Part shown: piece after piece, positions 1-64,000 of the stretch
Numbering within the stretch: the stretch's first letter is position 1
Layout of the letters: each line of letters opens with the position of its first letter
The notes under the pieces: generated by a model
Database searches by the model: none
What the model was told of the DNA's origin: nothing
Seen by the model: only the letters and a program-made list of their open reading frames with translations
Source of the DNA: Alphaproteobacteria bacterium
GTDB lineage: Bacteria; Pseudomonadota; Alphaproteobacteria; Reyranellales; Reyranellaceae
Length of the DNA stretch: 64,000 bases
NCBI GenBank assembly: GCA_019235415.1
Contig: JAFAKN010000131.1
Span: forward strand, 15,219-79,218
Direction of reading: 5' to 3'
Translations under genes and position numbers: made by a program

Positions 1-960
1 GAGCTGCGCGCCGCGCTCAGTGCCTACACCGAACGGCTCTATGGCATAAGGTGCGCGGCGGAGCGCATTTCGGTGACCACCGGCGGCATGCAGGCGATCC
101 TGCTCAGTTGCCAGTTGCTACTCGACCCGGGCGACAACATCGTGATCGTGTCGCCGATCTGGCCCAACATCACGTCGGCGGCGAAGCTGGTACGCGCCGA
201 GCCGAAGTACGTGGCGCTCGACCGCAAGCCGGACGGCAGCTGGCGCCTCGACCTGCAGAAGGTCTTCGACGCCGTCGACGCCCGCACGCGAGCGATTTTC
301 ATCAACTCGCCCGGCAATCCCACCGGCTGGACCTTGAGCTCGGCCGAGCAACGTTCGCTGCTCGATTTCGCGCGCTCGCGCGGCATCTGGATCATGGCCG
401 ACGAGGTCTACGCACGCCTGATCTACACGCGGCCCGTGGCGCCGTCGTTTCTCGAGCTGGCCGGCCCGGACGATCCGCTCCTGGTGCTGAATTCCTTCTC
501 CAAGCCCTGGGCGATGACTGGCTGGCGCGTGGGCTGGTTGACCCATCCGGCGAGCCTGGGCGACCAGTTCGCCAAGCTGGTGCAGATCAACACGTCGGGC
601 GTTCCGCACTTCCTGCAACGCGGCGCGATCGCTGCCCTGGAGAAGGGCGACGGCTTCCTGGCCGAGATGGTCGAGCGCTGCCGGGCGGGCGGCGAGCAGG
701 TCTTCCAGCGCCTGTCGGGCAATTCGAGGGTCACCATTGCCCGGCCGGAAGCGGCGTTTTACGCCTTCTTCTCGATCGATGGCGTCGAGGACACGCTCGC
801 CTTCTGCAAGAAGCTTGCGAAGGACTACAAGGTCGGGCTGGCGCCGGGTGAGGCATTCGGTCCCGGCGGCGAGGGCAATGTCCGCCTCTGCTTTGCGTCC
901 GGCGCCGAGCGCTTGAGCCGGGGCCTCGATCGCATCGAAACGGCGATCAAGGCGCTATGA
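1..960 (+). CDS. PLP-dependent aminotransferase class I/II (5' end outside window)
   Basis: Frame open from base 1; motifs INSPGNPTG, DEVY, SFSKPWAMTGWRVG (PLP lysine). Confidence 0.93.
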   Translation, partial: ELRAALSAYTERLYGIRCAAERISVTTGGMQAILLSCQLLLDPGDNIVIVSPIWPNITSAAKLVRAEPKYVALDRKPDGSWRLDLQKVFDAVDARTRAIFINSPGNPTGWTLSSAEQRSLLDFARSRGIWIMADEVYARLIYTRPVAPSFLELAGPDDPLLVLNSFSKPWAMTGWRVGWLTHPASLGDQFAKLVQINTSGVPHFLQRGAIAALEKGDGFLAEMVERCRAGGEQVFQRLSGNSRVTIARPEAAFYAFFSIDGVEDTLAFCKKLAKDYKVGLAPGEAFGPGGEGNVRLCFASGAERLSRGLDRIETAIKAL

Positions 961-967
961 TGCGGCC

Positions 968-1741
968 ATGGCCTCCGAGACCGCCATCGAGGTCCGGCAT
1001 CTGCGCAAGGTGTACGGAGAGATCGTCGCCGTCGATGATCTGAGTTTCACGGTCGGCCGCGGCACCGTGCTGGGATTGCTGGGCGGCAACGGCGCCGGCA
1101 AGACGACGACCATCGCCATGCTGCTCGGCCTGCTGGAGCCGACGGCCGGCGACATCCACGTGCTGGGCATCGACATGCGCCGCCGCCGCTTCGCGGCGCT
1201 GCCGCGCATGAACTTCTCGTCGCCCTACGTCGACCTGCCGCATCGGCTGACAGTGCGCCAGAACCTGCTCTTCTATGGCCGTCTATACGGGGTGCGGAAC
1301 CTCACACGCCGCATCGAGGAGATCACCGAGCAGATGCAGGTCGCGGCCTTTCTCGACCGGCAGGCCGGCCGGCTGTCGGCCGGCCAGAAGACCCGCGTTG
1401 CGCTCGCCAAGGCGCTGATCAACAGGCCCGACGTCCTGTTGCTCGACGAGCCGACCGCCTCGCTCGATCCCGACACGGCGGACTGGGTGCGCAGCTACCT
1501 CAAGGCGTATCAGCACGAGACCCATGCCACGATCCTGCTCGCCTCGCACAACATGGGCGAGGTCGAGCGGCTGTGCGACGACGTGATCCTGCTGCAGGCC
1601 GGCCGCGTCTTCGAGCAGGGGAGCCCGCGCGAGCTGATCGAGCGCTTCGGCCGCGAGGACATGGAGCAGGTGTTCCTGGACATGGCGCGCGGCCGCGGCC
1701 GCGGCCTGCACGACCTCAGCCGGCGCGAGGCCGTCAAGTGA
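968..1741 (+). CDS. ABC-2 type exporter ATP-binding protein
   Basis: Walker A GGNGAGKT, signature LSAGQ, Walker B LLLDEP. Confidence 0.93.
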   Translation: MASETAIEVRHLRKVYGEIVAVDDLSFTVGRGTVLGLLGGNGAGKTTTIAMLLGLLEPTAGDIHVLGIDMRRRRFAALPRMNFSSPYVDLPHRLTVRQNLLFYGRLYGVRNLTRRIEEITEQMQVAAFLDRQAGRLSAGQKTRVALAKALINRPDVLLLDEPTASLDPDTADWVRSYLKAYQHETHATILLASHNMGEVERLCDDVILLQAGRVFEQGSPRELIERFGREDMEQVFLDMARGRGRGLHDLSRREAVK

Positions 1742-2535
1742 GCGGCTCGGCCGAACGCATTTGGGCGCTGGTGATGCGCCACATTCACATTTGGCGCAGC
1801 TCGGTGATGCGGTTGATCGATTCGATCTACTGGCCGGCCGTCCAGATGGTGATGTGGGGGTTCATGACGAAGTACTTGCTGCCGCAGGCCTCGTTCGTGG
1901 CGCAGGCGGCCGGCGTCCTGCTGTCCGGCCTGCTCCTGTGGGAGGTCGTGGTGCGCGGCAATCTCTCGCTTTCCATTGCCTTCCTGGAGGAGATGTGGTC
2001 GCGCAATCTCGGCCATCTCTTCGTGAGCCCGATCCGCTCCTGGGAGATGGCGACCGGCATCATCATCGCGGCCTTGCTGCGCACCCTGCTCGGCCTGATC
2101 CCGGTGTCGCTGCTGGCCTGGGCCTTCTTCGGCTATTCGATCTATTCGCTGGGCCTGCCGCTCATCGCCTTCTTCGCCATCCTGCAGATGTTCTCCTGGT
2201 CGATCGGGCTCGCCATGTCGGGCATGATCATGCGGGTCGGGCAGAGCGCCGAGAGCTTCGCCTGGGCGGCCATCTACATCCTCATGCCGGTGAGCGGCGT
2301 GTACTATCCGCTGGCGGTGCTGCCGCATTGGCTGCAGGTGATCGCCAAGGCGTTGCCGACCGCCTATGTCTTCGAGGGCATGCGCGGCATCCTGGTGGAG
2401 AACACCGTGCACTGGGACATGCTCGCCATCGCCTTCGTCCTCTCGGTCGCCTACCTGGTTGCGGGCTTCCAGATCTTCCAGTGGTTCTTCCGCCTTTCCC
2501 GGCGCGCCGGCACGCTGCTGGGCCAGGGCGAGTGA
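1738..2535 (+). CDS. ABC-2 type exporter permease
   Basis: GTG start overlaps upstream stop (GTGA); multiple TM segments; EEMWSRNLGHLFVSP motif. Confidence 0.88.
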   Translation: MSGSAERIWALVMRHIHIWRSSVMRLIDSIYWPAVQMVMWGFMTKYLLPQASFVAQAAGVLLSGLLLWEVVVRGNLSLSIAFLEEMWSRNLGHLFVSPIRSWEMATGIIIAALLRTLLGLIPVSLLAWAFFGYSIYSLGLPLIAFFAILQMFSWSIGLAMSGMIMRVGQSAESFAWAAIYILMPVSGVYYPLAVLPHWLQVIAKALPTAYVFEGMRGILVENTVHWDMLAIAFVLSVAYLVAGFQIFQWFFRLSRRAGTLLGQGE

Positions 2536-2545
2536 AGTTCGCTCG

Positions 2546-3280
2546 ATGCGAATCGTCGCCTGGAACTGCAACATGGCGCTGGAGCGCAAGATCGAGGCCC
2601 TGCTGGCGCTCGATCCCGACATCGCGGTGATCTCCGAGTGCGCCGAACCCGGGCGTCTGCGCCTGCGCTCGAAACGCGACTGGCTGGAGAGCGACCCGGT
2701 GTGGGTCGGGCGCAATCCGCACAAGGGGCTCGCGGTCTTCACCTTCCATGGCTACGCGGCACGGCTGGCCGCGAGCTACCACCCGTCCTTGCGCTATATC
2801 GCGCCAGTGCATGTGTGCGGACGGACGTCATGCAATCTGCTCGCCGTCTGGGCACAGAACGCCAGCGCCGGCGGGATCCGCAAGCACCAGCTGGGACCGC
2901 TCCGACGGGCACTGTCGCGCTACAAGGCTTTCCTGGCCGAGGCGCCGGCCGTGGTCGCCGGCGACTTCAACAACAACACCATCTGGGACAAGCCCGGCTG
3001 GCGGATCAACCATTCGACCAAGGTGCGCATCCTCGAGGAAAGCTTCGGCCTGGTCAGCGCCTATCACACCGTGCGTGGCGAGGCGCACGGCCTGGAGCGC
3101 GAGCCCACTCTGTATTGGCGCGACCGCAGGAAGGACGGGCCGACGTACCACATCGACTACGTCTTCCTTCCCTCGCTCTGGATTGAAAAGGTGCGTGACC
3201 TTAGCATCGGCGGCTTCGAGACCTGGTGCGGCTCGGGATTGAGCGACCACGTGCCGGTGGTCGTCGATGTCGAGGTTTGA
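2546..3280 (+). CDS. Endonuclease/exonuclease/phosphatase family protein
   Basis: Motifs WNCN, SEC, GDFN, HIDY, SDH; ATG at 2546. Confidence 0.88.
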   Translation: MRIVAWNCNMALERKIEALLALDPDIAVISECAEPGRLRLRSKRDWLESDPVWVGRNPHKGLAVFTFHGYAARLAASYHPSLRYIAPVHVCGRTSCNLLAVWAQNASAGGIRKHQLGPLRRALSRYKAFLAEAPAVVAGDFNNNTIWDKPGWRINHSTKVRILEESFGLVSAYHTVRGEAHGLEREPTLYWRDRRKDGPTYHIDYVFLPSLWIEKVRDLSIGGFETWCGSGLSDHVPVVVDVEV

Positions 3281-3294
3281 AAGGGGAGAGCGTT

Positions 3295-3699
3295 ATGGCG
3301 AAGGTGGTTTGGACCGGCGTGGTCCTGGCGTTGGGCGTGGCAGCGTGCTCGAGCCCGCCGCGGCCGGCACCGCCGGTGTGGTCGACGAACTATGCCGTGC
3401 CCTTCGACACCATGGTCAACTGCCTGACCAGCATGCCGACCAACGCCTTTACGATCGGGGCGCCCACGCCCGGTTTCGGCGGCGTCGTCACGATCGCCTA
3501 CGTTCCGACCAACGTTCCGCAGGCGAACTCGTACTTCAGGGTCTATCGGGTGCCCGAAAACGGCGTGCAGGTCAGCTGGTTTCGCGCCAACGACGTGATG
3601 GGTCTCGACTGGATCGATGGCGAGGCACGGTCTCGGGCGAACAGCTGTGGCGGCATTCCCTACCAGGGAGACAGATCCTACCAGGGAGTCGGACCGTGA
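3295..3699 (+). CDS. Hypothetical lipoprotein (paralog 1)
   Basis: SD GGGGAG, signal peptide with lipobox LGVAAC; aligns with next ORF. Confidence 0.75.
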   Translation: MAKVVWTGVVLALGVAACSSPPRPAPPVWSTNYAVPFDTMVNCLTSMPTNAFTIGAPTPGFGGVVTIAYVPTNVPQANSYFRVYRVPENGVQVSWFRANDVMGLDWIDGEARSRANSCGGIPYQGDRSYQGVGP

Positions 3700-4064
3700 G
3701 GCACGTCGGGGCGTGCACGTCGCTTGCTCTCGGCCTTGCGGCGTGCAGCGCATCGTCATCGCCGCCGCCTTTGCCGCCTGTCTGGTCGGCGACCTATGAC
3801 GTTGCCTTCGACGCAATGGTCAGCTGCCTGTCGGCCAAGCCCGCCGCGGCCTATGCCGTTTCCCGGCCGGAATACTTTCAGGAAGGCGTGATGCGCATCG
3901 GGTTCACGCCGGCAAAGACGCCGCAAGCCGATTCGGCCTACACGCTGCGACGCACGGCGAACGGCACGACCGTCATCTGGCGGCGGCCGGGCAACGTGGG
4001 CGACATGGATTGGCTGGACAACGAAGCGCGCAGCCGAGCCGACCGCTGCGCCGCTACGGCCTGA
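3696..4064 (+). CDS. Hypothetical lipoprotein (paralog 2)
   Basis: GTG start overlaps upstream stop; lipobox LGLAAC; shares PPVWS..Y.V.FD.MV.CL and DW.D.EARSRA..C with paralog 1. Confidence 0.75.
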   Translation: MRHVGACTSLALGLAACSASSSPPPLPPVWSATYDVAFDAMVSCLSAKPAAAYAVSRPEYFQEGVMRIGFTPAKTPQADSAYTLRRTANGTTVIWRRPGNVGDMDWLDNEARSRADRCAATA

Positions 4065-4070
4065 GGTCGG

Positions 4071-4898
4071 TCAGGGCGCCTTCAACACCGCTTGGCAGGC
4101 GGCCGGCAGCTTCGGGCGATAGGGCACTTGCGGCGCATCGGGTGGCGGCAGCTTCACCGGCGGATGGGTGAACCAAATCTCGAGCGGTCCGCCGCAACCG
4201 TCGTCGCTGTAGTAGCGCGCCTGCGGCTGGCATTGCGGGTTGCCGGGCGGGCAGTAGAGCCTGATGTGGAAATGCTCGTCATGGCCTGCCCACACCACGA
4301 GCTTGTTGAGCCAGGCGCGATCGCCGATGACCGTCTGGCAGAGCCGCTGCTTGATCCACTTGTTCACGAACAGGCGGTCGAGATGGGGCATCTCCGCGGC
4401 CAGGCGCAGCAACGTGACGTACTGCTGGTTGAACACGCTGTCGTCGATGCCGCTGTCGTCGGCCACCACCAGCGAACGCAGCCGCGGGTTCTCGCGCTCC
4501 GCTGCCGGACGGGGCGGGCCGGGCTGGCGCTCGAACCAGATGTCGGCGTCGAGGCCGATCTGGTGGCTGGCATGGCCGGAAGGGGCAGGCCCGCCGCGCG
4601 GTTGGCCGATGTCGCCGATATAGAGAGGCGCTTGGCCTGCGGCGCGGACTTTCTCCGACAGGTCCTTGATGAAGTCCAACGTGACCGGCTGGCCCCAGTA
4701 GCGGTTGCGACTGATGCGGATGACTTCGTAGCCCGGCCCCTCCAGGGGCAGCGCCCGGGCGCCTTGCAGGCAGCCCGCGGTGTACGAGCCGATCGACTGC
4801 GGCGGGCCGGGTGCCGGCGTCCTGACGTCGGCCCAGTCCTGCGCGTTCGCAAGGCCGGCGCCCATCGCCGCGATCAGCGGAACGAGCCAGCGCATCAT
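4071..4898 (-). CDS. mepA: Penicillin-insensitive murein endopeptidase
   Basis: Signal peptide; SIGSYTAGCL, RNRYWG, HASHQIGLDADIW, GHDEHFHIR. Confidence 0.9.
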   Translation of the reverse strand: MMRWLVPLIAAMGAGLANAQDWADVRTPAPGPPQSIGSYTAGCLQGARALPLEGPGYEVIRISRNRYWGQPVTLDFIKDLSEKVRAAGQAPLYIGDIGQPRGGPAPSGHASHQIGLDADIWFERQPGPPRPAAERENPRLRSLVVADDSGIDDSVFNQQYVTLLRLAAEMPHLDRLFVNKWIKQRLCQTVIGDRAWLNKLVVWAGHDEHFHIRLYCPPGNPQCQPQARYYSDDGCGGPLEIWFTHPPVKLPPPDAPQVPYRPKLPAACQAVLKAP

Positions 4899-4935
4899 CT
4901 TGTTGCCACCCTAGTCGGTCGCTAAGACTTTCTCC

Positions 4936-5739
4936 ATGGCCGACTACGCCAACATCAGGCTCGAGCATGACGGTGCCATCGCACGCCTCACGCTCGCTCG
5001 GCCCGAGCGGCGCAATGCGCTGACGCACGCCATGATGCTCGAGCTCGAGGACGCGTTCACGCGCCTCAGCAACGATGCGGGCTGCCGCGCCCTCGTCCTG
5101 CGCGGCGCCGGTGGGCATTTCTGCGCCGGCGGCGATCTTGCCGCCATGGCCGACATGCCGGCCAAGCCCGGCAACGGTGCGGTCGATCCGCTGCTGCCGG
5201 CCTATCGCCAATTCGGCGATGCGTTGCTGGCGTTGAATACTCTGCCGCAGGCGACGATTGCGGTCGTGGAAGGCTCGGCGGTGGGCGGCGGCTTCGGCAT
5301 GGCGTGCTGCTCCGACATCGTGATCCTGCACGAATCGGCTGCGTTCGGCATGCCCGAGCCCAAGGTCGGTTTCATTCCCTCGCAGATCGTTCCCTTCGTG
5401 GTGCGGCGCATCGGCGAGGGCGCGGCCCGCGATCTTGCCGTGACCGGGCGCGTGATCGGTGCTGCCGAGGCGCTGCGCCTGGGCGTCGGGCGGCATCTCT
5501 GCGCCAATACCGCGGAGCTCAACCGGACCCTGAAGGCGCTGATCGACGACGTCGTGAAGCTCGAGCCCGCCGCGCGAACGGCGGTCAAACGGCTGGTGCT
5601 GCAATGCGCCACCGCCGACGATCGCAGCGTGCTGGACATAGCGGCGCAGGATCTGGTTGGCCTGCTGCGGCGGCCGGAAGCAGTGCAGGGAATCGAAGCC
5701 TTCATGGCCAAGACCGCGCCGCCGTGGGCAAAGGAGTAG
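4936..5739 (+). CDS. Enoyl-CoA hydratase/isomerase family protein
   Basis: RPERRNAL, FCAGGDL, AVGGGFG, FGMPE crotonase motifs. Confidence 0.9.
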   Translation: MADYANIRLEHDGAIARLTLARPERRNALTHAMMLELEDAFTRLSNDAGCRALVLRGAGGHFCAGGDLAAMADMPAKPGNGAVDPLLPAYRQFGDALLALNTLPQATIAVVEGSAVGGGFGMACCSDIVILHESAAFGMPEPKVGFIPSQIVPFVVRRIGEGAARDLAVTGRVIGAAEALRLGVGRHLCANTAELNRTLKALIDDVVKLEPAARTAVKRLVLQCATADDRSVLDIAAQDLVGLLRRPEAVQGIEAFMAKTAPPWAKE

Positions 5740-5743
5740 GGCC

Positions 5744-6580
5744 ATGCGCAACTATCGACATATCGAGGTGAGGCCGGTGGCCGGCGCCTTGGGCGCCGAG
5801 ATCATGGGCGTCGACATGGCGCGCGAGCTCGAGGCCGATGTCGTGGCCGAGGTCAGGCAGGCCTTCCTCGACCACCTCGTCATTTTCCTGCGCAACCAGA
5901 AGGTCACGCCGCCGCAGCAGCTGGCCTTCGCGCGCCGCTTCGGCGAGCCGATCGAGTATCCGCAGCTGAAGGGCCTAACCGAGGCGCCGATGATCACGCC
6001 GGTGGTCAAGCTCGAGCATGAGCGCAGCAACTTCGGCGGCATCTGGCATTCCGACACGACCTACCTGCCGCAGCCGCCGATGGGCAGCATGCTGCTGGCC
6101 CGCGAGGTGCCGCCGTTCGGCGGCGACACGATGTTCGCCAACCAGTATCTGGCGTATGAGGCGCTGTCGGATGGCCTCAAGGAAACCCTCGAAGGCCTGG
6201 TGGGCGTAAGCTCGTCGGCCAAGGCCGACGTGTCGAAGACGCGCGAGGATCGCCTGAAGGCGGCCGGCGTCGAGCTCAAGGTGCTGACCGCCGAGCACCC
6301 CATCGTGCGCACGCATCCCGAGACCGGCCGCAAGGCGCTCTACACGTCGGCAGCCCATACCGCGCACTTGGCCGGCTGGACCGAGAAGGAGAGCCTGCCG
6401 TTGCTGCGGTTCCTGTGGGAGCACCAGGTGAAGCCTGAGTTCACCTGCCGTTTCCGCTGGGAGGTAGGCTCGCTCGCCTTCTGGGACAACCGCTGCGCCA
6501 TGCACAACCCGATCAACGATTATCACGGCTACCGCCGCGTGATGCATCGCATCACGCTGGCCGGCGACCGGCCACGTTAG
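5744..6580 (+). CDS. TauD/TfdA family 2-oxoglutarate/Fe(II) dioxygenase
   Basis: GALGAEI, WHSD (HxD), GGDTMF, WDNRCAMH. Confidence 0.92.
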   Translation: MRNYRHIEVRPVAGALGAEIMGVDMARELEADVVAEVRQAFLDHLVIFLRNQKVTPPQQLAFARRFGEPIEYPQLKGLTEAPMITPVVKLEHERSNFGGIWHSDTTYLPQPPMGSMLLAREVPPFGGDTMFANQYLAYEALSDGLKETLEGLVGVSSSAKADVSKTREDRLKAAGVELKVLTAEHPIVRTHPETGRKALYTSAAHTAHLAGWTEKESLPLLRFLWEHQVKPEFTCRFRWEVGSLAFWDNRCAMHNPINDYHGYRRVMHRITLAGDRPR

Positions 6581-8234
6581 CCGCCAACGCCTCCCGCGAG
6601 ATTTTTGGAAAAAGCGGCGGAGGCAGCTTGATCGGGCGCCCCGCCGGTATGGCGCACAAGTCCTCTCGCGCTCTGTCCGGCCATGCCACTCGGTCGATAC
6701 CATCACCAAGGCATTGCAATACTTCGGCCGCGGCGAAGGGGATGAAAGGCCAGCCCACAAGGGCGGCGAGGCGAACCAGATTGATGCCGGTTCGTGCGAT
6801 CGCGGCGGCACGCGGCGGATCTTGCTTGATCGCCGACCAGGGAGCGGCGTGCGCCAGATAGGCGTTGGCGAGCTTCCAGATGGACCTCACTTCGTCGGCG
6901 GCCTTGCGGAAGGCGAGGGCCTCGTGATGGGCGCGCAGGTGCGCGAGGTGCCGGTCGAGGGCCGCGGCCAGATCACGCTCGCTCGCGCCGCCTGCGCCGC
7001 CGTCCGGCACCTTGCCGTCGAAGCGGTTGGCGACGAACGACAGGCAGCGGTTCACGAGATTGCCGAAGGTGTCGGCCAGGTCCTTGTTGATGCCGTCGAC
7101 GAAGCGCTCGACGGTGAAATCGACGTCATCGCCTTCGGGCGCATTGGCGGCGAGCCACCAGCGCCAGGTGTCGGCCGGCAGGAGCTCGAGGGCCCGGTCG
7201 GTGAAGATCCCGCGGCCCTCGCTGGTCGAGAACTTGCCGCCTTCGAAGGTCAGCCAGTTGAAACCCTTGATGATGTCGACGCGCTTCAGCGGCAGGCCCG
7301 ATCCCAGGAGCGTGGCGGGAAAGCTGACGGCGTGGAAGGGGACGTTGTCCTTGGCGAGGAACTGCAGGTAGCGTACCTCGTCGCCGCCCTGCCACCACGC
7401 GCGCCAGTCGCGTCCGGGCGCCTGTTCGGCCCATTCGACGCCGGCGGCGATGTAGCCGATCGGCGCATCGAACCAGACATAGAACACCTTGTCCGCGAAG
7501 CCGGTCTTGGGCACCGGCACGCCCCACGTCAGATCGCGCGTGATGCAGCGGTCGCGCAGTCCTTCGTCCAGCCATTTGCGCGCGATCGATTGAACCAGCG
7601 GCGGCCAGTCGTGACGCGCATCGATCCAGCAGCGCAGCCGGCCCTCGAACGCGGCAAGTTTCAGGAACAGGTGTCGAGTCTCGCGGAACTCGATGTCGCG
7701 GGCACCGGAGATCGCCGACCGCGGTTCGCTCAGCTCGTGCGGGTCGATCAGCCGCGTGCAGCTCTCGCACTGATCGCCGCGCGCGGCTGGATGGCCGCAA
7801 TGTGGGCAGGTGCCGATCACGTAACGGTCGGGCAGGAAGCGCCTGTCGGTCGGAGAATAAGCCTGTCGCAGGGTGCGTTCTTCGATGTAACCGGCGGCAT
7901 CCAGGCGCGCGAAGATTTCCTGCGTCAGCCGATGGTTCGCAGCGCCTGAGGTGCGCGAGAAATGGTCGAACGACAGGCCGAAGCGGCGATAGATTTCGGC
8001 CTGGATCATGTGCTGGCGCGCACAGTAATCGGCCACCGGCAAGCTTGCGGCGGCGGCGGCCAGCTCGGCCGGTGTGCCGTGCTCGTCGGTGCCGCACAGG
8101 AACAGCACGTCGTGGCCGGTCTGCCGGCGAAAGCGCGCATGGATGTCGGCGGGCAGCAGAGAGCCCGCGAGATTGCCGAGATGCTTTACGCCGTTGACGT
8201 AGGGAAGGGCGCTGGTGATCAGGAACTTGGTCAT
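6552..8234 (-). CDS. metG: Methionine--tRNA ligase
   Basis: ALPYVNGVKHLGN (HIGH-like), GTDEHG, Zn knuckle CPHC..CESC, YVWFDA, KFSTS (KMSKS-like). Confidence 0.95.
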   Translation of the reverse strand: MTKFLITSALPYVNGVKHLGNLAGSLLPADIHARFRRQTGHDVLFLCGTDEHGTPAELAAAAASLPVADYCARQHMIQAEIYRRFGLSFDHFSRTSGAANHRLTQEIFARLDAAGYIEERTLRQAYSPTDRRFLPDRYVIGTCPHCGHPAARGDQCESCTRLIDPHELSEPRSAISGARDIEFRETRHLFLKLAAFEGRLRCWIDARHDWPPLVQSIARKWLDEGLRDRCITRDLTWGVPVPKTGFADKVFYVWFDAPIGYIAAGVEWAEQAPGRDWRAWWQGGDEVRYLQFLAKDNVPFHAVSFPATLLGSGLPLKRVDIIKGFNWLTFEGGKFSTSEGRGIFTDRALELLPADTWRWWLAANAPEGDDVDFTVERFVDGINKDLADTFGNLVNRCLSFVANRFDGKVPDGGAGGASERDLAAALDRHLAHLRAHHEALAFRKAADEVRSIWKLANAYLAHAAPWSAIKQDPPRAAAIARTGINLVRLAALVGWPFIPFAAAEVLQCLGDGIDRVAWPDRAREDLCAIPAGRPIKLPPPLFPKISREALAANVAGRRPA

Positions 8235-8258
8235 GGGTCTCTCCGCGAGTGCAGACGC

Positions 8259-8284
8259 AAAAAAGCCCTTCGCGCGGAAGGGCT
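8259..8284 (-). terminator. Intrinsic terminator (attenuator) in metG leader
   Basis: Minus strand AGCCCTTC-CGCGC-GAAGGGCT followed by a T-run, 24 nt upstream of the metG ATG. Confidence 0.85.
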
Positions 8285-8317
8285 GGAGAGACCGATCGAG
8301 CGTCTATGGCGCGCGCG

Positions 8318-8386
8318 TCAGCCTGCAGCCCCAACCGGACGAAGGGGCCGGCGCATTCGCAGAGAAGGTGCGCGCGTGGTGAGCAT
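8318..8386 (-). CDS. Putative metG leader peptide MLTTRAPSLRMRRPLRPVGAAG (22 aa)
   Basis: Short ORF between a sigma70-like promoter and the terminator; Met codon 11 lies 4 nt before the first pairing segment. Confidence 0.65.
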   Translation of the reverse strand: MLTTRAPSLRMRRPLRPVGAAG

Positions 8387-8393
8387 GCAAGCG

Positions 8394-8422
8394 ATGTAGG
8401 TGCACGCGGGGCGCGGGTCAAT
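8394..8422 (-). promoter_or_regulatory. Sigma70-type promoter for the metG leader
   Basis: ATTGAC-N17-CTACAT, one mismatch per box to the rhizobial RpoD consensus CTTGAC-N17-CTATAT; leader ATG is 7 nt downstream. Confidence 0.7.
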
Positions 8423-8461
8423 GGCTGGCGCGCCGTTGGCGCATCCCGAGCAAGACACTCT

Positions 8462-8526
8462 ATCACCCGAGCGTAGCGAGGGACCTTTCTTGCTGCCCCA
8501 AGGGTCCGCTGACGCTCGGGATGACA
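8462..8526. repeat. REP-like palindrome family A (degenerate copy)
   Basis: ATCACCCGAGCGTAGCGAGGGACC ... GGTCCGCTGACGCTCGGGATGACA. Confidence 0.8.
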
Positions 8527-8573
8527 ACCTCGGCAAACCCATGATGCCCGTCGCCTGAAATAATATCGGCCGA

Positions 8574-8602
8574 TTGACATTGTCTATCGATCGATATTAA
8601 TT
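8574..8602 (+). promoter_or_regulatory. Promoter with palindromic operator upstream of the TetR-RND operon
   Basis: TTGACA-N17-TTAATT; perfect palindrome TATCGATCGATA at 8585-8596 in the spacer. Confidence 0.6.
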
Positions 8603-8620
8603 GACCTAAACGGTGAGACC

Positions 8621-9340
8621 ATGAGCATCACGACCCTGCGCCACCGGCCCGGCACCTACCTGCGCGGCGAGGAGACCCGCCGGCGCATCCTCGGCACCGC
8701 GCTCGAGATGTTCGCCGAGCAGGGTTACGAGGCCACCAGCACGCGCCTTCTCGCGGAGCGGGCGGGGGTCAACCTGCCCGCCATTCCGTACTACTTTGGC
8801 AGCAAGGAGGGCCTCTATCGGGCCGTCGTCTCGTTCTGCGTCGAAGAGAGCGAGGCCTTCATGGCGCCGGTCACCGCCAAGGCGCTGGCGCTCCTCGAGA
8901 AGAAGGGCACCACGAGCGAGGAACTGATTGACGCGCTGTGCTCGATCCTCGAACGCTTCGTGGTGCTCGTCTCGCGCGGCGAGGAGGTCGAGGCGCGACG
9001 GCTGTTGTGGGCGCGCGCTGAGGTCGAGCGCACACCGGTCCTCGTGCGCCTCCAAGAAGAGGGACGCCGGCAGATTTTCGAGCCCTGCGCCGCCCTCATA
9101 GGCCGTCTGTTCGGGCGTGCGCTGGACGATCCGGCAACCATACTGCGAACGCTCGCCGTGTTCGGCCAGGCCACGATCTTCTGCCACACCACCGTGCAGC
9201 AGATCCTCGGCGAGGCGACGATCGGCGAAGATCGTGTCGCCGCAGTGTGTGCGCTGGTGCGCTCGCAGACCGAGGCCATTTTGCGCGCAGCGCTGGCCGG
9301 CAAGGCCGCAGTCGCGAAACCAAGGGGCAGCAGGAAATGA
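8621..9340 (+). CDS. TetR family transcriptional regulator
   Basis: N-terminal HTH ILGTALEMFAEQGYEATSTR..AGVN...YYFGSKEGLY. Confidence 0.9.
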   Translation: MSITTLRHRPGTYLRGEETRRRILGTALEMFAEQGYEATSTRLLAERAGVNLPAIPYYFGSKEGLYRAVVSFCVEESEAFMAPVTAKALALLEKKGTTSEELIDALCSILERFVVLVSRGEEVEARRLLWARAEVERTPVLVRLQEEGRRQIFEPCAALIGRLFGRALDDPATILRTLAVFGQATIFCHTTVQQILGEATIGEDRVAAVCALVRSQTEAILRAALAGKAAVAKPRGSRK

Positions 9341-10917
9341 CGAGCGCGTCGCAGGCGACCCGGACGACGTGGCGTCTGGGGCGAGCCGCCTTGGCGCTCG
9401 CCGCGCCGATGGCGGTCGCGGCGATGGTGACGGCCTGCACCGTCGGGCCGGACTTCAAGTCGCCGGACAAGCCCAGCGTCGAGGGCTACACGCCGGAAAA
9501 CCTGGTGCCGCGCACCTCATCGGCGCCGGTCCATGGCGGCGAAGCGCAGTCGCTGATGCTGGGCGCCGACGTTCCAGGCCGCTGGTGGGAGCTTTACCAT
9601 TCCGGTGAGCTCGACCAGCTGGTCGAGCAGGCGCTGCGCGCCAATCCCGACCTGGACGCCGCGCAAGCCGCCCTGCGGCAGGCGCGCGAGCAGCTCTACG
9701 CCCAGCAGGGCGCATTGTTTCCTACGATCAGCGGCAATTCCGGCGCCACGCAGCAGCTGCAGAGCGGCAATCAGTTCGGCCAGCCGAGCTTTACCTCGCA
9801 GTTCGGCGTGACGACGGCGTCGCTCAGCGTCGCCTACGCACCGGACCTTTGGGGCGGCGTGCGCCGGCAGGTCGAATCGCAGGCCGCGCTGGCGGAGTAC
9901 CAGCGCTTCCAGCTCGAGGCCGCCTATCTCACCTTGACCGCCAACGTGGTGGTCGCGGCCGTCAATCTCGCCTCGCTGCGCGGCCAGATCGCCGCGACCG
10001 AGGTCATCATCCGGCTGCAGACCGACGGGCTGCGGCTGGTGCAGGAACAGTTCACCATGGGCGGCGCCTCGCGCGCCGACGTGCTCGCCCAGCAAGCGAG
10101 CCTGGCGCAGACTCAGGCGACGCTGCCACCCCTGCAGAAGCAGCTCGCGCAGCAGCGCAACCAGCTCATGCGTTACCTCGGCCTGGCGCCGACCGAGGAT
10201 GCCGGGCAGGGCCTGCAGCTGGAAACCCTGCAGCTGCCCAAGGACCTGCCGCTCAGTCTGCCCTCGCAACTCGTGGAGCAGCGACCCGACGTCCGTGCTT
10301 CGGAGGCGCAGCTGCATTCGGCGAGCGCCAATATCGGCGTCGCGACGGCCGCCCAGCTGCCGCAGTTCAACATCACCGGGCAGCTGGGTACGGCATCGCT
10401 GGGTGTCGCCTCCATGTTCGGGCCTGGCACCGCCTTCTGGAGCCTCGGCGTCAGCGCCGCGCAGACCCTGATCGACGGCGGGCAGCTCGAGCACAAGAAG
10501 CGGGCCGCCGTGGCCGCTTTCGACCAAGCGGCGGCGAGCTATCGCGGGATCGTGCTCTCGGCGTTCCAGGACGTCGCCAATGCGCTGCGGGCGTTGCAGT
10601 CCGACGCCGGGGCGCTCACCGCCGCTGTCGCGGCAGAGCAGGATGCCGAGCAGAGCTACGCTCTGTCGCAGCAGCAGTACCAGGCCGGCGCGATCAGTTA
10701 CCTGACGCTGTTGAACGCGCAGCAGACTTACGAGAACGCCCTCATCAACCGCGTGAAGGCGCAAGCGGCCCGCTACAGCGACGTGGCTGCCCTGTTCGAG
10801 GCGCTGGGCGGCGGCTGGTGGCACCGAGCCGACGTCGATCCCAAATCGTTGGGCAAGCCGGACATCTTCTGGCTGCCGCCATTTCAGGACGTGCACCTGC
10901 CGCGCTCGGGACACTGA
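9337..10917 (+). CDS. RND efflux outer membrane lipoprotein (NodT/OprM family)
   Basis: Lipobox VTAC then TVGPDF; DLWGGVRR, QRPDVRASE; start overlaps TetR stop. Confidence 0.9.
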   Translation: MTSASQATRTTWRLGRAALALAAPMAVAAMVTACTVGPDFKSPDKPSVEGYTPENLVPRTSSAPVHGGEAQSLMLGADVPGRWWELYHSGELDQLVEQALRANPDLDAAQAALRQAREQLYAQQGALFPTISGNSGATQQLQSGNQFGQPSFTSQFGVTTASLSVAYAPDLWGGVRRQVESQAALAEYQRFQLEAAYLTLTANVVVAAVNLASLRGQIAATEVIIRLQTDGLRLVQEQFTMGGASRADVLAQQASLAQTQATLPPLQKQLAQQRNQLMRYLGLAPTEDAGQGLQLETLQLPKDLPLSLPSQLVEQRPDVRASEAQLHSASANIGVATAAQLPQFNITGQLGTASLGVASMFGPGTAFWSLGVSAAQTLIDGGQLEHKKRAAVAAFDQAAASYRGIVLSAFQDVANALRALQSDAGALTAAVAAEQDAEQSYALSQQQYQAGAISYLTLLNAQQTYENALINRVKAQAARYSDVAALFEALGGGWWHRADVDPKSLGKPDIFWLPPFQDVHLPRSGH

Positions 10918-10972
10918 CCGGGCCAGTGACTAGCGCGGACGGCGTCGCGCCAGTCCGCATGGAGACGACACA

Positions 10973-12103
10973 ATGATCAAGCGCATGCTCATCATGTTGG
11001 TCACCGTCGCCATTGTTCTCGGTGGCGTATTCGGCTTCAAGGCCGTGGTTGGCATGAAGATCAAGGAATTCATGTCCGGCATGGGCAACATGCCGCAGAC
11101 CGTATCGACTGCGACCGCCGTCGAGACCGAATGGCAGGACCGGCTCGAGGCGGTCGGCAGCCTGCGCGCGGTGCGCGGCGCCGACCTGTCGCTCGAGGTG
11201 CCGGGCATCGTCGAGGAGATCAACTTCCAGTCCGGCGACGATGTCGAGGCCGGCAAGGTCCTGCTCAAGCTGCGCGACAACGACGAGGTTGCCAAGCTGC
11301 ATTCGCTCGAAGCGATGGCGAAGCTCTACACGCTGAACTACGAGCGCAACTCGCGACTGCTCAGGACCCAGGCGGTGGCCCAGTCGACGGTCGACAACGA
11401 CGCCGCCAACCTGCAGAACTTCCAGGCCCAGGTCGACCAGCAGAAGGCGATGGTCGAGAAGAAGACCCTGCGCGCACCCTTCGCGGGCCGGCTGGGCTTG
11501 CGCCAGATCGATCTCGGCCAATACCTGGCGGCGGGCACCGTGATCGCCACGCTGCAGGCACTGACGCCGATCTACGCCGACTTCTTCCTGCCGCAGCAGG
11601 ATATCGCCAAGATCAAGGTCGGCCAGGCGGTGACGGCCAAGGTCGACACTTATCCGGGCGAGCTGTTCAAGGGCACCATCACGGCGATCAACCCCAAGAT
11701 CGACACCGGCACGCGCAACGTTCAGGTGCGCGCCACGCTCGACAACGACGACCGCAGGCTCCTGCCCGGCATGCACGTGAGCGTCGCAATCGCGGTCGGT
11801 GCGCCGCAGCAGCTGGTGACGCTGCCGCAGACGGCGATCAGCTACAATCCGTACGGCAACCTGGTCTACGTCGTCGACAACAGGGGCAAGGACGGCCAGG
11901 GCAAGGACCGGCTGACGGTCCATCAGGTCTTCGTCACCTTGGGCGCGACGCGCGGCGACCAGGTCGCGGTGCTGAAGGGTGTGGGCGAGGGCCAGGTCGT
12001 CGTCACCGGCGGGCAGATGAAGCTGCGCAACGGCGTGCCGATCACCGTCAACAACACGGTGCAGCCGGCCAACGACGCCCATCCGCAACCGGTCGATCGC
12101 TGA
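10973..12103 (+). CDS. RND efflux periplasmic adaptor (MFP)
   Basis: N-terminal TM anchor, lipoyl-like halves, LRAPFAGRLG. Confidence 0.92.
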   Translation: MIKRMLIMLVTVAIVLGGVFGFKAVVGMKIKEFMSGMGNMPQTVSTATAVETEWQDRLEAVGSLRAVRGADLSLEVPGIVEEINFQSGDDVEAGKVLLKLRDNDEVAKLHSLEAMAKLYTLNYERNSRLLRTQAVAQSTVDNDAANLQNFQAQVDQQKAMVEKKTLRAPFAGRLGLRQIDLGQYLAAGTVIATLQALTPIYADFFLPQQDIAKIKVGQAVTAKVDTYPGELFKGTITAINPKIDTGTRNVQVRATLDNDDRRLLPGMHVSVAIAVGAPQQLVTLPQTAISYNPYGNLVYVVDNRGKDGQGKDRLTVHQVFVTLGATRGDQVAVLKGVGEGQVVVTGGQMKLRNGVPITVNNTVQPANDAHPQPVDR

Positions 12104-12115
12104 GCGAGGGCGCCG

Positions 12116-15100
12116 ATGAAATTCACCGACCTCTTCATCCGCCGGCCGGTGCTCGCCATGGTGGTGAGCCTGCTGATCCTGGTGCTTGGCGTGCGCGCCG
12201 TAGGAACCCTGCAGGTGCTGCAGTATCCCCGCACCGAGAACGCCGTGGTCACCGTCAGCACGGTCTATTACGGCGCCGATCCCGACGTCGTGGCGGGCTT
12301 CATCACGACGCCGCTGGAGCAGGCCATCGCCCAGGCCAACGGCATCGACTATATGACCTCGACCAGCACCAGCGGCGCCAGCACGATCACGGTGTACCTG
12401 CGGCTGAACTACGATTCGAACAAGGCGCTGTCGGAGATCAATACCAAGGTGAACTCGGTGTTGAACCGCCTGCCGCCCGGCACGCAGCAGCCGGTGCTGA
12501 CGGTCAAGGTCGGCCAGACCATCGACGCCATGTATCTCGGCTTCAACAGTTCGGAGCTGGCGCCCAACCAGATCACCGACTACCTGACGCGCGTGGTGCA
12601 GCCCAAGCTGCAGGCCGTCGAAGGTGTGCAGACCGCCGAGCTTTTGGGCGCCAAGAACTTCGCGCTGCGCGCCTGGCTCGACCCCGAGAAGCTCGCGGCC
12701 TTCGGCCTGACCGCTGCGGACGTCGCCACGCAGCTCTCCAACAACGACTACATCTCGGGGCTCGGCACCACCAAGGGCCAGATGGTTCAGGTGATGCTGA
12801 GCGCGTCGACCAGCCTGCATACGCTCGACGAGTTCCGCAACCTGGTGCTGAAGCAGCAGGGCGGGGCGATCGTGCGCCTGAAGGACGTCGCCAACGTCAC
12901 TCTGGGGTCGGACGATTACGATTCGCAGGTCGCGTTCGACGGCCAGCAGGCAGTGTACATCGGCATCCAGGTGGCGCCTTCGGCCAACCTCCTGGACGTC
13001 GTCAAGGGCGTGCGCGCCGTCTTTCCCGAGATCGTCGGCAACATGCCGCAAGGGCTGGACGGACGCATCGTCTACGACGCGACGGAATTCGTGAACAGCG
13101 CGATCGACGAAGTGATTCGCACGTTGGTCGAAGCGCTGGTCATCGTCACCTTGGTTGTGTTCGCCTTCCTGGGCTCGGTGCGCTCGGTGCTGATCCCCAC
13201 CATTGCCATTCCATTGTCCCTGGTCGGCACCTTCACGTTGATGCTGGCCTTCGGCTTCTCCATCAATCTTTTGACCTTGCTGGCGCTGGTGTTGGCCATC
13301 GGCCTGGTGGTCGACGACGCCATCATCGTCGTCGAGAACGTCAACCGCCATCTCGAGGAAGGCATGGCGCCCATGCCCGCCGCCATCCAGGCGGCCCGCG
13401 AGCTCGCCGGCCCGATCATCGCCATGACCGTCGTGCTGGTCGCGGTCTACGTCCCGATCGGCTTCCAGAAAGGCTTGACGGGCGCGCTGTTCACCGAGTT
13501 CGCTTTCACGCTGGTGGGCGCCGTCACGGTCTCGGCGATCGTGGCGCTGACGCTTTCGCCCATGATGTGCTCGCGACTCCTGAAGCCGCACGGACAGGGC
13601 GTGAGCCGCTGGGAGGCGTGGCTGATCCGCGTCATCGACCGCAGCTTCGACGGGCTGCGCCGCCTCTATTCGCGCCGTCTGCACGGAAGTCTCAACTACC
13701 TGCCGGTGACGGGCGCGTTCGCCGCCATCGTGCTCGTCAGCCTGTACTTTCTCTACACCAGCACCAAGAGCGAGCTGGCGCCGCAGGAGGACCAGGGCGT
13801 CATCATCACGCTGTCGACGGCGTCGCCGACCGCGACCATCGACCAGCGGCTGCTGTATGGCCGGCAGGTCTACGAGATCTTCCGCGGCCATCCCGAGACC
13901 GACCATGTGTTCCAGCTCGACGTCCCGGGCCAATCGATCGCCGGCATGGTGCTGACGCCGTGGGACAGGCGAACGACGACGACCAACCAGATGATGCCCG
14001 TGGTGCAGCAGGAGGTGAGCAAGGTGGCCGGCGCGCAGGTGGTGGCCTTCCAGCCCCCGCCGCTGCCGGGCAGCCAGGGCTTGCCCGTGCAGTTCATGAT
14101 CACCACCACCGCGCCCTTCAACCAGCTGAACGAGGTCGCCCAGCAGTTCCTGCAGGAGGCGCTGAAGAGCGGCATGTTCATGTTCATGAACACCGACCTC
14201 AAGGTCGATCAGCCGCAGGTCACCGTCGAAATCGACCGCGACAAGGCGGCCCAGCTCGGGCTGAAGATGAGCGACGTCGGCAGCGCGCTCGCCTGGATGC
14301 TGGGCGGCGGTTACGTCAACTACTTCAGCCTGGACGGACGGTCGTACAAGGTGATGCCGCAGGTGGCGCAGCGCGCGCGGCTCAATCCCGAGCAGCTGCT
14401 CAACTACTACATCCGCGCCGCCGACGGGACGTCGGTGCCGGTCTCGACGGTCGCCAAGATCACCACCAAGGTCATTCCCGAATCGCTCAACCACTTCCAG
14501 CAGTTAAACAGCGCCACAATCCAGGGCGTGGCGATGCCGGGCGTGGCGCAGGCCGAGGCGCTGGATTACCTGAAGGACCTCGCGGCCCGCACCCTGCCGC
14601 AGGGCTACATGGTCGACTATGGCGGGCTGTCACGCCAGTACGTCCAGGAATCGGGCGGCTTCATCGTCACCTTCGGCTTCGCGCTGATCATCATCTTCCT
14701 GTCGCTGGCCGCCCTGTTCGAGAGCTTCCGCGACCCGCTGATCATCCTGTTCTCGGTGCCGATGTCGCTGGCAGGCGCGCTGCTCTTTTTAACGGTGCTG
14801 AGCACGCTCGGCATCCCGGGCGCCACCCTCAACATCTACACCGAGGTCGGCCTGGTGACCTTGATGGGTCTGATCAGCAAGCACGGCATCCTGATCGTCG
14901 AGGTCGCCAACACCCTGCAGCGCGAGGGCAAGTCCAAGCGCGAGGCGATCGAGGAGGCGTCGGCGATCCGGTTGCGGCCGATCCTGATGACCACGGCCGC
15001 GATGGTGCTGGGCGTTGTGCCGCTGATCGTCGCCACCGGCGCGGGCGCCGTCTCCCGCTTCAGCATGGGCTTGGTGATCGCCACCGGCATCGCCATCGGC

Positions 15101-15202
15101 ACGCTCTTCACGCTGTTCGTGGTACCGGCGGTCTACTTGATGCTGGCCGCCGATCATTCGAAAGAACGGCATGGTACGGAGGCACCGGCGCCGGCCGAAT
15201 AA
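12116..15202 (+). CDS. RND efflux permease (MexW/MexI-like)
   Basis: FIRRPVLA, GLVVDDAIIVVEN, SKHGILIVE, RLRPILMT; 1028 aa. Confidence 0.94.
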   Translation: MKFTDLFIRRPVLAMVVSLLILVLGVRAVGTLQVLQYPRTENAVVTVSTVYYGADPDVVAGFITTPLEQAIAQANGIDYMTSTSTSGASTITVYLRLNYDSNKALSEINTKVNSVLNRLPPGTQQPVLTVKVGQTIDAMYLGFNSSELAPNQITDYLTRVVQPKLQAVEGVQTAELLGAKNFALRAWLDPEKLAAFGLTAADVATQLSNNDYISGLGTTKGQMVQVMLSASTSLHTLDEFRNLVLKQQGGAIVRLKDVANVTLGSDDYDSQVAFDGQQAVYIGIQVAPSANLLDVVKGVRAVFPEIVGNMPQGLDGRIVYDATEFVNSAIDEVIRTLVEALVIVTLVVFAFLGSVRSVLIPTIAIPLSLVGTFTLMLAFGFSINLLTLLALVLAIGLVVDDAIIVVENVNRHLEEGMAPMPAAIQAARELAGPIIAMTVVLVAVYVPIGFQKGLTGALFTEFAFTLVGAVTVSAIVALTLSPMMCSRLLKPHGQGVSRWEAWLIRVIDRSFDGLRRLYSRRLHGSLNYLPVTGAFAAIVLVSLYFLYTSTKSELAPQEDQGVIITLSTASPTATIDQRLLYGRQVYEIFRGHPETDHVFQLDVPGQSIAGMVLTPWDRRTTTTNQMMPVVQQEVSKVAGAQVVAFQPPPLPGSQGLPVQFMITTTAPFNQLNEVAQQFLQEALKSGMFMFMNTDLKVDQPQVTVEIDRDKAAQLGLKMSDVGSALAWMLGGGYVNYFSLDGRSYKVMPQVAQRARLNPEQLLNYYIRAADGTSVPVSTVAKITTKVIPESLNHFQQLNSATIQGVAMPGVAQAEALDYLKDLAARTLPQGYMVDYGGLSRQYVQESGGFIVTFGFALIIIFLSLAALFESFRDPLIILFSVPMSLAGALLFLTVLSTLGIPGATLNIYTEVGLVTLMGLISKHGILIVEVANTLQREGKSKREAIEEASAIRLRPILMTTAAMVLGVVPLIVATGAGAVSRFSMGLVIATGIAIGTLFTLFVVPAVYLMLAADHSKERHGTEAPAPAE

Positions 15203-15244
15203 CCCTCCCCCGACATACGGGGGCGGAGGGAGAGGCCACACCGC

Positions 15245-15334
15245 TGTCATCCCGAGCGTAGCGAGGGATCCTTCGTAAGCCTTAAAGATCCCTCGCTGCG
15301 CTCGGGATGACAGGTGGCTACGCTCGGGATGACA
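15245..15334. repeat. REP-like family A copy with duplicated right arm
   Basis: TGTCATCCCGAGCG...CGCTCGGGATGACA (15245-15312) plus extra CTACGCTCGGGATGACA (15318-15334). Confidence 0.9.
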
Positions 15335-15473
15335 TTTGTCGCTCGGCACGACAGCCGTTCGTCACTTCCGCCTCCGGCCCTTCGGGCCGCCTCCCGCAAG
15401 ACGGGCGAGGCTGGTCAAGGTCGAGACATGCGGGATTGCGGCTGGACAGGAACAAACAGCCACGCCTACGGTC

Positions 15474-15603
15474 CTCTCCTCCCTGCGCACCGCGCGGGGA
15501 GGTGTCGGCGTCTTACGCCGAAGGAGGGGTCATGAGTCATGAGCTTGACCCCTCCGTCCGCTGCGCGGACACCTCCCCATCGCGGGCTCCGCGATGGGGA
15601 GGT
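15474..15603. repeat. Long palindromic repeat family B
   Basis: GGGGAGGTGTCG..GGAGGGGTCATGA...GACCCCTCCGTCCGC..GCGGACACCTCCCC, shared with 16540-16669. Confidence 0.8.
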
Positions 15604-15680
15604 GATGACTAGCGCAATCAAGAAAAACAGCTGTGCGTGCTTTTGCTGCGCGTAGAGCTTCGATGCGAAGGGAGGACTCG

Positions 15681-16421
15681 GTGGCTGTTCTCGAGCTCAA
15701 GCGCATCTCCAAGCATTTCGGTGCCATCGAGGCCTTGTCGCAGGTCGATTTCGAGCTCGACGGCGGGCAGATCGTCGGATTGATGGGCGATAACGGCGCC
15801 GGCAAATCGACCTTGGTCAAGATCATGGCCGGCAACTTTCCACCGTCGGATGGCGAGATGCTGCTGGACGGCCAACCGGTGCATTTCCACAAGCCGGTCG
15901 ATGCGCGCGTCGCCGGCATCGAGGTCGTCTACCAGGACCTGGCGCTGTGCAACAACCTCACCGCTTCGGCCAACGTCTTCCTGGCGCGCGAGCAGACCCG
16001 CGGCTTCGGTCCGTTCCGCATACTCGACGATCGCGCGATGAACGAGCGGGCTCGCGAGCTGTTCGCCGAACTGAAATCCGAGACGCGGCCGGCCGAGAAG
16101 GTCCGCACGATGTCGGGCGGCCAGCGGCAGGCCGTCGCCATCGCGCGCACGCACCTGTCGCGGGCCAAGATCGTGCTGATGGACGAGCCGACAGCTGCGA
16201 TCAGCGTGCGGCAGGTCGCGGAAGTCCTCGACCTGCTGCGGCGGTTGCGCGACCAGGGCATGGCGGTGGTGCTGATCAGCCATCGCATGCCCGACGTGTT
16301 CGGCGTCGCCGACCGCATCGTCGTGCTGCGGCGCGGCCACAAGGTCGCCGACAAGCCCATCGAGGCGAGCTCGCCTGAAGAGGTCACCGGCCTCATCACC
16401 GGCGCCATCCGGGTGGCGTGA
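15681..16421 (+). CDS. Sugar ABC transporter ATP-binding protein
   Basis: SD GGAGG before GTG; GDNGAGKS, MSGGQRQ, LMDEP. Confidence 0.92.
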   Translation: MAVLELKRISKHFGAIEALSQVDFELDGGQIVGLMGDNGAGKSTLVKIMAGNFPPSDGEMLLDGQPVHFHKPVDARVAGIEVVYQDLALCNNLTASANVFLAREQTRGFGPFRILDDRAMNERARELFAELKSETRPAEKVRTMSGGQRQAVAIARTHLSRAKIVLMDEPTAAISVRQVAEVLDLLRRLRDQGMAVVLISHRMPDVFGVADRIVVLRRGHKVADKPIEASSPEEVTGLITGAIRVA

Positions 16422-16539
16422 GCCATGAGCGAGACACGCGACGTAGCCGGCGCTGCTCAGGTGGAGCGCAGACCTCCTGGTCCGCGTCATGAGCATGAGC
16501 GGACCAGGAGAGGCTGTGAATCTATCGGCGCGGATTTCA

Positions 16540-16669
16540 TTCTCCTCCCCAGCTTTTGCTGGGGAGGTGTCGCCGTCTTACGGCGACGGAGGGGTCATGA
16601 TCCTCATGAATCATGACCCCTCCGTCCGCGATGGCGCGGACACCTCCCCAACTCCGTTGGGGAGGAGAA
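16540..16669. repeat. Long palindromic repeat family B
   Basis: TTCTCCTCCCC...GGGGAGGAGAA outer inverted repeat with nested hairpins. Confidence 0.8.
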
Positions 16670-16686
16670 CGAGGGCCGCGCTCCAT

Positions 16687-17655
16687 ATGAAGAGAGGTCT
16701 CGCGTTCCTGCGCACGTGGTTCGCGGCACAGCCGTTCTGGGTCACGGTTGCCGTCCTCATCATCTGCGCGGTGATGAGCTGGCTCGAGCCCCAGTCGTTT
16801 CCGACGCGGGACAACTTCTTCAACATCACGCGCAACTTCGCCTACATCGGCATCATGGCGCTGGGCATGATGGCGGTGATCATCACCGGCGGCATCGACC
16901 TGTCGGTCGGCTCGGTGATGGGCCTCGCCGGCATCGTCTGCGGCCTCGTGCTGCAGGCCGGCCATTCCTGGTGGCTCGCGGTGCTGGCCGGACTCGGCAG
17001 CGGCGCGCTGTGCGGCCTGATCAACGGCCTCTTCGTCGCCTATGTCGGGCTACCGTCGTTCGTCGTCACGCTCGGCATGCTGGCGGCGGCGCGATCGTTC
17101 GCCGTCGTGTTGTCTGAAAACAAGATGATCTACGACTTCGGGCCGGACGGAGACATCTTCAATGCGATCGGCGGCGGCGAGATTGCCGGCATCTCCAACA
17201 TGGTCTGGCTGCTGCTGATCATGGCCTTCGTCTTCGGGTTCGTCTTCCGCTTCACGCCTTGGGGGCGGCATGTCTATGCCGTCGGCGGTAACGAGGCGGC
17301 CGCGCGCCTTGCCGGCGTCGCCGTCAATCGCATCAAGCTCCAGGTCTACACGCTCTGCGCCCTGACGGCGGCGATCGCCGCCGTCATGGTCGTCGGCTGG
17401 CAGGGCTCGGCCATCAATGCGCTGGGCACGGGCTACGAGCTCAGGGTCATCGCCTCGACGGTCATCGGCGGCGCCAACCTGATGGGCGGCGAAGGCGGCG
17501 CCTACGCGGCCTTGATCGGTGCGACGCTGATCGAGGTCATTCGCAACAGCCTCTTGATGGCCGGCATCGATTCGAATTGGCAGGGCGCCTTCGTCGGCGC
17601 CTTCATCGTTCTCGCGGTTCTGCTCGAGCGGATCCGCGGAAGCCGCGCCGACTGA
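16687..17655 (+). CDS. Sugar ABC transporter permease (start uncertain)
   Basis: ITGGIDLSVGS, GGNEAAARLAGV, VIGGANLMGG; frame is open upstream to 16489 through a repeat. Confidence 0.85.
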   Translation: MKRGLAFLRTWFAAQPFWVTVAVLIICAVMSWLEPQSFPTRDNFFNITRNFAYIGIMALGMMAVIITGGIDLSVGSVMGLAGIVCGLVLQAGHSWWLAVLAGLGSGALCGLINGLFVAYVGLPSFVVTLGMLAAARSFAVVLSENKMIYDFGPDGDIFNAIGGGEIAGISNMVWLLLIMAFVFGFVFRFTPWGRHVYAVGGNEAAARLAGVAVNRIKLQVYTLCALTAAIAAVMVVGWQGSAINALGTGYELRVIASTVIGGANLMGGEGGAYAALIGATLIEVIRNSLLMAGIDSNWQGAFVGAFIVLAVLLERIRGSRAD

Positions 17656-17710
17656 GGCGTTCGGTCAACCTCGCCCGGTCGGCGTCAACCTGCGAACGGA
17701 GGAAACGCCC

Positions 17711-18736
17711 ATGAAGGAAAAACTGATTGCAAAGCTCTTGGCCGCAACGGCGATGGCGGCGGCCATCGTCGCGATCAGTCAAGCCGCGGACGCCCAGTCG
17801 AAGAAGTACGTGTTCGCGCTGGTGCCGAAGAACACCAACAACCCGTTCTTCGACCAGGCCCGCGACGGCTGCAAGAAGGCCGAGAAGGAGCTCGGCGGCG
17901 CCATCGAATGCCTGTACATAGGACCAGGCGAACATGGCGGCGGCGAGGAGCAGGTCCAGGTCGTCAACGACCTGATCGCCAAGAAGGTCGACGGCATCGC
18001 CGTCTCGCCATCGAACGCCGCGGCCATGGGCAAGGCGCTGGAAGGCGCCAAGGCGGCCGGCATCCCGGTGCTGACCTGGGACAGCGACCTTCTGGACAAG
18101 GACAAGGCGCTGCGCATCGCCTATGTCGGCACGCACAACTACGAGATCGGCGTCAACCTCGCCAAGATCGCCCAGAAGCTCAAGCCCCAGGGCGGCACGA
18201 TCTGCATCCAGTCGGGCGGCGCGGCAGCAGCCAACCACAACGAGCGCATGCAGGGCATTCGCGACACGCTCGCCGGCACCAAGAGCGCGCAGGCGCCCGG
18301 CACCAAGCTCACCGGCCAGAACGGCTGGACGGAGGTCGCCGGCTGCCCGCTCTACACCGACGACGACTTCCCACGCTCGGTCCAGCAGATGGAGGACATC
18401 TTGGGCAAGTATCCCAAGCTCGATGCCTTCATTCCTACGGGCGGCTTCCCGCAGTTCATCCCGCAGGCCTACAAGCGGGTCGCCGAGAAGTACAAGGCGC
18501 GTATCGCCGACGGGTCGCTGGCGCTGGTCGTGGCCGACACGCTGCCGGTGCAGATGGACCTCTTGAAAGCCGGCCTGTCGAAGGGCCAGGTCGGCCAGCG
18601 CCCCGCCGAGATGGGCTACAAGACGATGTTCTTCCTGAAGGACATCAAGGACGGCAAGCCCGCGCCCAATGACCCGACCTACACGGGCCTCGACGTCTGC
18701 ACGCCGGAGACGGCGGCCACCTGCATCGGCAAGTGA
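17711..18736 (+). CDS. Sugar ABC transporter substrate-binding protein
   Basis: Signal peptide; NNPFF, KVDGIAVSP, GIPVLTWDSD. Confidence 0.92.
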   Translation: MKEKLIAKLLAATAMAAAIVAISQAADAQSKKYVFALVPKNTNNPFFDQARDGCKKAEKELGGAIECLYIGPGEHGGGEEQVQVVNDLIAKKVDGIAVSPSNAAAMGKALEGAKAAGIPVLTWDSDLLDKDKALRIAYVGTHNYEIGVNLAKIAQKLKPQGGTICIQSGGAAAANHNERMQGIRDTLAGTKSAQAPGTKLTGQNGWTEVAGCPLYTDDDFPRSVQQMEDILGKYPKLDAFIPTGGFPQFIPQAYKRVAEKYKARIADGSLALVVADTLPVQMDLLKAGLSKGQVGQRPAEMGYKTMFFLKDIKDGKPAPNDPTYTGLDVCTPETAATCIGK

Positions 18737-18820
18737 TGCAGCCGTTCTTCCCCGTCATACGGGGGAGGTGCCCCGCTAGGGGCGGAGGGGGAGGGCTACC
18801 GTCATTGCTATGACGCTCAA

Positions 18821-18889
18821 TGTCATCCCGAGCGTAGCGAGGGACCTTCACGGCAACAGGAAAGGTCCCTCGCTTCGCTCGGGATGACA
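18821..18889. repeat. REP-like family A copy flanked by family B halves
   Basis: TGTCATCCCGAGCGTAGCGAGGGACC...GGTCCCTCGCTTCGCTCGGGATGACA. Confidence 0.92.
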
Positions 18890-18948
18890 GCTATGTGTTG
18901 CCTTCCGCCTCGGGCTCTCGGGCCACCTCTCCCGTTTGACGGGGGAGG

Positions 18949-21384
18949 CTATCGTCGCGGCGGCGCGAGGGTGATGATGCCGGACGCCGTGTGCTCGACC
19001 TCGGCGCGGGTGCCGGTGATCTCGATGTACTTCAGGGCCCGCCAGCCTTCGATGAAGTTGTGCGCCCAGGGCGACAGCATGTTGCCCGACTGGCCGAGCG
19101 GCGTAGCGAAGCGGCTGTTGTCGAGATCGCTGAAGTCGTAGACCGCACGGTAGCCGGCGCCGTGCACGGCATCGAAGGGCCGCGGTCCACGGTACGAGGG
19201 CTGCGCGCGGTTCAGCGTCTGCGCCCCGCCGTCCGACACGAAGCGCACCGAAGCGAGGTCGCGCAGCAGCGGGACGGCGTCGAACAGGGGATGGCGATGG
19301 ACGGCGACGTGGTCGACGCCCCATTGCCATTTCTCCATGTCGGGGCCCTGGCTGCGCGAGATCCAGTCGAGCGCATGTTCGAGCGCCAGCGCGATCTGGT
19401 CTTCGCACGTCTCGATCTTGGTCGTGCCGCCGTCGTCGCACCAGCCGGGCTGTTCCTTGATGATCCTCATCAGGAGCGGCACGTTGGGGGTGGCCATCGC
19501 GTCGAACAGATCCTCGCCCAGCTCGTCCGCCAGGATGCCGCGCTGCAGCTCCCACAGCCACGCGGTGTAGATCAGCGGCTCGGGCCGGGTGGCGAGCATG
19601 AAGCGGTTCCACCGGCTCATCAGCGCGTGCACGCGCGCGGCCCGCGGATTGCGCGGCGCGCCCTTCAGCAGGATGGGCAGCATGTCGTCGGCGTCGAGCG
19701 TCAGGTTGTCGGCCTGCATGACGATCATGCCGTAGACCGGATGGCGCTCGACCTCGCGCAACAGCTGGTTGGCGCGCCGCTGGCGGTAGGGCTCGCCCCA
19801 GTCACGGCTGATGAAGTGGCGATAGTCGTCCGGCACCAGGCGGGCGTTGGCGTTGACGATGATGCCGCTGGGCGGGTTGTAGACCTTGGGCAGCTCGTCG
19901 AACGGCACGAAGCCCGCCCAGTCGTACTCCGACGTCCAGCCGGGCACCGGCATCGAGCCGTCGCCCTTGCGTCGGATCGGCACGCGCGCCGGGGCGATCA
20001 GGCCGACGTTTCCTTCCGTGTCGGCGTAGACCATGTTCTGCATGGGCGAGACGATCTTGCGCGCCGCGTTCAGGAAATCGTCCCAGTTCTGCGCCAGCCC
20101 GATGCGGGCGAAGCCCTCGGCCGACGTGTCATTGCCGTCAAGCGCCGTCGCCTGCAATGCGAGCACATGGCCTTGCGGCACGAGGTTGTTGGTGCTGCGG
20201 ATGAAGTCGTCGATCACCGGGCCATGCCGCGTCTCGCGCACGTGCATCGTTACCGGCTCGCCCCACGCGACATTGATGGTCTCATCGCGCGCACCGAACG
20301 GCCGTGGCCCGTCCGGCGTGATGTAGCGGTTGGGATCGGTCGGATCGACGCGCTCGACGAAGAGATCCTGGCTGTCGAGGTTGGTGGTGGTGAAGCCCCA
20401 GCCGATCGTTCCGTTGTGGCCCAGCACGACGGCGGGCGAGCCGGGCGAGGTGGCGCCGCGGATGTCGAAGCCCGGGCCGACCAGCCGCGCGAGGTACCAG
20501 ACGCCGGGGAAGCTGAGGCCGAGATGCGGATCGTTGGCGAGCAGCGGCTTGCCCGACACCGAATGCGCGCCCGACACCACCCATTCGTTGGACGCCTGCC
20601 GCTTGCGCGTCGCGATGTTGTCGGTCTCGTCGTACAGCCGGTCGAGGTCGATATCCTTCAGGACCTCGCTGACCAGCGACAGCGTCGCGTCGCGGTTCTC
20701 GCCCGGCGGGCCGATCAGGAATTTCACTCCGTCCTCGCCGATCTTGCGCGCCAGCCGCAGCCGCAGGAGCTCGGCGCGCCAGTTGCCGTCGAGACCGAGC
20801 GCCATCAGCTTGGCCCAGACCAGCGAATCGGCGGGGCGCCAGGGCTCGGGTCGGTAGCGCCCGCCCGACAAGAGCTTGGTCAGCGTGAGCTCCAGTCCGA
20901 ACTGCTGATCGTCACGCCCGATCCAGGCGTTTACGCCGCCGGCGTAAGCCTCGATGGCGGCGCGCGTGGCGGGCGACAAGGCGTTCACGCTGTCGCCCGC
21001 GCGGCGGTAGAGGCCGAGCCCGCGCATGGTGCGATCGGTCTCGATCAGCCCGGCGCCGACCAGGCGCGGCGGGACGAGCTCGGACAATCGACCCTGGCCC
21101 AGCCGTCGCATCAGCTCCATCTGCCAGAAGCGGTCCTGGGCGTGCACGTAGCCCAGGCCGAAGGCGGCATCCTCGATCGAGCCGGCGATGATGTGCGGCA
21201 CCGCGTTGCGGTCGCGCACGATCTCGACCGGCGCCTTCAGGCCGGACGCTTCGAGATGGCCGCTGTAGGCCGGCAACGCGCCGCGCACCTGGAAATACAC
21301 GCCGGCCAGGAACACCAGCAGGGCGAGGGCGGCGCTGCCCAGGACTTTGGCCAGGCCAGCCCCCAGGCGGGTCAGCCGCCGCAT
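18949..21384 (-). CDS. Penicillin acylase family (Ntn-hydrolase) protein
   Basis: RDRNAVPHI, AQDRFWQME, SNEWVVSG (nucleophile Ser), LANDPHL, PLGQSG. Confidence 0.93.
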   Translation of the reverse strand: MRRLTRLGAGLAKVLGSAALALLVFLAGVYFQVRGALPAYSGHLEASGLKAPVEIVRDRNAVPHIIAGSIEDAAFGLGYVHAQDRFWQMELMRRLGQGRLSELVPPRLVGAGLIETDRTMRGLGLYRRAGDSVNALSPATRAAIEAYAGGVNAWIGRDDQQFGLELTLTKLLSGGRYRPEPWRPADSLVWAKLMALGLDGNWRAELLRLRLARKIGEDGVKFLIGPPGENRDATLSLVSEVLKDIDLDRLYDETDNIATRKRQASNEWVVSGAHSVSGKPLLANDPHLGLSFPGVWYLARLVGPGFDIRGATSPGSPAVVLGHNGTIGWGFTTTNLDSQDLFVERVDPTDPNRYITPDGPRPFGARDETINVAWGEPVTMHVRETRHGPVIDDFIRSTNNLVPQGHVLALQATALDGNDTSAEGFARIGLAQNWDDFLNAARKIVSPMQNMVYADTEGNVGLIAPARVPIRRKGDGSMPVPGWTSEYDWAGFVPFDELPKVYNPPSGIIVNANARLVPDDYRHFISRDWGEPYRQRRANQLLREVERHPVYGMIVMQADNLTLDADDMLPILLKGAPRNPRAARVHALMSRWNRFMLATRPEPLIYTAWLWELQRGILADELGEDLFDAMATPNVPLLMRIIKEQPGWCDDGGTTKIETCEDQIALALEHALDWISRSQGPDMEKWQWGVDHVAVHRHPLFDAVPLLRDLASVRFVSDGGAQTLNRAQPSYRGPRPFDAVHGAGYRAVYDFSDLDNSRFATPLGQSGNMLSPWAHNFIEGWRALKYIEITGTRAEVEHTASGIITLAPPRR

Positions 21385-21400
21385 GTCAGTGGATCGTCTT

Positions 21401-21480
21401 GCCGGACCGCGGACCTCCAGGTCCGCCTCTTGTTTGGCGAGGCAAAGAGCATGAGCGGGCCTGGAGGTCCGCGGTCCGGC
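21401..21480. repeat. Palindromic repeat family C
   Basis: GCCGGACCGCGGACCTCCAGGTCCGC ... GCGGGCCTGGAGGTCCGCGGTCCGGC; partial relatives near 16470-16510 and 54737-54754. Confidence 0.75.
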
Positions 21481-21494
21481 AAGAGAATCATCGC

Positions 21495-22652
21495 TTACCC
21501 GCCGACGAAGGCGAGGATCGCTTCGCGGTCGCGGTCGAGCTCGGGTGCCGGCGGGCGCGTCTTGGGATCATGGAAGGCCGACATCTTCAGCGGATTGCCG
21601 GCGAGCTTCAGCGTGCCGCCGTTGCCGTCGGGCACCTCGATCAGCATGTTGCGCGCCGCGACCTGCGGATGCTCGAGCGCCTGCTTGACATTGTTGATCG
21701 GCCCGGCCGGGATGCCCGCCTTGGCCATCACCGCGAGCCAGTGGCTGGTCGGGTGGGCCTTCAGCACCGATTCCAGCTCGTGCTCGAGTTTCTTGTGGTG
21801 CTTCAGCCTCAGCGCGTTGGTCTTGTAGTTGGCGTTCGTCGCGAGGTCGGCTCGGCCGAGCGCTTCGCAGGTCTTGACGAACAGCCCGTCATTGCCGGCG
21901 GCGATGATGATGGCGCCGTCGGAAGTGGCGAACGCCTGGAACGGCGTGATCGTGGGATGTCGCGCGCCGAGCGGGCCGGGTACCTCGCCCTCGACCGTGT
22001 AGCGCATGATGGCGTTTTCCAGGAGCGCCAGCTGGCAGTCGAACATGGCGATGTCGACCTTGGTCGCCTCGCCGGTCTTCAGCCGATGCACGAGCGCGGC
22101 GTTGACGGCGACGGCAGTGAACAGGCCGGCGCCCACGTCGCCGATCGACATGCCGACGCGCGCCGGCGGCTGCCCTTCATTGCCGGTGATGCTCATGATG
22201 CCGCCCATGCCCTGCACGACCATGTCGTAGGCGGGATCCTTGGAGTTCGGGCCGGTGTGGCCGAAGCCCGAGGCCGAGGCGTAGATCAGGCGCGGGTACT
22301 TCTTGTGCAGGGTATCCCAGCCGTAGCCCAGCTTCTCCATGGTGCCGGGGCGGAAGTTCTCGACGACGACGTCGGCCCTATCGAGAAGCTTCTCGAAGAC
22401 GGCGCGGTCGGCGTCGGCCTTGAGGTCGAGTGCGATGCTTTCCTTGCCGCGATTGACCGAGGCGAAATAGGTCGACTTGCCGTTCACGAACGGCCCGTAG
22501 GCGCGTGCATCGTCGCCGCCCTTGGGCGGCTCGACCTTGATCACCCGCGCGCCCATCTCGGCCATCAGCATGGTGCAGTAGGGGCCGGCCAGGATGCGCG
22601 ACAGATCGACGACGACGATGCCCGAAAGCGGGCCTTTGGCGGACTGGGTCAT
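21495..22652 (-). CDS. CaiB/BaiF family III CoA transferase
   Basis: DLSRILAGPY, VIKVEP, NRGKESI, ENFRPG, GMSIGDVGAG. Confidence 0.93.
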   Translation of the reverse strand: MTQSAKGPLSGIVVVDLSRILAGPYCTMLMAEMGARVIKVEPPKGGDDARAYGPFVNGKSTYFASVNRGKESIALDLKADADRAVFEKLLDRADVVVENFRPGTMEKLGYGWDTLHKKYPRLIYASASGFGHTGPNSKDPAYDMVVQGMGGIMSITGNEGQPPARVGMSIGDVGAGLFTAVAVNAALVHRLKTGEATKVDIAMFDCQLALLENAIMRYTVEGEVPGPLGARHPTITPFQAFATSDGAIIIAAGNDGLFVKTCEALGRADLATNANYKTNALRLKHHKKLEHELESVLKAHPTSHWLAVMAKAGIPAGPINNVKQALEHPQVAARNMLIEVPDGNGGTLKLAGNPLKMSAFHDPKTRPPAPELDRDREAILAFVGG

Positions 22653-22796
22653 GGTCGGTTCTTAGCCAGTGGCCGGTCGCGAATCCAGCCACACGTTTTG
22701 CCGCGGCGGCGCGTATTGCAAGATGACGGCACTTGGCTCGCCTTGAAGGGAGCGCTCACCACGTTCATATTGCTTTATGGCTTTATGGGGACATTG

Positions 22797-23054
22797 ATGA
22801 AGACGACGGTCGAGCTGCCCGACGATCTGTACCGCCGCGCCAAGGCGCAAGCGGCGCTGCGCGGCCGCAAGTTCAGGGAGCTGGTGGAGGAGGGGTTGAG
22901 AATGGTCCTCGAAGCCCCCCATCGCAACGCTCGAACGACAAAAGCCGACCGGTTGGTGAAGCGCGTGGCTGGAATCGTCGATTCAGGCGTACCGGACCTT
23001 GCTTCCAATCCCAAGCATCTTGCCGGATTTGGACGAGATGGGCGCAATCGTTGA
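22797..23054 (+). CDS. Putative VapB-like antitoxin (ribbon-helix-helix)
   Basis: MKTTVELPDDLYRRAKAQAA..; overlaps PIN gene; direct repeat CTTTATGG x2 upstream. Confidence 0.78.
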   Translation: MKTTVELPDDLYRRAKAQAALRGRKFRELVEEGLRMVLEAPHRNARTTKADRLVKRVAGIVDSGVPDLASNPKHLAGFGRDGRNR

Positions 23055-23454
23055 TACCGGGCCGATTGTCGCCCTTTTGGACCGTTCCGATCGGCATCAT
23101 GACTGGGCCAAGGACCGCTTCGTCGAGCTCCGCAAGCCGCTTTTCGTCTGCGAGGCCGTGCTGGCCGAGGCAATGTTTTTGCTTCGAAACCAACCGGTGG
23201 GGCAGGATGCCTTGTTCGAGCTCACGCAAGGAGATGTACTCGATATCGCGTTTCAAATTCGCGAGCACATTGCTCTAATCCGCAACTTGCTAAGGAAGTA
23301 TCGCGACGTGCCAATGTCGTTGGCCGATGCCTGTATCGTTCGCATGGCAGAGATTAACGAAGGCTCCCCCGTGCTGACTTTCGATTCGGACTTTCTGATC
23401 TATAGAAAGCAGGGCCGAACGCCGCTCGCCGTCATCCACCCGACGATAGCCTAG
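23038..23454 (+). CDS. PIN-domain toxin (VapC-like)
   Basis: IVDTGPIVAL, VLAEA, SLADAC, LTFDSDF acidic PIN residues. Confidence 0.85.
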   Translation: MGAIVDTGPIVALLDRSDRHHDWAKDRFVELRKPLFVCEAVLAEAMFLLRNQPVGQDALFELTQGDVLDIAFQIREHIALIRNLLRKYRDVPMSLADACIVRMAEINEGSPVLTFDSDFLIYRKQGRTPLAVIHPTIA

Positions 23455-24320
23455 CGTCCGCTGCGCGAATCGAGCCACACGTTTGCCGCGGCTGCGCCGA
23501 TCACGACGAGGCCGCCCGCGAGCGTGAGATCGGCCGGTTTTTCGCCGTCGAATAGCCATACCCAGAGCGGGCCCAGCACCAGCTCGAGCAAGCCAAGCAG
23601 GGCGGCGCGGCCGGCGGGGATGCGCTTGAGGCTCGTCACGTAAAGCAGGAGACCACCGGCGAGCTGGCCCGGACTCAGCGCCAGCAGCCACGGGAGTTGC
23701 GACCAGGTCACGGATTGCGGATGCGCGAACGGCAGCGCGACGAGGCCCGAGACGAGTCCAGCAAGCCAGATCGCCGGCGCCATGCCGACATCACGACGAT
23801 GACGCACGACGACGTAGTTTCCGCTCATGCAGAGCACGACGATGCCGGAGACGGCCATGCCGACCAGCGCATCGGCCTGCAACGACCCCGCGACGCTGAG
23901 CGCCAGTCCGAGAGCGGCGGCCGCCATGGCGAGAAGCGTATGACGATGCAATGGCTCACCGAGCAACAAGCGCGCGAGCAGGGCGGTGGTGAAGGGCGTG
24001 GCGCCGAACATCAGCAAGACGTTGGCGACCGGCGCCAGACCGAGCGCCAGAATGAAAGCGACGAACGCGCCGGCGAGCAGAATGGCACTTGCGAACAACG
24101 CTCTGCCGGCGTTGCGCACGTCGATCAGCAAGGTCCGACGCTGCCACAACAGCAACGGCAGCAGCGAAAGCGTCAGCAGCGCCGAGCGCCAGAAGGAGAT
24201 GTCCCATGCCGGCAGATCGATGCGGCGGACGATCACGCCTGCCGTGCTGAAGACCGTGGCGGCGCCCGCCGCACAGGCGACGCCCAGAGCGGAACTTTGC
24301 AAACGAGAGGGCGTTTTCAT
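23451..24320 (-). CDS. DMT/EamA family transporter
   Basis: About 10 TM segments; LLGEP, LLELVLGPLWVWLFDGE. Confidence 0.88.
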   Translation of the reverse strand: MKTPSRLQSSALGVACAAGAATVFSTAGVIVRRIDLPAWDISFWRSALLTLSLLPLLLWQRRTLLIDVRNAGRALFASAILLAGAFVAFILALGLAPVANVLLMFGATPFTTALLARLLLGEPLHRHTLLAMAAAALGLALSVAGSLQADALVGMAVSGIVVLCMSGNYVVVRHRRDVGMAPAIWLAGLVSGLVALPFAHPQSVTWSQLPWLLALSPGQLAGGLLLYVTSLKRIPAGRAALLGLLELVLGPLWVWLFDGEKPADLTLAGGLVVIGAAAANVWLDSRSGR

Positions 24321-24351
24321 GCGCGAGAGACGAAGTGAATACGGACTAGAC

Positions 24352-25353
24352 GTGCCCCCGTCCATCGATTCGATCACGCTCGATCTGCCGCCCTTTCGTG
24401 CACGCTTTCCCTGGTGGAACGCCGATCTGCAGACTGTTGCGGTATTGCTCGGCACGTGCGAGCCAGACCTTGCCCCCCATACCAGCGAACGCATCTGTTT
24501 CTGCATGGCAGATTCGAGCGGTGACATTCTTGTGGGCATGCTCGATCGGCCGGCCGAGCCGCAGGCCGGGCGCCCCCTCGTCATCCTGATCCACGGCCTG
24601 ACCGGCTGCGAGAACAGCTCGCACATCCTGAACGCCTCACGCCATCTGCTGGGGCGCGGCTATTGCGTGCTGCGACTCAACCTGCGCGGCTGCGGTGCAT
24701 CGCGCCCGCACTGCCGCGAGCACTATCACATCGGCCGCACCGCCGATTTCCGCCGCGTGCTGTGGCAACTGCCCGAGCAGGTCACCGACAACGGGATCGT
24801 CGTCGTGGGCTACTCGATGGGCGGCGCGATGCTTTTGAAATATCTCGGCGAGGAGGGCTCGTTCTCGCCACTGCGCGCGGCGGCGACGATCTGCGCGCCG
24901 ATCGACCTCAAGCGCACCGGACTGCACATGATGCGGCCGCGCAACTGGCTTTACCACGCCTACGTATTGGCCGGACTGAAGAAAGAGACGCTGGCCGAGG
25001 GCGGCGAGTTGTCGGCTGCAGAGCGCGAGATCGTACGCAACGCCAAGAGCATCTTCGAGTACGACGAACGGTTCCTCGCGCCGCGCTACGGCTTCCGCGG
25101 CGCGGAGGACTACTATGAGCTGTGCAATCCCTTGCACTACATGCCGGAGATCCGCGTGCCGACCATGGTGCTGGCGGCGGGCGATGATCCCTGGATCCCG
25201 GCCGAGTACTACCGCGACTTCGACTGGTCGTCGAACCGCTGGCTGGTGCCGCTGATCACCGAAGGCGGCGGTCACCTGGGCTTCCATTCGGCCGCGAGCG
25301 AGCAGCCGTGGTGTGACCTCGCGCTGGAGAAGTTTTTGGAGCGCGTCTGCTGA
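24352..25353 (+). CDS. YheT-like alpha/beta hydrolase (paralog 1; start uncertain)
   Basis: LIHGLTG, NLRGCG, GYSMGG nucleophile elbow, DDPWIP, GGHLGF. Confidence 0.88.
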   Translation: MPPSIDSITLDLPPFRARFPWWNADLQTVAVLLGTCEPDLAPHTSERICFCMADSSGDILVGMLDRPAEPQAGRPLVILIHGLTGCENSSHILNASRHLLGRGYCVLRLNLRGCGASRPHCREHYHIGRTADFRRVLWQLPEQVTDNGIVVVGYSMGGAMLLKYLGEEGSFSPLRAAATICAPIDLKRTGLHMMRPRNWLYHAYVLAGLKKETLAEGGELSAAEREIVRNAKSIFEYDERFLAPRYGFRGAEDYYELCNPLHYMPEIRVPTMVLAAGDDPWIPAEYYRDFDWSSNRWLVPLITEGGGHLGFHSAASEQPWCDLALEKFLERVC

Positions 25354-25381
25354 GGTGCCGGATGCTGTCGAGCGCCACCGG

Positions 25382-25448
25382 TGTCATCCCGAGCGCAGCG
25401 AGGGACCTTTGGACGATAGGCAAGGTCCCCCGCATTCGCTCGGGATGA
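25382..25448. repeat. REP-like family A copy between the hydrolase paralogs
   Basis: TGTCATCCCGAGCGCAGCGAGGGACC...GGTCCCCCGCATTCGCTCGGGATGA. Confidence 0.85.
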
Positions 25449-26491
25449 AAAACGGGGTCGCTTCTCCGGGCCTCGAGCCGATTGCTGCTGCGCGACTCTC
25501 GGGTAGCATCGACGTTGTGGACCTCGATTTGCCCCCGTTTCGGCCGCGCTTTCCCTGGTGGGGTGCCGATCTGCAGACTCTGGCCAACCGGCTGCGTTCG
25601 ATGCCGCGGTCGGTGGCACCCCACACGAGCGAGCGTGTGAAATTCCCGTTGCCCGACGGCAGCGGCGACATGCTTCTCGCCAGTCTCGACCAACCGGTGA
25701 CGTCGAAGGCGGGACGGCCGCTCGTCATCCTGGTCCATGGCCTCACCGGCGGCGAGGACAGCCTCTACATCCTCAGCATGGCGCACCTGATGCTGTCGCG
25801 CGGCAGCCGGGTGCTGCGTCTCAACCTGCGCGGTGCGGGACCGTCGCGGCCGCTCTGCCGCCAGCACTACTACGCCGGGCGCAGCCAGGACTTTCGTGCC
25901 GTGCTGTCGCTCCTGCCGCGCGAGCTCACGCGCGACGGCGTGGTCGCGGTCGGCTATTCGCTCGGCGGCGCAATGCTCCTGAAGTATCTGGGCGAGGAGG
26001 GTGACGCCACGCCGCTCGACGCGGCTGCGACGGTGTGCGCGCCGATCGATCTGGCAGCCGCCTGCCGTCACATGATGCGGCGGCGCAATCACCTCTACCA
26101 TCGCTATATTCTCGGCGAGATGAAGGTCGAGGCGACGGGCGAGGGGGCCGAGCTCGCGCCGGCCCACCGCGCGGCGATCGTGCAGGCGCGCTCGATCTGG
26201 GAATACGACGATCGCTTCATCGCCCCGCGCTATGGGTTTGCCGGCGCCGAGGACTACTACGAGCGCTGCCGGCCGACACGCTTCATGGGCGGGATAAGGA
26301 TCCCTACCCTGGTGATGGCGGCGCTGGACGATCCGTGGATTCCCGGCGCGCTCTACCGGGACTATGATTGGTCGAACCGGTCGCTCACGCCGCTGTTGCC
26401 AGCGCAGGGAGGCCACGTCGGCTTCCACGCACGCGGCAACCGCCAGCCGTGGAGCGATCTCGCCGTCGCGAGGTTCTTCGACCATGGCTGA
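25445..26491 (+). CDS. YheT-like alpha/beta hydrolase (paralog 2; start could be GTG 25517)
   Basis: LVHGLTG, NLRGAG, GYSLGG, DDPWIP, GGHVGF. Confidence 0.86.
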   Translation: MKNGVASPGLEPIAAARLSGSIDVVDLDLPPFRPRFPWWGADLQTLANRLRSMPRSVAPHTSERVKFPLPDGSGDMLLASLDQPVTSKAGRPLVILVHGLTGGEDSLYILSMAHLMLSRGSRVLRLNLRGAGPSRPLCRQHYYAGRSQDFRAVLSLLPRELTRDGVVAVGYSLGGAMLLKYLGEEGDATPLDAAATVCAPIDLAAACRHMMRRRNHLYHRYILGEMKVEATGEGAELAPAHRAAIVQARSIWEYDDRFIAPRYGFAGAEDYYERCRPTRFMGGIRIPTLVMAALDDPWIPGALYRDYDWSNRSLTPLLPAQGGHVGFHARGNRQPWSDLAVARFFDHG

Positions 26492-26618
26492 CACCCAACC
26501 CATCGCCCTGATCGTCGGAGTCGCCTGCTCCCTGGTCGCGCTGGTGCTGGCATGGCGCGCCTATCGCGGCGCGTCCGAGGAGCACGAGCGCCGCAAGCGG
26601 GAGAGGGAGAAGCGCTGA
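26484..26618 (+). CDS. Small single-TM membrane protein (44 aa)
   Basis: MADTQPIALIVGVACSLVALVLAWRAYRG + charged tail; start overlaps upstream stop. Confidence 0.55.
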   Translation: MADTQPIALIVGVACSLVALVLAWRAYRGASEEHERRKREREKR

Positions 26619-26622
26619 CCTC

Positions 26623-26691
26623 TGTCACCCCGAGCGAAGCGAGGGGCCTTTAGGGCTACAGCAAAGGTCCCTCGCTGCGCTCGGGATGACA
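26623..26691. repeat. REP-like family A copy between convergent genes
   Basis: TGTCACCCCGAGCGAAGCGAGGGGCC...GGTCCCTCGCTGCGCTCGGGATGACA. Confidence 0.9.
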
Positions 26692-26703
26692 GTCCTCAGT
26701 CGT

Positions 26704-28653
<1,950 letters not shown>

Positions 28654-28719
28654 GGTGGGAGCATAGGAGCGCCGGCGTTTCGTTGACAGAGGGGGACCCC
28701 CCGATATGATCCGGCGCGC

Positions 28720-29859
28720 ATGGACTTCACCCTTAGCGAGGACCAGCAGGCGTTTCGCGATACGGCGCGGCAGTTCGCGACCGAGCGCATGCTGCCGCAG
28801 GCGGCGCGCTGGGATGCCGAGAAAATCTTCCCGGTCGAGACCCTGCGCGAGGCGGCGGCGTTGGGCTTCGGCGGCATCTACGTGCGCGACGACGTCGGCG
28901 GTAGTGCGCTCGGCCGCCTCGATGCGGCGCTGATCATGGAGGAGCTGGCTACGGCCTGCCCCAGCACGGCGGCCTACATCTCGATCCACAACATGTCGGC
29001 CTGGATGATCGACGCCTTCGGCGACGACGAGCAGCGCCGGCGGTTCCTGCCCAAGCTGTGCTCGATGGAGCACTTCGCGAGCTACTGCCTGACCGAGCCC
29101 GGCGCCGGCTCCGATGCCGCAAGCCACGGCACCCGCGCCGAGCTTTCAGGTGACCACTACGTGGTGAACGGCAACAAGGCCTTCATCTCGGGCGGCGGCA
29201 AGAGCGACGTCTACGTCGTGATGCTGCGCACCGGCGGTCCGGGCGCCGGCGGCATCTCCACTCTGGTGGTGGAGAACGGCACGCCGGGCCTGTCGTTCGG
29301 CAAGCAGGAGCAGAAGCTCGGCTGGAACAGCCAACCGACGGCGGCGGTGATCTTCGAGAACTGCAAGGTGCCGGCGGCCAACCGGCTGGGCCCGGAAGGG
29401 CACGGCTTCAAGATCGCCATGATGGGGCTCGACGGCGGCCGCATCAACATCGGCGCCTGCTCGCTGGGCGGCGCGCGCGCCTGCCTGGAGACGGCATCGC
29501 GCTACGTGGTCGAGCGCAAGCAGTTCGGCCAGCCGATCGCCGAGTTCCAGGCGACGCAGTTCAAGCTCGCCGACATGGCGACTGAGCTCGATGCGGCGCG
29601 GCTGATGATCTGGCGCGCCGCCAGCCTGCTCGACGCCAAGTCGCCGGAAGCGACACAGGCCGCCGCCATGGGCAAGCGCTTCGCCACCGACGTGGGCTTC
29701 AAGGTGGTCAACGAGGCGCTGCAACTGCATGGCGGCTACGGCTACTTGAAGGACTTTCCCATCGAGCGCTATCTGCGCGACCTCAGGGTCCACCAGATCC
29801 TCGAAGGCACCAACGAGATCATGCGGGTGGTGATTTCGCGCCGGCTGCTGATGGGGTGA
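28720..29859 (+). CDS. Acyl-CoA dehydrogenase (isobutyryl-CoA type)
   Basis: [33 protein letters not shown]; neighbours are valine catabolism genes; TTGACA-N16-TATGAT upstream. Confidence 0.92.
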
Positions 29860-29874
29860 CTGAGCGTCAAAGGC

Positions 29875-29965
29875 TGTCATCCCGAGCGCAGCGAGGGACC
29901 TTTGAGGCAGCAGGAAAGATCCCTCGCTCGCGCTCGGGATGACAGAAGCTATGCTCGGGATGACA
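29875..29965. repeat. REP-like family A copy with duplicated right arm
   Basis: Full copy 29875-29944 plus GCTCGGGATGACA at 29953-29965. Confidence 0.9.
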
Positions 29966-29979
29966 AAGGTGGAGTTCGG

Positions 29980-31047
29980 ATGTCGGAGCGTGAAATCCTT
30001 TTCGCGGTGAAGGAAGGGCTGGGGCTGATCACGCTCGACCGGCCGAAAGCGCTGAATGCGCTGACGCACGGCATGGTCCTCGAGCTGGAGAAGACCATCC
30101 CCGCCTGGGAGAAGGATCCGGCGGTCAAGGCGGTGGTGCTGCGTGGCGCGGGCGACCGCGCCTTCTGCGCCGGCGGCGACATCCAAGCCCTCTGGCGCGA
30201 GAGCCGGGAGAATCCGTCCGGCACCTTGCGGCGCGACTTCTTCTACGACGAGTACATCGTCAACCGCCGTATCTACCGCTACGCCAAGCCGTGGATCTCG
30301 TTTATCGACGGCATCGACATGGGCGGTGGCGTGGGCCTCTCGGTGCACGGTTCGCACTCGGTCGCCACCGAGCGCTTCCTGTTCGCCATGCCTGAGACGA
30401 CCATCGGCCTGTTTCCCGATGTCGGCGGCGGCTATTTCCTCAGCCGACTGCAGGGGGCGCTCGGTGTCTATCTCGCCCTCACCAGCCATCGCTTGCGTGC
30501 CGCGGACGCGCTGTGGGCGGGCATTGCCGACGCCTACGTGCCGAGTGCGCGGCTCGACGAGCTGCAGGCGGCACTGGGGGCGGCCGATCTCTCGGGGCCC
30601 GATGCCAGGCGCAAGGTCGACGCCGTGATCGGCCGCTTTGCCGAGGATGCCGGGTCACCGTCGCTGCCGGCCCTGATGCCCGAGATCGACCGCTGTTTTT
30701 CCGCCGACACGGTCGGCGAGATCCGCGACAAGTTGAATGGACAGCGGGGGGAGTGGGCCGAGAAGCAGCGTGCGGCGCTGGCAAAGGTTTCGCCGCTGTC
30801 GATGGCGATCACGCTCGAGCAGTTGCGCCGCTGCGCCACCCGCTCGTTCGAGGATTCGATGACCATCGAGTACCGCATGGTGCAGCACGCCATGCGGCCG
30901 GATCACGATTTCTTCGAAGGCGTGCGCGCGCTCTTGATCGACAAGGACCAGAAGCCGAAGTGGCGGCCCGCGACCATAGACGGCGTCACGCGCGACTTGG
31001 TCGAGGCGCATTTCAAGCCGCTCGCCAACGACCTGGTGTTCGACTGA
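29980..31047 (+). CDS. 3-hydroxyisobutyryl-CoA hydrolase-like crotonase
   Basis: RPKALNAL, AFCAGGDI, MGGGVG, AMPETTIGLFPDVG, DFFEGVRALLIDKD. Confidence 0.9.
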   Translation: MSEREILFAVKEGLGLITLDRPKALNALTHGMVLELEKTIPAWEKDPAVKAVVLRGAGDRAFCAGGDIQALWRESRENPSGTLRRDFFYDEYIVNRRIYRYAKPWISFIDGIDMGGGVGLSVHGSHSVATERFLFAMPETTIGLFPDVGGGYFLSRLQGALGVYLALTSHRLRAADALWAGIADAYVPSARLDELQAALGAADLSGPDARRKVDAVIGRFAEDAGSPSLPALMPEIDRCFSADTVGEIRDKLNGQRGEWAEKQRAALAKVSPLSMAITLEQLRRCATRSFEDSMTIEYRMVQHAMRPDHDFFEGVRALLIDKDQKPKWRPATIDGVTRDLVEAHFKPLANDLVFD

Positions 31048-31068
31048 ATTTTGAGCAGGGAGGGGAAC

Positions 31069-31950
31069 ATGGCGAAGATCGCCTTCATCGGCTTGGGCAA
31101 TATGGGCGGTCCGATGGCCGCCAACCTGGTGAAGGCCCAGCACCAGGTGTTCGCCTTCGACCTGTCGGCGGCGGCTCTGGACGGCGCGATCGACAAGGGC
31201 GCCAAGCAGGCGGCGTCGGCCGCCGAGGCGGTCCAGGGCGCCGAGGTCGTCGTCACCATGCTGCCGGCCGGCAAGCACGTGCGCGAGGTCTACGAGAAGG
31301 ACGTGCTGCCCAATGCCGGCAAGGGCACGCTCCTGATCGACTGCTCGACCATCGACGTCGAGAGCGCGCGCCATGTCGGCGCGCTGGCCGAGAAGGCGGG
31401 CCTCGAGATGATCGATGCGCCGGTGTCGGGCGGCGTGGGCGGTGCCACGGCCGGGACGCTCACCTTCATGGTCGGCGGCAGTGACGCCGCCTTCGCCAAG
31501 GCCAAGCCGATCCTGGAGAAGATGGGCCGCAACATCGTGCACGCCGGCGCCACGGGCAACGGCCAGGCAGCCAAGATCTGCAACAACATGATCCTGGGCG
31601 TGTCAATGATCGCCGTCAGCGAAGGCTTCATGCTGGCCAAGCGCCTGGGCCTCGATGCGCAGAAACTGTTCGACGTCGCCTCGACGTCGTCGGGCCAGTG
31701 CTGGTCGCTCACCAACTATTGCCCGGTGCCGGGGCCGGTGCCGGCATCGCCAGCCAACCGCGACTACCAGGCAGGCTTCACCGCGGCCATGATGCTGAAG
31801 GACCTGCTGCTCGCCCAGCAGGCCGCGTCGGCTGCCGGCGCCACCACGCCGCTCGGCGCGGAGGCGGCGCAGCTCTTCAGCCTCTTCGTCAATTCAGGGC
31901 ATGGCGCGAAGGATTTTTCCGGCATCATCCGCATGCTCGACGGCAAGTGA
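31069..31950 (+). CDS. mmsB: 3-hydroxyisobutyrate dehydrogenase
   Basis: FIGLGNMG, DAPVSGG, AKICNNM, STSSGQCWS, NYCPVPG. Confidence 0.95.
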   Translation: MAKIAFIGLGNMGGPMAANLVKAQHQVFAFDLSAAALDGAIDKGAKQAASAAEAVQGAEVVVTMLPAGKHVREVYEKDVLPNAGKGTLLIDCSTIDVESARHVGALAEKAGLEMIDAPVSGGVGGATAGTLTFMVGGSDAAFAKAKPILEKMGRNIVHAGATGNGQAAKICNNMILGVSMIAVSEGFMLAKRLGLDAQKLFDVASTSSGQCWSLTNYCPVPGPVPASPANRDYQAGFTAAMMLKDLLLAQQAASAAGATTPLGAEAAQLFSLFVNSGHGAKDFSGIIRMLDGK

Positions 31951-31957
31951 GGGACCG

Positions 31958-32644
31958 ATGATCACGCTCTACGACCTCGTGCTCGACGGGGACCGCCGCC
32001 CCAGCCCGTTCTGCTGGCGGGCCAAGCTCGCGCTTCGGCACAAGGGCCTCGACTGGCGCGACGAGCCGGTCGGTTTCACCGAGAAGCACAAGATCGCCTT
32101 CGCGGATTCGCAGCTGGTGCCGGTGATCCATGACGGCACCAAAGTGGTGAAGGACAGCTGGGCGATCGCCAAGCATCTCGAGCAGGCCTATCCCGACAAG
32201 CCGCTGTTCCCCGGCGCCGCGGGCGCTTCGTATGCCCACTTCGTCGTCGGTTGGGTCGATACGGCGGTGCATCCGGCGCTGTTCCCGCTGCTGGTCAGCG
32301 ACCTCTACGAGCGCGTGCGGCCGGTCGACAAACCCTACTTCCAGGAATCGCGCGCCAAGCGGCTGGGCACGACCGACTTCGCCGCCATCCAGGGGATCGC
32401 GCGCGAGACGGGAGTCGCCACGTTCCGCTCGGCGCTGGAGCCGGCACGCCGCGTGCTGCGCGAGCAGGCGTTCCTGTCGGGCGAGCAGCCGGCCTATCCT
32501 GATTATGCGCTGGTCGGCGCTTTCCTGTGGGCGCGTAGCACGACCCCATTCGAATTGCTCGAACCCAGCGATCCGGTGCACGGCTGGCGCGAGCGCATGC
32601 TCGACCTGTTTGACGGGCTGGGCCGCAAGGCCAAGGCGGCGTGA
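31958..32644 (+). CDS. Glutathione S-transferase family (beta-etherase-like)
   Basis: SPFCWRAKLALRHKGL, VPVIHDG, DSWAIA, YPDYA. Confidence 0.85.
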   Translation: MITLYDLVLDGDRRPSPFCWRAKLALRHKGLDWRDEPVGFTEKHKIAFADSQLVPVIHDGTKVVKDSWAIAKHLEQAYPDKPLFPGAAGASYAHFVVGWVDTAVHPALFPLLVSDLYERVRPVDKPYFQESRAKRLGTTDFAAIQGIARETGVATFRSALEPARRVLREQAFLSGEQPAYPDYALVGAFLWARSTTPFELLEPSDPVHGWRERMLDLFDGLGRKAKAA

Positions 32645-33255
32645 CCTACGACGCCGTCATCTTCGACCTGCTGACGGCGCTGCTCGATTCCTGGACGCTG
32701 TGGAATGACGTCGCCGGCTCGACCGACGACGGACTGCACTGGCGGCGGCGCTACCTCGAGCTGACCTACGGCTGCGGTGCCTATCGACCGTACGAGCTCC
32801 TGGTTCGCGAAGCGGCGCGGGAGGCGGGATTGCCGGAACGGCTGGCCGACGAGCTCGAGCGACGCTGGGACGAGTTGCAGCCGTGGCCCGAAGCACGCCA
32901 AGTCCTCGGCGCTCTGCCGGTGCCGCTGGCGGTTGCCACCAATTGCTCGATCAGGCTCGGTGAGCGTGCGGCCAGGCGGGTCGGCGTCCCATTCAAGGCC
33001 GTCATCACGGCCGAGAGCGCCGGCTTTTACAAGCCGCGCCCGGAGCCGTACCGCGCCGTGCTGGCAGCCCTGGGAACCGCGCCTGAACGGACGTTGTTCG
33101 TAGCCGGCTCGGCCTCGGACGTGCCGGGTGCCAAGGCCGTCGGCATGCCGGTCTATTGGCACAACCGCATCGGCCTCGAGGCGCGCGATGCGACGCGGCC
33201 CGATCGTCTCGAGCCGAACCTCGACAAGCTCGCGGAGCTGTTCGCTGCGGGCTAA
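32641..33255 (+). CDS. HAD-superfamily hydrolase
   Basis: VIFDLLTALLDS, YKPRPEPY, FVAGSASDV. Confidence 0.85.
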   Translation: MTYDAVIFDLLTALLDSWTLWNDVAGSTDDGLHWRRRYLELTYGCGAYRPYELLVREAAREAGLPERLADELERRWDELQPWPEARQVLGALPVPLAVATNCSIRLGERAARRVGVPFKAVITAESAGFYKPRPEPYRAVLAALGTAPERTLFVAGSASDVPGAKAVGMPVYWHNRIGLEARDATRPDRLEPNLDKLAELFAAG

Positions 33256-33285
33256 GGTGCGCCGGCAAAAACGGGAGGGGATGGG

Positions 33286-33768
33286 GTGGCGACGGCCGGC
33301 TTCAAGCCTGAGGACCATCGCTTCGGACCGACGCACTGGTTCGAGGACCTGAAGCTTGGCCAGAAGTTTTACGTCAACTCACGCACCCAGACCGAATCGC
33401 TGTTCGCGGCCTTCCAGCTGGCCAGCGGCGACAACCATCCGATCCATTACGACCGCGAGTACTGCCGCGCCCGTGGCCACCGTGACATGCTGGCGCACGG
33501 CCTGCAGGTCGCGATCCAGGGCGCCGCTGGAGCGGGGATCTTCCCGCATGTGATCGGCGATTCGCTGGTCGGCTTCCTCGAGCAGTCCTCGCGCTTCTTG
33601 AAGCCGGTCTATTGCGGCGACACGCTCTATCCCTTGCTCGAGGTGAGCGAGCTGACGCCGGGCCGCACGACCGGCGTTGTGAGGTTGCGGCTCACCATCC
33701 ATAACCAGAACGGCGAACTGGTTTGCGACGGAGAACACAAGTACCTTGTGAAAAAGCGGCCGCAGTAG
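33286..33768 (+). CDS. MaoC family dehydratase
   Basis: FEDLKLG, SGDNHPIHYD, FLKPVYCGDTL. Confidence 0.85.
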   Translation: MATAGFKPEDHRFGPTHWFEDLKLGQKFYVNSRTQTESLFAAFQLASGDNHPIHYDREYCRARGHRDMLAHGLQVAIQGAAGAGIFPHVIGDSLVGFLEQSSRFLKPVYCGDTLYPLLEVSELTPGRTTGVVRLRLTIHNQNGELVCDGEHKYLVKKRPQ

Positions 33769-33781
33769 GGGGATTACGGAC

Positions 33782-34066
33782 ATGCTGGGAATCATCGCCA
33801 AGCTCACCATCAAGCCCGGCACCAACGCCGAGTTCGAAGCGGCCATGAAGGCCCTGCAGGCCAAGGTGCGGGCCGACGAACCGGGCAACAAGCTCTACGC
33901 CCTGCACAAGACCGACGATGCCAACATCTACGTCATGCTGGAGCGTTACGACGATCAGGCCGCACTGGAAGCCCATCGCGCCGCACCGCACTTCAAGGAG
34001 CTCGGCCGCAAGCTCGGCGACTACCTCGCCGGGCGGCCGGAGGTGCAGGTCATGCAGGAGGTTTGA
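33782..34066 (+). CDS. Antibiotic biosynthesis monooxygenase family protein
   Basis: EPGNKLY, ERYDDQAALEAHRAAPHF. Confidence 0.85.
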   Translation: MLGIIAKLTIKPGTNAEFEAAMKALQAKVRADEPGNKLYALHKTDDANIYVMLERYDDQAALEAHRAAPHFKELGRKLGDYLAGRPEVQVMQEV

Positions 34067-34089
34067 CGCCTCCCGCGTCGTTGGCGATC

Positions 34090-35157
34090 ATGGACGGCCT
34101 GGTTCACCGCCATACCAAGCCCGGCACCGCGCCCGGCCTGCTCGCCGGGCGGGCGCCGGTGCCGGACGAGGCGCTCGACTTCACCCTGGTGGAGTACACA
34201 CCGGAGGACGTGCAGGTGCTGCACGGCGTGGAGGTCGACGAGTGCCGCTTCCATCTCGGCACGCCCGGCCGCACCTGGATCGATGTTGCCGGGCGGCCGA
34301 GCTCGGACATGCTGCGCGACCTCGGCATGGCCTTCAACCTGCATCCCTTGGCGCTGGAGGATGTCTTCCACGCCCATCAGCGCAGCAAGCTCGACCTCTA
34401 CGAGGGCCAGGGCTTCATCGTGCTGAACGACCCCTCGTACGAGGCGGGCGAGCTCCTGTCGCGGCAGGTCAGCATCTTCTTCGGCGAGAACTACGTGATC
34501 TCGTTTCACGATCACAAGCAGGACGTCTTCAAGCCGGTGCGCGACCGGCTGCAGATGGCGGGCTCCCGGCTGCGCACGTTTGGTATCGACTATTTGGTGT
34601 ATGCGCTGATCGATCTGGTGGTCGACCGCAAGTTCCCCATCATCGAGACGCTGTCGAGCCATGTCGAGGAGCTCGAGGACGAAGCGCTCGAAAGCCCCAC
34701 GACCCACACGTTGAACCGAATCCATCAGGCGCGGCGGGTGCTGATCGCTTTCCATCGCATCGAATGGGCCGAGCGCGAGACGGTGCTGGCGATCATGCGG
34801 CCCGAGGTGCCGTTCATCATGCCCGAGACGCGCACCTACCTGCGCGACTGCTTCGACCATGCCGTGGCAGTGCTCGACCTGGTCGAGAGCTACCGCGAAA
34901 TGACCAACGGTCTCATGGAAGTCTACCTCATGCATGCGTCCAACCGCATGAACGAGGTGATGAAGACCATGGCCATCATCACCGTGTTCTTCATGCCGCT
35001 CAGCTTCCTGGCCGGCGTCTACGGCATGAACTTCGAGCGCGACCTCGGCAACATGCCGGAGCTCGGCTGGAGGTACGGCTACGAGCTGTTCTGGGTGATC
35101 GTCGTGGTCATCGTGCTCGGCCTGTGGGGATGGCTGCGGCGCAAGAAGTGGATCTGA
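34090..35157 (+). CDS. corA: Magnesium/cobalt transporter CorA
   Basis: HPLALED, QRSKLD, GVYGMNF signature, MPEL. Confidence 0.93.
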   Translation: MDGLVHRHTKPGTAPGLLAGRAPVPDEALDFTLVEYTPEDVQVLHGVEVDECRFHLGTPGRTWIDVAGRPSSDMLRDLGMAFNLHPLALEDVFHAHQRSKLDLYEGQGFIVLNDPSYEAGELLSRQVSIFFGENYVISFHDHKQDVFKPVRDRLQMAGSRLRTFGIDYLVYALIDLVVDRKFPIIETLSSHVEELEDEALESPTTHTLNRIHQARRVLIAFHRIEWAERETVLAIMRPEVPFIMPETRTYLRDCFDHAVAVLDLVESYREMTNGLMEVYLMHASNRMNEVMKTMAIITVFFMPLSFLAGVYGMNFERDLGNMPELGWRYGYELFWVIVVVIVLGLWGWLRRKKWI

Positions 35158-35162
35158 AACGC

Positions 35163-36155
35163 ATGAGCACATTCCGTATCTTCGGCTCGGAGCTGTCGCC
35201 CTACTCGGTGAAGGTGCGCTCCTACTTCCGCTACAAGAACCTGCCGCACGAATGGATTCCGCGCTCGCCCGCCGTGCAAGGCGAATTCCAAAAATACGCC
35301 AAGCTGCCCTTGGTGCCGCTGGTGGTGACGCCGGATGGCGAGGGAGTTCAGGATTCGACGCCGATCATCGAGCGCTTCGAGGCCTTGCATCCCGAGCCGT
35401 CGATCGTGCCGGAGGACGCCGCGCTGTCCTTCGTCTCGGCGCTGCTCGAGGAGTACGGCGACGAGTGGGGCAACAAGTGGATGTTCCACTACCGCTGGCA
35501 CTACGCGCCCGACGCCTGGGCGACCGCCGAGCGCATCGCCCTGCAGATGGCCGGCGCCCAGGGTACGCTGGCGGTGGCACAGGCGCGCACAGCCGTCGCC
35601 GAACGCATGACCGGGCGGCTGGGCTTCGTGGGCTCCAACGAGCGCACGAAGCCCGTGATCGAGGCATCGTTCCAGCGGGCGCTGGCGCTCCTCGAAGCGC
35701 ACCTGCAGGCACGACCCTATGTGCTGGGCGCCCGGCCGGCGATGGCCGACTTCGGCCTGTGGGGTCAGTTCTACGAGGCGGCCACCGACCCGACGCCGGG
35801 TGCACTGATGCGCGCGTCGGCGCCGAAGGTTATGGCGTGGGTCGGCCGCATGGTGTCGCCGAAGGCGGAGGGGCCGTTCGAGAGTTGGCAGGCTTTGGCA
35901 CCGACGCTGCTGCCGCTGCTGCAGCAGGAGGTGGCTGCGCTGTTCCTGCCCTGGTCGACGGCCAACGCTCAGGCGATCGAGCGCGGCGACAAGAGCTTCG
36001 AGGCGAGCCTCGCCGGCACTACCTGGATGCAGGAGCCACAGAAATACCATGCGCGTTCTCTCGCCGAGATCCGTCGCAAGTACGTAGTGGCAAAGGACGC
36101 GCCAGGGTTGGACCAGATCCTGAAGGACAGCGGCTGCTTAGCCTATTTGTCGTGA
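35163..36155 (+). CDS. Glutathione S-transferase family protein
   Basis: SPYSVKVRSY, QDSTPII, DEWGNKWMF, MADFG. Confidence 0.85.
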   Translation: MSTFRIFGSELSPYSVKVRSYFRYKNLPHEWIPRSPAVQGEFQKYAKLPLVPLVVTPDGEGVQDSTPIIERFEALHPEPSIVPEDAALSFVSALLEEYGDEWGNKWMFHYRWHYAPDAWATAERIALQMAGAQGTLAVAQARTAVAERMTGRLGFVGSNERTKPVIEASFQRALALLEAHLQARPYVLGARPAMADFGLWGQFYEAATDPTPGALMRASAPKVMAWVGRMVSPKAEGPFESWQALAPTLLPLLQQEVAALFLPWSTANAQAIERGDKSFEASLAGTTWMQEPQKYHARSLAEIRRKYVVAKDAPGLDQILKDSGCLAYLS

Positions 36156-36207
36156 GCTCGTAATGGAGCGCACAAGGCAACTAAGCCGGCGGCGGCGCTG
36201 CCGCGGT

Positions 36208-36954
36208 TCACCTGAGTCCCGTGACGATCAGCGACGCGCCGGAAAAGCCGAGCAGCACCAGCACGAGACGGCGGAAGCCGCGTTCGCCGATCCGGCCGTA
36301 GAGCAGCAGGCCGAGCCGGGCGCCGACGATGGTGGTCGGCAACGCGATGATCGCCCACACGAGGTACTGCCGGTCGAGCAGGTCGGCCACCGCCGCCGAC
36401 ACCAGGGCCGTCGCCAGGATCGCCATGTTGAACGGCTGGTTGACGCCGCGCTGCTCGTCCCGCGACCAGCCGCGCAGCTGGACCCAGATCACGGGCGCGG
36501 GGCCACTCAAGCTCGCCATGCCGCCCATCACGCCGCCTAAAAATCCCGCGGCGGCATCGGCCAGGCGGCCGCCGCCCGTGATGGTGGGGGGCCGGCGAAC
36601 CAGGCCCATCCAGCTGCTGTAGACGATCAGCAGCAGGCCGACGCCGAGCTTGAGGGGCGGCACCGACACGCGCTCCAGCAGCAGGGTGCCCAGCGGCACG
36701 CCCAAGAGGCCCGCGAGCAGGAACGGCCACAGTCGCGGCCAGCGCACGCCATGCCAGATCGAAGGCAGCGACTGGACATGGCCCAGCACCGAGCATAGCG
36801 CCACGAGAGGCGCGGCGTGGACGGGACTCATGGCCTGCAGCCAAAAGCCCAGCGACACCAGGGCATAGCCGGTGCCGGTCAGACCGTTGACGAAACCCCC
36901 GACCATCGCGCCGGCAATGACGACGGCGATGTCGCCGGGGGGCGGCAGGGTCAA
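36208..36954 (-). CDS. Sulfite exporter TauE/SafE family protein
   Basis: GGFVNGLTGTG, multi-TM, GGMASLSGP. Confidence 0.85.
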   Translation of the reverse strand: MTLPPPGDIAVVIAGAMVGGFVNGLTGTGYALVSLGFWLQAMSPVHAAPLVALCSVLGHVQSLPSIWHGVRWPRLWPFLLAGLLGVPLGTLLLERVSVPPLKLGVGLLLIVYSSWMGLVRRPPTITGGGRLADAAAGFLGGVMGGMASLSGPAPVIWVQLRGWSRDEQRGVNQPFNMAILATALVSAAVADLLDRQYLVWAIIALPTTIVGARLGLLLYGRIGERGFRRLVLVLLGFSGASLIVTGLR

Positions 36955-36958
36955 GCGC

Positions 36959-38194
36959 TCAGGCTCCGGCGGTGAACGCCTGGATGCCGGTCATGGCGCG
37001 GCCGAGAATCAGCGCGTGCACGTCGTGCGTGCCCTCGTAGGTGTTGACCGCTTCGAGGTTCATGACGTGGCGGATCACGTGGTACTCGTCGCTCACGCCG
37101 TTGCCGCCGTGCATGTCGCGCGCCACCCGGGCGATCTCCAGTGCCTTGCCGCAGCTGTTGCGCTTGATCAGCGAGATCATCTCGGGCTGGGCGTGGCCTG
37201 CGTCCTTCAGGCGGCCGACCCGCAGGCAGGCCTGCAGGCCGATCGAGATCTCGGTCTGCATGTCGGCGAGCTTCTTCTGGATCAGCTGGTTGGCGGCCAG
37301 CGGCCGGCCGAACTGCTTGCGGTCGAGGGTGTAGTTGCGCGCCTGCTTCCAGCAAAATTCCGCGGCACCCAGCGCGCCCCAGGCGATGCCGTAGCGCGCG
37401 TTGTTGAGGCAGCCGAACGGACCGCCCAGGCCCGACACGCTGGGCAACAGGTTCTCGGCCGGCACGAACACCTCGTCCATCATGATGGCGCCGGTGACCG
37501 AGGCGCGCAGGCTGAACTTGCCTTCGATCTTGGGCGTCGCGAGACCCTTGAAGCCGCGCTCCAGGATGAAGCCGCGGATGGCGCCGCCGTCGAGCTTCGC
37601 CCACACCACCAGCACGTCGGCGATCGGCGAGTTGGTGATCCACATCTTGGAGCCCGAGACCTTGAAGCCGCCCGGCGCCGTGACGGCGCGGGTCTTCATG
37701 CCGCCGGGGTCAGAGCCATGGTCGGGCTCGGTGAGGCCGAAACAGCCGACCCATTCGCCCGACGCGAGCTTGGGCAGGTACTTCTGGCGCTGCTCCTCGG
37801 TGCCGTAGGCAAAGATCGGATGCATGACCAGCGAGGACTGCACGCTCATCGCCGATCGGTAACCCGAGTCGACCCGCTCCACCTCGCGCGCGATCAGCCC
37901 ATAGGTCGTGTAGTTGGTGGCGGCACAGCCATACTTTTCCGGCAGGGTCGAGCCGAGCAGTCCCAGTGCCCCCATCTCGTTCATGATCTCGCGATGGAAC
38001 TTCTCGTGCCGGTTGGCCTCGAGCACCCGCGGCATCAGCTTGTCCTGGCAGTAGTCGCGTGCCGCGTCGCGGATGGCGATCTCCTCCTCGCTCAGCTGGT
38101 CGTCTAGGAAGAAAGGGTCCTCCCAGTCGAACGGCTTGGCGTCGGCGCTGATGCCCTTGGCGGCGCTCTTGAGCGTGGTGGCGACGGGCGACAT
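36959..38194 (-). CDS. gcdH: Glutaryl-CoA dehydrogenase
   Basis: [43 protein letters not shown]. Confidence 0.93.
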
Positions 38195-38226
38195 GGTTTT
38201 CTCCTGGCCTGTTCGCCCGCGTCTTA

Positions 38227-39024
38227 TCAGGCACTCGGGGCGTCGCCAACCCGCCCGGTCAACGCATTAAAAATGGCGAGATTGAGCTTCCCGAATGCCT
38301 CGGACGCGCGGACTTCCACGGTGCGCGGCCGCGGCAGGCCGATCCGCAGATCGGCGGCGATGCGGCCCGGGCGAGGGGACATCACGACGACGCGGTCGGA
38401 CAGGAACACCGCCTCGGCGATCGAATGGGTGACGAACAGCACCGTCTTGCGCGCTTCGCGGCCGAGGTCACGCTCGCCCCAGATGCGCAAAAGCTCGAGC
38501 GCCATGTCGTCGCGCGTCATGGCGTCCAGTGCCCCGAACGGCTCGTCCATCAAGAGCAGCGGCGGATCGAGCAGCAAGGCGCGACACAGGGCGGCACGCT
38601 GCTGCATGCCGCCCGACAGCTCGCGCGGCAGCCTGTCGCCGAAGCCCTTTAGCCCGGCCATGTCGAGCAGCTGCTCGGCGCGACCCCGCAGACTCGCCGG
38701 GTTCTTCCCGGCGAGCTCGGCGGGCAGCAGCACGTTCTGCAGGATCGACCGCCACTTCAGCAGCACCGGCGCCTGGAACACCATGCCGACGTCGGCGACG
38801 GGTTGGCGTACGGCGCGACCGGCGACAGTGACGGTGCCGACGGTCGCGGGCCGCAAGCCGGCCACGATGCGCAACAGCGTGGACTTGCCGCAGCCGCTGG
38901 GGCCCACCAGCGAGACGAACTCGCCGGCGCCGACCTCGAGCGTGATGCCGGCGAGCGCCGCGACCGGGCCGCTCGCCCCCTGATACATCATGCCGACCCG
39001 GTCGAGGGCGATCAGCTCCCGCAA
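38227..39024 (-). CDS. NitT/TauT family ABC ATP-binding protein
   Basis: [26 protein letters not shown]; TTG start directly after a repeat. Confidence 0.9.
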
Positions 39025-39025
39025 C

Positions 39026-39094
39026 TGTCACCCCGAGCGAAGCGAGGGGCCTTTGAGGGCCCACGAAAGGTCCCTCGCTGCGCTCGGGATGACA
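39026..39094. repeat. REP-like family A copy inside the ABC operon
   Basis: TGTCACCCCGAGCG...CGCTCGGGATGACA. Confidence 0.9.
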
Positions 39095-39112
39095 GGAGGT
39101 GCGCGGCGTTCA

Positions 39113-40099
39113 CTACTGCGGCATCGCCACCTTGGTGTAAAAATCGGTCGTGTAGACGTCCTTGCACGCGACCTTCTTGGGCAGACCCATGTAGGTGTTC
39201 ACGAGATCGACCGAGTCGCACATCTTCTTCTCGTCGATCCAGCCGATGCCGTTGTTGGCATAGCGCTCGGTCTTCATCAGCCCCAGCCCGATCATCATGT
39301 TGGGCGTCATGGTTTCGACGTCGACCTCCGGCACGTGCTTCTTGAAGATCGCCATCGAGCCCTGCGGGTCGGCCATGACGTCGCGCCAGCCCATGTAGGA
39401 GGCTTCGAGGAAGGCCTTCAGGACGGCCGGGCGCTCCATCATGGTCTTGGCGCTGGCGATGATCGACATCGAATACATGTCGAAGCCGAAGTCGGCCCAC
39501 GGCATCATCTGCACGTTGCCCTTGCCCGCGGCCTTTTCGTAAAGCGGCAGGCCGGTCGAGTAGTCGCCGACGCCGTCCATGCGCTTCTCGGCCACGGCCG
39601 CGATCTTGGCGGTCGGTTCGATGTTCACCCAGGTGACTTTGCTGGCATCGACGCTGTTCACCTTGGCGAAGGCGGGAAACATCTGGCGCTGGCTGTCGCC
39701 AGGCGGCGCGCCCAGCGTCTTGCCCTCGAGATCCTTGGGTTTGGCGAGCGGGGCGCTCTTGAGGCTGAAGATGTTGAGCGGCGTCTTGTCGAACACCATG
39801 CTGACGGTCTTGACGGTCGTGCCGCGGCCCACCGAGGCGATCACCACGGCGGCATCGGCAAGCCCCGCATCGGCGCGGCCGGTGTCGACCTTGGCGATGG
39901 AATCGCCCGAGCCCTTGGAGTTCTCCAAGGTCACATCGAGCCCCTTGGCCTTGTAGTAGCCCTTGTCGAGCGCCACCCAATAGGCGGCGTGGTCGCCGAC
40001 GGCGAACCAGTTCAGGGCGAAGTTGAATTTCTCCTCGGCTGAGGCCGTGGCGGCGCCGGCAAGCCAGGCGGCGAGCGCCAGTGCGATCGTGCGTTTCAT
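39113..40099 (-). CDS. NitT/TauT (NMT1/THI5-like) substrate-binding protein
   Basis: Signal peptide; LNWF..GDH, KGYYKAKGLDV, PKDLEGK. Confidence 0.88.
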   Translation of the reverse strand: MKRTIALALAAWLAGAATASAEEKFNFALNWFAVGDHAAYWVALDKGYYKAKGLDVTLENSKGSGDSIAKVDTGRADAGLADAAVVIASVGRGTTVKTVSMVFDKTPLNIFSLKSAPLAKPKDLEGKTLGAPPGDSQRQMFPAFAKVNSVDASKVTWVNIEPTAKIAAVAEKRMDGVGDYSTGLPLYEKAAGKGNVQMMPWADFGFDMYSMSIIASAKTMMERPAVLKAFLEASYMGWRDVMADPQGSMAIFKKHVPEVDVETMTPNMMIGLGLMKTERYANNGIGWIDEKKMCDSVDLVNTYMGLPKKVACKDVYTTDFYTKVAMPQ

Positions 40100-40127
40100 C
40101 GTTGCTCTCTTTCCCTTCCCCGTTCCC

Positions 40128-40895
40128 CTAGTCGACGCCCTCGGCCCACGGCGCCCACAGCTGCGCCGCCAGCACGACGGCGCCGTACAGCACCAGCCCC
40201 ACGACCGAGATCCAGATCAGGGAGGCGAACGCCACCGAGGTGTTCATGCTGCTCTGGGTGGTGACGATGACGTAGCCCAGGCCCCGCTGCGAGGCGACGA
40301 ACTCGCCGACGATGGCCCCGACCACCGCCGCGGTCGCGGTGATCTTGAGCGCGCTCAGGATGTAAGGCAGCGCATTGGGAATGCGGATCTTGGCGAAGAT
40401 CTTCCACTTCGGTGCGTTGAACACGCGGCCGAGATCGAGCATGTCGGCCTCGACCTGGCTCAGGCCCACCGCGGTGTTGATCACCACCGGAAAGAAGCCG
40501 ATCAACGCGCCCATCAGCATGTTGGGAAAGATGCCGTAGCCCATCCAGATCAGGAACAGGGGTGCGATCGCCACCTTGGGCAGGGTGTTGACGAACACCA
40601 GGAACGGCACCAGCGCGTTGGCCAGCAGTGGCGACCAGGCGATCGCCACGCCGAGCGCGACGCCGACGCCGGCGGCCAGCACGAAGGCGCCGATGATCTC
40701 GAAGGTCGTGGTCCAAAGGTGCTGTGCCCATGGCGTGTCGCCGTGCCACAGGGCGGCCCACACCGAGGCCGGCGAGGGCAGCAGATACTCGCGGATACCG
40801 CCGGCGCTGACGGCGATCTGCCAGCTCGCGAGCAGCAAGGCGAACAGGCCCAGGGTCGGCCAGTACTGGCGGCCGAGGCGCGCCAGGTTCGTCAT
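40128..40895 (-). CDS. NitT/TauT family ABC permease
   Basis: LLPSP, PKVAIAPLF, FFPVVINT, IVGEF. Confidence 0.9.
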   Translation of the reverse strand: MTNLARLGRQYWPTLGLFALLLASWQIAVSAGGIREYLLPSPASVWAALWHGDTPWAQHLWTTTFEIIGAFVLAAGVGVALGVAIAWSPLLANALVPFLVFVNTLPKVAIAPLFLIWMGYGIFPNMLMGALIGFFPVVINTAVGLSQVEADMLDLGRVFNAPKWKIFAKIRIPNALPYILSALKITATAAVVGAIVGEFVASQRGLGYVIVTTQSSMNTSVAFASLIWISVVGLVLYGAVVLAAQLWAPWAEGVD

Positions 40896-41003
40896 ACGTC
40901 ACGGGCGATGAATCGCTTCACCGCTTTGGTCCTGCTGATATCATGCCCCACAATGCAGTCAGACTGACGAACGTGGTTTGGGGCGTCAAGGCAGAGGATC
41001 ACC

Positions 41004-41822
41004 GTGAGGCTTTCCCTGTGCAACGAGGTGATCCGCGAGCTGCCGTTCGACCGCCAGTGTGCGCTTGTCGCCGGGCTGGGTTACCAGGGGCTCGAGATCG
41101 CGCCTTTCACCTTCGGACCGGACGGCTGGCGGCTGCCGGCGGCGAGGCGGGCAGAGATCCGGCGGATGTGCAGTGACGCGGGCCTGCAGGTGAGCGGCCT
41201 GCATTGGTTGCTGGCGGCACCCGCCGGCCTGTCGATTACGGCGGCCGACAAAACCGTCTGGCAAAAAAGCGTCGACGTGCTGCGGGCCAGCGTCGACCTC
41301 TGCGCCGAGCTTGGGGGCTCCTATCTCGTGCACGGCTCGCCCGCGCAGCGGCGCGTGGCCGGCAAGGATGACGTCGCTCGCGCCGAGGAGGCCTGGCTGC
41401 TGGCCGGCGAGCAGGCGGCGCTGGCGCGCGTCGCCTACTGCATCGAGCCCTTGTCCCGGCCCGAGTGCAATTTCGTCAACACGCTCGCAGAAGCGGCGGA
41501 GGTTGTGGGCCGCCTCGGCAACCCTGCCTTGCGCACGATGGTCGACACGCTGGCGGCCACCCGCATGGAGCCCGAGCCGGTGGCGGATGCCGTCCGGCGC
41601 TGGATGCCGACGGGTCTGATCGCGCACATCCAATTCAACGACAGCAATCGCCGCGGGCCGGGCCAGGGCAACGACAGGTTCGCGCCCATCGTCCAGGCCC
41701 TGCGCGAGGCGGGCTATGGCGGCTGGATCGCCATGGAGCCGTTCGTCTACGAGCCCGACGGCCCGGCCTGCGCGGCGCGCATGATCGGCTACGTTGCCGG
41801 CCTCCTGGAGTACGCCGCATGA
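41004..41822 (+). CDS. Sugar phosphate isomerase/epimerase (AP endonuclease 2 fold)
   Basis: GLEIAP, IEPLSRPECNF, DT..A, HIQFND, RRGPG, MEPF. Confidence 0.85.
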   Translation: MRLSLCNEVIRELPFDRQCALVAGLGYQGLEIAPFTFGPDGWRLPAARRAEIRRMCSDAGLQVSGLHWLLAAPAGLSITAADKTVWQKSVDVLRASVDLCAELGGSYLVHGSPAQRRVAGKDDVARAEEAWLLAGEQAALARVAYCIEPLSRPECNFVNTLAEAAEVVGRLGNPALRTMVDTLAATRMEPEPVADAVRRWMPTGLIAHIQFNDSNRRGPGQGNDRFAPIVQALREAGYGGWIAMEPFVYEPDGPACAARMIGYVAGLLEYAA

Positions 41823-43231
41823 AGGTGAAGCTCGAGGAGGTCGAGCGATACGAACGCCACGTGAAGTTGCGGCTTCCGTTCCGCTTCGGCGTCATCACCG
41901 TGACGGACGCCACGCAGGCGGTGATCCGGGCGCGCGTTTCCTTGTCCGACGGCCGCAGTGCGGCGGGCGTCGCGGCCGAGGCGCTGGCGGCGAAATGGTT
42001 CGAGAAGAGCCCGCGGTTCACCGACCAAGAGAACCTGCAGCAACTGCGGCAGTCGCTCGACCTGGCAATCGGGCTCTACCGGGCTCAAGGCCCGGCGCGA
42101 CCGTTCGACCTGTTCATCACCACCTGCGAGGCGCAGACGAAGCGCGGTGCCGAGCTCGGCCTCAATCCGCTGGTCGCGGGCTACGGCCCGGCGCTTCTCG
42201 ATCGCGCCATTCTCGACGCGCTCGGGCGCGCTACGGGGCGGTCATTCGCCGAGATGGTCGCCGCCAACGTGCCTGGGATTCGGAGCACGGCGCTCACGCC
42301 CGATATCGAGGACGACGCGCTGGCGTCGTTCCTCATGGACTTGAAGCCCAACCCACGCATAGCCGTGCGCCATACCGTGGGCCTCGTCGATCCGCTGACG
42401 GCCACCGATCGGCCGGAGTCGGAACGGGTGAATGACGGCCTGCCGGAGACCCTGGAAGAGGTCGTAGCCCACTATGGCGGGCGCTACTACAAGCTGAAGG
42501 TGGCGGGCGACGTGAAGGCTGATCTCGACCGGCTTTGCCGCATCGCGGCGGTGCTTGACGGCAGCTCCGGCGATTATCGCGTCACCTTGGACGGCAACGA
42601 GCAATACGACGGCGTCGACGGCATCGTCGAGCTGTGGCGCAAAATCGAAGAATCATCGGCGCTGGCTCGCCTCGCGAGAGCCACCCTCTTCATCGAGCAA
42701 CCGATCAAGCGCGCCGTTGCCCTCTCGCAGTCGGTGGCGCCGTTGGCGCGGCTGCGGCCAGTGATCATCGACGAGTCCGATGGCGGGCTCGGGTCATTCC
42801 CGACGGCACTGGAACTGGGCTACGCCGGCGTCTCGAGCAAGAACTGCAAGGGCTTCTACAAGTCGATCCTGAATGCGGCGCGTGTCGCTCGACTGGGACC
42901 AGGCTACTTCATGTCGGCCGAGGACCTTACGACGTGGCCGGGCGTCAGCGTGCAGCAGGACCTCGCGCTGGTGTCACTGCTGGGACTCACTCACGTCGAG
43001 CGCAACGCACACCATTTCATCGACGGCATGGGCTTCGCACCGGAAGACGAGCAGCGTGCCTTCGTCGCCGCCCATCCCGACCTCTATCACGAACAGCCCG
43101 GCAAGCCGGCGCGCCTCAGGATCGACAAGGGCATGTTGTCGGTCGGCTCGTTGGCCGTGCCGGGATTTGCGGTCGGCGCGGAAATGGACTTCCGCTCAAT
43201 GACGCCGATGGTGCAGGGAGTTTTGCCATGA
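41819..43231 (+). CDS. Enolase/mandelate racemase superfamily protein
   Basis: YKLKV (KxK), LDGNE, FIEQP, IIDESD metal ligands. Confidence 0.75.
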   Translation: MKVKLEEVERYERHVKLRLPFRFGVITVTDATQAVIRARVSLSDGRSAAGVAAEALAAKWFEKSPRFTDQENLQQLRQSLDLAIGLYRAQGPARPFDLFITTCEAQTKRGAELGLNPLVAGYGPALLDRAILDALGRATGRSFAEMVAANVPGIRSTALTPDIEDDALASFLMDLKPNPRIAVRHTVGLVDPLTATDRPESERVNDGLPETLEEVVAHYGGRYYKLKVAGDVKADLDRLCRIAAVLDGSSGDYRVTLDGNEQYDGVDGIVELWRKIEESSALARLARATLFIEQPIKRAVALSQSVAPLARLRPVIIDESDGGLGSFPTALELGYAGVSSKNCKGFYKSILNAARVARLGPGYFMSAEDLTTWPGVSVQQDLALVSLLGLTHVERNAHHFIDGMGFAPEDEQRAFVAAHPDLYHEQPGKPARLRIDKGMLSVGSLAVPGFAVGAEMDFRSMTPMVQGVLP

Positions 43232-44253
43232 CGTTGCCGGCACGGTTCGAGACCGTCGAAGCGCTGGAGGATTTCATGACCGCGCCGTCACAGGCGCTGA
43301 TCGACGATCTCGCCAAGGTGCCGGGCGACATCCTGGTGCTGGGCGTGGGTGGCAAGATGGGACCGACTCTGGCGCGCATGGCCAAGCGCGCTGCTCCGGG
43401 GAAGCGAGTGATCGGCGTCGCTCGCTTCAGCGAGCCTAGCGTCAAGGAAGAGCTGGAGCGTGCCGACGTCGAGCCGATCACGGCGGATCTGCTCGACCGC
43501 GCTGCGCTGGAGTCGCTGCCCAAGGCTGCCAACGTCCTGTTCATGGCCGGGCGCAAGTTCGGCGCCACGGGCGATGTGCCGCTCACCTGGGCGATGAACG
43601 TGCACGTCCCGGCGATGGTCGCCGAAGTGTTCCGGCAGTCGCGGATCGTCGCGTTCTCCACCGGCAACGTCTACCCGTTCGTCCCCGTCGACAGCGGAGG
43701 TGCCGACGAAGACACCCCGCCGGTGCCGCCGTCCGGCGACTATGCCAACTCCTGCGTCGGTCGCGAGCGCATGTTTGAATACTTTTCGGCGAAGCACGGC
43801 ACGCCGGGCCGGCTGTTCCGCCTCAACTACGCCATCGACATGCGCTACGGGGTGCTGCACGACATCGGGCGCAAGGTGCGCGACGGCCAGCCGATCGACG
43901 TCACCATGGGCCATGTCAACGTGATCTGGCAGGGCGACGCCAACGCGATCGCGCTACGCTGCCTCGCGCGCACTACGATGCCGACATCGCCGATCAACGT
44001 GACGGGACCGCAGACCATCGCGGTTCGTCGGCTGGCTGGCGAGTTCGGCAAGCTTTTAGGCAAGACGCCGAAGCTGGTCGGCAAGGAGGCGCCGACCGGC
44101 TGGCTGAACGATGCACGCCGCATGGTGAAGGAATTTGGTCCGCCCGCCGTGCCGCTGGCGAAAATGATCGAATGGACTGCCGATTGGCTGGCCCGCGACA
44201 TGGCCACCTTGAACAAGCCGACGCACTACGAGGTGCGTGATGGCAAGTACTGA
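43228..44253 (+). CDS. NAD-dependent epimerase/dehydratase family protein
   Basis: LGVGGKMG, STGNVY, YANSCVGRE, RLNYA. Confidence 0.85.
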   Translation: MTLPARFETVEALEDFMTAPSQALIDDLAKVPGDILVLGVGGKMGPTLARMAKRAAPGKRVIGVARFSEPSVKEELERADVEPITADLLDRAALESLPKAANVLFMAGRKFGATGDVPLTWAMNVHVPAMVAEVFRQSRIVAFSTGNVYPFVPVDSGGADEDTPPVPPSGDYANSCVGRERMFEYFSAKHGTPGRLFRLNYAIDMRYGVLHDIGRKVRDGQPIDVTMGHVNVIWQGDANAIALRCLARTTMPTSPINVTGPQTIAVRRLAGEFGKLLGKTPKLVGKEAPTGWLNDARRMVKEFGPPAVPLAKMIEWTADWLARDMATLNKPTHYEVRDGKY

Positions 44254-45109
44254 AACCGTCGAGATCAGGGAGATCGACTGCAGCCAGGGCGAGGCCGTTC
44301 ATCCGCTATCCGTCGAAGCGGGCTGGAACCAGACCGTAGCCGATTGGCAATTCATGCTGCAGGCGGGGCGCGGCTTCGGTTGCGTCGGGGAGGACGGCAG
44401 ATGGCAGGCAAGCTCGCTCATGCTGCCGGTCGGCGAGCGCCTTGCGTGGATCAGCATGGTCCTCGTGACCAAGGCGCGCCGTCGTGAAGGACTGGGAACG
44501 AAGCTCCTGAAACGATGCCTCGAGGAGACGGTTGCCAGCGGCAGGATCGCCGGGCTCGATGCGACCGAGCAGGGGCGGCCGATCTACTTGCCGCTCGGCT
44601 TTCGCGATCTCTACCCGATCTCGCGCTGGCACTTCGATGGCGTCGCGCAATCGGCGAAGCCCATCCCGAGCAACATCCGCCTGCGCCCGGTGGCGGCGGC
44701 CGACCTGCCAAAGCTTGCGCTATACGATCAGGCGGCAAGCCGCATGGAGCGCGCGACCCTGCTGTCACATCTGTCGTCGCGGCAGCCGCATCGCGCGTGG
44801 ATAGCCGAGGATCCGTCGGCAGCGATCGTCGGTTTCGTGCTGGGCCGTGAAGGAAGAACCGCGACATCGCTGGGACCGATCGCTGCGGACAACGAAGACA
44901 TCGCGATCACCCTGATCACGAAAGCCGCCGACGCCGGACCCGGACCCTTCATCATGGATGTGCCGCAAGAGCACCGGCAGTTGAGTGCTTGGCTAGCGGC
45001 GCGCGGTGCAACCAGCCCCCGCGGTTACATGCGCATGGCGCGGGGCGAAGTGGTCGGTCTCGACGATCCACAACGCCTGTTCGCCATTGCCGGACCCGAG
45101 CTGGGTTAG
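44240..45109 (+). CDS. GNAT family N-acetyltransferase (tandem GNAT)
   Basis: GWNQT..DW, RREGLG, LDATEQGRPIY..LGF. Confidence 0.85.
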   Translation: MASTETVEIREIDCSQGEAVHPLSVEAGWNQTVADWQFMLQAGRGFGCVGEDGRWQASSLMLPVGERLAWISMVLVTKARRREGLGTKLLKRCLEETVASGRIAGLDATEQGRPIYLPLGFRDLYPISRWHFDGVAQSAKPIPSNIRLRPVAAADLPKLALYDQAASRMERATLLSHLSSRQPHRAWIAEDPSAAIVGFVLGREGRTATSLGPIAADNEDIAITLITKAADAGPGPFIMDVPQEHRQLSAWLAARGATSPRGYMRMARGEVVGLDDPQRLFAIAGPELG

Positions 45110-45121
45110 GTCCGCCACGTT

Positions 45122-45189
45122 TGTCATCCCGAGCGCAGCGAGGGACCCTTCCTGTTGCCTCAACGGTCCCTCGCTACGCTCGGGATGAC
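45122..45189. repeat. REP-like family A copy
   Basis: TGTCATCCCGAGCGCAGCGAGGGACC...GGTCCCTCGCTACGCTCGGGATGAC. Confidence 0.92.
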
Positions 45190-45342
45190 GCCAAAAACCT
45201 TCGAGAGGACGTGGTAGGTCTCCAATACACCGCCAGATAGTTCGTCACGACTGCACTCAATTCGAACCTCAGCTTTGAGCCCACGGCATAGGCCGTTCGT
45301 GAGAGCATACCTATATGAGGCGCGTCGCGTGGGTAGCATTGA

Positions 45343-46281
45343 ATGAAGCGTGCCGATTTTGCCGATCTGTTTGCGTTTGCCGCCGTCGCGGAAACTCTGA
45401 GCTTTCGCGCCGCTGCTCGACGCGTCGGCGTCACTCCGTCGGCCATCAGCCACACCATGCGGCAGCTCGAAAATCGATTGGGCGTGCGCCTGCTCCATCG
45501 CACGACGCGGAGCGTCGCTCTGACCGACCAAGGTCGCCGCCTGCTCGAGCAGGTGCGGCCGGCCCTGGCACAGATCGATGGGGCGCTGCAGGCGCTCGAC
45601 CAAGAGCGGCAGCAACCCTCGGGCCGCCTGCGAATTCATGCCACCGGCGGTGCGGCGGCCGCCGTCGTGGCGCCAATCTGGAACACGTTCCTGCACGCCT
45701 ATCGCGCCGTCCATCTCGAGCTCAAGGTCGACGACGGCCCCGTCGATGTCGTCGCGGACGGCTTCGACGCCGCTATCGCCGTCAAGGAGCAGGTGCCGTC
45801 GGACATGGTGGCGGTCCGGGTAACCGGTGCGATGGAGGCGGCCGTCGTCGGCGCACCAGGCTACTTCGAATCGCGCGGCTTGCCCCTGACGCCCGACGAC
45901 CTCGCGCTGCACGACTGCATCGAATACCGCTGGGGCGACGCGCGGTTCGCTTGGGCCTTTCGGCGTGACGGCGTGCTTCATCGGGTAGCCGTGCGCGGCC
46001 CGGTCAGCGTGCACGGCGGCCAGCTTGCGCTGCGCGCGGCTGTCGATGGTTTGGGGATCGCCTATGCCAACGAGGCCACCGTGCTGCCCTTCGTGCGGTC
46101 GGGCGCGCTGATGCGCGTGCTGGAGGACTGGGCGCCGTCGCACGACGGCTATTTCTTGTACTATCCTGGACATCGCCAAGTGCCCTCGGCTCTGCGCGCG
46201 TTGATCGACACGATTCGCAACGCTCGGCGTCCGAAGCCGGCCGCCCCAGTTGCCGCTCCCTTCGCGGAGGCAGCCGATTGA
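45343..46281 (+). CDS. LysR family transcriptional regulator
   Basis: SFRAAA..GVTPSAISH...LENRLGVRLLHRTTRSV. Confidence 0.92.
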   Translation: MKRADFADLFAFAAVAETLSFRAAARRVGVTPSAISHTMRQLENRLGVRLLHRTTRSVALTDQGRRLLEQVRPALAQIDGALQALDQERQQPSGRLRIHATGGAAAAVVAPIWNTFLHAYRAVHLELKVDDGPVDVVADGFDAAIAVKEQVPSDMVAVRVTGAMEAAVVGAPGYFESRGLPLTPDDLALHDCIEYRWGDARFAWAFRRDGVLHRVAVRGPVSVHGGQLALRAAVDGLGIAYANEATVLPFVRSGALMRVLEDWAPSHDGYFLYYPGHRQVPSALRALIDTIRNARRPKPAAPVAAPFAEAAD

Positions 46282-46333
46282 TAGCAAGGGGTGTCGGCTC
46301 GCCACGTTCGCGTGTGACGAGCCGACGAGGACC

Positions 46334-46639
46334 TTACCGTGTCGAGCCTGGCTGCTGCTCGGCGACGCCGGGCTCATGCGGCGCATCGATCTTCTTGTCG
46401 GCGAGCTTCTGGCGCAGCGCGACGATGGTCCCCTTGGGGTTGCTGTCGCACTGTCCGAGCATGACGACGTCGGACACCGGCATGCCCTCCTGAGCCGAAT
46501 ACATGCTCTGATAGGCCTTGGCCAATTCGCCGCAATACTTGACATCGGCGGCGTTTCCGCCCGCCGTGGTCTGCTGCGCCGAGGCGCACAGGGGGGCCAG
46601 CGACAAGCCGGCCAGAACGCAAACAGTGATACTCTTCAT
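46334..46639 (-). CDS. Hypothetical secreted protein with two Cys in the mature part
   Basis: Signal peptide ending ASA-Q; SD GGAG; DVKYCGELAKAY ... GQCD. Confidence 0.65.
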   Translation of the reverse strand: MKSITVCVLAGLSLAPLCASAQQTTAGGNAADVKYCGELAKAYQSMYSAQEGMPVSDVVMLGQCDSNPKGTIVALRQKLADKKIDAPHEPGVAEQQPGSTR

Positions 46640-46810
46640 GACGCTTCGCTCCTGGAGTGAGATGCCCGTGAGTGAGATGCTCGTTTCTCGTTAGGCGTTA
46701 ACGGCGATATCAGGGCGGGTTGCCGGCCAACAAGACGATGCGCGTTGCATGCGTTGATGAGAAATGCTCAACAATCCCTGATGTGAACGTTCGAAGCGAC
46801 AGGCAGTAGA

Positions 46811-47893
46811 ATGAGCAGCATGAAGCGCGACGCAGGCTTGCGCTGGCACGACTTGCCGCCGCCGGTGCTCTCCCTGCTGCGACAAGGTTCCGTGATTCCG
46901 GCGCATCCGCTGGCACTCGGCCCCGATCGCCAGTTCGACAAGGAGTCGCAGCGTGCGATCAGTCGCTACTACCTCGACGCCGGCTCGGGCGGTCTGGCGG
47001 TGGGCGTGCACTCGACGCAGTTCGCGATCCGCGAGGTCGGCCTGTACCGACCGGTGCTGGAGCTTGCCATCGAAACGGCGCGCGAATGGACCGACCGGCC
47101 GCTCGTGATGATCGCCGGCGCCGTAGGCAGGACGGCGCAGGCGATCGAGGAAGCACGCACGGCGCGCGCCATGGGCTATCACGCCGTGCTGCTGTCGCTC
47201 GCCGCGATGAAGGGCGCGAGCGAGGACGAGCTGATCGAGCACTGCGCAGCGGTCTCTGCCGAAATGCCGCTGGTCGGCTTCTATCTCCAGACAGCGGTCG
47301 GTGGCATTCCGCTGTCACGCGCTTTCTGGCGGCGCTTTGCCGCAATCGAGAACGTCGTGGCAATCAAGGTGGCCCCATTCAACCGATATCGCACGCTGGA
47401 CGTGGCGATGGGGGTGGCGCAGGCGCAGGCCGAGAACCGCATCACCCTCTACACCGGCAACGATGACCACATCGTTGCCGACCTCCTGATGCCGCTGGTG
47501 GTGCGCACCGGCAACCGCGAGGTCATGCTGCGCTTCCAAGGCGGGCTGCTGGGGCACTGGAGCATCTGGACGGCCGGTGCGGTGCAGATGTTGAAGCAGC
47601 TCAAGCTGTCGGTGTCGCAAGGCGCCATCCCGCCCGAGGTGCTGGCGCTCGATTCCTTCGTGACCGACTGCAACTCGGTGGTCTTCGACGTCGATCACGA
47701 TTTCGCCGGCTGCATCCCCGGCTGCCACGAAATCCTGCGCCGGCAGCGATTGATGACGTCGATAGAATGCCTCGATCCGCACGAGATGCTGAGCCCGGGA
47801 CAGTGCGAAGGCATCGACCGCCTCTATGCCACCTATCCCGAGCTCAATGACGACGCCTTCGTTGCCGCCAACCTCGCGCGCTGGCGAAACTGA
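46811..47893 (+). CDS. Dihydrodipicolinate synthase family aldolase/lyase
   Basis: VIPAHPLAL, VGVHSTQF, FYLQ, AIKVAPF (Schiff-base Lys), YTGNDD. Confidence 0.87.
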   Translation: MSSMKRDAGLRWHDLPPPVLSLLRQGSVIPAHPLALGPDRQFDKESQRAISRYYLDAGSGGLAVGVHSTQFAIREVGLYRPVLELAIETAREWTDRPLVMIAGAVGRTAQAIEEARTARAMGYHAVLLSLAAMKGASEDELIEHCAAVSAEMPLVGFYLQTAVGGIPLSRAFWRRFAAIENVVAIKVAPFNRYRTLDVAMGVAQAQAENRITLYTGNDDHIVADLLMPLVVRTGNREVMLRFQGGLLGHWSIWTAGAVQMLKQLKLSVSQGAIPPEVLALDSFVTDCNSVVFDVDHDFAGCIPGCHEILRRQRLMTSIECLDPHEMLSPGQCEGIDRLYATYPELNDDAFVAANLARWRN

Positions 47894-47956
47894 CATGGAC
47901 GAGATCCTCGCCGGGCCAGTCAAGGAGCAGGCCAAGCCAGGGCCGGCGGAGCGATC

Positions 47957-48397
47957 GTGAACCGTTGTCTGCGAACCATCCTGATTGGCTTCGTCGCGGG
48001 CGCAGCGAGCGTGCTCATCTTCCATCAGGCCGGCTTTTGGCTTGCCAACGAGCTCGGCTATGCGCGCGCCACGCTCTACAACCTCAGGCCGCTGCCGCCG
48101 TGGGGCGTGCCGACGATCCTTTCGCAAGCGTTCTGGGGCGGTACGTGGGGCATCCTTATGGCCTTCGTGGTGCCGCGCCTGCCACGGCCATTGAACGGAG
48201 TTTTGGGCTGGGTCCTGTTCGCGGCGATCGTTGTGTCCTTGGTGAACTGGTTCGTCGTGGCGCCCTTGAAGGGCCTGCCGGCAGGCGGCGGCTTTCGCAT
48301 GCCCGGTCCGATCGTGCTGCCGCTGGTTTACGCCTTGTGGGGCTTCGGAATGTGGTTGATCGAGCGTCTGATGCGCCGCGCGCTCGGCTGGCGTTAG
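47957..48397 (+). CDS. Hypothetical membrane protein
   Basis: About 4 TM segments; FHQAG, FWGGTWG. Confidence 0.7.
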   Translation: MNRCLRTILIGFVAGAASVLIFHQAGFWLANELGYARATLYNLRPLPPWGVPTILSQAFWGGTWGILMAFVVPRLPRPLNGVLGWVLFAAIVVSLVNWFVVAPLKGLPAGGGFRMPGPIVLPLVYALWGFGMWLIERLMRRALGWR

Positions 48398-48406
48398 GGG
48401 GGAACA

Positions 48407-48757
48407 ATGAAAATCGACGATGCACCGAGATCCTGCGCAAGCCGCTGCTCGAGGGCCGCTTCGACTGGGTGTGGGGCGCCTGGCCAGGCGCCCAACGTGG
48501 CCGCCAAGGTGACGGCGATGCCCCGTTACGCCGATGACAAGACCTGTCCCTTCCGGTCACTGTATGGACACATCCGCCGCGTCTTCGACGCTTTGGGGCC
48601 GTAGCGTACGTTTTGGGGCAGTGACTGGTCGGGTCTCCCTTGCAGCTACCGGCAGGGCATCACCATGTTCACCGAGGAGATGCCGTGGCTGAAAGGCGAG
48701 GACCTGGAATGGGTCATGGGCCGCGGGATCTGTGAATGGATCGGATGGAGGAACTGA
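48407..48757 (+). pseudogene. Amidohydrolase-2 family remnant
   Basis: PNVAAKVTAMP..PFRSL..IRRVFDALGP*RTFWGSDW..PCSYRQGITMFTEEMPWLKGEDLEWVMGRG; in-frame TAG at 48602-48604; most of the N-terminal part is missing. Confidence 0.7.
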
Positions 48758-49005
48758 TGCTCGGAAGCAGGCGGACGGTTTCTTTCTGGCAACCCAAGAA
48801 GCAGCTGCTCAAGCTCGCCCGCGCCCTGCGGGCCCGCGTGGAGGAGACGGCCCGGCCCGCCCTGCCGGCGCAATCGCTCGCCGTCGCCCGCGTCAGGAGC
48901 CGCATTGCCGCCGAAGGCAAGCGCAAGGCGCGCTTTTCCGAGTACTGAGCAGGCTTGATAATAGTTATTGGCGCGGCGTAGGCTGCCATTGATCCCGGAG
49001 GTCAA

Positions 49006-49266
49006 ATGGCAAGCAGCGTCGATCTTGGCCGCGAGCTGGAAAGATTCGTGGCCTCACTGGTCTCCAGCGGGAGATACAACTCCAAGAGCGAAGTGCTCCG
49101 CGAAGGACTTCGTTTGCTGCAGGAGCGCGAAAAGCGTCTTGCGGTTTTGGATGCCGCGCTGGACCAAGGGCTAGCCGCGGCAAATCTCGGCAAGCTCAAG
49201 CCAGCAGAAGAAGTGTTCGGTCGCCTCGAGGCCAAATACAGGAAGATGGCGAAGTCCAAGGCGTGA
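49006..49266 (+). CDS. ParD-like antitoxin (Arc/MetJ fold)
   Basis: LERFVASLVSSGRYNSKSEVLREGLRLLQERE. Confidence 0.88.
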   Translation: MASSVDLGRELERFVASLVSSGRYNSKSEVLREGLRLLQEREKRLAVLDAALDQGLAAANLGKLKPAEEVFGRLEAKYRKMAKSKA

Positions 49267-49568
49267 GAGTCTCTTTCACGGAGCCTGCCGAGGAAGACCT
49301 CGAGGCGATTGGCGATTGGATAGTCAGGGATAACCCCGATCGGGCCATCACATTCGTGCGCGAGCTACGCCGCTCCTGCCTCCAAATCGGTTCACGACCC
49401 CGCAGCTATCCGTTTGTCGAACATCGGCTCAATGATGGCATTCGCCGCAGAGTGCACGGAAACTATCTGATCTTTTATCGGGTAACTGACACGGTCGAGA
49501 TTCTTCGCATCCTGCCCGGTGCTCGCGACTACGGTCGCATTCTCTTCGGCGATGATGACTTAGACTAG
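49263..49568 (+). CDS. ParE/RelE family toxin
   Basis: FTEPAEEDLEAIGDWI, GNYLIFY, ILRILPGARD; GTGA overlap with the antitoxin. Confidence 0.88.
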   Translation: MRVSFTEPAEEDLEAIGDWIVRDNPDRAITFVRELRRSCLQIGSRPRSYPFVEHRLNDGIRRRVHGNYLIFYRVTDTVEILRILPGARDYGRILFGDDDLD

Positions 49569-50531
49569 CCGCGTTATCGTTTGCGAGCCGCCGCCCCACA
49601 CCGGCAGGTAGGTCATCTTGTAGCCGGCGCCGCCGGTGACGATGACGTGGATCGCATCGGGGGCGCGCGCGACGCCATCGCCGTGCTCGAACATGTAGCG
49701 CTGCACGTGGAAAAGATCCCAGCCGTCGTGCCGCACGATCTTCTCGGCCATCTCCAGCGGCAGCAGCACGACCTGCTCGCCGCGCTCGTTGCGCCGGCTC
49801 ATGCTCGACATGACGAGCGCCGCGCGCATTCCCGCGACGATCGGCGAGAGGATCGCTTCCGGCGTGGCGCCTTCGCCGTCGCCCGGCAGGACCTCGGCAG
49901 TTCCCGACACGCCCATCACGGTGACGGCGCTGGCGTCGCCAGCCAGGCCGCGCCGCGCCGTCAGGGTGGGGAAGGGGCCGTCGCTGCGCTCGGCGAAGCA
50001 GAACGTGTACTTGCCGGGCTGCCCCATGGTCGCCATGTCGCCGACCTCGGCGCGCGCGCCGCCGATGTTGCGGATGACGAGCTGCAGGGCGCGTCCGACG
50101 CAGGCGTTGGCGCGGTTGCCCGGTCCCAGGCAGTTGGTGCCGGCATTGATGGCGAGCTGGCGCGCGATCGATCCGTGCACGCACAACGCGACGCAGGCCG
50201 TGCCCGTGGTGGTGGCGACGCCCAGCAGGTTGAAGTCCGGCTCGAGCACTGCCGCGGCGGCGGTGAGCACTACCGGCAGTTCGGCCGGCGTGCAGCCGGC
50301 GATCACGCATTGGTAGGCGACGGCCTCGGCGGTGACGTCGCCGAACATCGGCGGCATGAGGCCGTGCGATTCGCTGCGGTCCGGTATCCCGACGAGCATC
50401 GCCTCGAGGCGATGCCGCGTCGGCGGCACCATTGGCAGCCCGTCCGACAGCTCGGCGTCGATCAGGGTTTTTTGCGCGGCCTCGAAGCCCGTGCCCTCGT
50501 CGACGACGGGCCAGCCGCACCACCCGCTCAT
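49560..50531 (-). CDS. Uncharacterised protein, UGSC-operon partner (paralog B)
   Basis: SDGLPMVPPT, AGC, NCLG, GQPGKYTFCFAE, IVTGGAG; start overlaps paralog A stop. Confidence 0.8.
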   Translation of the reverse strand: MSGWCGWPVVDEGTGFEAAQKTLIDAELSDGLPMVPPTRHRLEAMLVGIPDRSESHGLMPPMFGDVTAEAVAYQCVIAGCTPAELPVVLTAAAAVLEPDFNLLGVATTTGTACVALCVHGSIARQLAINAGTNCLGPGNRANACVGRALQLVIRNIGGARAEVGDMATMGQPGKYTFCFAERSDGPFPTLTARRGLAGDASAVTVMGVSGTAEVLPGDGEGATPEAILSPIVAGMRAALVMSSMSRRNERGEQVVLLPLEMAEKIVRHDGWDLFHVQRYMFEHGDGVARAPDAIHVIVTGGAGYKMTYLPVWGGGSQTITRLV

Positions 50532-51565
50532 CCCGGGATGCGGACCGCCGCGACCGTCGTTCCGCCAAAGGACGGAATGAAGGCGGAATGCTTCCCCGGA
50601 CCGCCGGCCACCGTGATGTGGATGTCCTGTGGCGAAGGCGCGATCGCGAACCAGTCGCCGTCGGGCTTGTGGCCGGTGCTGATGTAGGTGTCCTGGTTTT
50701 CCTTGGAAATGCGCGAGACGTGGACGCGCGCGCGCTTGAACAGCTCCTCGCGGATGCTGTCCAGCGTGTAGCCGTCCCGCTTCAAAGTCGCAGCATGCTC
50801 GGGCCCGACGACCACGAACATCGGCCCCTTGCCGTAGATCGTGTTGGCGCCCGGCGTCGCCATGCTGCCGGCGAAGGTCGTGAGCAGGCCATCGCCGGTC
50901 GTGCTGCCATGGTCGTTGAGATTGTGCGGCCCTTCGCCGGACATCACCGTCACCACGTTGTCGCTCGCAGCGAAGCCGCGCTGGACGTGGTAGGGCTGCC
51001 AAGGATTCTCCTCCTCGTTCTCGCCGAAGCAGAACGTGTACTTGGCGGGATTGCCCTGCGTCGAGCGGTCCATCTCGCCCGGCTTGGCACCGGCGATATT
51101 CAGAAGCATCAGCCCGAGCGCCCGACCGATCGTGGCGTTGGCCTGCCAGCCCTGGCCGAAACAGTTGGAGCCACAGTTGATGCCGAGCGCGCGGCGGATG
51201 GGTCCGCTCACCATGACCATCGGCGCGCAGGAATGCGTGGTCGCGAGCGTGCCGTGCAGGTTGTAGTCGGGGTCGAGCACGCCGCGCAGCGCGGCGGTCA
51301 CGACGGGGAAGTACTCCGGCTTGCAGCCGGCCATCACGGCGTTGGCCGCGAGGCTCTGCAAGGTGGGCACGATCTGGCGCGGCGGCACCGGCGCGAACGG
51401 CCGGTTGTCGCCGCGCACCGTGTCGACGAACTTCGCCACCTTGTCCTCGGTGGGCACGTAGAGCGGCATGCCGTCGCTCCAGCCCTGCTCGACGGCGAAG
51501 TCGTTGAACGCCTCGACATCGAGATCGGCGATCTCGATGACCTCCTGCTCGGCGATGTCCTTCAT
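50528..51565 (-). CDS. Uncharacterised protein, UGSC-operon partner (paralog A)
   Basis: SDGMPLYVPT, AGC, NCFG, GNPAKYTFCFGE, VAGGPG; ATG overlaps the selenoprotein stop. Confidence 0.82.
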   Translation of the reverse strand: MKDIAEQEVIEIADLDVEAFNDFAVEQGWSDGMPLYVPTEDKVAKFVDTVRGDNRPFAPVPPRQIVPTLQSLAANAVMAGCKPEYFPVVTAALRGVLDPDYNLHGTLATTHSCAPMVMVSGPIRRALGINCGSNCFGQGWQANATIGRALGLMLLNIAGAKPGEMDRSTQGNPAKYTFCFGENEEENPWQPYHVQRGFAASDNVVTVMSGEGPHNLNDHGSTTGDGLLTTFAGSMATPGANTIYGKGPMFVVVGPEHAATLKRDGYTLDSIREELFKRARVHVSRISKENQDTYISTGHKPDGDWFAIAPSPQDIHITVAGGPGKHSAFIPSFGGTTVAAVRIPG

Positions 51566-52083
51566 TGAGTATCCGTGGCCTCGGCCAGACCCTTGGTTGC
51601 GGTTTCGATGCGTTCCCGGAGCTCGTCGGCGTTCAGCCCGCCGATCGGATGCTTCACGACGATCAGCCGCGGCTCGACCTTGCGGGCCTTCGCCTGGGCC
51701 ATCACCAGCGGCCTGAACGTCTCAGTGGCGATCACGTAAGCGGTGATGCCGCGCTTCTCGAGCTCGATGCTGTCGTGGAAACTCCACGATGAACAGCTTC
51801 CTCAATCCGCTATCGCTAAAAGCGCCCCGCGGTACTTGGCGGCGACCTCCTCGAGCAGGTCCTTGGGGGCCGGCTGGCTGGCGCTGTTCTTGGCCAGGAA
51901 CTCGATGTTCTCGACCGGCCGGAAGGCGCCCAGCTTGCTGCGGATGCCGGCAAGCAGCTCGCGCGCGTTGGGCTTGGAATTGGACACCAGGGCAATGGCG
52001 TCGGTCCTCCAGTTGACCGGCTTCAGCGCGACCTTCTCGGCCGTGGTGGCCGAGAGACCGAACGTCGGATTGACGATGCGCAT
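51562..52083 (-). CDS. UGSC-family selenoprotein (173 aa; TGA at 51802-51804 read as Sec94)
   Basis: ORF continues in frame for 79 codons after the TGA (AIAD-U-GSCSSWSFHDSIELEKRGI...HPIGGL) to a stop overlapping the next ATG; SD GAGGAGG; SECIS-like hairpin follows. Confidence 0.85.
51769..51797 (-). promoter_or_regulatory. Putative bacterial SECIS element
   Basis: GCTG-TTCA-TCGTGGA-[GTT]-TCCACGA-CAGC; apical loop starts with G, 19 nt after the TGA. Confidence 0.7.
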
Positions 52084-52113
52084 GCACGTTCCTCCTCAAC
52101 TCTTGCCGAGGGC

Positions 52114-52983
52114 CTAGCTCTCGCCGAGCGCCTTGGCGATGGCGCGCCCGGCGCGCTCGCCGTCGGCGATCGCTTCGGCCAACGATTGCCGGGCGCCCAA
52201 CCGGATGTCGCCCACGGCGAACGCCGAAGCGACGGAGGTGCGGCCCTCGTCGTCGACCACGATATGCCCTGATGCGTCGCGTGCAAGCGAATCCGGCACG
52301 AATTCCGCAGCGGGAGCCCGGCCGACATAGACGAACGCGCCACTGGCCGGCAGGATCTTCCGCGCGCCATCAGTCTCCACCACGACGCTCTCCAGCCCGT
52401 TGCTGCCTTCGAGGGCCACGATGCGCCCAGCGATGCAGCGCATCCCGCCGGTCCCAGTCGGCGGCGCAGGGTCGACGACCGTGACGTCGTCGGTGAACGA
52501 CTTCAGCTCCTCCGCTTCCTGCCAGCCCCAGTTGGCGGCGCCGACGACAACGACCGGCTGGCCGGCATAGAGCGGTCCATCGCACGAGGCGCAGTGCGAG
52601 ACGCCGCGCCCTTCGTAGTCCTCCTCGCCGTCGACTCCCAGTCGTCCCTTGGCAAGGCCGCTTGCGATCACGACCGAGCGCGCCGTGTGGCGCTCGCCTT
52701 CGGCGGTTTCGACAGCCCACGGCGCGCTGCCCGAGAGCTGCGTGACTTCGCCGAAGCCGAGCTCGACGCCGGCTTCGGTCGCCGCGTCGCTGAGGCGCGC
52801 CGCGATCGTCGGTCCGTCCGCGGCGTCTTCCACATTGTGCAAGTGGGTGAGGTTGATCAGCGCCCCACCCGGCGCGAGCTTGTCGAGGCAGAGCGTGCGC
52901 AGGCCAGCTTGTGCCGCCTGCGTCGCGGCACTGAGGCCGGCCGGACCGGCACCGATGACGACGACATCGTACGAAGTTTCCAT
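52114..52983 (-). CDS. Thioredoxin reductase-like FAD oxidoreductase (atypical nicotinamide site)
   Basis: GAGPAG, GRGVSHCASCDG (CxxC), FAVGD; NADPH motif altered. Confidence 0.85.
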   Translation of the reverse strand: METSYDVVVIGAGPAGLSAATQAAQAGLRTLCLDKLAPGGALINLTHLHNVEDAADGPTIAARLSDAATEAGVELGFGEVTQLSGSAPWAVETAEGERHTARSVVIASGLAKGRLGVDGEEDYEGRGVSHCASCDGPLYAGQPVVVVGAANWGWQEAEELKSFTDDVTVVDPAPPTGTGGMRCIAGRIVALEGSNGLESVVVETDGARKILPASGAFVYVGRAPAAEFVPDSLARDASGHIVVDDEGRTSVASAFAVGDIRLGARQSLAEAIADGERAGRAIAKALGES

Positions 52984-52989
52984 CGTGCC

Positions 52990-53063
52990 ACTAATCGATC
53001 TTCCGCTACGAAGTGCAAGCGGCTTGACTCGGAACGGCCACATACCTAGTAATGCTAGGTATG
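52990..53063. promoter_or_regulatory. Back-to-back promoters and PadR-type operator
   Basis: Minus: TTGCAC-N17-ATTAGT, 6 nt before the reductase ATG. Plus: TTGACT-N17-TAGTAA(T), 7-8 nt before the padR ATG. Perfect inverted repeat CATACCTAG-TAATG-CTAGGTATG at 53041-53063. Confidence 0.65.
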
Positions 53064-53396
53064 GATGCGGAGATGCTCAAAGGTCACCTCGACGCCATCG
53101 TCCTGGCGGCGCTCGAAGCAGGTCCGGCGCACGGCTACGCGGTCATCGAGACCATCCGGGCGCGCAGCGGCCAGACGTTCGATCTGCCGGAAGGCACGAT
53201 CTATCCGGCACTGCACCGCCTGGAGCAGGCGGGGCTGCTGTCGAGCAGCTGGACGACGCCGCCCAGCGGCCGACGACGGCGCGTCTATTCCCTGACCAAG
53301 GCCGGGGCAGCAGCACTCGCCCGGCGTCGCAAGGACTGGACTCGGTTTGCGGGCGCCGTCGACAGCTTCCTCGGGGGACGCGCATGGCCGGCCTGA
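53061..53396 (+). CDS. PadR family transcriptional regulator
   Basis: LKGHLDAIVL, HGYAVI, EGTIYPALHRLE, RRRVYSLT. Confidence 0.92.
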   Translation: MDAEMLKGHLDAIVLAALEAGPAHGYAVIETIRARSGQTFDLPEGTIYPALHRLEQAGLLSSSWTTPPSGRRRRVYSLTKAGAAALARRRKDWTRFAGAVDSFLGGRAWPA

Positions 53397-53998
53397 TCGA
53401 GACCTATGTCGCCGACTTGCGCCGCGAGCTCGACTTCGACCGGCTTGCCGCTCAGCGCATCGCGAACGAGGTCGAGGACCATTTGCGCGAGTCGGCCGAG
53501 GCCGATCCAGCCTGGCCATCGCCGGACGCGGAGCGCCGGGCGATCGAGCGCTTCGGGCTCGGCCGCGAGATCGCCGCGCAATTCGCCGCCGACGCCATCG
53601 ATCGGCAGGCGCGGCGAACGTGGATGACGGTGTTGGCCTGTGTGATCGTGACGTTTGTCGCCATGCGCCTGCGCGTGATCTGGCTCGATGGCGAGACGGT
53701 CTCGGCCTTGGCGCCGTTGGTCGATCGATATGCCTTTCTCGGCGCCATCGCCGCCGCGACCGTGGGCTGGTTCGCGTTGCGCCGGTCGTTGCTGGCGCTG
53801 TCGCTCTGTCTTGTCGGCCTGGGCGCATCGATTGCCGCGGGCTTCGTGCGCGCGGACCTGTTCGCGCACGGGGCGCCGCTCGGCGTGCTGCTGACGGCAG
53901 GCGGCGAAATCCTGTTGGTCGGCTTGCTCTGCGTCCATCTCGTCGGCTTCGGCCGGCAGCTGCGGCGCACGGCGGCATTACGGGGAGCTCTGCGATGA
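53384..53998 (+). CDS. PadR-associated membrane protein
   Basis: N-terminal YV..L...I..EVEDHL.E...AIERFG motif followed by about 4 TM segments. Confidence 0.72.
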   Translation: MAGLIETYVADLRRELDFDRLAAQRIANEVEDHLRESAEADPAWPSPDAERRAIERFGLGREIAAQFAADAIDRQARRTWMTVLACVIVTFVAMRLRVIWLDGETVSALAPLVDRYAFLGAIAAATVGWFALRRSLLALSLCLVGLGASIAAGFVRADLFAHGAPLGVLLTAGGEILLVGLLCVHLVGFGRQLRRTAALRGALR

Positions 53999-54585
53999 AC
54001 GGTTGGCGCTTGACGGGTCTTCTGTCGCTTGTGCTGCTGGCGATGTCGCTTGCACTGGGGACGTTGCACGCCTGGGATATGGAAAGCGTCCGTCTGGTGA
54101 TCCGAGCGACGGCGCGCACCTCGCTGGTGCTGTTCGTGCTGGCCTTCACGGCGGGCGCCATGGCGCAGCTCGCGCCGGGCGAGGTTACGCGCTGGCAGCG
54201 GCGCAACCGGCGCTATCTAGGGGTGTCGTTCGCCGTCTCGCACTTCATCCATCTCGCGGCGATCCTCAGCCTCGCGGCGTTCGACAATGCGCTGTTCTGG
54301 AAGCTTACCAACGTCATGACCATCGTCCTCGCAGGCACCGCGTACCTGTTCATCGCGGCGATGACCGCGACATCCTTCGATCGCACGGCCGCCTGGCTCG
54401 GGCCACGGCGCTGGCGGCTGCTGCATCTGGTCGGCAGCTGGTACATCTGGCTGAGCTTCGCCGTCGCGATCGGCAAGCGCGTGCCGCTCGACCGCTTCTA
54501 CTGGCCGCTGGCGGCGCTCGTGCTGGCGGCAGCGGGCGTGCGGCTGATCGCGATGACACGGCGCAACCGACGCGCGCTCGCTTAA
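53995..54585 (+). CDS. Ferric reductase-like transmembrane (MsrQ-like) protein
   Basis: RRYLGVSFAVSHFIHL and WRLLHLVG with candidate heme His ligands. Confidence 0.72.
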   Translation: MNGWRLTGLLSLVLLAMSLALGTLHAWDMESVRLVIRATARTSLVLFVLAFTAGAMAQLAPGEVTRWQRRNRRYLGVSFAVSHFIHLAAILSLAAFDNALFWKLTNVMTIVLAGTAYLFIAAMTATSFDRTAAWLGPRRWRLLHLVGSWYIWLSFAVAIGKRVPLDRFYWPLAALVLAAAGVRLIAMTRRNRRALA

Positions 54586-54616
54586 TCGCCGCCGCTCTCA
54601 CCGCGAGCGTAGCCTT

Positions 54617-54720
54617 TGTCATCCCGAGCGTAGCGAGGGATCCTTTAGGGCAAGGGGAAAGATCGCTCGCTTGCGCTCGGGATGACAGAGACGCTTGCGC
54701 TCGGGATGACAGAGACGCTT
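54617..54720. repeat. REP-like family A copy with tandemly duplicated right arm
   Basis: 24-bp unit CGCTTGCGCTCGGGATGACAGAGA at 54668-54691 and 54692-54715. Confidence 0.9.
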
Positions 54721-54871
54721 CGCTAACAGCCGCGGTGCGGGCCTCCTGGTCCGCGAATTGCACGCCTCTCCTCGCGGTCGTCCACCCACTTGTCCCCGAC
54801 CCGGCCGAAGACTTCGCTTGCATGGCTTGCCGGAAGCGTCGTAGGTCGCAGGGTCGGGGAAACGCGAGGCT

Positions 54872-55786
<915 letters not shown>

Positions 55787-55787
55787 C

Positions 55788-57208
<1,421 letters not shown>

Positions 57209-57212
<4 letters not shown>

Positions 57213-58024
57213 CCCTGGCCGAGGCCCCGCTGATCGAGGTCGAGCACCTCACGATGCGCTTCGGCGGCCTGATAGCGGTCGACGACGTTTCCTTCAGCGG
57301 CCGGCCGTGCGCGATCACCGCCATCATCGGCCCCAACGGCGCCGGCAAAACCACGGTGTTCAACTGCATCACCGGCTTCTACAAGCCGACCATCGGTCGG
57401 CTGCGGCTGCGCGGCGAGCGCGAGTACCTGCTGGAGCGCATGCTGGGCCACGAGATCGGCCAGCACGCCCGCGTCGCGCGCACCTTCCAGAACATCCGGC
57501 TGTTTCCCGCCATGACCGTGCTGGAGAACCTCCTGGTGGCGCAGCATAACAAGCTGATGCTGGCCTCCGGCATGAGCGTGTTCGGCCTGCTCGGGCTGCC
57601 GGTCTATCGCCAGGCCGAGCAGGCGGCGATCGCCTTCGCGCGCGACTGGCTGGAGCGCATCGGGCTCGTCGCGATGGCCGACCGTCCGGCCGGCGAGCTG
57701 CCTTATGGCGCGCAGCGGCGGCTCGAGATCGCCCGCGCCATGTGCACCGAGCCCCGGCTGCTCTGCCTCGACGAGCCGGCCGCGGGCCTCAATCCGCGCG
57801 AATCGGCCGAGCTCAACCAGCTGCTGCTGTCGATCCGCGACCGCGACGGCATCGGCGTGCTCCTGATCGAGCACGACATGAGCGTGGTCATGAGCATCTC
57901 CAACCACGTCGTGGTGCTCGACTACGGCCGCAAGATCGCCGAAGGCCCGCCGGCCGAGGTGCAGCGCGATCCGGCCGTGATCCGCGCCTATCTCGGCACC
58001 GATGACGAGGCGATCGATGGCTGA
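57209..58024 (+). CDS. livG: Branched-chain amino acid ABC ATP-binding protein
   Basis: [31 protein letters not shown]. Confidence 0.93.
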
Positions 58025-58745
58025 GGCGCCGATGCTCGCCGTGCGGGGCCTGACCACGTTCTACGGCGCCATCCAGGCTTTGCACGGTGTCGACCTCGAG
58101 GTCGCCAAGGGCGAGATCGTCACCCTGATCGGCGCCAACGGTGCGGGAAAGTCGACGCTGTTGATGACGATCTGCGGCAATCCGCGGGCGCGCTCGGGCA
58201 CCGTGGTGATGGACGGCGAGGACATCACGGGCCTCGCCACGCACGAGATCGTCCGGCGCGGCGTGGCGCAAGTTCCCGAAGGGCGGCGCATCTTCCCGCG
58301 CATGAGCGTCTACGAGAACCTGCAAATGGGCGCCACACTGGCCGATCCGGCGCACTTCGACGGCGACCTGGAGCGTGCCTTCACCATGTTCCCGCGGCTC
58401 GCCGAGCGGCGCGACCAGCGTGGCGGAACGCTGTCCGGCGGTGAGCAGCAGATGCTGGCCATCGCTCGCGCCCTGATGAGCCGGCCGCGCCTGTTGCTGC
58501 TCGACGAGCCGTCGCTTGGCCTCGCACCGCTGATCGTGCGCCAGATCTTCGAGGCGATCGGCCGGATCGCGAGAGAGGAGGGGGTCACCATCTTCCTGGT
58601 CGAGCAGAATGCCTTCCATGCGCTCCGGCTCGCCCACCGAGGCTACGTGCTGGCCAACGGCCGGGTACGGCTGAGCGGCACGGGCCGCGAGCTTTTGGCC
58701 AACGCCGAGGTGCGGGCGGCTTACCTCGAAGGCGGGCATGCATGA
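58017..58745 (+). CDS. livF: Branched-chain amino acid ABC ATP-binding protein
   Basis: GANGAGKS, VPEGRRIF, LSGGEQQ, LDEPSLGL. Confidence 0.93.
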   Translation: MAEAPMLAVRGLTTFYGAIQALHGVDLEVAKGEIVTLIGANGAGKSTLLMTICGNPRARSGTVVMDGEDITGLATHEIVRRGVAQVPEGRRIFPRMSVYENLQMGATLADPAHFDGDLERAFTMFPRLAERRDQRGGTLSGGEQQMLAIARALMSRPRLLLLDEPSLGLAPLIVRQIFEAIGRIAREEGVTIFLVEQNAFHALRLAHRGYVLANGRVRLSGTGRELLANAEVRAAYLEGGHA

Positions 58746-59104
58746 GCCCGGTCGACGAATTCTTCTACGAATGGTGCGGCGACACGCTGCTTCTCGTCGT
58801 CCTCTACAATTTCGTGCTGATCGGGCCGGCCTCATTCGCCGCCGGACATGCCGTCGCGATCGCGTGGCGCCCCTGGAACCGCATAATCTTCTACACGCTG
58901 CTGCTTTCAGCGCTGCTGCGCTTTCTCGATTACGCGCTGGCCAACGGCGAGTTGTGGTCGCTGGGCGGCTTTCTGCTGGGCTGGCTGGTACAGCTGGCGA
59001 TCGCGGGCTTCGCCTTTCAGCTGACGCGTGCGCGGCTGATGGTGCGGCAATATCCATGGCTCTACCAGCGCAAAGGCTTGCTGCGCTGGGAGGAGCGGCA
59101 CTAA
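58742..59104 (+). CDS. Small membrane protein embedded in the liv operon
   Basis: Translationally coupled to livF; about 3 TM segments; AWRPW, RFLDYAL, QYPWLY. Confidence 0.75.
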   Translation: MSPVDEFFYEWCGDTLLLVVLYNFVLIGPASFAAGHAVAIAWRPWNRIIFYTLLLSALLRFLDYALANGELWSLGGFLLGWLVQLAIAGFAFQLTRARLMVRQYPWLYQRKGLLRWEERH

Positions 59105-59161
59105 TCTCGTCCGAGTGCTCCACAACCCGTGGAGACCGGGGGTCAACAAGGGAGTCTCTGC

Positions 59162-60277
59162 ATGAAGAGGACTTTAGGCGCGCTTGCAGTGGCCGCCATC
59201 GCCATGATGGCGCAGCCGGCGCTGGCGCAGATCAAGATCGGCGTGGTCGGTCCGATCACCGGCCAATACGCCGCGTTCGGCGAGCAGATGGTCAAGGGCG
59301 CCACCATGGCGGTCGACGAGATCAACGCCGCGGGCGGCGTCCTGGGCCAGAAGGTCGAGCTGCTGACCGGCGACGATGCCTGCGATCCCAAGCAGGCGAC
59401 CGCGGTCGCCAACAAGATGGTGTCCGACAAGGTGGTGTTCGTGGCCGGCCACTTCTGCTCGGGCTCGTCGATCCCGGCCTCGGACATCTACAAGGAAGGC
59501 AAGGTCCTGCAGATCACGCCGGCCTCGACCAATCCCAAGCTGACCGACGATGCCGCCGGCAAGGGCAACACGACGGTGTTCCGCACCTGCGGCCGCGACG
59601 ACGTGCAGGGCGCCACGGTCGGCGCCTACATCCTGAAGAACTTCAAGAACGCCAAGGTCGCGATCCTTCACGACAAGTCGCCCTACGGCAAAGGCGTCGC
59701 CGACGAGACCAAGAAGGCGATCAACAAGGGCGGCCTCAAGGAGGCGATGTACGAGGCCTACAACGACACCGACAAGGACTTCACCGCGCTGATCAACAAG
59801 ATGAAGCAGGCCAAGATCGACGTCATCGTGCTGGGCGGCTACCACACCGCCGGCGCGCTGATGATCAAGCAGGCCCGCGAGCAGGGGCTGACGGCGCAGA
59901 TGATGGGCTTCGATTCGCTCGAAACCGCCGAGTTCTCCCAGCTGGGCGGCGCGGCGACCAACGGCGTGCTGATGTCGTTCCCGCCCAAGGCCGAGGACGA
60001 TCCCAAGAATGCCGCGCTGGTGAAGAAGTTCCGTGACGCCAAGTACAACCCGGAAGGCTACACCCTGTTCACCTACGCCGCGGTGAAGGTGTGGGCCGAT
60101 GCCGCCAACAAGGCCAAGTCGACCGATCCGGCGGCGATCGCCAAGGTGCTGCGCAGCGGCAAGTTCGACAGCGCCGTGGGCGTCCTGGAGTTCGACCAGA
60201 AGGGCGACATCAAGAACCCGGTGTACGACATCTACGTCTGGAAGGACGGCAAGTCGTCGCCGATGGCGAAGAAGTAG
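59162..60277 (+). CDS. Branched-chain amino acid ABC substrate-binding protein (LivJ/LivK family)
   Basis: Signal peptide; GPITG, DDACDPKQA, GHFCSGSSIPAS, RTCGRDD. Confidence 0.93.
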   Translation: MKRTLGALAVAAIAMMAQPALAQIKIGVVGPITGQYAAFGEQMVKGATMAVDEINAAGGVLGQKVELLTGDDACDPKQATAVANKMVSDKVVFVAGHFCSGSSIPASDIYKEGKVLQITPASTNPKLTDDAAGKGNTTVFRTCGRDDVQGATVGAYILKNFKNAKVAILHDKSPYGKGVADETKKAINKGGLKEAMYEAYNDTDKDFTALINKMKQAKIDVIVLGGYHTAGALMIKQAREQGLTAQMMGFDSLETAEFSQLGGAATNGVLMSFPPKAEDDPKNAALVKKFRDAKYNPEGYTLFTYAAVKVWADAANKAKSTDPAAIAKVLRSGKFDSAVGVLEFDQKGDIKNPVYDIYVWKDGKSSPMAKK

Positions 60278-60327
60278 ACCTTTCATATTCCTCTCCCCCG
60301 TGCGGGGGAGAGGAGGCTTAAAGGCAG

Positions 60328-60357
60328 AGGGCCCGCTTCGGCGGGCCCTTTTGCTTT
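60328..60357 (+). terminator. Intrinsic terminator after the liv operon
   Basis: AGGGCCCGC-TTCG-GCGGGCCCT followed by TTTGCTTT. Confidence 0.85.
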
Positions 60358-60941
60358 CAGACCGGCTTGAAGCGCAGTCGCCGCAGCGCGCTCGGCGTCC
60401 GTCCGTAAATCTCGGCAAAGACCGCATTGAAGCGCCGCAGGCTGGCGAAGCCGGCGCGGGCCGCCACCTCGGTCATCGGCAGAGCAGTCTCGTCGAGCAG
60501 GCGTTTGGCCCGCTGCACCCGCGCGGTGCGAGCCACCTGCGAGGGGCTGGCGCCGACGTGCTTGCGCAGCAGGCGGTCGAGATGGCGTGGCCCAATCCCC
60601 AGCCGCGCGGCAAGGGCGTTGACGCCTGCTCGGTCCAGCGCCCCGCCGCGGATCAGGCGCATGGCCTTCTGCGCCGTGGTGCGCGAGCCGAGCCAGGCCG
60701 GCGAGAAAGGGGCGGCTTCCGGCCGGCAGCGCAGGCAGGGCCGGTAGCCCGCTACTTCCGCAGCCGCCGCAGTAGCGAAGAACGTCACGTTCCGGGCTTT
60801 GGCGGGTCGCACCGGACACACCGGGCGGCAATAGATCCCCGTCGTTCGCACGCCCGAAAAGAACAAGCCGTCATAGCGCCGATCGCGCTGCGTGCGGGCG
60901 CGTTCGCATTCGCGCGGGTCGAGAGTCAAGGTTGGCGCCAT
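60357..60941 (-). CDS. Ada metal-binding domain + AraC HTH regulator
   Basis: TTGIYCRPVCP, YRPCLRCRP (four Zn Cys), RHLDRLL, GFASLRRFN; no methyltransferase C-terminal domain. Confidence 0.9.
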   Translation of the reverse strand: MAPTLTLDPRECERARTQRDRRYDGLFFSGVRTTGIYCRPVCPVRPAKARNVTFFATAAAAEVAGYRPCLRCRPEAAPFSPAWLGSRTTAQKAMRLIRGGALDRAGVNALAARLGIGPRHLDRLLRKHVGASPSQVARTARVQRAKRLLDETALPMTEVAARAGFASLRRFNAVFAEIYGRTPSALRRLRFKPV

Positions 60942-60999
60942 GGCGATGGAGTCCGATTCCGGCCAGTCGAGTGAAGTCGCGCATGTTAGGTCGCCTGTC

Positions 61000-61095
61000 A
61001 TGCCGGTCAATGTCCTGGACAATCCGGTGTGGCACGCCCTCGTCGGGCCGCATCGTCATCTCGCGTTGGGTCGCGGCGCTGCCCGCCATTTCGAT
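61000..61095 (+). pseudogene. N-terminal remnant of a GNAT acetyltransferase
   Basis: MPVNVLDNPVWHALVGPHRHLA resembles a GNAT N-terminus; coding similarity ends just before a repeat cluster. Confidence 0.5.
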
Positions 61096-61181
61096 CTTCC
61101 TAATGTAAAGATTCATTTCGCCTCCCCCGTCCTACGAGGGAGGTGGTGCGAAGCCCCGGAGGGGCAGAGGACGAGCACTCC

Positions 61182-61250
61182 TGTCATCCCGAGCGGAGCG
61201 AGGGATCCTTAAGGCAACAGGAAAGATCCCTCGCTCCGCTCGGGATGACA
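61182..61250. repeat. REP-like family A copy flanked by family B halves
   Basis: TGTCATCCCGAGCGGAGCGAGGGATC...GATCCCTCGCTCCGCTCGGGATGACA. Confidence 0.92.
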
Positions 61251-61449
61251 GTGAGTCGCCTTCCCCCTCCGCCGCGCAAGACGCGGCTCCTCCCCCGTAA
61301 GACGGCGGAGGTGGATGGGAGGTCGACCGATTTACCCTCGCGGAATCAGTGTCTTGTGCGCCTTTTCCCACGATGTAGCGGAATCGTGACAGAGGCACCC
61401 CGGATATGGTAACCGGTATATCAACAGGTAGAAGGGATCGATAGTCGGA

Positions 61450-61668
61450 ATGCCGGGGGGCGCCATCGTGATCGCGTCGGATCAATCCGGTTTCGACCTC
61501 CGTCGGAGTGTGAAGCACGGCCTCCCGGACATCGGTCTCGCTGGGCTTCGATCGAGCACCGGCCTGCCCGGACTTGCTAACTATCTTGACGTCGACTGGA
61601 CGTCCAGTGCCATTGCCGACTGGCGCGTCGGGCGCACGACCAACGCATCAAAGGGTTTCACGCCATGA
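61450..61668 (+). pseudogene. Degenerate ribose-5-phosphate isomerase B remnant
   Basis: AIVIASDQSGFDLRR resembles RpiB IAIASDHAGFDLK; sits where rpiB commonly precedes glyA; no CGTG catalytic motif. Confidence 0.55.
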
Positions 61669-62972
61669 GCGACGTTGCCGTCAAGTTGTCGGACCGACCG
61701 CTGCCGATTTTCACGCGCAGCTTGGCCGAGGCCGATCCCGCCGTCGATGCCGCAATGAAAGGCGAGCTGCGGCGCCAGCGCGAGCAGATCGAGCTGATCG
61801 CCTCGGAGAACATCGTGTCGCGCGCCGTGCTGGAGGCAGCAGGCTCGGTGCTTACCAACAAGTATGCCGAGGGCTACCCCGGCCGCCGCTATTACGGCGG
61901 CTGCGAGGAGGTCGACAAGGCCGAGCAGCTGGCGATCGACCGTGCCTGCAGGCTGTTCGACTGCGCGTTCGCCAACGTGCAGCCGCACTCCGGCGCGCAG
62001 GCCAACCAGGCAGTGTTCATGGCCCTCCTGCAGCCCGGCGACAAGTTCATGGGCATGGCGCTCGACCAGGGCGGGCACCTGACGCACGGCTCGCCGGCCA
62101 ACCAGTCGGGCAAGTGGTTCAAGGTCGTGTCGTACGGCGTGAAGCCCGACACGCATCTCATCGACTACGAGCAGATGGAGGAGACCGCGCGCCGCGAGCG
62201 CCCGAAGCTGATCGTCGCCGGCGCCTCGGCGTACTCCCGACAGATCGATTGGGCGCGCTTTCGCAAGGCCGCCGACGAGATCGGCGCCTGGTTCATGGTC
62301 GACATGGCGCACTATGCCGGCCTGATCGCGGCCGGCGTCTATCCCAGCCCATTGCCTCACGCGCACGTCGTGACGACCACCACGCACAAGACCCTGCGCG
62401 GCCCACGCGGCGGCATGGTGCTCTGCAACGACGCCGACATCGGCAAGAAGATCAATTCGGCGGTGTTTCCCGGCCTGCAAGGCGGGCCGCTGATGCACAT
62501 CATCGCCGCCAAGGCCGTGGCCCTGGGCGAGGCGCTGCGCCCGGAGTTCAAGGTCTACGCCCAGAACGTGGTCGACAATGCGCGCGCGCTCGCCTCGTCT
62601 CTGACCGAGCGCGGGCTCGAGATCGTCTCGGGCGGGACCGACAGCCACGTCATGCTGGTCGATCTCCGGCCCAAGAAGGCGACCGGCGTGGCGGCCGAGA
62701 AGGTGCTCGACCGGGCCGGCATCACCGTCAACAAGAACAGCATTCCGGGCGATCCGGAAAAGTACACGGTGACGTCGGGCGTGCGGCTGGGTTCGCCCGC
62801 CGGCACGACGCGCGGCTTCGGCGTCGGCGAATTCCGCCAGATCGGCCATCTCATTGCGGACGTGCTCGACGGCATCGCGCGCAACGGTCCGGAGGGCGAT
62901 GCGCAGGTCGAGCGCGAAGTCCGGAGCAAGGTGTTGGCGCTCTGTGCGCTCTTTCCGATCTACCGCGACTGA
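61665..62972 (+). CDS. glyA: Serine hydroxymethyltransferase
   Basis: [36 protein letters not shown]. Confidence 0.97.
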
Positions 62973-63002
62973 CAACGCGCGAGACGGCAACGGGGGGAAA
63001 AC

Positions 63003-63467
63003 ATGCGCTGTCCATTCTGCGGTCACGAGGACACACAGGTTAAGGATTCGCGACCGACCGACGACAATTCGGCGATCCGCCGGCGGCGCTACTGCCCGTC
63101 CTGCGGCTCGCGCTTCACCACCTTCGAGCGCGTCCAGCTGCGCGAGCTCACGGTCGTCAAGAAGAATGGCCAGCGGGTCGCCTTTGATCGCGACAAGCTC
63201 GCGCGCTCGATCCAGGTCGCCTGCCGCAAGCGGCCAGTCGATCCCGAGCGCATCGAGCGGGTCGTGAACGGCATCGTGCGCCGCCTGGAGAGCTCGGGCG
63301 AAAGCGAGATTCCTTCCTCGCAGATCGGCGAGCTGGTGATGGACGCGCTACGCGCCCTCGATCCCGTCGCCTATGTCCGGTTCGCCTCGGTCTACCGCAA
63401 TTTCCGCGAAGCCAAGGATTTCGAGGAGTTCATCTCCGATCTCGCCGAAACCAACCTCAGGGACTGA
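63003..63467 (+). CDS. nrdR: Transcriptional repressor NrdR
   Basis: [24 protein letters not shown] cone, [10 protein letters not shown]. Confidence 0.97.
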
Positions 63468-63470
63468 GCC

Positions 63471-64000
63471 ATGATGCGCGCCGCGCTCGCGCTGGCGCGC
63501 CGTTCGCTGGGCCGCACCTGGCCCAACCCCGCCGTGGGCTGCGTGATCGTGCGCGACGGGCAGGTCGTGGGGCGCGGCCGCACCCAGGACGGCGGACGAC
63601 CGCACGCTGAGGCCATAGCCCTCGCCGAGGCCGGCGAGGCGGCACGGGGTGCCGTGGTCTATGTCACCCTGGAACCGTGCTCGCACTTCGGCAAGTCGCC
63701 GCCGTGCGCCGACGCGTTGGTGCGTGCCGGCGTCGCGCGCGTGGTGTCGGCGATGGAGGATCCCTATCCAGCCGTGAACGGCCGCGGCCATGCCCGCCTG
63801 CGAGAGGCCGGGGTCGTCGTCGATGTCGGCGAGGGAGCCGCGGAGGCCGCCGAGATCAACGCCGGGTTCTTGATGCACGTTCGCAGCGGCCGGCCGCTCG
63901 TCCATCTCAAGCTCGCGACGTCGGTCGACGGCCGCATCGCCACGGCGAGCGGCAACAGCAAATGGATCACCGGCGAGGCCGCGCGGGCGGCCGGCCACCG
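63471..64000 (+). CDS. ribD: Riboflavin biosynthesis deaminase/reductase (runs off window)
   Basis: PNPAVGC, HAE, TLEPCSH..PPC, KLATSVDGRIA, SKWITG. Confidence 0.95.
   Translation, partial: MMRAALALARRSLGRTWPNPAVGCVIVRDGQVVGRGRTQDGGRPHAEAIALAEAGEAARGAVVYVTLEPCSHFGKSPPCADALVRAGVARVVSAMEDPYPAVNGRGHARLREAGVVVDVGEGAAEAAEINAGFLMHVRSGRPLVHLKLATSVDGRIATASGNSKWITGEAARAAGH

Follow-up and report, generated by a model that had tools for sequence, protein, structure and literature searches.

A candidate leader-peptide attenuator with a single internal methionine codon upstream of metG in Alphaproteobacteria

Upstream of metG, the gene encoding methionine--tRNA ligase (MetRS), in a bacterium of the family Reyranellaceae, we found a conserved element that is probably a ribosome-dependent (leader-peptide) transcription attenuator, in which the supply of charged elongator Met-tRNA would set the expression of metG. 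Most likely, this metG leader raises the output of the synthetase when charged methionine tRNA is scarce. The element lies on the minus strand of a 64,000-nucleotide stretch of DNA, which was analysed as a whole and which we call the window (Table 1). A preliminary description of this DNA had listed a promoter, a leader ORF with an internal Met codon (Met11), segments 1 to 3 and a terminator, and all of these are indeed present in the places where it had put them.

Table 1. Features of the metG leader, numbered from the first nucleotide of the window
Feature	Positions	Strand	Remarks
-35 element ATTGAC	8417..8422	-	read directly
-10 element CTACAT	8394..8399	-	17-nt spacer after -35; 7 nt before leader ATG
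Leader ORF MLTTRAPSLRMRRPLRPVGAAG	8318..8386	-	22 codons + TGA; ATG 8386-8384; equivalent ORF in 25/25 loci
Invariant CGA-ATG-C (Arg10, Met11, first base of codon 12)	8353..8359	-	invariant in alignments A1, A2 and A3; proposed sensing site
Internal Met codon (Met11)	8356-8354	-	read directly
Segment 1, 5' arm of hairpin 1:2, CCGGCCCC	8344..8351	-	contains GGCCCC (8349-8344), 4 nt past Met codon
Segment 2, 3' arm of 1:2 and 5' strand of antiterminator 2:3, GGGGCTGCAG	8323..8332	-	contains GGGGCTG (8332-8326)
Leader stop TGA (context TGA-C)	8318..8320	-	few nt from segment 2
Spacer with conserved GCGCG and small hairpin P2, nested in antiterminator	8297..8317	-	alignments A2 and A3
Anti-SD ATCGGTCTCTCC	8285..8296	-	directly 5' of terminator; pairs with 8233-8244
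Segment 3, terminator 5' arm, AGCCCTTC	8277..8284	-	CAGCCC at 8285-8280
Segment 4, terminator 3' arm, GAAGGGCT	8264..8271	-	predicted pairing with segment 3
T-run of intrinsic terminator	8259..8263	-	read directly and by terminator scan
metG Shine-Dalgarno region GGAGAGACC	8236..8244	-	predicted pairing with anti-SD
metG, methionine--tRNA ligase, 560 aa, regulated gene	6552..8234	-	TIGR00398, 466.7 bits vs cut-off 336

The window alone is weak proof of such an element, because GC-rich DNA yields an ORF, hairpins and a single terminator at close to chance expectation. A scan of the window found one terminator-like site, compared with 0.6 +/- 0.8 in shuffled sequences, and the leader frame is the tail of an open frame of 74 codons (8318..8542). 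The observation exceeds chance because the element is conserved at 24 other loci. In total, the leader occurs upstream of metG at 25 loci from four Hyphomicrobiales families, i.e., those of Reyranellaceae, Bradyrhizobium, Xanthobacteraceae and Stappiaceae. Besides the window, the loci belong to Reyranella/Vineibacter (L001-L009, L203-L205 and L211), Bradyrhizobium (L011, L115, L201, which is B. japonicum, and L209), Xanthobacteraceae-like bacteria (L016, L127, L206 and L207) and Stappiaceae (L013); L012 and L137 make up the remainder. All 25 keep the in-frame start, the sequence CGA-AUG-C, the stop, a hairpin across the interval from Met to stop and a terminator just 5' of metG. The gene on the 5' side of the leader varies with the locus (TetR, penicillin amidase, SpoU, glyoxalase or DUF1192), and the leader therefore travels with metG.

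We scanned metagenome DNA, blind to gene content, with the loose pattern CGAATGC-N-GCGCG-N-CYCTTCC, which matched at least 120 stretches; among the matches listed, three are true leaders, and all three precede metG. Covariance models were built separately from the Reyranellaceae clade (R1) and from the Bradyrhizobium/Xanthobacteraceae/Stappiaceae clade (R2; hereafter the BXS clade). Model R1 recovers all 11 leaders of the BXS clade (E = 1e-7 to 8e-3) and model R2 all 14 of the Reyranellaceae clade (E = 4e-8 to 2e-4), and neither has a match in the rest of the window or at any of 66 further metG loci. One covariance-model match, at L115 7011-7125, was considered as a second leader and rejected, as it is the rpmE terminator. 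The sequence of the window itself occurs only in soil and rhizosphere DNA metagenomes.

The preliminary description had anticipated a conserved internal ATG. This codon proved invariant and in frame with start and stop in the 25 leaders of the four families, and it is the sole internal Met in 22 of them. Its distance from the start is 9, 10, 11, 13 or 14 codons, so that changes in ORF length are always multiples of three, and every ATG located 27-48 nt upstream of it is in frame. Internal stops are absent from frame 0, occur in frame +1 of 18 leaders and in frame +2 of five. From Met to stop there are 11 codons throughout the Reyranellaceae clade and 12 throughout the BXS clade. At this fixed position the stop is TGA in 20 leaders, TAG in four and TAA in one, and in Bradyrhizobium indels of 1-2 nt occur directly after it. 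The N-terminal sequence of the peptide is not conserved, as would be expected of a leader whose function depends on being translated and not on its product. No NCBIfam family matches any of five leader peptides tried at E up to 10, and a collection of about 15 billion proteins lacks the exact sequences of the six leader peptides that were looked up.

Two types of initiation are predicted from sequence. At most loci the arrangement is TTGAC-N17-(-10)-N6-8-ATG, in which the mRNA would be leaderless; the leader ORF of the window is probably of this type. In Bradyrhizobium the ORF is instead led by a Shine-Dalgarno (SD) sequence, as AGGAGA-N7-8-GTG. An SD was found in exactly the lineages without leaderless geometry, and a usable start signal exists in 25 of 25 leaders. 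TTGAC (TTGAT in L203) stands at a constant distance from the leader ATG in the 14 Reyranellaceae-clade leaders, and the -10 elements of relatives, 6-8 nt before the ATG, are CCATAT, CAATAT, CGATAT, GCATAT, GCATAG or GCATAA. We take the CTACAT of the window to fit the rhizobial consensus CTATAT. A scan for promoters matching the E. coli-type consensus came out empty, the reason being the rhizobial type of the -10 element.

These features also bear on a reading in which the leader is untranslated. It would then be a structured RNA, e.g., a riboswitch or an operator to which MetRS or tRNA-Met binds, with CGAAUGC as its recognition element and the ORF as a by-product of GC-rich sequence. We regard this as unlikely, given start and stop in frame in every leader, length steps of three, a stop that switches identity without moving, and an SD that appears precisely where leaderless geometry is missing. 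Pointing the other way, the seven invariant nucleotides lie in a region of little predicted pairing, stops are rare in GC-rich DNA, as the 74 open codons of the window illustrate, and control of synthetase genes often relies on T-boxes or on binding of the enzyme to its own leader. However, Rfam offers no T-box or other match: searches at gathering thresholds with the whole window and seven related loci, and at E up to 10 with 8100-8750, returned nothing on the leader, and a T-box riboswitch was rejected for all of these sequences. The single match to a SAM or SAH riboswitch, an SAH one, is below threshold (14 bits vs a gathering threshold of 37, E = 6.3); located at 8421-8523, it is outside the leader, on the 5' side of the transcription start that the promoter predicts. 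When we looked by eye for a T-box-like UGGN bulge, a CAU anticodon-mimic loop for MetRS or a DNA palindrome at CGAATGC, none was conserved.

We return to the translated leader, in which the conservation around the internal Met codon exceeds what simple codon sensing explains. CGA makes up 6.9% of the Arg codons in the linked metG genes vs 25 of 25 codons at the leader position before Met, and the C after the AUG is invariant as well; these bases could indicate recognition at the RNA level. Moreover, the regulatory codons number just one AUG, and the tandem run usual in attenuators is absent. Classical attenuators use 2-7 or more regulatory codons, which counts against a sensor with a single Met codon. 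There is a small chance, in our estimate, that CGAAUGC is more than a plain Met codon, and two versions of this joint idea can be imagined. In one, tRNA-Met or MetRS would read the RNA directly; Alphaproteobacteria would then have a sensor of tRNA or synthetase that is not a T-box and is superimposed on a translated frame. In the other, milder version, CGA-AUG would be a purpose-built codon pair: CGA, which is poorly decoded through inosine-adenosine wobble, would occupy the P site and make the selection of Met-tRNA in the A site rate-limiting. If this codon-pair version is true, one codon would achieve what takes a run of codons in classical attenuators.

Alternatively, the leader might be translated and the terminator conditional, with a signal other than Met-tRNA and with the Met codon kept for another reason, e.g., RNA pairing. 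Candidate signals are the general availability of ribosomes or speed of translation, slow decoding of the rare CGA, and arrest by the nascent peptide; taken together we consider them improbable. In every case the controlled gene is metG, to which the one invariant sense codon is cognate, and this argues for methionine, although the CGA and the C that follows vary no more than the AUG does and a single codon is a weak sensor. The motif may also be partly structural, since RNAalifold on the Reyranellaceae-clade alignment indicates possible pairing between the GCGC that directly follows AU and the conserved GCGC 3' of the stop. However, the leaders of Bradyrhizobium (AUGCCCC), in which this GCGC pairing is absent, still keep CGA-AUG-C. 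As for peptide arrest, the residues upstream of Met, which would be in the exit tunnel during the arrest, are not conserved.

Attenuation by Met-tRNA further predicts a particular placement of hairpins. The attenuator layout of the preliminary description is supported in that hairpin 1:2 lies exactly between Met and stop and in that the alternative pairing 2:3 with the terminator 5' arm is possible in almost all sequences. Hairpin 1:2 fills this interval in the 25 leaders, with a 5' arm that begins 3-10 nt (median 5) past the A of the AUG and a 3' arm whose end is -2 to 7 nt from the stop. In the window, 8323-8331 is predicted to pair with 8280-8288 (9 nt, 89%), and 8330-8346 with 8266-8282 in a wider antiterminator; in this extended form, CTTCG (8343-8339) is the predicted alternative partner of segment 4. 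The wider antiterminator had been absent from the preliminary description, as had the invariant CGA before the AUG and the anti-SD:SD helix presented below. The P2 helix nested within the antiterminator is 91% paired in the BXS clade and weak in the window itself.

Folding, which had been suggested as a check, gave a divided answer. The whole leader of the window folds better than shuffled sequences (z = -3.2), and when the RNA is masked up to Met+12 it folds as the antiterminator (-42.4 kcal/mol, z = -2.8). Conversely, the individual energies of the alternative helices are weak: hairpin 1:2 of the window alone has z = -0.5, and the mean z-scores of 1:2 and 2:3 against dinucleotide shuffles, -1.06 and -0.45, are not clearly better than those shuffles. 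In equilibrium folds, the probability of the terminator is 0.00-0.06 with a ribosome at Met vs 0.72-1.0 with a ribosome at the stop. This ribosome-dependent switch is given by six of the 14 Reyranellaceae-clade leaders, namely the window, L001, L003, L004, L005 and L006. Wherever the ribosome is placed, the terminator persists in the equilibrium folds of the BXS clade and, in part, of the Vineibacter clade, and under this modelling antitermination in these leaders would have to act kinetically.

Covariation in 1:2, 2:3 and 3:4 had also been expected, and here it is the potential to pair that is conserved: in fixed-column pair counts, 86-90% of cells are paired vs 22-55% when columns are slid. 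In the BXS clade, the sequence of segment 2 (CGGAAGGGUU) nearly repeats that of terminator arm 4, and segment 2 forms 10 bp with arm 3, a helix with 89% of cells paired vs 22-55% with the partner columns slid. The terminator sequences of L012 and L205 differ, and their segment 2 is changed to match. Covariation proper was seen only weakly, and compensatory changes in the BXS clade, by fixed-column pair counts, show no excess over shuffle controls. RNAalifold, applied to a MAFFT alignment of 17 leaders, recovered the terminator alone, because the register of hairpin 1:2 differs between the clades.

In each of the 25 leaders the terminator has 7-11 bp and a U-run, and those of L012 and L205 show compensatory changes; in the window the terminator arms are 100% complementary, with a 5-nt loop and the tail TTTTTGCGTC. 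The T-run is about 25-50 nt from metG (30 nt in the window, and 191 nt in L207, where there is an insertion). In the usual case this leaves no room for a promoter, and transcription of an essential gene therefore depends on read-through of the terminator. It could be argued that the leader has no regulatory role, i.e., that it is a small independent ORF or that a constitutively leaky terminator lowers metG transcription by a fixed factor. The terminators of the BXS clade do resemble ordinary strong two-way terminators, scoring on the reverse strand too. However, a fixed attenuator needs no invariant Met, no Met-to-stop hairpin and no copy of arm 4 at the stop, all of which are kept across four families, and we consider the absence of a role very improbable.

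From the conserved features we infer leader translation, stalling at the AUG and antitermination, with limitation of methionine or MetRS as the physiological signal. Under this model, transcription would begin with the A of the leader ATG or a neighbouring nucleotide and give a leaderless mRNA, whose leader of 22-26 codons would be translated by a ribosome. With plentiful Met-tRNA, the ribosome would reach the stop that abuts segment 2 and cover this segment; segments 3 and 4 would then form the terminator, and RNA polymerase would halt about 25-50 nt before metG. If the leader goes untranslated, 1:2 would form and 3:4 would again terminate. When Met-tRNA is scarce, as methionine or MetRS activity falls short, the ribosome would wait with AUG in the A site and CGA in the P site, and would then cover segment 1, which starts 3-10 nt further on. 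This would leave segment 2, with its flanks, free to pair with the 5' arm of the terminator, and the polymerase would enter metG. Initiation of the leader itself needs fMet-tRNA, so a severe shortage of MetRS could also cause super-attenuation.

Attenuation by leader peptides is textbook knowledge for Trp, His, Phe, Leu, Ile/Val and Thr. The preliminary description knew of no attenuator with Met codons on metG, in agreement with our searches of Rfam 15, NCBIfam 20 and the full-text literature, which found neither a methionine leader-peptide attenuator nor an example on metG. Among the closest known systems is the E. coli pheST attenuator, whose SD-led leader peptide, pheM, has five Phe codons in 14. 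As is proposed here for metG, this system places a synthetase gene after a short translated leader with cognate codons, alternative hairpins and an intrinsic terminator, with feedback via charging of the cognate tRNA. In contrast to pheST, the metG leader has a single Met codon with an invariant preceding CGA and would mostly be leaderless; the two lack sequence similarity and differ in lineage and amino acid. In Firmicutes, metG or metS is controlled by a Met-specific T-box, which is untranslated and binds uncharged tRNA directly. As proposed here, an AUG triplet in the leader would likewise report the charging of tRNA-Met and control a terminator before the MetRS gene; unlike the T-box, the metG leader has a coding signature and no T-box match. 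To our knowledge, Alphaproteobacteria lack T-boxes, and how synthetase levels are matched to demand there is largely unknown. If our reading is true, it answers this question for MetRS across the sampled families, including the agronomically important and genetically tractable Bradyrhizobium.

The attenuation mechanism as such exists in Alphaproteobacteria, in the form of Sinorhizobium meliloti trpL/rnTrpL (PMC6614838). The metG leader resembles trp and his attenuators (E. coli trpL and S. meliloti trpL) in the predicted layout of 1:2, 2:3 and 3:4, in the stop adjoining segment 2 and in the super-attenuation expected if translation fails. These known attenuators control biosynthetic operons and use tandem codons, whereas the metG leader targets a synthetase with one codon, and one of its clades adds an anti-SD:SD helix. 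Leaderless poly-Cys uORFs with runs of Cys codons act as attenuators of cysteine metabolism genes in mycobacteria, i.e., in Actinobacteria (bioRxiv 10.1101/834739). As is predicted for metG, the mycobacterial transcripts open with a short leaderless ORF that makes attenuation of the downstream genes responsive to an amino acid; the lineage, the Cys runs and the target genes differ. If the proposed function is correct, the leader offers a natural test of whether attenuation can be driven by one sense codon in a fixed context, flanked by the rare CGA on its 5' side and an unvarying base on its 3' side; it would also be a compact built-in reporter of Met-tRNA charging. The metG gene of B. japonicum presumably has the locus tag bll1504, guessed from synteny. 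In the accessible part of the supplements to a B. japonicum dRNA-seq paper, no entry was found for metG, metS or bll1504.

In the Reyranellaceae clade, the metG ribosome-binding site is predicted to pair with the sequence just 5' of the terminator in a covarying anti-SD:SD helix. This pairing would probably keep transcripts that leak past the folded terminator poorly translated, in this clade only. Together with the leaderless leader ORF, an SD-sequestering helix would add a second, translational layer that can be dissected. One might expect the antiterminated conformer to free the metG SD, and this idea is unsupported: equilibrium folding pairs the SD in every modelled state. In the window, 8285-8296 pairs with 8233-8244 over 12 nt (92%), and the fold of 8232-8300 has z = -4.16. 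The helix is predicted in all 14 leaders of the Reyranellaceae clade, with differing flanks, and its z-score is below -1 in 13 of them.

The leader upstream of metG is probably an attenuator that senses Met-tRNA, a reading backed by comparative genomics. Rereading of the sequence confirmed that the promoter, leader ORF, pairing segments, terminator and metG all lie where the preliminary description had placed them. Because the upstream gene is divergent, the terminator in the leader is not the 3' end of that gene.

Features of the metG leader and its surroundings in the window
Feature	Coordinates	Strand	Basis or remark
-35 element ATTGAC	8422-8417	minus	direct read of sequence
-10 element CTACAT	8399-8394	minus	17 nt 3' of -35 element; 7 nt before ATG at 8386
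Leader ORF MLTTRAPSLRMRRPLRPVGAAG, 22 codons	ATG 8386 to TGA 8320-8318	minus	direct read
Internal ATG of leader	8356-8354	minus	direct read
Segment 1 GGCCCC	8349-8344	minus	direct read
Segment 2 GGGGCTG	8332-8326	minus	direct read
Segment 3 CAGCCC	8285-8280	minus	direct read
Terminator	8284-8277 with 8271-8264	minus	perfect 8-bp hairpin, 5-nt loop and T-run
metG, methionine--tRNA ligase	start 8234	minus	TIGR00398, 466.7 bits (cut-off 336)
TetR/CecR-like regulator	8621-9340	plus	divergent, upstream of leader
NodT-type outer-membrane efflux gene	9247-10917		after TetR/CecR-like gene

Taken singly, these features are within chance expectation, with the exception of the whole-leader fold. The open frame containing the leader is 74 codons long, one terminator-like site is seen against 0.6 expected, a scan with the E. 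coli consensus found no promoter above threshold, and the hairpin formed by segments 1 and 2 (1:2) has z = -0.5 on its own. Only the complete leader fold stands out (z = -3.2).

We therefore turn to related loci. Genomes were searched with the window's methionyl-tRNA synthetase (MetRS) as query, and the best 16 metG loci were inspected. This protein has 72-78% amino-acid identity to those of Reyranella and Vineibacter, so the source is a relative of both; NCBI taxonomy assigns these two genera to Hyphomicrobiales. Among the best 16 matches, the leader is present in all 13 alphaproteobacterial loci (L001-L009, L011 from Bradyrhizobium murdochi, L012, L013 from Stappiaceae and L016 from Xanthobacteraceae) and absent from L010, L014 and L015 (MAGs of Acidobacteriota, Acidimicrobiia and Parcubacteria). 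A pattern scan of metagenomes contributed at least three leaders among the matches listed (L115, L127 and L137), and contigs of homologous MetRS proteins contributed L201 (B. japonicum), L203-L207, L209 and L211. The total is 25 distinct leaders, every one directly 5' of metG, with a variable gene beyond. The leader was not found at Caulobacterales, Rhodobacterales, cyanobacterial and other metG loci (L010, L014, L015, L017-L080).

The leaders comprise a Reyranellaceae clade (14 leaders) and a Bradyrhizobium/Xanthobacteraceae/Stappiaceae clade (11 leaders; hereafter, the second clade). Covariance model R1, built from the Reyranellaceae clade alone, recovers all 11 leaders of the second clade (E = 1e-7 to 8e-3), and R2, built from the second clade alone, recovers all 14 of the Reyranellaceae clade (E = 4e-8 to 2e-4), where all E-values are rough. 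Neither model has a significant match in 66 other metG loci or the rest of the window. Since each clade's model recovers the other clade, both belong to one leader family, and membership is independent of our text pattern.

A further R2 match, at 7011-7125 of locus L115, is the terminator of rpmE (ribosomal protein L31), which we rejected as a second leader. The model's reverse-strand matches at the terminators of L016, L127, L206, L207, L209 and L013 were rejected as false positives; terminators of the second clade have an A-tract 5' and a U-tract 3' of the hairpin, the shape of a two-way terminator.

Several lines of computational evidence are consistent with translation of the leader. In the alignment of related metG leaders, which the preliminary description had proposed as a check, the internal ATG is kept in all 25 sequences, as is the entire string CGA-ATG-C. 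An in-frame ATG or GTG is located 9, 10, 11, 13 or 14 codons 5' of this Met codon, and all ATGs 27-48 nt 5' of it are in frame. The stop follows Met by 11 codons in Reyranellaceae-clade leaders and by 12 in those of the second clade, and its identity varies (TGA in 20 leaders, TAG in 4, TAA in 1). Internal stops occur in none of the 25 leaders in frame 0, versus 18 in frame +1 and 5 in frame +2, and Bradyrhizobium leaders have 1-2-nt indels right after the stop and none before it. The N-terminal peptide sequence is unconserved, as expected if translation itself is what counts, rather than the peptide. Leaders of the Reyranellaceae clade, together with L013 and L137, have their predicted start 6-8 nt 3' of a conserved TTGAC-N17-(-10) promoter, a spacing that fits a leaderless mRNA; the Bradyrhizobium leader ORF has AGGAGA or GGGAGA 7-8 nt 5' of its GTG start. 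The conserved string could instead belong to an untranslated riboswitch or an operator recognizing CGAAUGC, but this coding signature speaks against such a reading. The leader could also respond to a signal other than Met-tRNA. The invariant Met is the sole internal one in 22 of 25 leaders.

Hairpin 1:2 occupies the Met-to-stop interval in every leader, and its arms differ by clade (GGCCCC/GGGGCU, CCGCCCC/GGGGCGG, CCGUGCC/GGCAUGG, CGUCCCG/CGGGACG, CCGGCC/GGCCGG and CCGGCCCGACC/GGUCCGGCCGG). Counted from the A of AUG, its 5' arm starts after 3-10 nt; the 3' arm ends -2 to 7 nt from the stop. Arm 1 would thus be masked by a ribosome waiting at the AUG, and arm 2 by one at the stop. The covariation anticipated in the preliminary description for 1:2, the antiterminator (2:3) and the terminator (3:4) is only weakly seen: all 25 leaders carry the terminator, and in L012 and L205 its arms have changed in a compensatory manner, but compensatory changes are no more frequent than in shuffle controls (fixed-column pair counts). 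Neither 1:2 nor 2:3 is clearly more stable than its dinucleotide shuffles, with mean z-scores of -1.06 and -0.45, respectively, and global RNAalifold recovered the terminator alone.

Antiterminator pairings in the window join 8323-8331 with 8280-8288, and 8330-8346 with 8266-8282, the latter being nearly the entire terminator hairpin. When masked to Met+12, the window RNA adopts the antiterminator fold (-42.4 kcal/mol, z = -2.8). In 6 leaders of the 14 in the Reyranellaceae clade, the terminator forms at equilibrium with a predicted probability of 0.00-0.06 when the ribosome is at Met and of 0.72-1.0 when it is at the stop. Segment 2 of the second clade, CGGAAGGGUU, runs to the stop codon, nearly repeats terminator arm 4 in sequence and can pair over 10 bp with arm 3, in a helix that is 89% paired versus 22-55% when slid. 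The terminator of this clade is stronger (10-11 bp) and prevails at equilibrium in every state, so here antitermination could only be kinetic, as in classical attenuators. The terminator before metG could also be constitutive, but the Met-specific architecture speaks against this.

Under the attenuation hypothesis, the leader would be of the trp type with AUG as its sensing codon, and both methionine supply and MetRS activity would feed back onto metG transcription. Two features might compensate for the use of a single codon. One candidate is the invariant CGA before the AUG: this Arg codon is CGA in all 25 leaders, while the share of CGA among Arg codons is only 6.9% across the 25 linked metG genes, and in E. 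coli CGA is decoded via an inefficient inosine-adenosine wobble. The other is the UGA-C stop, a slow termination context in E. coli, which could lengthen masking of segment 2; the context is UGA-C or UGA-U in 20 of 25 leaders.

The Reyranellaceae clade has an additional element. The 9-12 nt directly 5' of the terminator (anti-SD; 8285-8296 in the window) are complementary to the Shine-Dalgarno (SD) and start codon of metG (8233-8244; 12 nt, 92%), and the fold of this region has z = -4.16 in the window. This helix is predicted for each of the clade's 14 leaders (z = -1.3 to -5.1 in 13 of them) and is missing in the second clade. Its flanks covary (e.g., GGUCUCUCC/GGAGAGACC, AUCGAGCUCUCC/GGAGAGUUCGAU, UCUCUCCGGCC/GGCCGGAGAGA, CCUCC/GGAGG and AAUUCCUUCGGC/GCCGGAGGAAU). 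The antiterminator, whose sequence overlaps the anti-SD at its CUCC core, was expected to free the SD, but equilibrium folding predicts a paired SD in every state modelled. We can therefore only infer a role: the helix may repress translation of transcripts leaking past the terminator or, alternatively, may supply a kinetic window.

The metG leader would belong to a known attenuator type and is, as far as searched, previously undescribed. As the preliminary description noted, a Met-codon attenuator on metG is not known, and our searches were likewise empty: Rfam has no match for the leader (window and 7 related loci), NCBIfam has none for 5 leader peptides tested, 6 exact peptide sequences are not in a collection of ~15 billion proteins, and we found no description in the literature, where an older one is possible, as most subscription journals are outside coverage. 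The nearest functional analogue is E. coli pheST, a synthetase operon behind an attenuator whose leader is rich in cognate codons. Met T-boxes serve the same purpose in Firmicutes. Unusual in the metG leader are the single codon, its fixed CGA context, the leaderless start and the added anti-SD helix. Attenuation operates in Alphaproteobacteria, e.g., at trpL of Sinorhizobium meliloti (PMC6614838), and mycobacteria have Cys-uORF attenuators that are leaderless (10.1101/834739), as most metG leaders would be by predicted start geometry.

Some neighboring elements were also observed. A REP-like element at 8442-8523, in the interval from the leader promoter to the TetR-type gene, has nested inverted repeats CATCCCGAGC/GCTCGGGATG (10 nt, 100%) and CCCGAGCGT/ACGCTCGGG; a sub-threshold SAH-riboswitch match at this site (E = 6.3) is probably due to chance. 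Just before the TetR/CecR-like gene, a 22-nt inverted repeat (82%; 8558-8602) with core palindrome TATCGATCGATA is probably that regulator's operator. It is conserved in L203, the closest relative, which lacks the ~125-nt REP-like insertion, so that the operator adjoins the -35 element. In L207, a GC-rich repeat element of ~150 nt (GGGGAGAGGG... arms; ~820-1000) is inserted between terminator and metG, giving a spacing of 191 nt versus the usual ~45; this spacing is thus not critical in the second clade. In L201 (B. japonicum), the Rfam sRNA BjrC1505 (133.9 bits; 593-732, minus strand) lies on the strand opposite to metG, ~770 nt upstream of it, and is unrelated to the leader. The metG frame of L006 (Reyranella MAG), from 2501, is broken after 24 codons, probably by a frameshift or assembly error, and tblastn still aligns residues 1-546. 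Finally, the 3' end of metG in the window overlaps that of a convergent plus-strand ORF (ending at 6580) by 29 nt (6552-6580), which leaves no terminator between them; in L203, L204 and L211 the corresponding ORF encodes a TauD-family dioxygenase and has an identical 29-nt overlap.

Follow-up and report, generated by a model that had tools for sequence, protein, structure and literature searches.

UGSC selenoprotein genes and an unnamed partner family: a linked gene pair beside a thioredoxin reductase-like flavoprotein gene

UGSC is among the commonest prokaryotic selenoproteins and has been without a function for almost twenty years. The family was catalogued in 2007-2008, in marine selenoproteome surveys, with no function assigned, and a review of 2026 continues to list it as uncharacterised. 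In the GOS samples it ranked among the most abundant selenoproteins, with 255 selenocysteine (Sec) forms and 21 Cys forms, and a fusion to an unknown domain called 'Unknown_1' was noted (PMC2398784). Reviews group UGSC with redox selenoproteins, and the literature has suggested a thioredoxin-like fold. The locus described here, from a 64-kb stretch of DNA (the window), raises the question of which proteins UGSC works with and what they do together. A preliminary description had presented the locus as a candidate undescribed Sec-dependent redox system. The selenoprotein itself was already listed in 2007-2008 and has Pfam (PF24696) and NCBIfam (NF041046) models. The undescribed part of the system is the UGSC partner family.

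A four-gene locus with an in-frame TGA

All four genes of the locus lie on the minus strand. They encode, in order, a thioredoxin reductase (TrxR)-like FAD flavoprotein (52114..52983; 289 aa, redox motif C-A-S-C), a UGSC-family selenoprotein (51562..52083; 173 codons, Sec94 in D-U-G-S-C), paralog A (50528..51565; 345 aa), which belongs to an unnamed family, and its diverged copy paralog B (49560..50531; 323 aa). The paralogs share 31% identity over ~330 residues (E 5e-45). The reductase stop codon is separated from the UGSC ATG by 30 nt (52084-52113), and a Shine-Dalgarno sequence (GAGGAGGA, 52090-52097, minus strand), read from the sequence, lies 6 nt upstream of that ATG. ATGA overlaps join UGSC to paralog A (51562-51565) and paralog A to paralog B (50528-50531). 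These coordinates agree with the co-oriented genes, 30-nt gap and two 4-bp overlaps first described, and the products are those claimed: a FAD/CxxC reductase, a UxxC selenoprotein and two homologous proteins. The identical gene order recurs in 17 related genomes. Because of this recurrence, and of the covarying hairpin that follows the TGA (below), the four-gene unit is not a chance arrangement. The cluster comprises these four genes only and is flanked by parDE and padR.

Between the divergent reductase and padR genes lies a palindrome (ATACCTAG-N5-CTAGGTAT; 53042..53062, no strand assigned). It occurs once in the window and is kept wherever PadR is present. As a candidate operator for PadR, it may control the operon in this genome. 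The PadR cassette is missing from about half of the closest relatives.

The UGSC gene has a single in-frame TGA at codon 94 (51804..51802), and D-U-G-S-C corresponds to codons 93-97. The match to PF24696 crosses this TGA (residues 3-166; 125.3 bits against a cutoff of 25, E 3.7e-36). With U written as C, the protein scored 114.8 bits against NF041046, just under the NCBI equivalog cutoff of 125. Automatic gene callers break the gene into products of 93 and 56 aa; such programs systematically truncate UGSC genes at the Sec codon. In 73 partner-adjacent UGSC homologs from many phyla, the Sec-position codon was TGA in 69 and encoded Cys in 4, and the UxxC or CxxC motif was kept. Pairing and covariation across homologs define a SECIS hairpin which, together with the UGA Sec codon, spans 51769..51804 on the minus strand. 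Its 7 bp core stem pairs nucleotides 15-21 with 27-33 after the U of UGA (51790-51772). G23 and U24 of the apical loop are invariant, and there is an additional lower stem (GCUG/CAGC). In the core stem, 94.8% of cells were paired and six of the seven pairs had compensatory changes; 0 of 500 shuffles reached the observed values. An Rfam search of the region gave no match.

These results bear on a further reading, in which the TGA really ends translation or arose from a sequencing error and the supposed 'selenoprotein' is a broken or split gene. The two short gene calls speak for that reading. So does the failure to find Sec machinery or tRNA-Sec within the window, which has no tRNA and no sel gene among ten size-appropriate ORFs. 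Conversely, both the frame and the family match run on past the TGA, the TGA recurs at the same codon in all homologs but the four with Cys, and the hairpin downstream covaries and has an invariant GU loop. We therefore regard a broken gene as hardly credible.

UGSC, its partner and an occasional reductase

The wider relationships of UGSC were sought with sequence and profile searches. No thioredoxin-type Pfam family matched UGSC, even at E 10, and a sequence search of the PDB found no relative. With hhalign, the UGSC profile was aligned with GrdB/GrdF/GrdH sequences (93.5% probability, E 2.4e-7) and with PrdB (78.8%, E 1.6e-5), whereas reversed-sequence and unrelated controls gave 0.1-4%. In these alignments Sec falls on Sec and HPxG on HPLG. 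Thus, as judged by profile comparison, UGSC is a short protein distantly homologous to the Sec domain of selenoprotein B (GrdB/PrdB). The suggested likeness to glycine and proline reductase systems is borne out to this extent. The accompanying suggestion, that UGSC is a small, free, GrdA-like carrier serving larger subunits, is not. UGSC is similar to the catalytic domain of selenoprotein B, and its fusion to the partner is frequent; hence we see it as one subunit of a single enzyme.

The link between UGSC and its partner is very tight, in line with the co-occurrence expected of a functional unit. Genomic loci were sampled from Alpha- and Betaproteobacteria, Binatia, Rokubacteria, Actinomycetota, Bacillota, Chloroflexota and Eremiobacterota. 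The partner gene was on the same strand as UGSC in 73 of 80 loci, and in 69 the two were no more than 260 nt apart. All 16 UGSC matches in a plasmid collection adjoined a partner-family match. Copy numbers were equal where the genes are repeated, with three of each at L031 and L036 and two of each at L033, L037, L053 and L077. In four Poribacteria loci the partner was present without UGSC.

Fusions make the same connection. One locus (L081) has a single 569-aa UGSC-partner frame with an in-frame TGA, and 55 of the 150 best family representatives at 50% identity were UGSC-partner fusions, in both domain orders. The U/C-x-x-C motif was retained in 11 of 17 full-length fusions. Both UGSC redox residues were lost in four of the 17, and in a Sporomusa fusion, while partner residues Cys81 and Cys179 stayed. 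Therefore, in some lineages, the partner can work without the UGSC redox pair.

The first gene of the operon is less constant. NCBI lists a protein identical to its 289-aa product as 'FAD-dependent oxidoreductase', in support of the start at 52983. The motifs VVVIGAGPAG (GxGxxG, FAD-binding) and C-A-S-C-D-G (CxxC) are common to all adjacent homologs. The best PDB sequence matches were low-Mr thioredoxin reductases (5mh4, 4.5e-42). The flavoprotein shares with TrxB, the low-molecular-weight thioredoxin reductase, a two-domain FAD fold with N-terminal GxGxxG and a CxxC in the second domain. However, it scored only 187.6 bits, in two stretches, against TIGR01292 (TrxB), far below the cutoff of 343.45. 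The NADPH-binding motifs are also absent: GAANWG replaces GGGxxA, VDPAPPTGTGG replaces HRRxxxR, and ~11-20 aa are deleted from the pyridine-nucleotide domain at the HRRxxxR position. Since the NADPH site is absent, the electron donor is probably not NADPH. The length of 289 aa is like that of the 288-294-aa PDB entries 6gna to 6gnd, which we take to be ferredoxin-dependent flavin thioredoxin reductases.

A CxxC flavoprotein adjoining a UxxC selenoprotein fits the redox relay first envisaged. TrxR-type genes adjoin the pair in the 17 related genomes and at L021, L023 and L031, and lie downstream at L025 (within ~1 kb) and L041 (~6 kb). On a Roseovarius plasmid the UGSC gene adjoins a canonical trxB, with GGGNTA and HRRDELRA. 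These genes are of clearly different TrxR subtypes. Overall, a reductase gene accompanies the UGSC-partner pair in ~10 of 66 non-redundant loci; therefore the pair does not generally have a dedicated relay. Of the four-gene system originally proposed, UGSC and one partner are conserved, but the reductase occurs in a minority of lineages only.

The partner family and its possible chemistry

Searches of Pfam, NCBIfam and the PDB with the paralog family gave no match, so the paralogs do not correspond to a characterised enzyme in these collections. The family is large (~7,900 clusters at 50% identity) and its AlphaFold model is confident (pLDDT 92.3). Paralog A has every residue that is conserved in the family: C81, T109/T110, H111, N143, R148, D166, K175, C179, E182, H193, H214, H219, E256 and H257. 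Active sites typically have invariant polar and Cys residues of this kind. Paralog B retains C81, T109/T110, N143, R148, D166, K175, C179 and E182 but has degenerated; H111, H193, H214, H219 and H257, and a ~40-aa segment, are missing from its sequence. Paralog B is probably a diverged auxiliary subunit. The idea that the paralog pair forms the substrate-handling unit hence survives in part. A partner is constant, but the A+B pair is confined to one alphaproteobacterial clade, and B has lost most conserved histidines.

The only structural neighbours of paralog A found by Foldseek were class I (Fe-S) fumarate hydratase and 'Toblerone-fold' cyclic amide hydrolases. The resemblance is a weak, local 3Di similarity (best E 6e-4, probability 0.6-0.8). 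With TM-scores of 0.21-0.28 and rmsd of 12-18 Å, the folds are not usefully alike. Furthermore, only two Cys residues are invariant in the partner, and so there is no three-Cys cluster site of the class I fumarase kind. The partner-family profile gave a probability of 0.7% against GrdG and the betaine-reductase B subunit. As the partner has no similarity to pyruvoyl GrdE/PrdA, the PrdA/PrdB mechanism is not simply transferable.

Gene neighbours in other taxa include transporters, CoA-transferases, MmgE/PrpD, short-chain dehydrogenases (SDRs) and hydratases. This mixture does not indicate a single substrate. The recurrent catabolic types among them (MmgE/PrpD, CoA-transferase, enoyl-CoA hydratase and TctC/TRAP binding proteins) suit a different view of the partner, as a non-reductive enzyme acting on small organic acids: an isomerase, lyase, dehydratase or hydrolase. 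UGSC would then be structural or regulatory, and its Sec/Cys pair would serve as a redox switch or protective lid that the reductase only keeps reduced. The weak fold likenesses also point to hydro-lyases and cyclic amide hydrolases rather than reductases, some fusions lacking Cys/Sec in the UGSC domain retain every active-site residue of the partner, and a reductase gene is found in a minority of loci. Conversely, costly Sec is kept in 69 of the 73 neighbours, with the SECIS maintained, as is typical of a catalytic residue. UGSC is also homologous to the catalytic Sec domain of GrdB/PrdB, and different TrxR subtypes have been independently recruited beside the pair. We consider a non-reductive enzyme rather unlikely.

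The UxxC motif beside a CxxC flavoprotein could also belong to an antioxidant or detoxifying thiol-selenol system. Here the flavoprotein would recycle UGSC, itself a peroxidase or disulfide reductase, and A/B would mainly stabilise UGSC. The placing of UGSC among redox selenoproteins by reviews accords with this, as does the stress-type PadR regulator, with its conserved candidate operator, that adjoins the operon. The title of a paper cited in PMC3091704 (ref. B55) reports peroxidase activity of GrdB and its stabilisation by GrdE components. However, the PadR cassette is far from universal even among close relatives, and the gene neighbours in other taxa are of catabolic types. Nor is mere stabilisation a likely role for a 340-aa protein in which Arg, Lys, Asp, Glu, Asn and His residues are invariant and whose family is this large. 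In addition, a single genome can carry several differently diverged modules (L031, L036), which suggests different substrates. We judge the antioxidant reading improbable.

Proposed function and comparison with selenoprotein B systems

The reading that we prefer, to which we give about an even chance, is of one enzyme system with a two-gene core: a Sec/Cys-dependent reductase in two parts, which a dedicated flavoprotein recycles. The core would consist of an enzyme-like protein of the unnamed family (paralog A here, with B auxiliary) and UGSC. A/B would bind a small substrate, probably a carboxylate, in a pocket formed by invariant Cys81, Cys179, Arg148, Lys175, Asp166, Glu182 and several histidines. 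UGSC would dock there and supply two electrons from its Sec94/Cys97 pair. The pair might attack the substrate directly, as has been proposed for PrdB, or reduce a Cys81/Cys179 disulfide; either route would end in a Se-S bond. The adjacent CxxC flavoprotein would then re-reduce that bond. Both the Se-S cycle of PrdB and the chain from NADPH through TrxR, Trx and GrdA to GrdB have been described (PMC3091704).

More tentatively, and with odds somewhat against it, UGSC and its partner may constitute a new class of Sec-dependent enzyme, with a catalytic-subunit fold absent from the PDB. Such an enzyme would be the counterpart of the Stickland-type reductases, but widespread and largely aerobic. Its mini selenoprotein-B domain would bring Sec to a new active site that reduces or reductively cleaves small carboxylates, powered in this lineage by a flavoprotein that has abandoned NADPH. 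If true, this would provide a function for one of the most abundant marine and freshwater selenoproteins. To what was known of UGSC, the present analysis adds a constant partner family, the frequency of fusions, the homology with selenoprotein B and an occasional dedicated reductase. Tying UGSC to a large unannotated family gives a testable lead on a selenoprotein that is among the commonest in aquatic settings. Natural Cys forms, and fusions in cultured organisms, make the question open to ordinary experiments, and the partner family merits structure determination.

Could the locus instead be an ordinary glycine, sarcosine, betaine or D-proline reductase operon? UGSC aligns to the Sec region of GrdB/PrdB, and grd operons contain a TrxR-type gene, as this operon does. 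However, the PF07355 model matched none of six diverse UGSC proteins at E up to 10, neither GrdE/GrdG/PrdA nor the N-terminal half of GrdB is related to the partner, and the cluster holds no grdA, grdC or grdD. Membership of those reductases was rejected on these grounds, and we consider it highly improbable. The comparison with selenoprotein B (GrdB/F/H, PrdB; PF07355) is instructive nonetheless. Both proteins have the Sec motif U-G-[ST]-C-T followed by E-x-x-G-I-P and H-P-x-G, both act with a second, larger protein, and both are associated with a TrxR-type gene. Conversely, UGSC is ~175 aa long and lacks the 215-330 N-terminal residues of GrdB. Its partner comes from an unrelated family, whereas that of selenoprotein B is the pyruvoyl proprotein GrdE/PrdA, and, unlike glycine reductase, the UGSC system has no GrdA, GrdC or GrdD. 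Finally, whereas GrdB and PrdB belong to amino-acid-fermenting anaerobes, the hosts of UGSC are aerobic Proteobacteria, mycobacteria and haloarchaea.

Organisation of the four-gene cluster

The four-gene cluster lies on the minus strand, from window position 52983 to 49560. The first gene (52983..52114) encodes a 289-aa flavoprotein with GxGxxG near the N-terminus and a C-A-S-C motif. The UGSC frame (52083..51562; 173 codons) starts 30 nt downstream and is preceded by a GAGGAGGA ribosome-binding site. Its sole in-frame TGA is codon 94, giving the reading D-U-G-S-C. An ATGA overlap joins UGSC to paralog A (51565..50528; 345 aa), which is joined likewise to paralog B (50531..49560; 323 aa). The two paralogs share 31% identity (E 5e-45). 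The preliminary description of this layout was correct in all details. The cluster is flanked by liv transporter genes on one side and a DHDPS-family gene on the other, and relatives are arranged alike. The four-gene feature is real and conserved. Promoter and terminator scans gave no signal exceeding chance, and none of the ten size-appropriate window ORFs scanned matched a sel gene. Elsewhere in the window (23986-26491), two tandem ORFs overlap slightly and each match a PRK10985-type hydrolase model.

Upstream of the operon, at 53052-54585, is a cassette encoding PadR, a HAAS-domain membrane protein and a 196-aa membrane protein. Only ~8 of 15 close relatives have this cassette and, by genome comparison, it is a variable insertion outside the conserved unit. 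A perfect 8-bp inverted repeat, ATACCTAG-TAATG-CTAGGTAT, is found at the padR 5' end (53042-53062), within a 68-nt region common to padR and the divergent reductase gene. The core of the repeat occurs once in the window (0/100 shuffles) and is kept at the same site in all fetched loci bearing this padR; a PadR operator is its likely role. Downstream, a parD/parE toxin-antitoxin pair (49006-49568) is convergent with the operon, the 3' ends of parE and paralog B overlapping by 9 nt. Among fetched relatives, parD/parE was seen only in three loci (L014, L090 and L091). The padR cassette and parDE were ruled out as parts of the unit because many close relatives lack them.

The UGSC selenoprotein and its SECIS

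The UGSC selenoprotein is already known. Catalogues have listed a 'UGSC-containing protein' since 2007-2008, and in GOS samples few selenoproteins were more abundant (PMC2398784); a 2026 review still terms such proteins uncharacterised. The GOS paper also describes a UGSC fusion to a domain termed 'Unknown_1', which may be the partner family of this cluster. The Pfam model PF24696 spans the TGA of the window gene (residues 3-166, 125 bits) and NCBIfam NF041046 also matches. PDB sequence searches with UGSC, and with its profile, found no match. Among 73 UGSC homologs adjoining A-family genes in other genomes, the Sec codon position is TGA in 69 and Cys in four.

A hairpin with a 7-bp stem follows the UGA. 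Across 36 distinct sequences, 94.8% of cells were paired, six of the seven stem pairs had compensatory double changes and the loop G-U was invariant. These values were not approached in any of 500 shuffles or in any slid register. Taken alone, the window hairpin did not exceed shuffled sequence in stability (z = -0.58); the SECIS is visible solely via the comparative count. An Rfam search of the region found no family. The stem (window 51772-51790) also encodes the peptide S-W-S-x-H-D that follows U-G-S-C, and peptide and stem change together (also in loci L041, L049, L053 and L081). L041, for example, has S-L-W-C-I-Q-S at this place, together with a remodelled stem, GCUCUGG/CCAGAGC. In the Cys forms of mycobacteria and Roseovarius, H-D is absent after the motif. 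Natural Cys forms include those of a Roseovarius sp. THAF8 plasmid, Halalkalicoccus jeotgali and Mycobacterium gordonae.

The UGSC and fusion family is systematically mis-annotated. In one relative (L090:5889-6407), automatic gene callers cut UGSC at the Sec codon, leaving 93-aa and 56-aa products. Many 405-460 aa database proteins (P0241-P0390) are UGSC-partner fusions whose calls start just past, or stop at, the TGA.

An unnamed partner family and adjacent reductases

We searched 80 loci from species-representative genomes using profiles and TGA read-through. UGSC and an A-family gene were on the same strand in 73 loci, and no more than 260 nt apart in 69. Three of the seven loci lacking UGSC are cut by contig ends. 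In the other four, from Poribacteria (L073, L075, L076 and L078), no UGSC lies within 8 kb of the partner genes; no further locus clearly breaks the linkage. Copy numbers agree: where a locus has two or three A-family genes, it has UGSC genes in equal number. In an independent plasmid collection, 16 of 16 UGSC matches adjoin an A-family match, including Cys forms in haloarchaea. The two are also fused: locus L081 has a single 569-aa frame containing TGA (L081:106-1815), L049 has a Robertmurraya fusion, and 55 of the best 150 partner-family representatives carry a UGSC domain. For 38 of these 55, the called protein starts or stops at the Sec codon, a gene-calling effect. Six further representatives among the best 150 are tandem A-A fusions. 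Comparative support for a physical and functional unit of UGSC and partner is as strong as such evidence gets, and points to a two-part enzyme as the core. In our census of neighbouring genes, none besides these two was conserved across phyla. Genes that recur near the module encode TctC or TRAP binding proteins, MmgE/PrpD, CoA-transferases, SDRs and LysR regulators.

Pfam and NCBIfam hold no model for the paralogs, even with 26 diverse members scanned at E 5, and PDB sequence searches with paralog A or its profile gave no match. The family comprises >7,000 clusters at 90% identity, every one named 'hypothetical'; a 50%-identity library contains 7,891 representatives at E 1e-3 and 2,476 at E 1e-30. 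AlphaFold modelled paralog A with pLDDT 92.3 and pTM 0.92 from a 137-sequence alignment (the single-sequence model, pLDDT 33, was not usable). Foldseek comparison of the model with the PDB found no convincing neighbour, class I fumarate hydratases being best (E 6e-4, TM 0.21-0.28). Conserved residues are Cys81, Thr109/110, Asn143, Arg148, Asp166, Lys175, Cys179, Glu182 and His111, 193, 214, 219 and 257. As a set they resemble an active site whose substrate would be small and probably anionic. In the B clade all five histidines are substituted, as is Cys81 in 9 of 23 sequences (the window B retains it). Therefore, B is likely an auxiliary subunit. Two alphaproteobacterial loci (L020 and L022) have three partner paralogs (A, A' and B) behind a single UGSC gene, and protein P0145 is an apparent A-B fusion. 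These arrangements are consistent with a hetero-oligomer.

The flavoprotein resembles TrxR (PDB 5mh4, 4.5e-42) yet falls far under the TrxB cutoff. GGGxxA is replaced by GAANWG, and HRRxxxR by a shortened VDPAPPTGTGG; its orthologs are alike, and NADPH is probably not the donor it uses. A TrxR-type gene adjoins the UGSC/partner pair in the Reyranella-like clade, in loci L021, L023, L031 and L025 (within ~1 kb downstream), and on a Roseovarius plasmid, where a canonical trxB is beside a Cys-form UGSC. Most lineages have no reductase gene near the pair. The different subtypes of the adjacent reductases suggest repeated recruitment.

Chemistry and relation to glycine and proline reductases

Some fusions have lost both UGSC redox residues and retain partner Cys81 and Cys179. 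One is a 574-aa protein from a Sporomusa termitida plasmid (L086:6323-8047), with G-D-M-G-T-S-S in the UGSC domain. Downstream of it are genes for a 475-aa FAD-dependent oxidoreductase and an MFS transporter. From such fusions, the redox pair is usual but not obligatory. A non-reductive reaction is a less likely alternative; we consider the proposed reductive chemistry about as likely as not. The proposal of a selenium-dependent redox system is supported in part. Its core is a probable two-part enzyme of UGSC and the unnamed family, not described before as a system; the selenoprotein was known.

We compared UGSC with GrdB, GrdF, GrdH and PrdB (selenoprotein B of glycine, sarcosine, betaine and D-proline reductases), taken from annotated records. 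The UGSC profile aligned with GrdB/F/H residues 330-405 (probability 93.5%, E 2.4e-7) and PrdB residues 85-177 (78.8%, E 1.6e-5), placing Sec on Sec and H-P-x-G on H-P-L-G. Controls (reversed sequences, a CxxC flavoprotein, the A family and GrdG) gave 0.1-4%. Therefore, UGSC is a short protein distantly related to the selenoprotein B catalytic Sec domain, and a GrdA-like carrier role was rejected. Profile comparison likewise rejected kinship of the A family with the GrdG/GrdE-type pyruvoyl partners of GrdB/PrdB, and no relationship to the GrdB N-terminal half was found. A PDB sequence search with GrdB gave no match. In the mechanism proposed for PrdB, Sec attacks the substrate and a neighbouring Cys resolves this to an Se-S bond that is then re-reduced; the glycine reductase electron chain runs NADPH-TrxR-Trx-GrdA-GrdB (PMC3091704). 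The working model for the UGSC system is drawn by analogy with this mechanism and chain, and implies no membership of either system.

Follow-up and report, generated by a model that had tools for sequence, protein, structure and literature searches.

An in-frame UGA almost certainly read as selenocysteine in a UGSC-family gene of a conserved TrxR-like–UGSC–Unk cluster in Reyranellaceae

We analyzed a 64-kb stretch of DNA (hereafter the window; 64,000 nucleotides, G+C 66.7%) from a metagenome-derived alphaproteobacterium of the Reyranellaceae. A gene of the UGSC family with an in-frame TGA lies there on the minus strand, preceded by the gene for a TrxR-like flavoprotein and followed by two paralogous genes, which we call UnkA and UnkB. 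The features of the locus are as follows:

53052..53396, plus strand: PadR-family regulator, divergent from the cluster (TIGR03433, 1.3e-28)
52114..53043, minus strand: TrxR-like FAD/NAD(P)H disulfide oxidoreductase, 309 aa, with a CASC redox motif (Pfam Pyr_redox_2, 7.8e-33)
52090..52097, minus strand: Shine-Dalgarno sequence GAGGAGGA, 6 nt 5' of the ATG at 52083 (direct reading of the sequence)
52083..51562, minus strand: UGSC-family predicted selenoprotein gene, 173 aa, with a U94-G-S-C97 redox motif in which residue 94 is Sec (translation, Pfam, orthologs)
51804..51802, minus strand: in-frame UGA, almost certainly read as selenocysteine (conservation, Cys alignment, metagenome contigs)
51769..51797, minus strand: predicted bacterial SECIS element (folding, bSECIS criteria, frozen synonymous sites)
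50528..51565, minus strand: UnkA, 345 aa, of a large unannotated family, its start overlapping the UGSC stop (ATGA)
49560..50531, minus strand: UnkB, 323 aa, an UnkA paralog (31% identity), its start overlapping the UnkA stop (ATGA)

The UGSC frame opens at the ATG at 52083 and runs through 93 codons to the TGA at 51804..51802, then through 79 further sense codons to a final TGA at 51564..51562, which shares the tetranucleotide ATGA with the start of the next gene. A first-pass annotation had proposed a hidden selenoprotein of exactly this extent; translation bears out its 173-aa frame past the TGA at 51802, as well as the UxxC motif AIAD-[TGA]-GSCSSW, which in its fuller context reads LLAIAD-[TGA]-GSCSSWSF. 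The codons flanking the TGA are rare and AT-rich, as that annotation also listed (CTT TTA GCG ATA GCG GAT TGA GGA AGC TGT TCA), in a gene with a GC3 of 0.90 before the TGA and 0.88 after it. Across the window, a scan for other in-frame TGAs with coding signal on both sides revealed none adjacent to a Cys-containing redox motif except the UGSC site; of the further candidates, at least those at 31045, 12101 and 62970 are neighboring genes that share a frame. No promoters or terminators exceeding shuffle expectation were detected in a scan of positions 49000-53500.

With Cys substituted at the UGA, residues 3-166 of the read-through protein align to positions 2-166 of the 172-position Pfam profile PF24696 (UGSC), scoring 125.3 bits where the gathering cut-off is 25 (E 3.7e-36). 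The sole NCBIfam match is NF041046, "UGSC family (seleno)protein" (E 3.3e-33, profile positions 4-143 of 147), and since its 114.8 bits fall short of the curated threshold for the equivalog, 125 bits, we file the gene under the UGSC family of Pfam and the literature rather than under the NCBIfam equivalog. Among 38 family members, D93, U/C94, G95 and C97 are invariant or almost so. Dozens of full-length Cys relatives of ~175-215 aa carry the motif GDCGSC(S/T)(S/T)W with the Cys aligned to the TGA, and in the closest Cys homolog examined at the DNA level (P0046, locus L091) the codon is TGC. As a lead only, a relaxed Pfam scan of the UGSC alignment gave a marginal match to PF09338, Gly_reductase, for 2 of the 38 members (E 0.068).

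The UGSC family dates from about 2007 (Zhang & Gladyshev), its first recorded members coming from Hyphomonas neptunium and ocean metagenomes, and the earlier statement that UGSC-containing proteins are a predicted selenoprotein family lacking a known function agrees with the published record (PMC1976440, PMC2398784, PMC13188914). The present gene resembles that family in its U-G-S-C motif, its length of ~170 aa, the HMM match over the whole protein and the SECIS placed right after the UGA, and it belongs to a family in which Sec forms far exceed Cys forms in number. It differs in nothing essential; it is an ortholog from soil/rhizosphere Reyranellaceae, 10 bits short of the NCBIfam equivalog cut-off. 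Thus, 52083..51562 on the minus strand encodes an ordinary member of an already catalogued selenoprotein family, and the instance is not new. The selenoprotein call matters chiefly for annotation: standard callers split or truncate the gene, as had been anticipated, so that most of the homologs in databases are fragments of 93-104 aa ending in A(I/L)(A/G)D, the tails after the TGA are annotated as ORFs of 45-46 aa, and some databases and pipelines put Trp or Gly at the UGA codon of homologs. UGSC is among the most abundant predicted selenoprotein families of aquatic metagenomes and, nearly twenty years on, stands on record without a function.

The TGA is retained in 95 of 95 related loci, the window counted among them, which come from Reyranellaceae, Acetobacteraceae, Desertibaculum, a gammaproteobacterial MAG and uncharacterized metagenome lineages. 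The 81 Reyranellaceae genes (again counting the window) share the same architecture, with 78-80 codons preserved past the TGA. Third positions account for 66 of the 106 variable sites after the TGA, and the ratio of synonymous to nonsynonymous codon differences is 1468:541 after the TGA, compared with 1447:1070 before it; this third-position bias and excess of synonymous differences indicate that the frame past the TGA is translated and under purifying selection. Two independent soil/rhizosphere metagenome runs yielded contigs that span 51802-51804 with no differing letter. These data reveal that the UGA at codon 94 is conserved and that translation continues in frame through the 79 codons following it.

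A hairpin follows the UGA. Its 7-bp upper stem (UCGUGGA, 51789..51783, pairing with UCCACGA, 51779..51773) begins 12 nt past the UGA and closes on the apical loop GUU (51782..51780), and a lower stem, GCUG/CAGC, extends the upper one. The 37 nt following the UGA fold with an MFE of -15.2 kcal/mol, and a 71-nt segment containing the hairpin has a z-score of -2.39, with 3 of 200 shuffles equally stable. The bSECIS model specifies a loop of 3-9 nt, a stem of 4-16 bp, a G within the first two nucleotides of the loop, a spacing of 16-37 nt and an MFE of -7.5 kcal/mol or lower (PMC13188914). The hairpin described by the first-pass annotation is present as reported and agrees with all four published criteria (3-nt loop, 7-bp stem, GUU, 19 nt from UGA to loop, -15.2 kcal/mol). 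It thus resembles the bSECIS consensus in its small loop opening with G-U, upper stem, spacing, low MFE and position inside the coding region, whereas it departs from that consensus in having a loop at the 3-nt minimum and a sequence unusually invariant between lineages. Codons 97-105, which encode the hairpin, have a synonymous-codon entropy as low as 0.11 bit among the 81 Reyranellaceae genes, compared with about 0.4-1.4 elsewhere, and the rare codons TCA and AGT within it are fixed in 80-81 of the 81 genes despite a GC3 near 0.88. The 95 loci contain 26 distinct 42-mers, in which the upper stem and loop are essentially fixed; the upper stem is paired in 26 of 26, and the sole change, G:C to G:U, keeps the pairing. 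Based on these features, there is a strong case that the hairpin is a bacterial SECIS element, for which SelB binding is predicted.

The selenocysteine machinery was sought in the window and around its relatives. The genes selA, selB, selC and selD were not found within the 64-kb window, nor were sel genes found in the 20-kb flanks of 80 relatives. A tRNA scan of the window and 57 related loci detected tRNA-Sec in Crenalkalicoccus roseus (L094) only, and tblastn of the window and all loci with the C. roseus SelA, SelB and Ndh-SelD proteins likewise gave matches in that locus only, where the order is selA-selB-tRNA-SeC-TrxR-like-UGSC(TGA)-UnkA-UnkB-Ndh/SelD fusion. Peng et al. 2016 (Table S2) list Reyranella massiliensis 521, with 10 selenoproteins, among the Sec users on the SelD/SelA/SelB criterion, and the ortholog from this strain (L023) is 88% identical to the UGSC protein of the window. 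From such relatives we infer the Sec trait of the metagenome-derived organism studied here. A literature search returned no experimental report of Se incorporation in any UGSC family member.

Several other explanations of the UGA and of the hairpin have to be weighed against these results. If the TGA had arisen as a nonsense mutation in a pseudogene, or through a sequencing or assembly error, the gene would yield a 93-aa fragment or no product, which is how gene callers and most database entries render it; however, the same TGA recurs in every one of the 95 loci across many species and assemblies, purifying selection acts on the frame beyond it, the independent metagenome contigs concur at this codon, and the Cys forms are contiguous proteins, and we regard such an origin as practically excluded. 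It is also conceivable that the UGA is read through as something other than Sec, either by near-cognate suppression (inserting Trp, Cys or Arg) stimulated by the hairpin or by reassignment of UGA. The lack of Sec machinery in the window would fit, as would the Trp or Gly that some pipelines place at this codon, but the Trp in P0002 stems from an alternative-code gene call over the TGA, and UGA reassignment is contradicted by the TGA stops that UGSC, UnkA and other genes of the window use. Moreover, the UGA aligns with the redox Cys of a CxxC-type motif, a classic Sec/Cys exchange, the hairpin agrees with the SelB-type SECIS model, the genus includes a published Sec user and one ortholog sits within a sel gene cluster, all of which make non-Sec read-through very unlikely. 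A slim chance of about the same size is left that the hairpin arises incidentally from coding for the conserved peptide SSWSFHDS, or is a different kind of mRNA element (a pause or stability signal, for instance), with Sec inserted by way of another signal. This peptide is invariant in every Sec form, no compensatory (double) base-pair changes occur among the 26 distinct sequences from the 95 loci, and Rfam contains no match to a SECIS or any other meaningful family (whole window at the gathering threshold; 51700-51850 at E <= 10). On the other hand, synonymous positions in the degenerate codons TCA, TCG, AGT (six-fold), TTC, CAC and GAC (two-fold) are frozen while neighboring codons vary freely; the single observed change preserves pairing, the geometry is an exact fit to the bSECIS model, and the TGC form of locus L091, in which the peptide is SSYCFQD, has no such hairpin. 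With the Pfam match, the conserved TGA and the conserved hairpin all in support of the selenoprotein reading put forward earlier, decoding of the stop codon within the gene as selenocysteine is almost certain.

The cluster around the gene is itself conserved. A TrxR-like gene lies immediately 5' of UGSC in 80 of 80 Reyranellaceae loci and in the loci L094 and L095, and the order TrxR-like, UGSC, UnkA, UnkB holds in all of these wherever the contig allows; UnkB is kept downstream in related loci wherever contigs extend to it. In more distant lineages UGSC is followed by two to three Unk paralogs, and in distant metagenome and gammaproteobacterial lineages no TrxR-like gene adjoins UGSC, a short-chain dehydrogenase or other genes lying upstream instead. 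The TrxR-like protein matches TIGR01292 (TrxB) with E 3e-55 and 187 bits against an equivalog cut-off of 343; judged by its sequence, it is probably a TrxB-like paralog rather than the housekeeping enzyme. About half of the 80 loci have a divergent PadR-family gene at some -1.55 to -1.6 kb relative to the TGA, and its product is a possible regulator of the cluster; in the window it is followed by a gene for a HAAS-domain membrane protein (HAAS, 2.1e-6).

UnkA has more than 7000 homologs, all annotated "hypothetical," and gave no Pfam or NCBIfam match, even in a relaxed Pfam scan of its alignment. It is 41% identical (E 2e-81) to the C-terminal domain of P0049, one of a group of fusion proteins of 485-564 aa that join a CG(S/N)C domain to an Unk domain; this domain is the "Unknown_1" of the published "UGSC/Unknown_1 fusion" (PMC2398784). 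Cys81, in an A-G-C-x-P motif at a helix N-terminus, is the only Cys invariant among UnkA, UnkB and the fusions. An Fe-S cluster on three Cys residues of UnkA was considered and rejected, as the fusions and paralogs share just Cys81, and no recognizable cofactor site was seen in UnkA. The AF2 model of UnkA (pLDDT 82.4) has no fold match in a Foldseek search of the PDB (best E 8.5e-3, TM <= 0.30): matches to class I fumarase, cyclic amide hydrolase and PrpD, and scattered ones to the PurM superfamily, including SelD, at TM 0.11-0.17, were treated as noise. Sequence-based profile searches of the PDB with UGSC and UnkA likewise gave no significant match.

The AF2 model of UGSC (pLDDT 93.2) is a small alpha/beta protein built of five beta-alpha units, in which U94 and C97 lie where strand 3 meets helix 3. 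Its best PDB matches by Foldseek are flavodoxin-like (WrbA, flavodoxin domains of flavodiiron proteins, lumazine synthase; TM 0.4-0.55), and thioredoxin-fold proteins are absent from the top 50. The mixed sheet with a CxxC at the beta1-alpha1 junction that defines a thioredoxin fold is not seen in the model, where the UGSC motif follows strand 3. The fold of UGSC is thus predicted to be flavodoxin/Rossmann-like, not thioredoxin-like. A literature suggestion holds that UGSC is a thioredoxin-fold general thiol oxidoreductase with many substrates rather than a dedicated partner of UnkA and UnkB. The UxxC motif would suit such a role; however, the five-stranded beta-alpha repeat of the model and its flavodoxin-like matches do not, and the tight synteny with Unk genes across distant lineages, together with UGSC-Unk fusions in some organisms, points to a dedicated partnership, which leaves the general role unlikely.

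The linkage to the TrxR-like gene, the linkage and fusion to Unk and, in one genome, the placement in a sel cluster lead to a concrete functional hypothesis for UGSC. During translation the hairpin very probably recruits SelB-GTP-Sec-tRNA(Sec), so that Sec is inserted in place of termination, and U94 and C97 of the modeled protein would form a redox-active selenenylsulfide/selenol-thiol pair. The conserved gene order, translational coupling and fusions suggest that UGSC could be the carrier at the center of a dedicated electron relay, in which electrons would pass from NAD(P)H to the TrxR-like flavoprotein (CASC), from this flavoprotein to UGSC (U-x-x-C) and from UGSC to UnkA/UnkB, whose Cys81 may be re-reduced, or freed from a covalent intermediate, at every turnover. 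The distant lineages in which UGSC has no TrxR-like neighbor count against such a relay. We consider this explanation as a whole, a UGSC-family selenoprotein with SECIS-driven Sec insertion and a proposed carrier role in a relay, to be highly probable.

Thioredoxin-linked relays are familiar from Trx-dependent reductases and from the coupling of the thioredoxin system to the glycine and proline reductase selenoproteins. The present cluster resembles the NADPH-thioredoxin reductase-thioredoxin-client relays in that the gene for a TrxB-like flavoprotein with a CxxC motif (CASC) directly precedes that for a small U/CxxC protein, and client-like proteins with a single invariant Cys come after the carrier. 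It differs from them in that the carrier is predicted to be flavodoxin/Rossmann-like, the flavoprotein scores far under the TrxB equivalog cut-off, and the clients belong to an unannotated family without a fold match. More tentatively, the cluster may constitute an undescribed, widespread, selenium-dependent three-component reductase, with Unk proteins (the >7000-member family) as catalytic subunits and UGSC as a flavodoxin/Rossmann-like carrier, although we would not put this reading ahead of its alternatives. If it is true, the placement of the cluster in C. roseus hints that the cluster is the main reason for keeping the Sec machinery, or that it acts in selenium metabolism. Cultivable hosts are at hand in Reyranella massiliensis, R. 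soli and Enhydrobacter aerosaccus.

The UGSC gene runs on the minus strand from an ATG at 52083 through 93 codons to an in-frame TGA (51804..51802), continues for 79 sense codons and ends at a second TGA (51564..51562), which shares the sequence ATGA with the start codon of the next gene. Its start is preceded by a ribosome-binding signal:

6 nt 5' of the UGSC start, minus strand: Shine-Dalgarno sequence GAGGAGGA, from sequence inspection

The residues flanking the internal TGA read ...GALLAIAD-[TGA]-GSCSSWSFHDS.... In a window of 66.7% G+C, GC3 is 0.90 in the codons before the internal TGA (the head) and 0.88 in those after it (the tail); therefore, the tail is as coding-like as the head. Translation confirms the frame, the in-frame TGA, the tail and the ATGA overlap proposed in the first-pass annotation, and the AT-rich codons that it described around the TGA are present exactly as listed. 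Among these (51805-51813, minus strand), the GAT immediately before the UGA is fixed in 81 of 81 genes despite a GC3 near 0.88, and the ATA two codons before GAT is nearly fixed (43 of 46 genes); these frozen codons suggest either that codon context influences Sec insertion or that the segment pairs with sequence further downstream.

A TGA occupies the Sec codon in all 81 Reyranellaceae genes, followed by 78-80 codons to the real stop, and in 14 further loci, including Crenalkalicoccus roseus, Desertibaculum subflavum and a gammaproteobacterial MAG, the rest being metagenome contigs. In the tails of the Reyranellaceae genes, 66 of the 106 variable sites fall at third codon positions, and synonymous and nonsynonymous codon differences (with the window as reference) number 1468:541 in the tail versus 1447:1070 in the head; thus, the tail is translated in the frame of the TGA and is more strongly constrained than the head. 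Contigs from two independent metagenome runs span the TGA and are identical to the window at 51802-51804. Full-length relatives of ~175-215 aa were recovered when the 79-aa tail served as query in an exhaustive search without profiles; they carry the motif GDCGSC(S/T)(S/T)W, so that Cys aligns with the TGA, as had been sought as a check on the Sec reading; the nearest Cys-form relative carries TGC at this position. The conserved TGA, constrained tail, metagenome contigs and Cys forms rule out a pseudogene, a sequencing error or two separate genes, while genome-wide reassignment of TGA is excluded because both the UGSC gene and UnkA, the gene directly downstream, terminate at TGA.

The sequence following the UGA folds into a candidate SECIS hairpin:

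51789..51783 and 51779..51773, minus strand: upper stem, UCGUGGA paired with UCCACGA
51782..51780, minus strand: apical loop GUU, 19 nt past the UGA

A lower stem, GCUG/CAGC, extends the hairpin, and a 71-nt segment gives a fold z-score of -2.39. Stem, loop and spacing are as originally described, and the proposed fit to the bacterial SECIS model holds for all four criteria published in a 2026 review (PMC13188914): an apical loop of 3-9 nt with G within its first two nucleotides (here GUU, 3 nt), an upper stem of 4-16 bp (7 bp), a UGA-to-loop spacing of 16-37 nt (19 nt) and an MFE <= -7.5 kcal/mol (-15.2 kcal/mol for the 37 nt past the UGA). Synonymous-codon entropy, averaged per 9-codon window over 81 distinct Reyranellaceae genes, is 0.11 bit at codons 97-105 versus about 0.4-1.4 bit along the gene. 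These genes show little or no variation in the hairpin codons TCA, TCG, AGT, TTC, CAC and GAC, of which TCA and AGT run counter to the strong third-position G/C bias. Across 26 distinct 42-mers (95 loci), every upper-stem pair is kept, with G:C to G:U as the sole change, and no variation occurs in the GUU loop; no compensatory double change was seen in this set. The Cys form has a differing peptide, SSYCFQD, without a comparable hairpin. At the level of sequence comparison, this conservation supports a constraint on the RNA, although the case is weakened by the invariance of the Sec-form peptide SSWSFHDS itself. No Rfam family matching the hairpin was found. Overall, we consider it very probable that the window carries a true UGSC selenoprotein gene whose SECIS is functional.

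In metagenome run X3, word depth rises from ~5-27 to 50-70 exactly over the hairpin (51764-51807), and many short contigs terminate around it. The jump fits a k-mer common to many co-occurring Reyranellaceae strains, which may be a cause of assembly fragmentation at the UGSC gene.

In profile searches with Cys substituted at the TGA (173 aa), Pfam PF24696 "UGSC family" aligns to the entire protein (125.3 bits, E 3.7e-36). NCBIfam contributes a single match, NF041046 "UGSC family (seleno)protein" (E 3.3e-33), whose 114.8 bits fall short of the 125 set as curated cut-off for equivalogs. UGSC-containing proteins were reported in 2007 from Hyphomonas neptunium and metagenomes as selenoproteins without assigned function (PMC1976440), and the 2026 review catalogues the family with model NF041046 as still uncharacterised (PMC13188914), in agreement with the initial description of a predicted selenoprotein family of unknown function. 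Since the family was reported in 2007 and is modelled as NF041046, the window gene adds an ordinary ortholog to a catalogued family, and its selenoprotein call is already known. Searching species-representative genomes yielded 80 loci with 76-91% protein identity to the window protein, almost all of which carry the label Reyranella, Reyranellaceae, Enhydrobacter or unclassified Alphaproteobacteria/Rhodospirillales, and this assigns the window to an alphaproteobacterium of the Reyranellaceae; the public runs containing the window sequence are soil and rhizosphere metagenomes. Truncation by gene callers, also foreseen by the first-pass annotation, is widespread: in a 5.8-billion-protein collection, the majority of UGSC relatives are 93-104-aa fragments that stop at the Sec site with ...A(I/L)(A/G)D as last residues. 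Two full-length entries there have Gly or Trp at the Sec site. The DNA of the Trp entry P0002 (locus L092, 352-1005) reads TGA, and its gene call passes through two TGAs; therefore, the caller applied an alternative genetic code. Such Gly and Trp entries (P0001 and P0002) could be mistaken for non-Cys homologs in public collections.

The Sec trait is defined by SelD, SelA and SelB (Peng et al. 2016, PMC5029168). None of selA, selB, selC and selD was found within the 64-kb window or the flanks of the 80 relatives. Relatives give two indirect indications of the trait. The same study lists Reyranella massiliensis 521 as a Sec user with 10 selenoproteins, and the UGSC ortholog of this strain (locus L023) is 88% identical to the window protein. 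In C. roseus (SJDM01000038.1, 1-9317), the gene order is selA, selB, tRNA-SeC (3173-3268, anticodon tca), TrxR-like, UGSC, UnkA, UnkB and an Ndh-SelD fusion (741 aa, Pyr_redox_2-AIRS-AIRS_C), the UGSC gene having the TGA and the same hairpin as the window; thus, the whole Sec machinery flanks one selenoprotein operon.

UGSC stands second in a row of four co-oriented genes, the others being:

53043..52114, minus strand: TrxR-like flavoprotein, 309 aa (Pyr_redox_2, 7.8e-33; CASC motif)
51565..50528, minus strand: UnkA, 345 aa, ATGA overlap with the UGSC stop
50531..49560, minus strand: UnkB, 323 aa, 31% identical to UnkA, ATGA overlap with the UnkA stop

The best NCBIfam match of the TrxR-like protein is thioredoxin-disulfide reductase, at 187 bits versus an equivalog cut-off of 343. 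The >7000 homologs of UnkA all bear the label hypothetical. Neither Pfam nor NCBIfam matches UnkA, no PDB entry is related to it by sequence, and its reasonably confident model (pLDDT 82.4) gave no fold match (best Foldseek E 8.5e-3, TM <= 0.30). The four-gene order is kept in 80 of 80 Reyranellaceae loci, as far as contigs extend, and in Desertibaculum and Crenalkalicoccus; in more distant lineages (metagenome contigs and the gammaproteobacterial MAG) UGSC lacks the TrxR-like neighbour but still precedes 2-3 Unk paralogs. Fusion proteins of 485-564 aa combine a CG(S/N)C domain with an Unk domain (41% identity between UnkA and that of fusion P0049, E 2e-81) and evidently correspond to the "UGSC/Unknown_1 fusion" described in PMC2398784. 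When UnkA, UnkB, additional paralogs and the fusions are compared, the sole invariant Cys is Cys81, in the context A-G-C-x-P directly before a helix.

For the full-length homolog P0001, which is 87% identical to the window protein, AF2 with 38 aligned family members gave a confident model (pLDDT 93.2) that contains five beta-alpha units and places the U-G-S-C motif where strand 3 passes into helix 3. Within the PDB, this model resembles flavodoxin-like proteins with modest TM scores (0.4-0.55), and the top 50 matches include no thioredoxin-fold protein; therefore, the "likely Trx-like fold" of PMC2398784 is not supported by the predicted structure. Residues 1-9 (52057-52083, minus strand), MRIVNP(S/T)FG, are near-invariant even in distant lineages and are modelled as unstructured at low confidence (pLDDT 67-73); this segment could be a candidate docking site for a partner protein.

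Gene-order conservation, ATGA coupling and fusions are seen directly in the sequences, and from these, the invariant Cys81 and the predicted fold we infer a dedicated relay, a tentative proposal to which we give slightly less than an even chance. NAD(P)H would reduce the TrxR-like flavoprotein, which would pass electrons to UGSC, its selenol/thiol pair cycling with a selenenylsulfide, and UGSC would in turn reduce Cys81 of an UnkA/UnkB complex. The UGSC-family literature examined makes no mention of the conserved TrxR-like/UGSC/UnkA/UnkB cluster, of its embedding among sel genes (seen in one genome), of a non-thioredoxin fold prediction or of how large and how poorly annotated the Unk family is. 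With these four features in hand, UGSC function can be tested directly in Reyranella or Enhydrobacter strains that grow in culture.

Divergent from the cluster, a PadR-family regulator and then a HAAS-domain membrane protein extend from 53052 to ~54000 (plus strand); the PadR gene occurs at this place in about half of the 80 related loci and may control the UGSC cluster. Convergent with the cluster end (49006-49568, plus strand), a ParD-like antitoxin (86 aa, PF03693 8.6e-13) overlaps a RelE/ParE-like toxin (101 aa, TIGR02385 5.8e-4).

Follow-up and report, generated by a model that had tools for sequence, protein, structure and literature searches.

A thioredoxin reductase-like flavoprotein with a remodelled nicotinamide-binding site, encoded beside a UGSC-family selenoprotein

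P0001 is a thioredoxin reductase (TrxR) homologue encoded in a stretch of 64,000 nucleotides of alphaproteobacterial DNA, which is referred to as the window. Its nicotinamide-binding site is remodelled in a way that is shared by a whole clade of related enzymes, and the genes of this clade are accompanied by a gene for a selenoprotein of the UGSC family at nearly all loci examined. The reductase is therefore very probably UGSC's own redox partner, and the use of NAD(P)H has probably been lost. For the reading as a whole, namely a pyridine nucleotide-independent reductase that is dedicated to UGSC and present in addition to TrxB, we express a preference with some reserve.

The encoded flavoprotein

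The gene and its intact motifs are located as follows.

52114–52983, minus strand: gene of the TrxR-like flavoprotein P0001 (289 amino acids; open reading frame with translation), first gene of the operon
52936–52953, minus strand: FAD-binding GxGxxG motif (GAGPAG, residues 11–16), intact
52582–52593, minus strand: redox-active CASC (Cys131/Cys134), followed by Asp135; the DNA reads TGC GCC TCG TGC

The translation starts with METSYD. Pfam assigned P0001 to the general family Pyr_redox_2 only (5.8e-33). The TrxB model TIGR01292 matched it in two separate stretches with 187.6 bits, which is below the cut-off of 343.45. In a preliminary description of this DNA, the FAD motifs and CASC had been called intact, and this was verified at the DNA level and in alignments. 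Gly11, Gly13, Ala15 and Gly16 do not vary within the clade and are the same in E. coli TrxB, while Cys131, Cys134 and Asp135 were each found in all 37 clade representatives. In the alignment with E. coli TrxB and with the genome's own TrxB, P0001 was also seen to keep the G-R-G motif for thioredoxin docking and the active site CxxC-D-G (CASCDG).

The AlphaFold 2 model of P0001 (pLDDT 90.9) has the two-domain fold of the low-Mr TrxRs. When compared by VIA, it matched the L. lactis TrxR in the flavin-reducing conformation (5mh4) with Z 34.5 and an rmsd of 1.8 Å over 285 residues. The comparison with E. coli TrxB, which had been suggested as a check, was made with the TrxR-thioredoxin complex 1f6m and gave the same fold (Z 33.2, rmsd 1.9 Å, 287 residues aligned), with the helix that follows HRR missing in the model. 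The predicted conformation is thus the flavin-reducing one, and it superposes on the TrxR-thioredoxin complex. Judged by sequence and model, P0001 is an FAD- and CxxC-containing disulfide reductase of the low-Mr TrxR fold. It is very acidic with a pI of about 4.5 (4.55), and the median pI of the clade is 4.6. The C-terminus (...AIAKALGES) comes right after the last helix, and the last 30 residues are without an aromatic residue.

The nicotinamide-binding site

Two motifs that bind NADPH in TrxB are replaced in P0001.

52525–52542, minus strand: degenerate pyrophosphate motif GAANWG (residues 148–153), which replaces GGGNTA in the alignments
52462–52473, minus strand: DPAP (residues 171–174), which replaces HRRD and starts a 10-residue loop in place of HRR and the next helix

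In the alignments with E. coli TrxB (L001) and with the TrxB of the same genome (L002), GAANWGWQEA stands opposite GGGNTAVEEA and DPAPPT opposite HRRD(G/S)FRA. The change from GGGNTA to GAANWG, as it had been described, was confirmed by alignment and at the DNA level. The region of the lost 2'-phosphate motif reads VTVVDPAPPT and contains no Arg. The segment after HRR had been described as shortened, and it proved to be so: from the first Gly of the motif to the conserved Gly before the return to the FAD domain, P0001 has 68 residues compared to 87 in E. coli, i.e. 19 fewer, and its AlphaFold model contains no helix between strands 167–171 and 182–185, where TrxB carries the helix following HRR.

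Across the clade, these positions behave differently from one another. All 37 representatives have Trp152. The position of the second Gly (150), which is Ala in P0001, is occupied by Asp in 15 of the 37, by Gly in 11 and by Ser in 6. The HRR positions carry D/T/A, then P/S/D, then G/A/S, with neither an Arg nor a conserved acid. Hence, the reported loss of HRR stood, but DPAP did not hold as a replacement motif, as its positions vary freely, and the conserved novelty is Trp152. The absence of the NADPH determinants was corroborated in the alignments with TrxBs and clade representatives alike. The motif changes are not due to chance, because the same changes are common to a clade with 100% SH-aLRT. 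Given that a glycine has been changed to Asp or Ala, that all phosphate-binding Arg residues have been lost and that the adjoining helix is deleted, canonical NADPH binding by P0001 and its clade appears very unlikely from sequences and model.

NADH had been proposed as one of the possible donors, and a pyridine nucleotide, most likely NADH, might still be used by means of a remnant Rossmann element, which would make P0001 an NADH-specific UGSC reductase. The strand-helix-strand unit of residues 144–171 is still there and matches Pyr_redox weakly (29.5 bits), a G-x-A-x-x-G remnant is retained, and strand 2 of P0001 and its nearest relatives ends in an Asp (VVD/VID), which is the classical NADH-ribose position. 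Additionally, a sister clade keeps GGGDSA, some of its members with a Glu at the end of strand 2. However, the second Gly is replaced by Ala in P0001 and by Asp in many of its relatives, and the Asp at the strand-2 site of NADH-specific enzymes is found in only 6 of 37 representatives, while close relatives of P0001 have Ala, Ser or Thr there. Moreover, P0001 is missing the helix that forms a wall of the adenosine pocket, and the invariant Trp stands at the start of the pyrophosphate-binding helix. NADH binding is therefore unlikely at the clade level on sequence grounds, and the claim was disfavoured to that extent. As Asp171 is present in P0001 itself, NADH was kept as a rival for this enzyme, although we regard it as an unlikely one compared to a loss of nucleotide use.

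A clade with a tryptophan in the former pyrophosphate motif

The same genome (G000, 768 contigs) also has a canonical TrxB, which scores 410.8 bits and carries both GGGNTA and HRRDSFRA. P0001 is thus an extra, specialised copy. A YumC-type ferredoxin-NADP reductase without CxxC is encoded as well.

Relatives were collected in an exhaustive profile-free search and placed in a FastTree tree of 195 rows and an IQ-TREE tree of 95 rows, both built without the solved FFTR, TRi and DTR sequences and without the oxidases GliT, DepH and HlmI. P0001 fell into a clade of 45 rows (95%) in the former and of 42 rows (100% SH-aLRT) in the latter. It is marked by a Trp as the fifth residue of what was once the pyrophosphate motif, and by the lack of HRR. 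The Trp clade is nested within a clade of 61 rows (96%), and the other members of the latter keep GGGDSA, mostly without HRR. More than 100 homologues of P0001 share 66–87% identity with it and are all about 290 amino acids long. The reductase is rare: of 401 genomes sampled from the class, 6 encode it. The search of genome contigs returned mostly ordinary TrxB and AhpF among the matches listed, and the informative ones were L016–L018 and L020.

Two further observations were made on the relatives. Two short HRR-less representatives (P0258, P0195) were considered as FFTR-like but proved to be no nearer to 6gna or 5nii than they are to ordinary TrxRs. A change from FF to PL after CxxC-D-G was considered as a mark of altered docking; this idea was dropped, as ordinary TrxRs with HRR commonly have P-L/F-F/Y there. 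Both the G-R-G motif and the hydrophobic residues that follow CxxC-D-G lie within the range of ordinary TrxRs.

The loss of canonical motifs and the score below the family cut-off would also be expected of a decaying or non-catalytic TrxB paralogue. Yet a deep clade of full-length proteins with conserved gene order shows no variation in the FAD motifs, the CxxC or the acid-base Asp, so that decay is extremely improbable. TrxR homologues without an NADPH site are an already known kind of enzyme, while the UGSC-linked Trp-motif clade is new to the literature searched, in which no paper on this clade, or linking a TrxR-like protein to UGSC, was found.

The operon and its selenoprotein

Downstream of the reductase gene, three genes follow on the same strand, and a regulator gene is oriented divergently.

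51562–52083, minus strand: UGSC-family selenoprotein gene (173 amino acids; Pfam PF24696, 3.7e-36; translated with TGA as U)
51802–51804, minus strand: in-frame TGA (Sec94) of the U-G-S-C motif (D-U-G-S-C), kept in all orthologues read
51769–51797, minus strand: SECIS-like hairpin just 3' of the TGA, with the stem GCUGU/ACAGC plus CGUGGAG/UUCCACG within the MFE fold
50528–51565, minus strand: UnkA (345 amino acids), whose ATG overlaps the UGSC stop codon (ATGA)
49560–50531, minus strand: UnkB, a paralogue of UnkA, whose ATG overlaps the UnkA stop codon (ATGA)
53052–53396, plus strand: divergent PadR-family regulator (Pfam PadR, 1.2e-22), 68 bases from the reductase start codon

The reductase and UGSC genes are separated by 30 bases, with the ribosome-binding site GAGGAGGA before UGSC. 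This strong SD site and the ATGA overlaps argue for co-translation. The divergent arrangement with PadR is conserved in L016 and L017 only. UnkB and the orthologues of UnkA share about 31–36% identity, as judged from cross-hits. With the NCBIfam model NF041046, UGSC scored 114.8 bits, which is under the cut-off of 125. By folding energy alone, the hairpin after the TGA was not significant (z-score of −1.6 for 66 nt). The genome contains selenocysteine machinery, namely selA (560.7 bits), two selD genes and fragments of selB.

The UGSC family is catalogued without a known function. Of 401 genomes sampled from the phylum, 6 had a UGSC gene. All reductase-linked UGSC genes that were read carry U-G-S-C-S-S-W-S-F-H-D-S. 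Five UGSC paralogues with one TGA each occur in the genome, but only one such reductase, which counts against the preferred reading. The other four paralogues belong to a second subtype that is also found in G074, G584 and G608; where DNA was available, genes of this subtype lie beside an UnkA-like gene without a reductase. In two full-length UGSC database hits, the Sec is replaced by Gly or Trp, probably an artefact of translation.

UnkA and UnkB are members of a very large family that has no name. UnkA matched neither Pfam nor NCBIfam, and its more than 7000 homologues are all named 'hypothetical'. Foldseek found no match in the PDB at E ≤ 0.001 (best hit 2.1e-3 with a TM of 0.22), and the best match in a VIA-wide comparison (Z 6.5) covered the C-terminal sub-domain only. 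In the ESM Atlas, the UnkA fold is found in fusions with AhpC-TSA/Redoxin domains and with UGSC, the latter in 76% of the proteins of a 420-aa cluster. The fusions with UGSC agree with the 'UGSC/Unknown_1 fusion' of Zhang and Gladyshev (PMC2398784). UnkA and UnkB are likely the end users of the reducing equivalents.

Conserved gene order with UGSC

A UGSC gene was found in the cluster at 14 of the 15 Trp-clade loci examined, mostly directly downstream of the reductase. These 14 loci are the window, L016–L018, L097–L099, L101–L104, L114, L116 and the P0144 contig; L100 repeats L018. They stem in part from two alphaproteobacterial MAGs and a Lake Baikal MAG (L016–L018) and from four further genomes of the class (L097–L099, L101), the reductases of the latter being 44–67% identical. 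Metagenomic contigs were examined for the representatives P0126, P0128, P0132, P0137, P0142, P0144 and P0134. Near P0134 (L112), no UGSC gene was found, and this is the sole exception among the 15 loci. The linkage persists down to a reductase identity of 39–45% and in several bacterial lineages. The full cassette of reductase, UGSC, UnkA and UnkB is present at many loci, e.g. L103 and L116. G074 and G370, two genomes of the same genus as the window, have the cassette as well. On the Woeseiaceae contig L104, the order is selA-selB-selD-reductase-UGSC without UnkA and UnkB, and at L114 (an NCBI assembly) an ArsP permease and selB are added to the cluster. Three database proteins from further contigs are frameshift fusions that join the C-terminus of the reductase to the N-terminus of UGSC. 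The dedication to the selenoprotein that had been postulated is consequently strongly supported by gene order.

Sister-clade reductases that keep GGGDSA adjoin genes for Cys-type (H-C-S-T-C) UGSC-UnkA fusions (L020, L117). Hence, the nucleotide site was lost only after the link to UGSC had formed.

P0001 might instead be a general ferredoxin-type TrxR (FFTR/TRi-like) that serves ordinary thioredoxins and has UGSC as one client among several. NADPH-independent TrxRs that reduce normal thioredoxins are known (PMC8154056, PMC5627308), and the G-R-G motif and the ordinary hydrophobic residues after CxxC-D-G would suit such a role. However, at the loci examined nearly every clade reductase is linked to UGSC and none to a thioredoxin gene. 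The similarity to solved FFTRs is low (E 6.8e-17 for 6gna), and both the C-terminal Trp tail of the cyanobacterial enzyme and the TQ/NGK motif of TRi are missing. A general TrxR is for these reasons quite improbable, and a dedication to UGSC is preferred.

Co-folding of reductase and UGSC

For co-folding, a natural full-length Cys-form of UGSC was sought, but none was present among the database hits. The alignment of the reductase was therefore combined with a UGSC alignment headed by P0273, which is 87% identical to the UGSC of the window and has Gly at the Sec position. The reductase and this stand-in reached a score of 0.40, with 0.00 for the best control, which amounts to a verdict of weak support. 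Of 80 solved complexes, 58 had passed the mark, as had 2 of 110 mismatched pairs; scores of 0.60 or less were obtained for only 7 of those 80 complexes as well as for both passing mismatches. At least 77% of the contacts agreed between runs, and the pLDDT of the partner was at least 82. As complexes of TrxR with thioredoxin have already been solved, the pass may reflect likeness only.

Proposed electron flow and its alternatives

While the fold, the lost motifs, the clade and the gene order are results of the analysis, we infer which way the electrons run, that the reductase touches UGSC and what donates to it, in the following scheme. A donor other than NAD(P)H would reduce the FAD. Once the domains have rotated in the usual way, the flavin would pass the electrons on to the disulfide of Cys131 and Cys134. 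The resulting dithiol would reduce the Sec94-Cys97 selenenylsulfide of UGSC, which in turn may serve the co-translated paralogues UnkA and UnkB. The leading candidate for the donor is a ferredoxin or flavodoxin that could be reduced via the YumC-type ferredoxin-NADP reductase of the genome.

Such a donor, which had also been proposed in the preliminary description, is conceivable by analogy with FFTR, DTR and TRi (PMC8154056, PMC5627308) but rather doubtful. In the clade neighbourhoods that were read, no conserved ferredoxin or flavodoxin gene was found. It is further disfavoured since the sequence is not close to the solved FFTRs and is without the cyanobacterial Trp tail and the TQ/NGK of TRi, and since the clade is very acidic, which is unexpected for a partner of acidic ferredoxins and flavodoxins.

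P0001 could also work in the opposite direction, as an FAD-dependent selenol/thiol oxidase that re-oxidises UGSC and passes the electrons to O2 or another acceptor. GliT, DepH and HlmI are dithiol oxidases of the TrxR fold without a working NADPH site, and 4ntd, which we take to be one of them, is a detectable homologue of P0001 (E 5e-13). No gene that supplies a reductant is linked to the operon, and the hosts look like aerobes, judging by the taxa of the homologues. Nevertheless, true TrxRs (E 4.5e-42) match P0001 far better than 4ntd does, and the model of P0001 adopts the conformation of a rotating, flavin-reducing TrxR. The sister enzymes of the UGSC system keep their nucleotide site, which implies a reductive input, and cytoplasmic UxxC selenoproteins are usually reductive catalysts, which was likewise counted against an oxidase. 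On this evidence, an oxidase is a serious rival but improbable, slightly more so than continued use of NADH, and the reductive scheme was retained.

There is, finally, a slim chance that the clade stands for a new way in which low-Mr TrxR-type flavoproteins of aerobic bacteria take up or release electrons, one in which neither NAD(P)H nor a classical acidic ferredoxin or flavodoxin takes part. The partner could then be UnkA/UnkB, a small-molecule donor, or O2 as acceptor. If this were true, the site would have been lost in co-evolution with the change from a fused UGSC of the Cys type to a free-standing one of the Sec type, and the operon would amount to an entire, self-contained redox enzyme that depends on selenium and is of a hitherto undescribed kind.

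Under the preferred scheme of a dedicated UGSC reductase, the enzyme that travels with UGSC defines the upstream half of the UGSC redox chain, and the flavoprotein, UGSC and UnkA/UnkB make up a concrete system for in vitro work. The sister enzymes that keep the nucleotide site provide a natural before-and-after series for the question why the site was lost.

Comparison with known systems

TrxB (E. coli 1tde/1f6m; TIGR01292) shares with P0001 the two-domain fold (Z 28–34), the FAD motifs, CxxC-D-G and G-R-G. Unlike P0001, it has GGGxxA, HRRxxxR and the helix that follows.

The clostridial FFTR (6gna–6gnd) and the cyanobacterial FFTR/DTR (5j60, 6xtf) resemble P0001 in having a TrxR fold with a non-functional NADPH site (PMC8154056), and the clostridial enzyme also has a similar length of about 290 amino acids. 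As for the FFTRs, the presumed donor of P0001 is a redox protein. By phmmer, however, the sequence of P0001 is nearer to ordinary TrxRs (4.5e-42) than to 6gna (6.8e-17) or 5j60 (7.5e-30). It also differs from the FFTRs in being linked to a selenoprotein and not to thioredoxin, in its strongly acidic character and in lacking the C-terminal Trp tail of the cyanobacterial enzyme.

Like P0001, DvTRi, an atypical TrxR of Desulfovibrio vulgaris that is independent of NAD(P)H (5nii), has other residues in place of GGGxxAxE and HRRD, lacks part of the pseudo-NADPH domain and occurs beside a canonical enzyme, TR1 (PMC5627308). TRi enzymes have GEGxxAxN and a conserved TQ/NGK motif, are reported only from anaerobes and reduce Trx1 (PMC5627308). 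In the P0001 clade, by contrast, the former motif reads GxxxW(A/G), the HRR positions are variable, TQ/NGK is absent and UGSC is the neighbour.

The TrxR of Thermoplasma acidophilum (3cty) is one of the two best structural matches of P0001 (Z 34.4, rmsd 2.0 Å, 286 residues aligned), and it is without the VxxxHRRDxxRA motif (PMC5627308). Unlike P0001, it is an archaeal housekeeping enzyme with no linkage to a selenoprotein.

Operon-encoded TrxB and TrxA are also known from glycine reductase, where they feed selenoprotein A, the reductase being NADPH-dependent and acting via thioredoxin; GrdA is unrelated to UGSC. Both operons combine a TrxR-type reductase with a small redox-carrier selenoprotein and larger catalytic subunits, but the UGSC operon has no thioredoxin gene and its reductase no nucleotide site.

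TrxR homologues that do without NADPH are few and have so far come mainly from clostridia, sulfate reducers, cyanobacteria and archaea. The Trp-motif clade adds an aerobic, mostly proteobacterial lineage to them.

Association with selenocysteine machinery

The pairing of the TrxR-like gene with UGSC is tied to the selenocysteine machinery itself by the gene order of a Woeseiaceae metagenomic contig (L104), and selB also lies in the cluster of locus L114:

L104:511-6194: selA-selB-selD, directly followed by the TrxR-like gene and UGSC
L114:635-8806: Sec-type UGSC-UnkA read-through fusion, free UGSC, two UnkA-like genes, TrxR-like gene, ArsP-family permease and selB, in a single cluster

The read-through fusion of L114 carries the motif A-U-G-S-C-M-P, and the ArsP-family permease may be a clue to the kind of substrate. 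Cys-type fusions were found beside reductases of the sister clade:

L020:5307-7897 and L117:2041-4640: Cys-type UGSC-UnkA fusion, then sister-clade TrxR-like gene

These fusion proteins have about 555 aa with the motif G-H-C-S-T-C, and the TrxR-like genes downstream of them keep GGGDSA. The arrangement looks like a selenium-free, nucleotide-dependent version of the same system.

Genomic context in the window and in G000

53052-54585 (window): PadR regulator divergent from the operon, then membrane-protein genes

The divergent PadR gene was kept only at the two closest MAG loci (L016 and L017). At the other end, a ParD/ParE-like toxin-antitoxin pair (49006-49568) is convergent with UnkB and overlaps its 3' end by a few bases.

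The window's genome, G000, contains four further UGSC paralogues on contigs C722, C245, C650 and C130 (loci L011, L012, L014 and L015), each with a single in-frame TGA and all of a second subtype, D-U-G-S-C-S/T-S/T-C-S-L-H-D. Those with flanking DNA are adjoined by an UnkA-like gene and no TrxR-like gene was seen beside them; therefore, the single reductase of this kind in G000 may serve only one of the five UGSC modules or all of them.

Two other genes of G000 were noted:

C314 (L004:1447-2496): YumC-type TrxR-like ferredoxin-NADP reductase
C17:582-2216: selD within a 731-codon open frame

The YumC-type reductase has HRRDRFRA and lacks CxxC; if the donor is a ferredoxin or flavodoxin, this enzyme could be what re-reduces it. 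The selD frame also matched a pyridine-nucleotide-disulfide oxidoreductase domain and probably corresponds to the Ndh-SelD fusion that the GOS study reported (PMC2398784).
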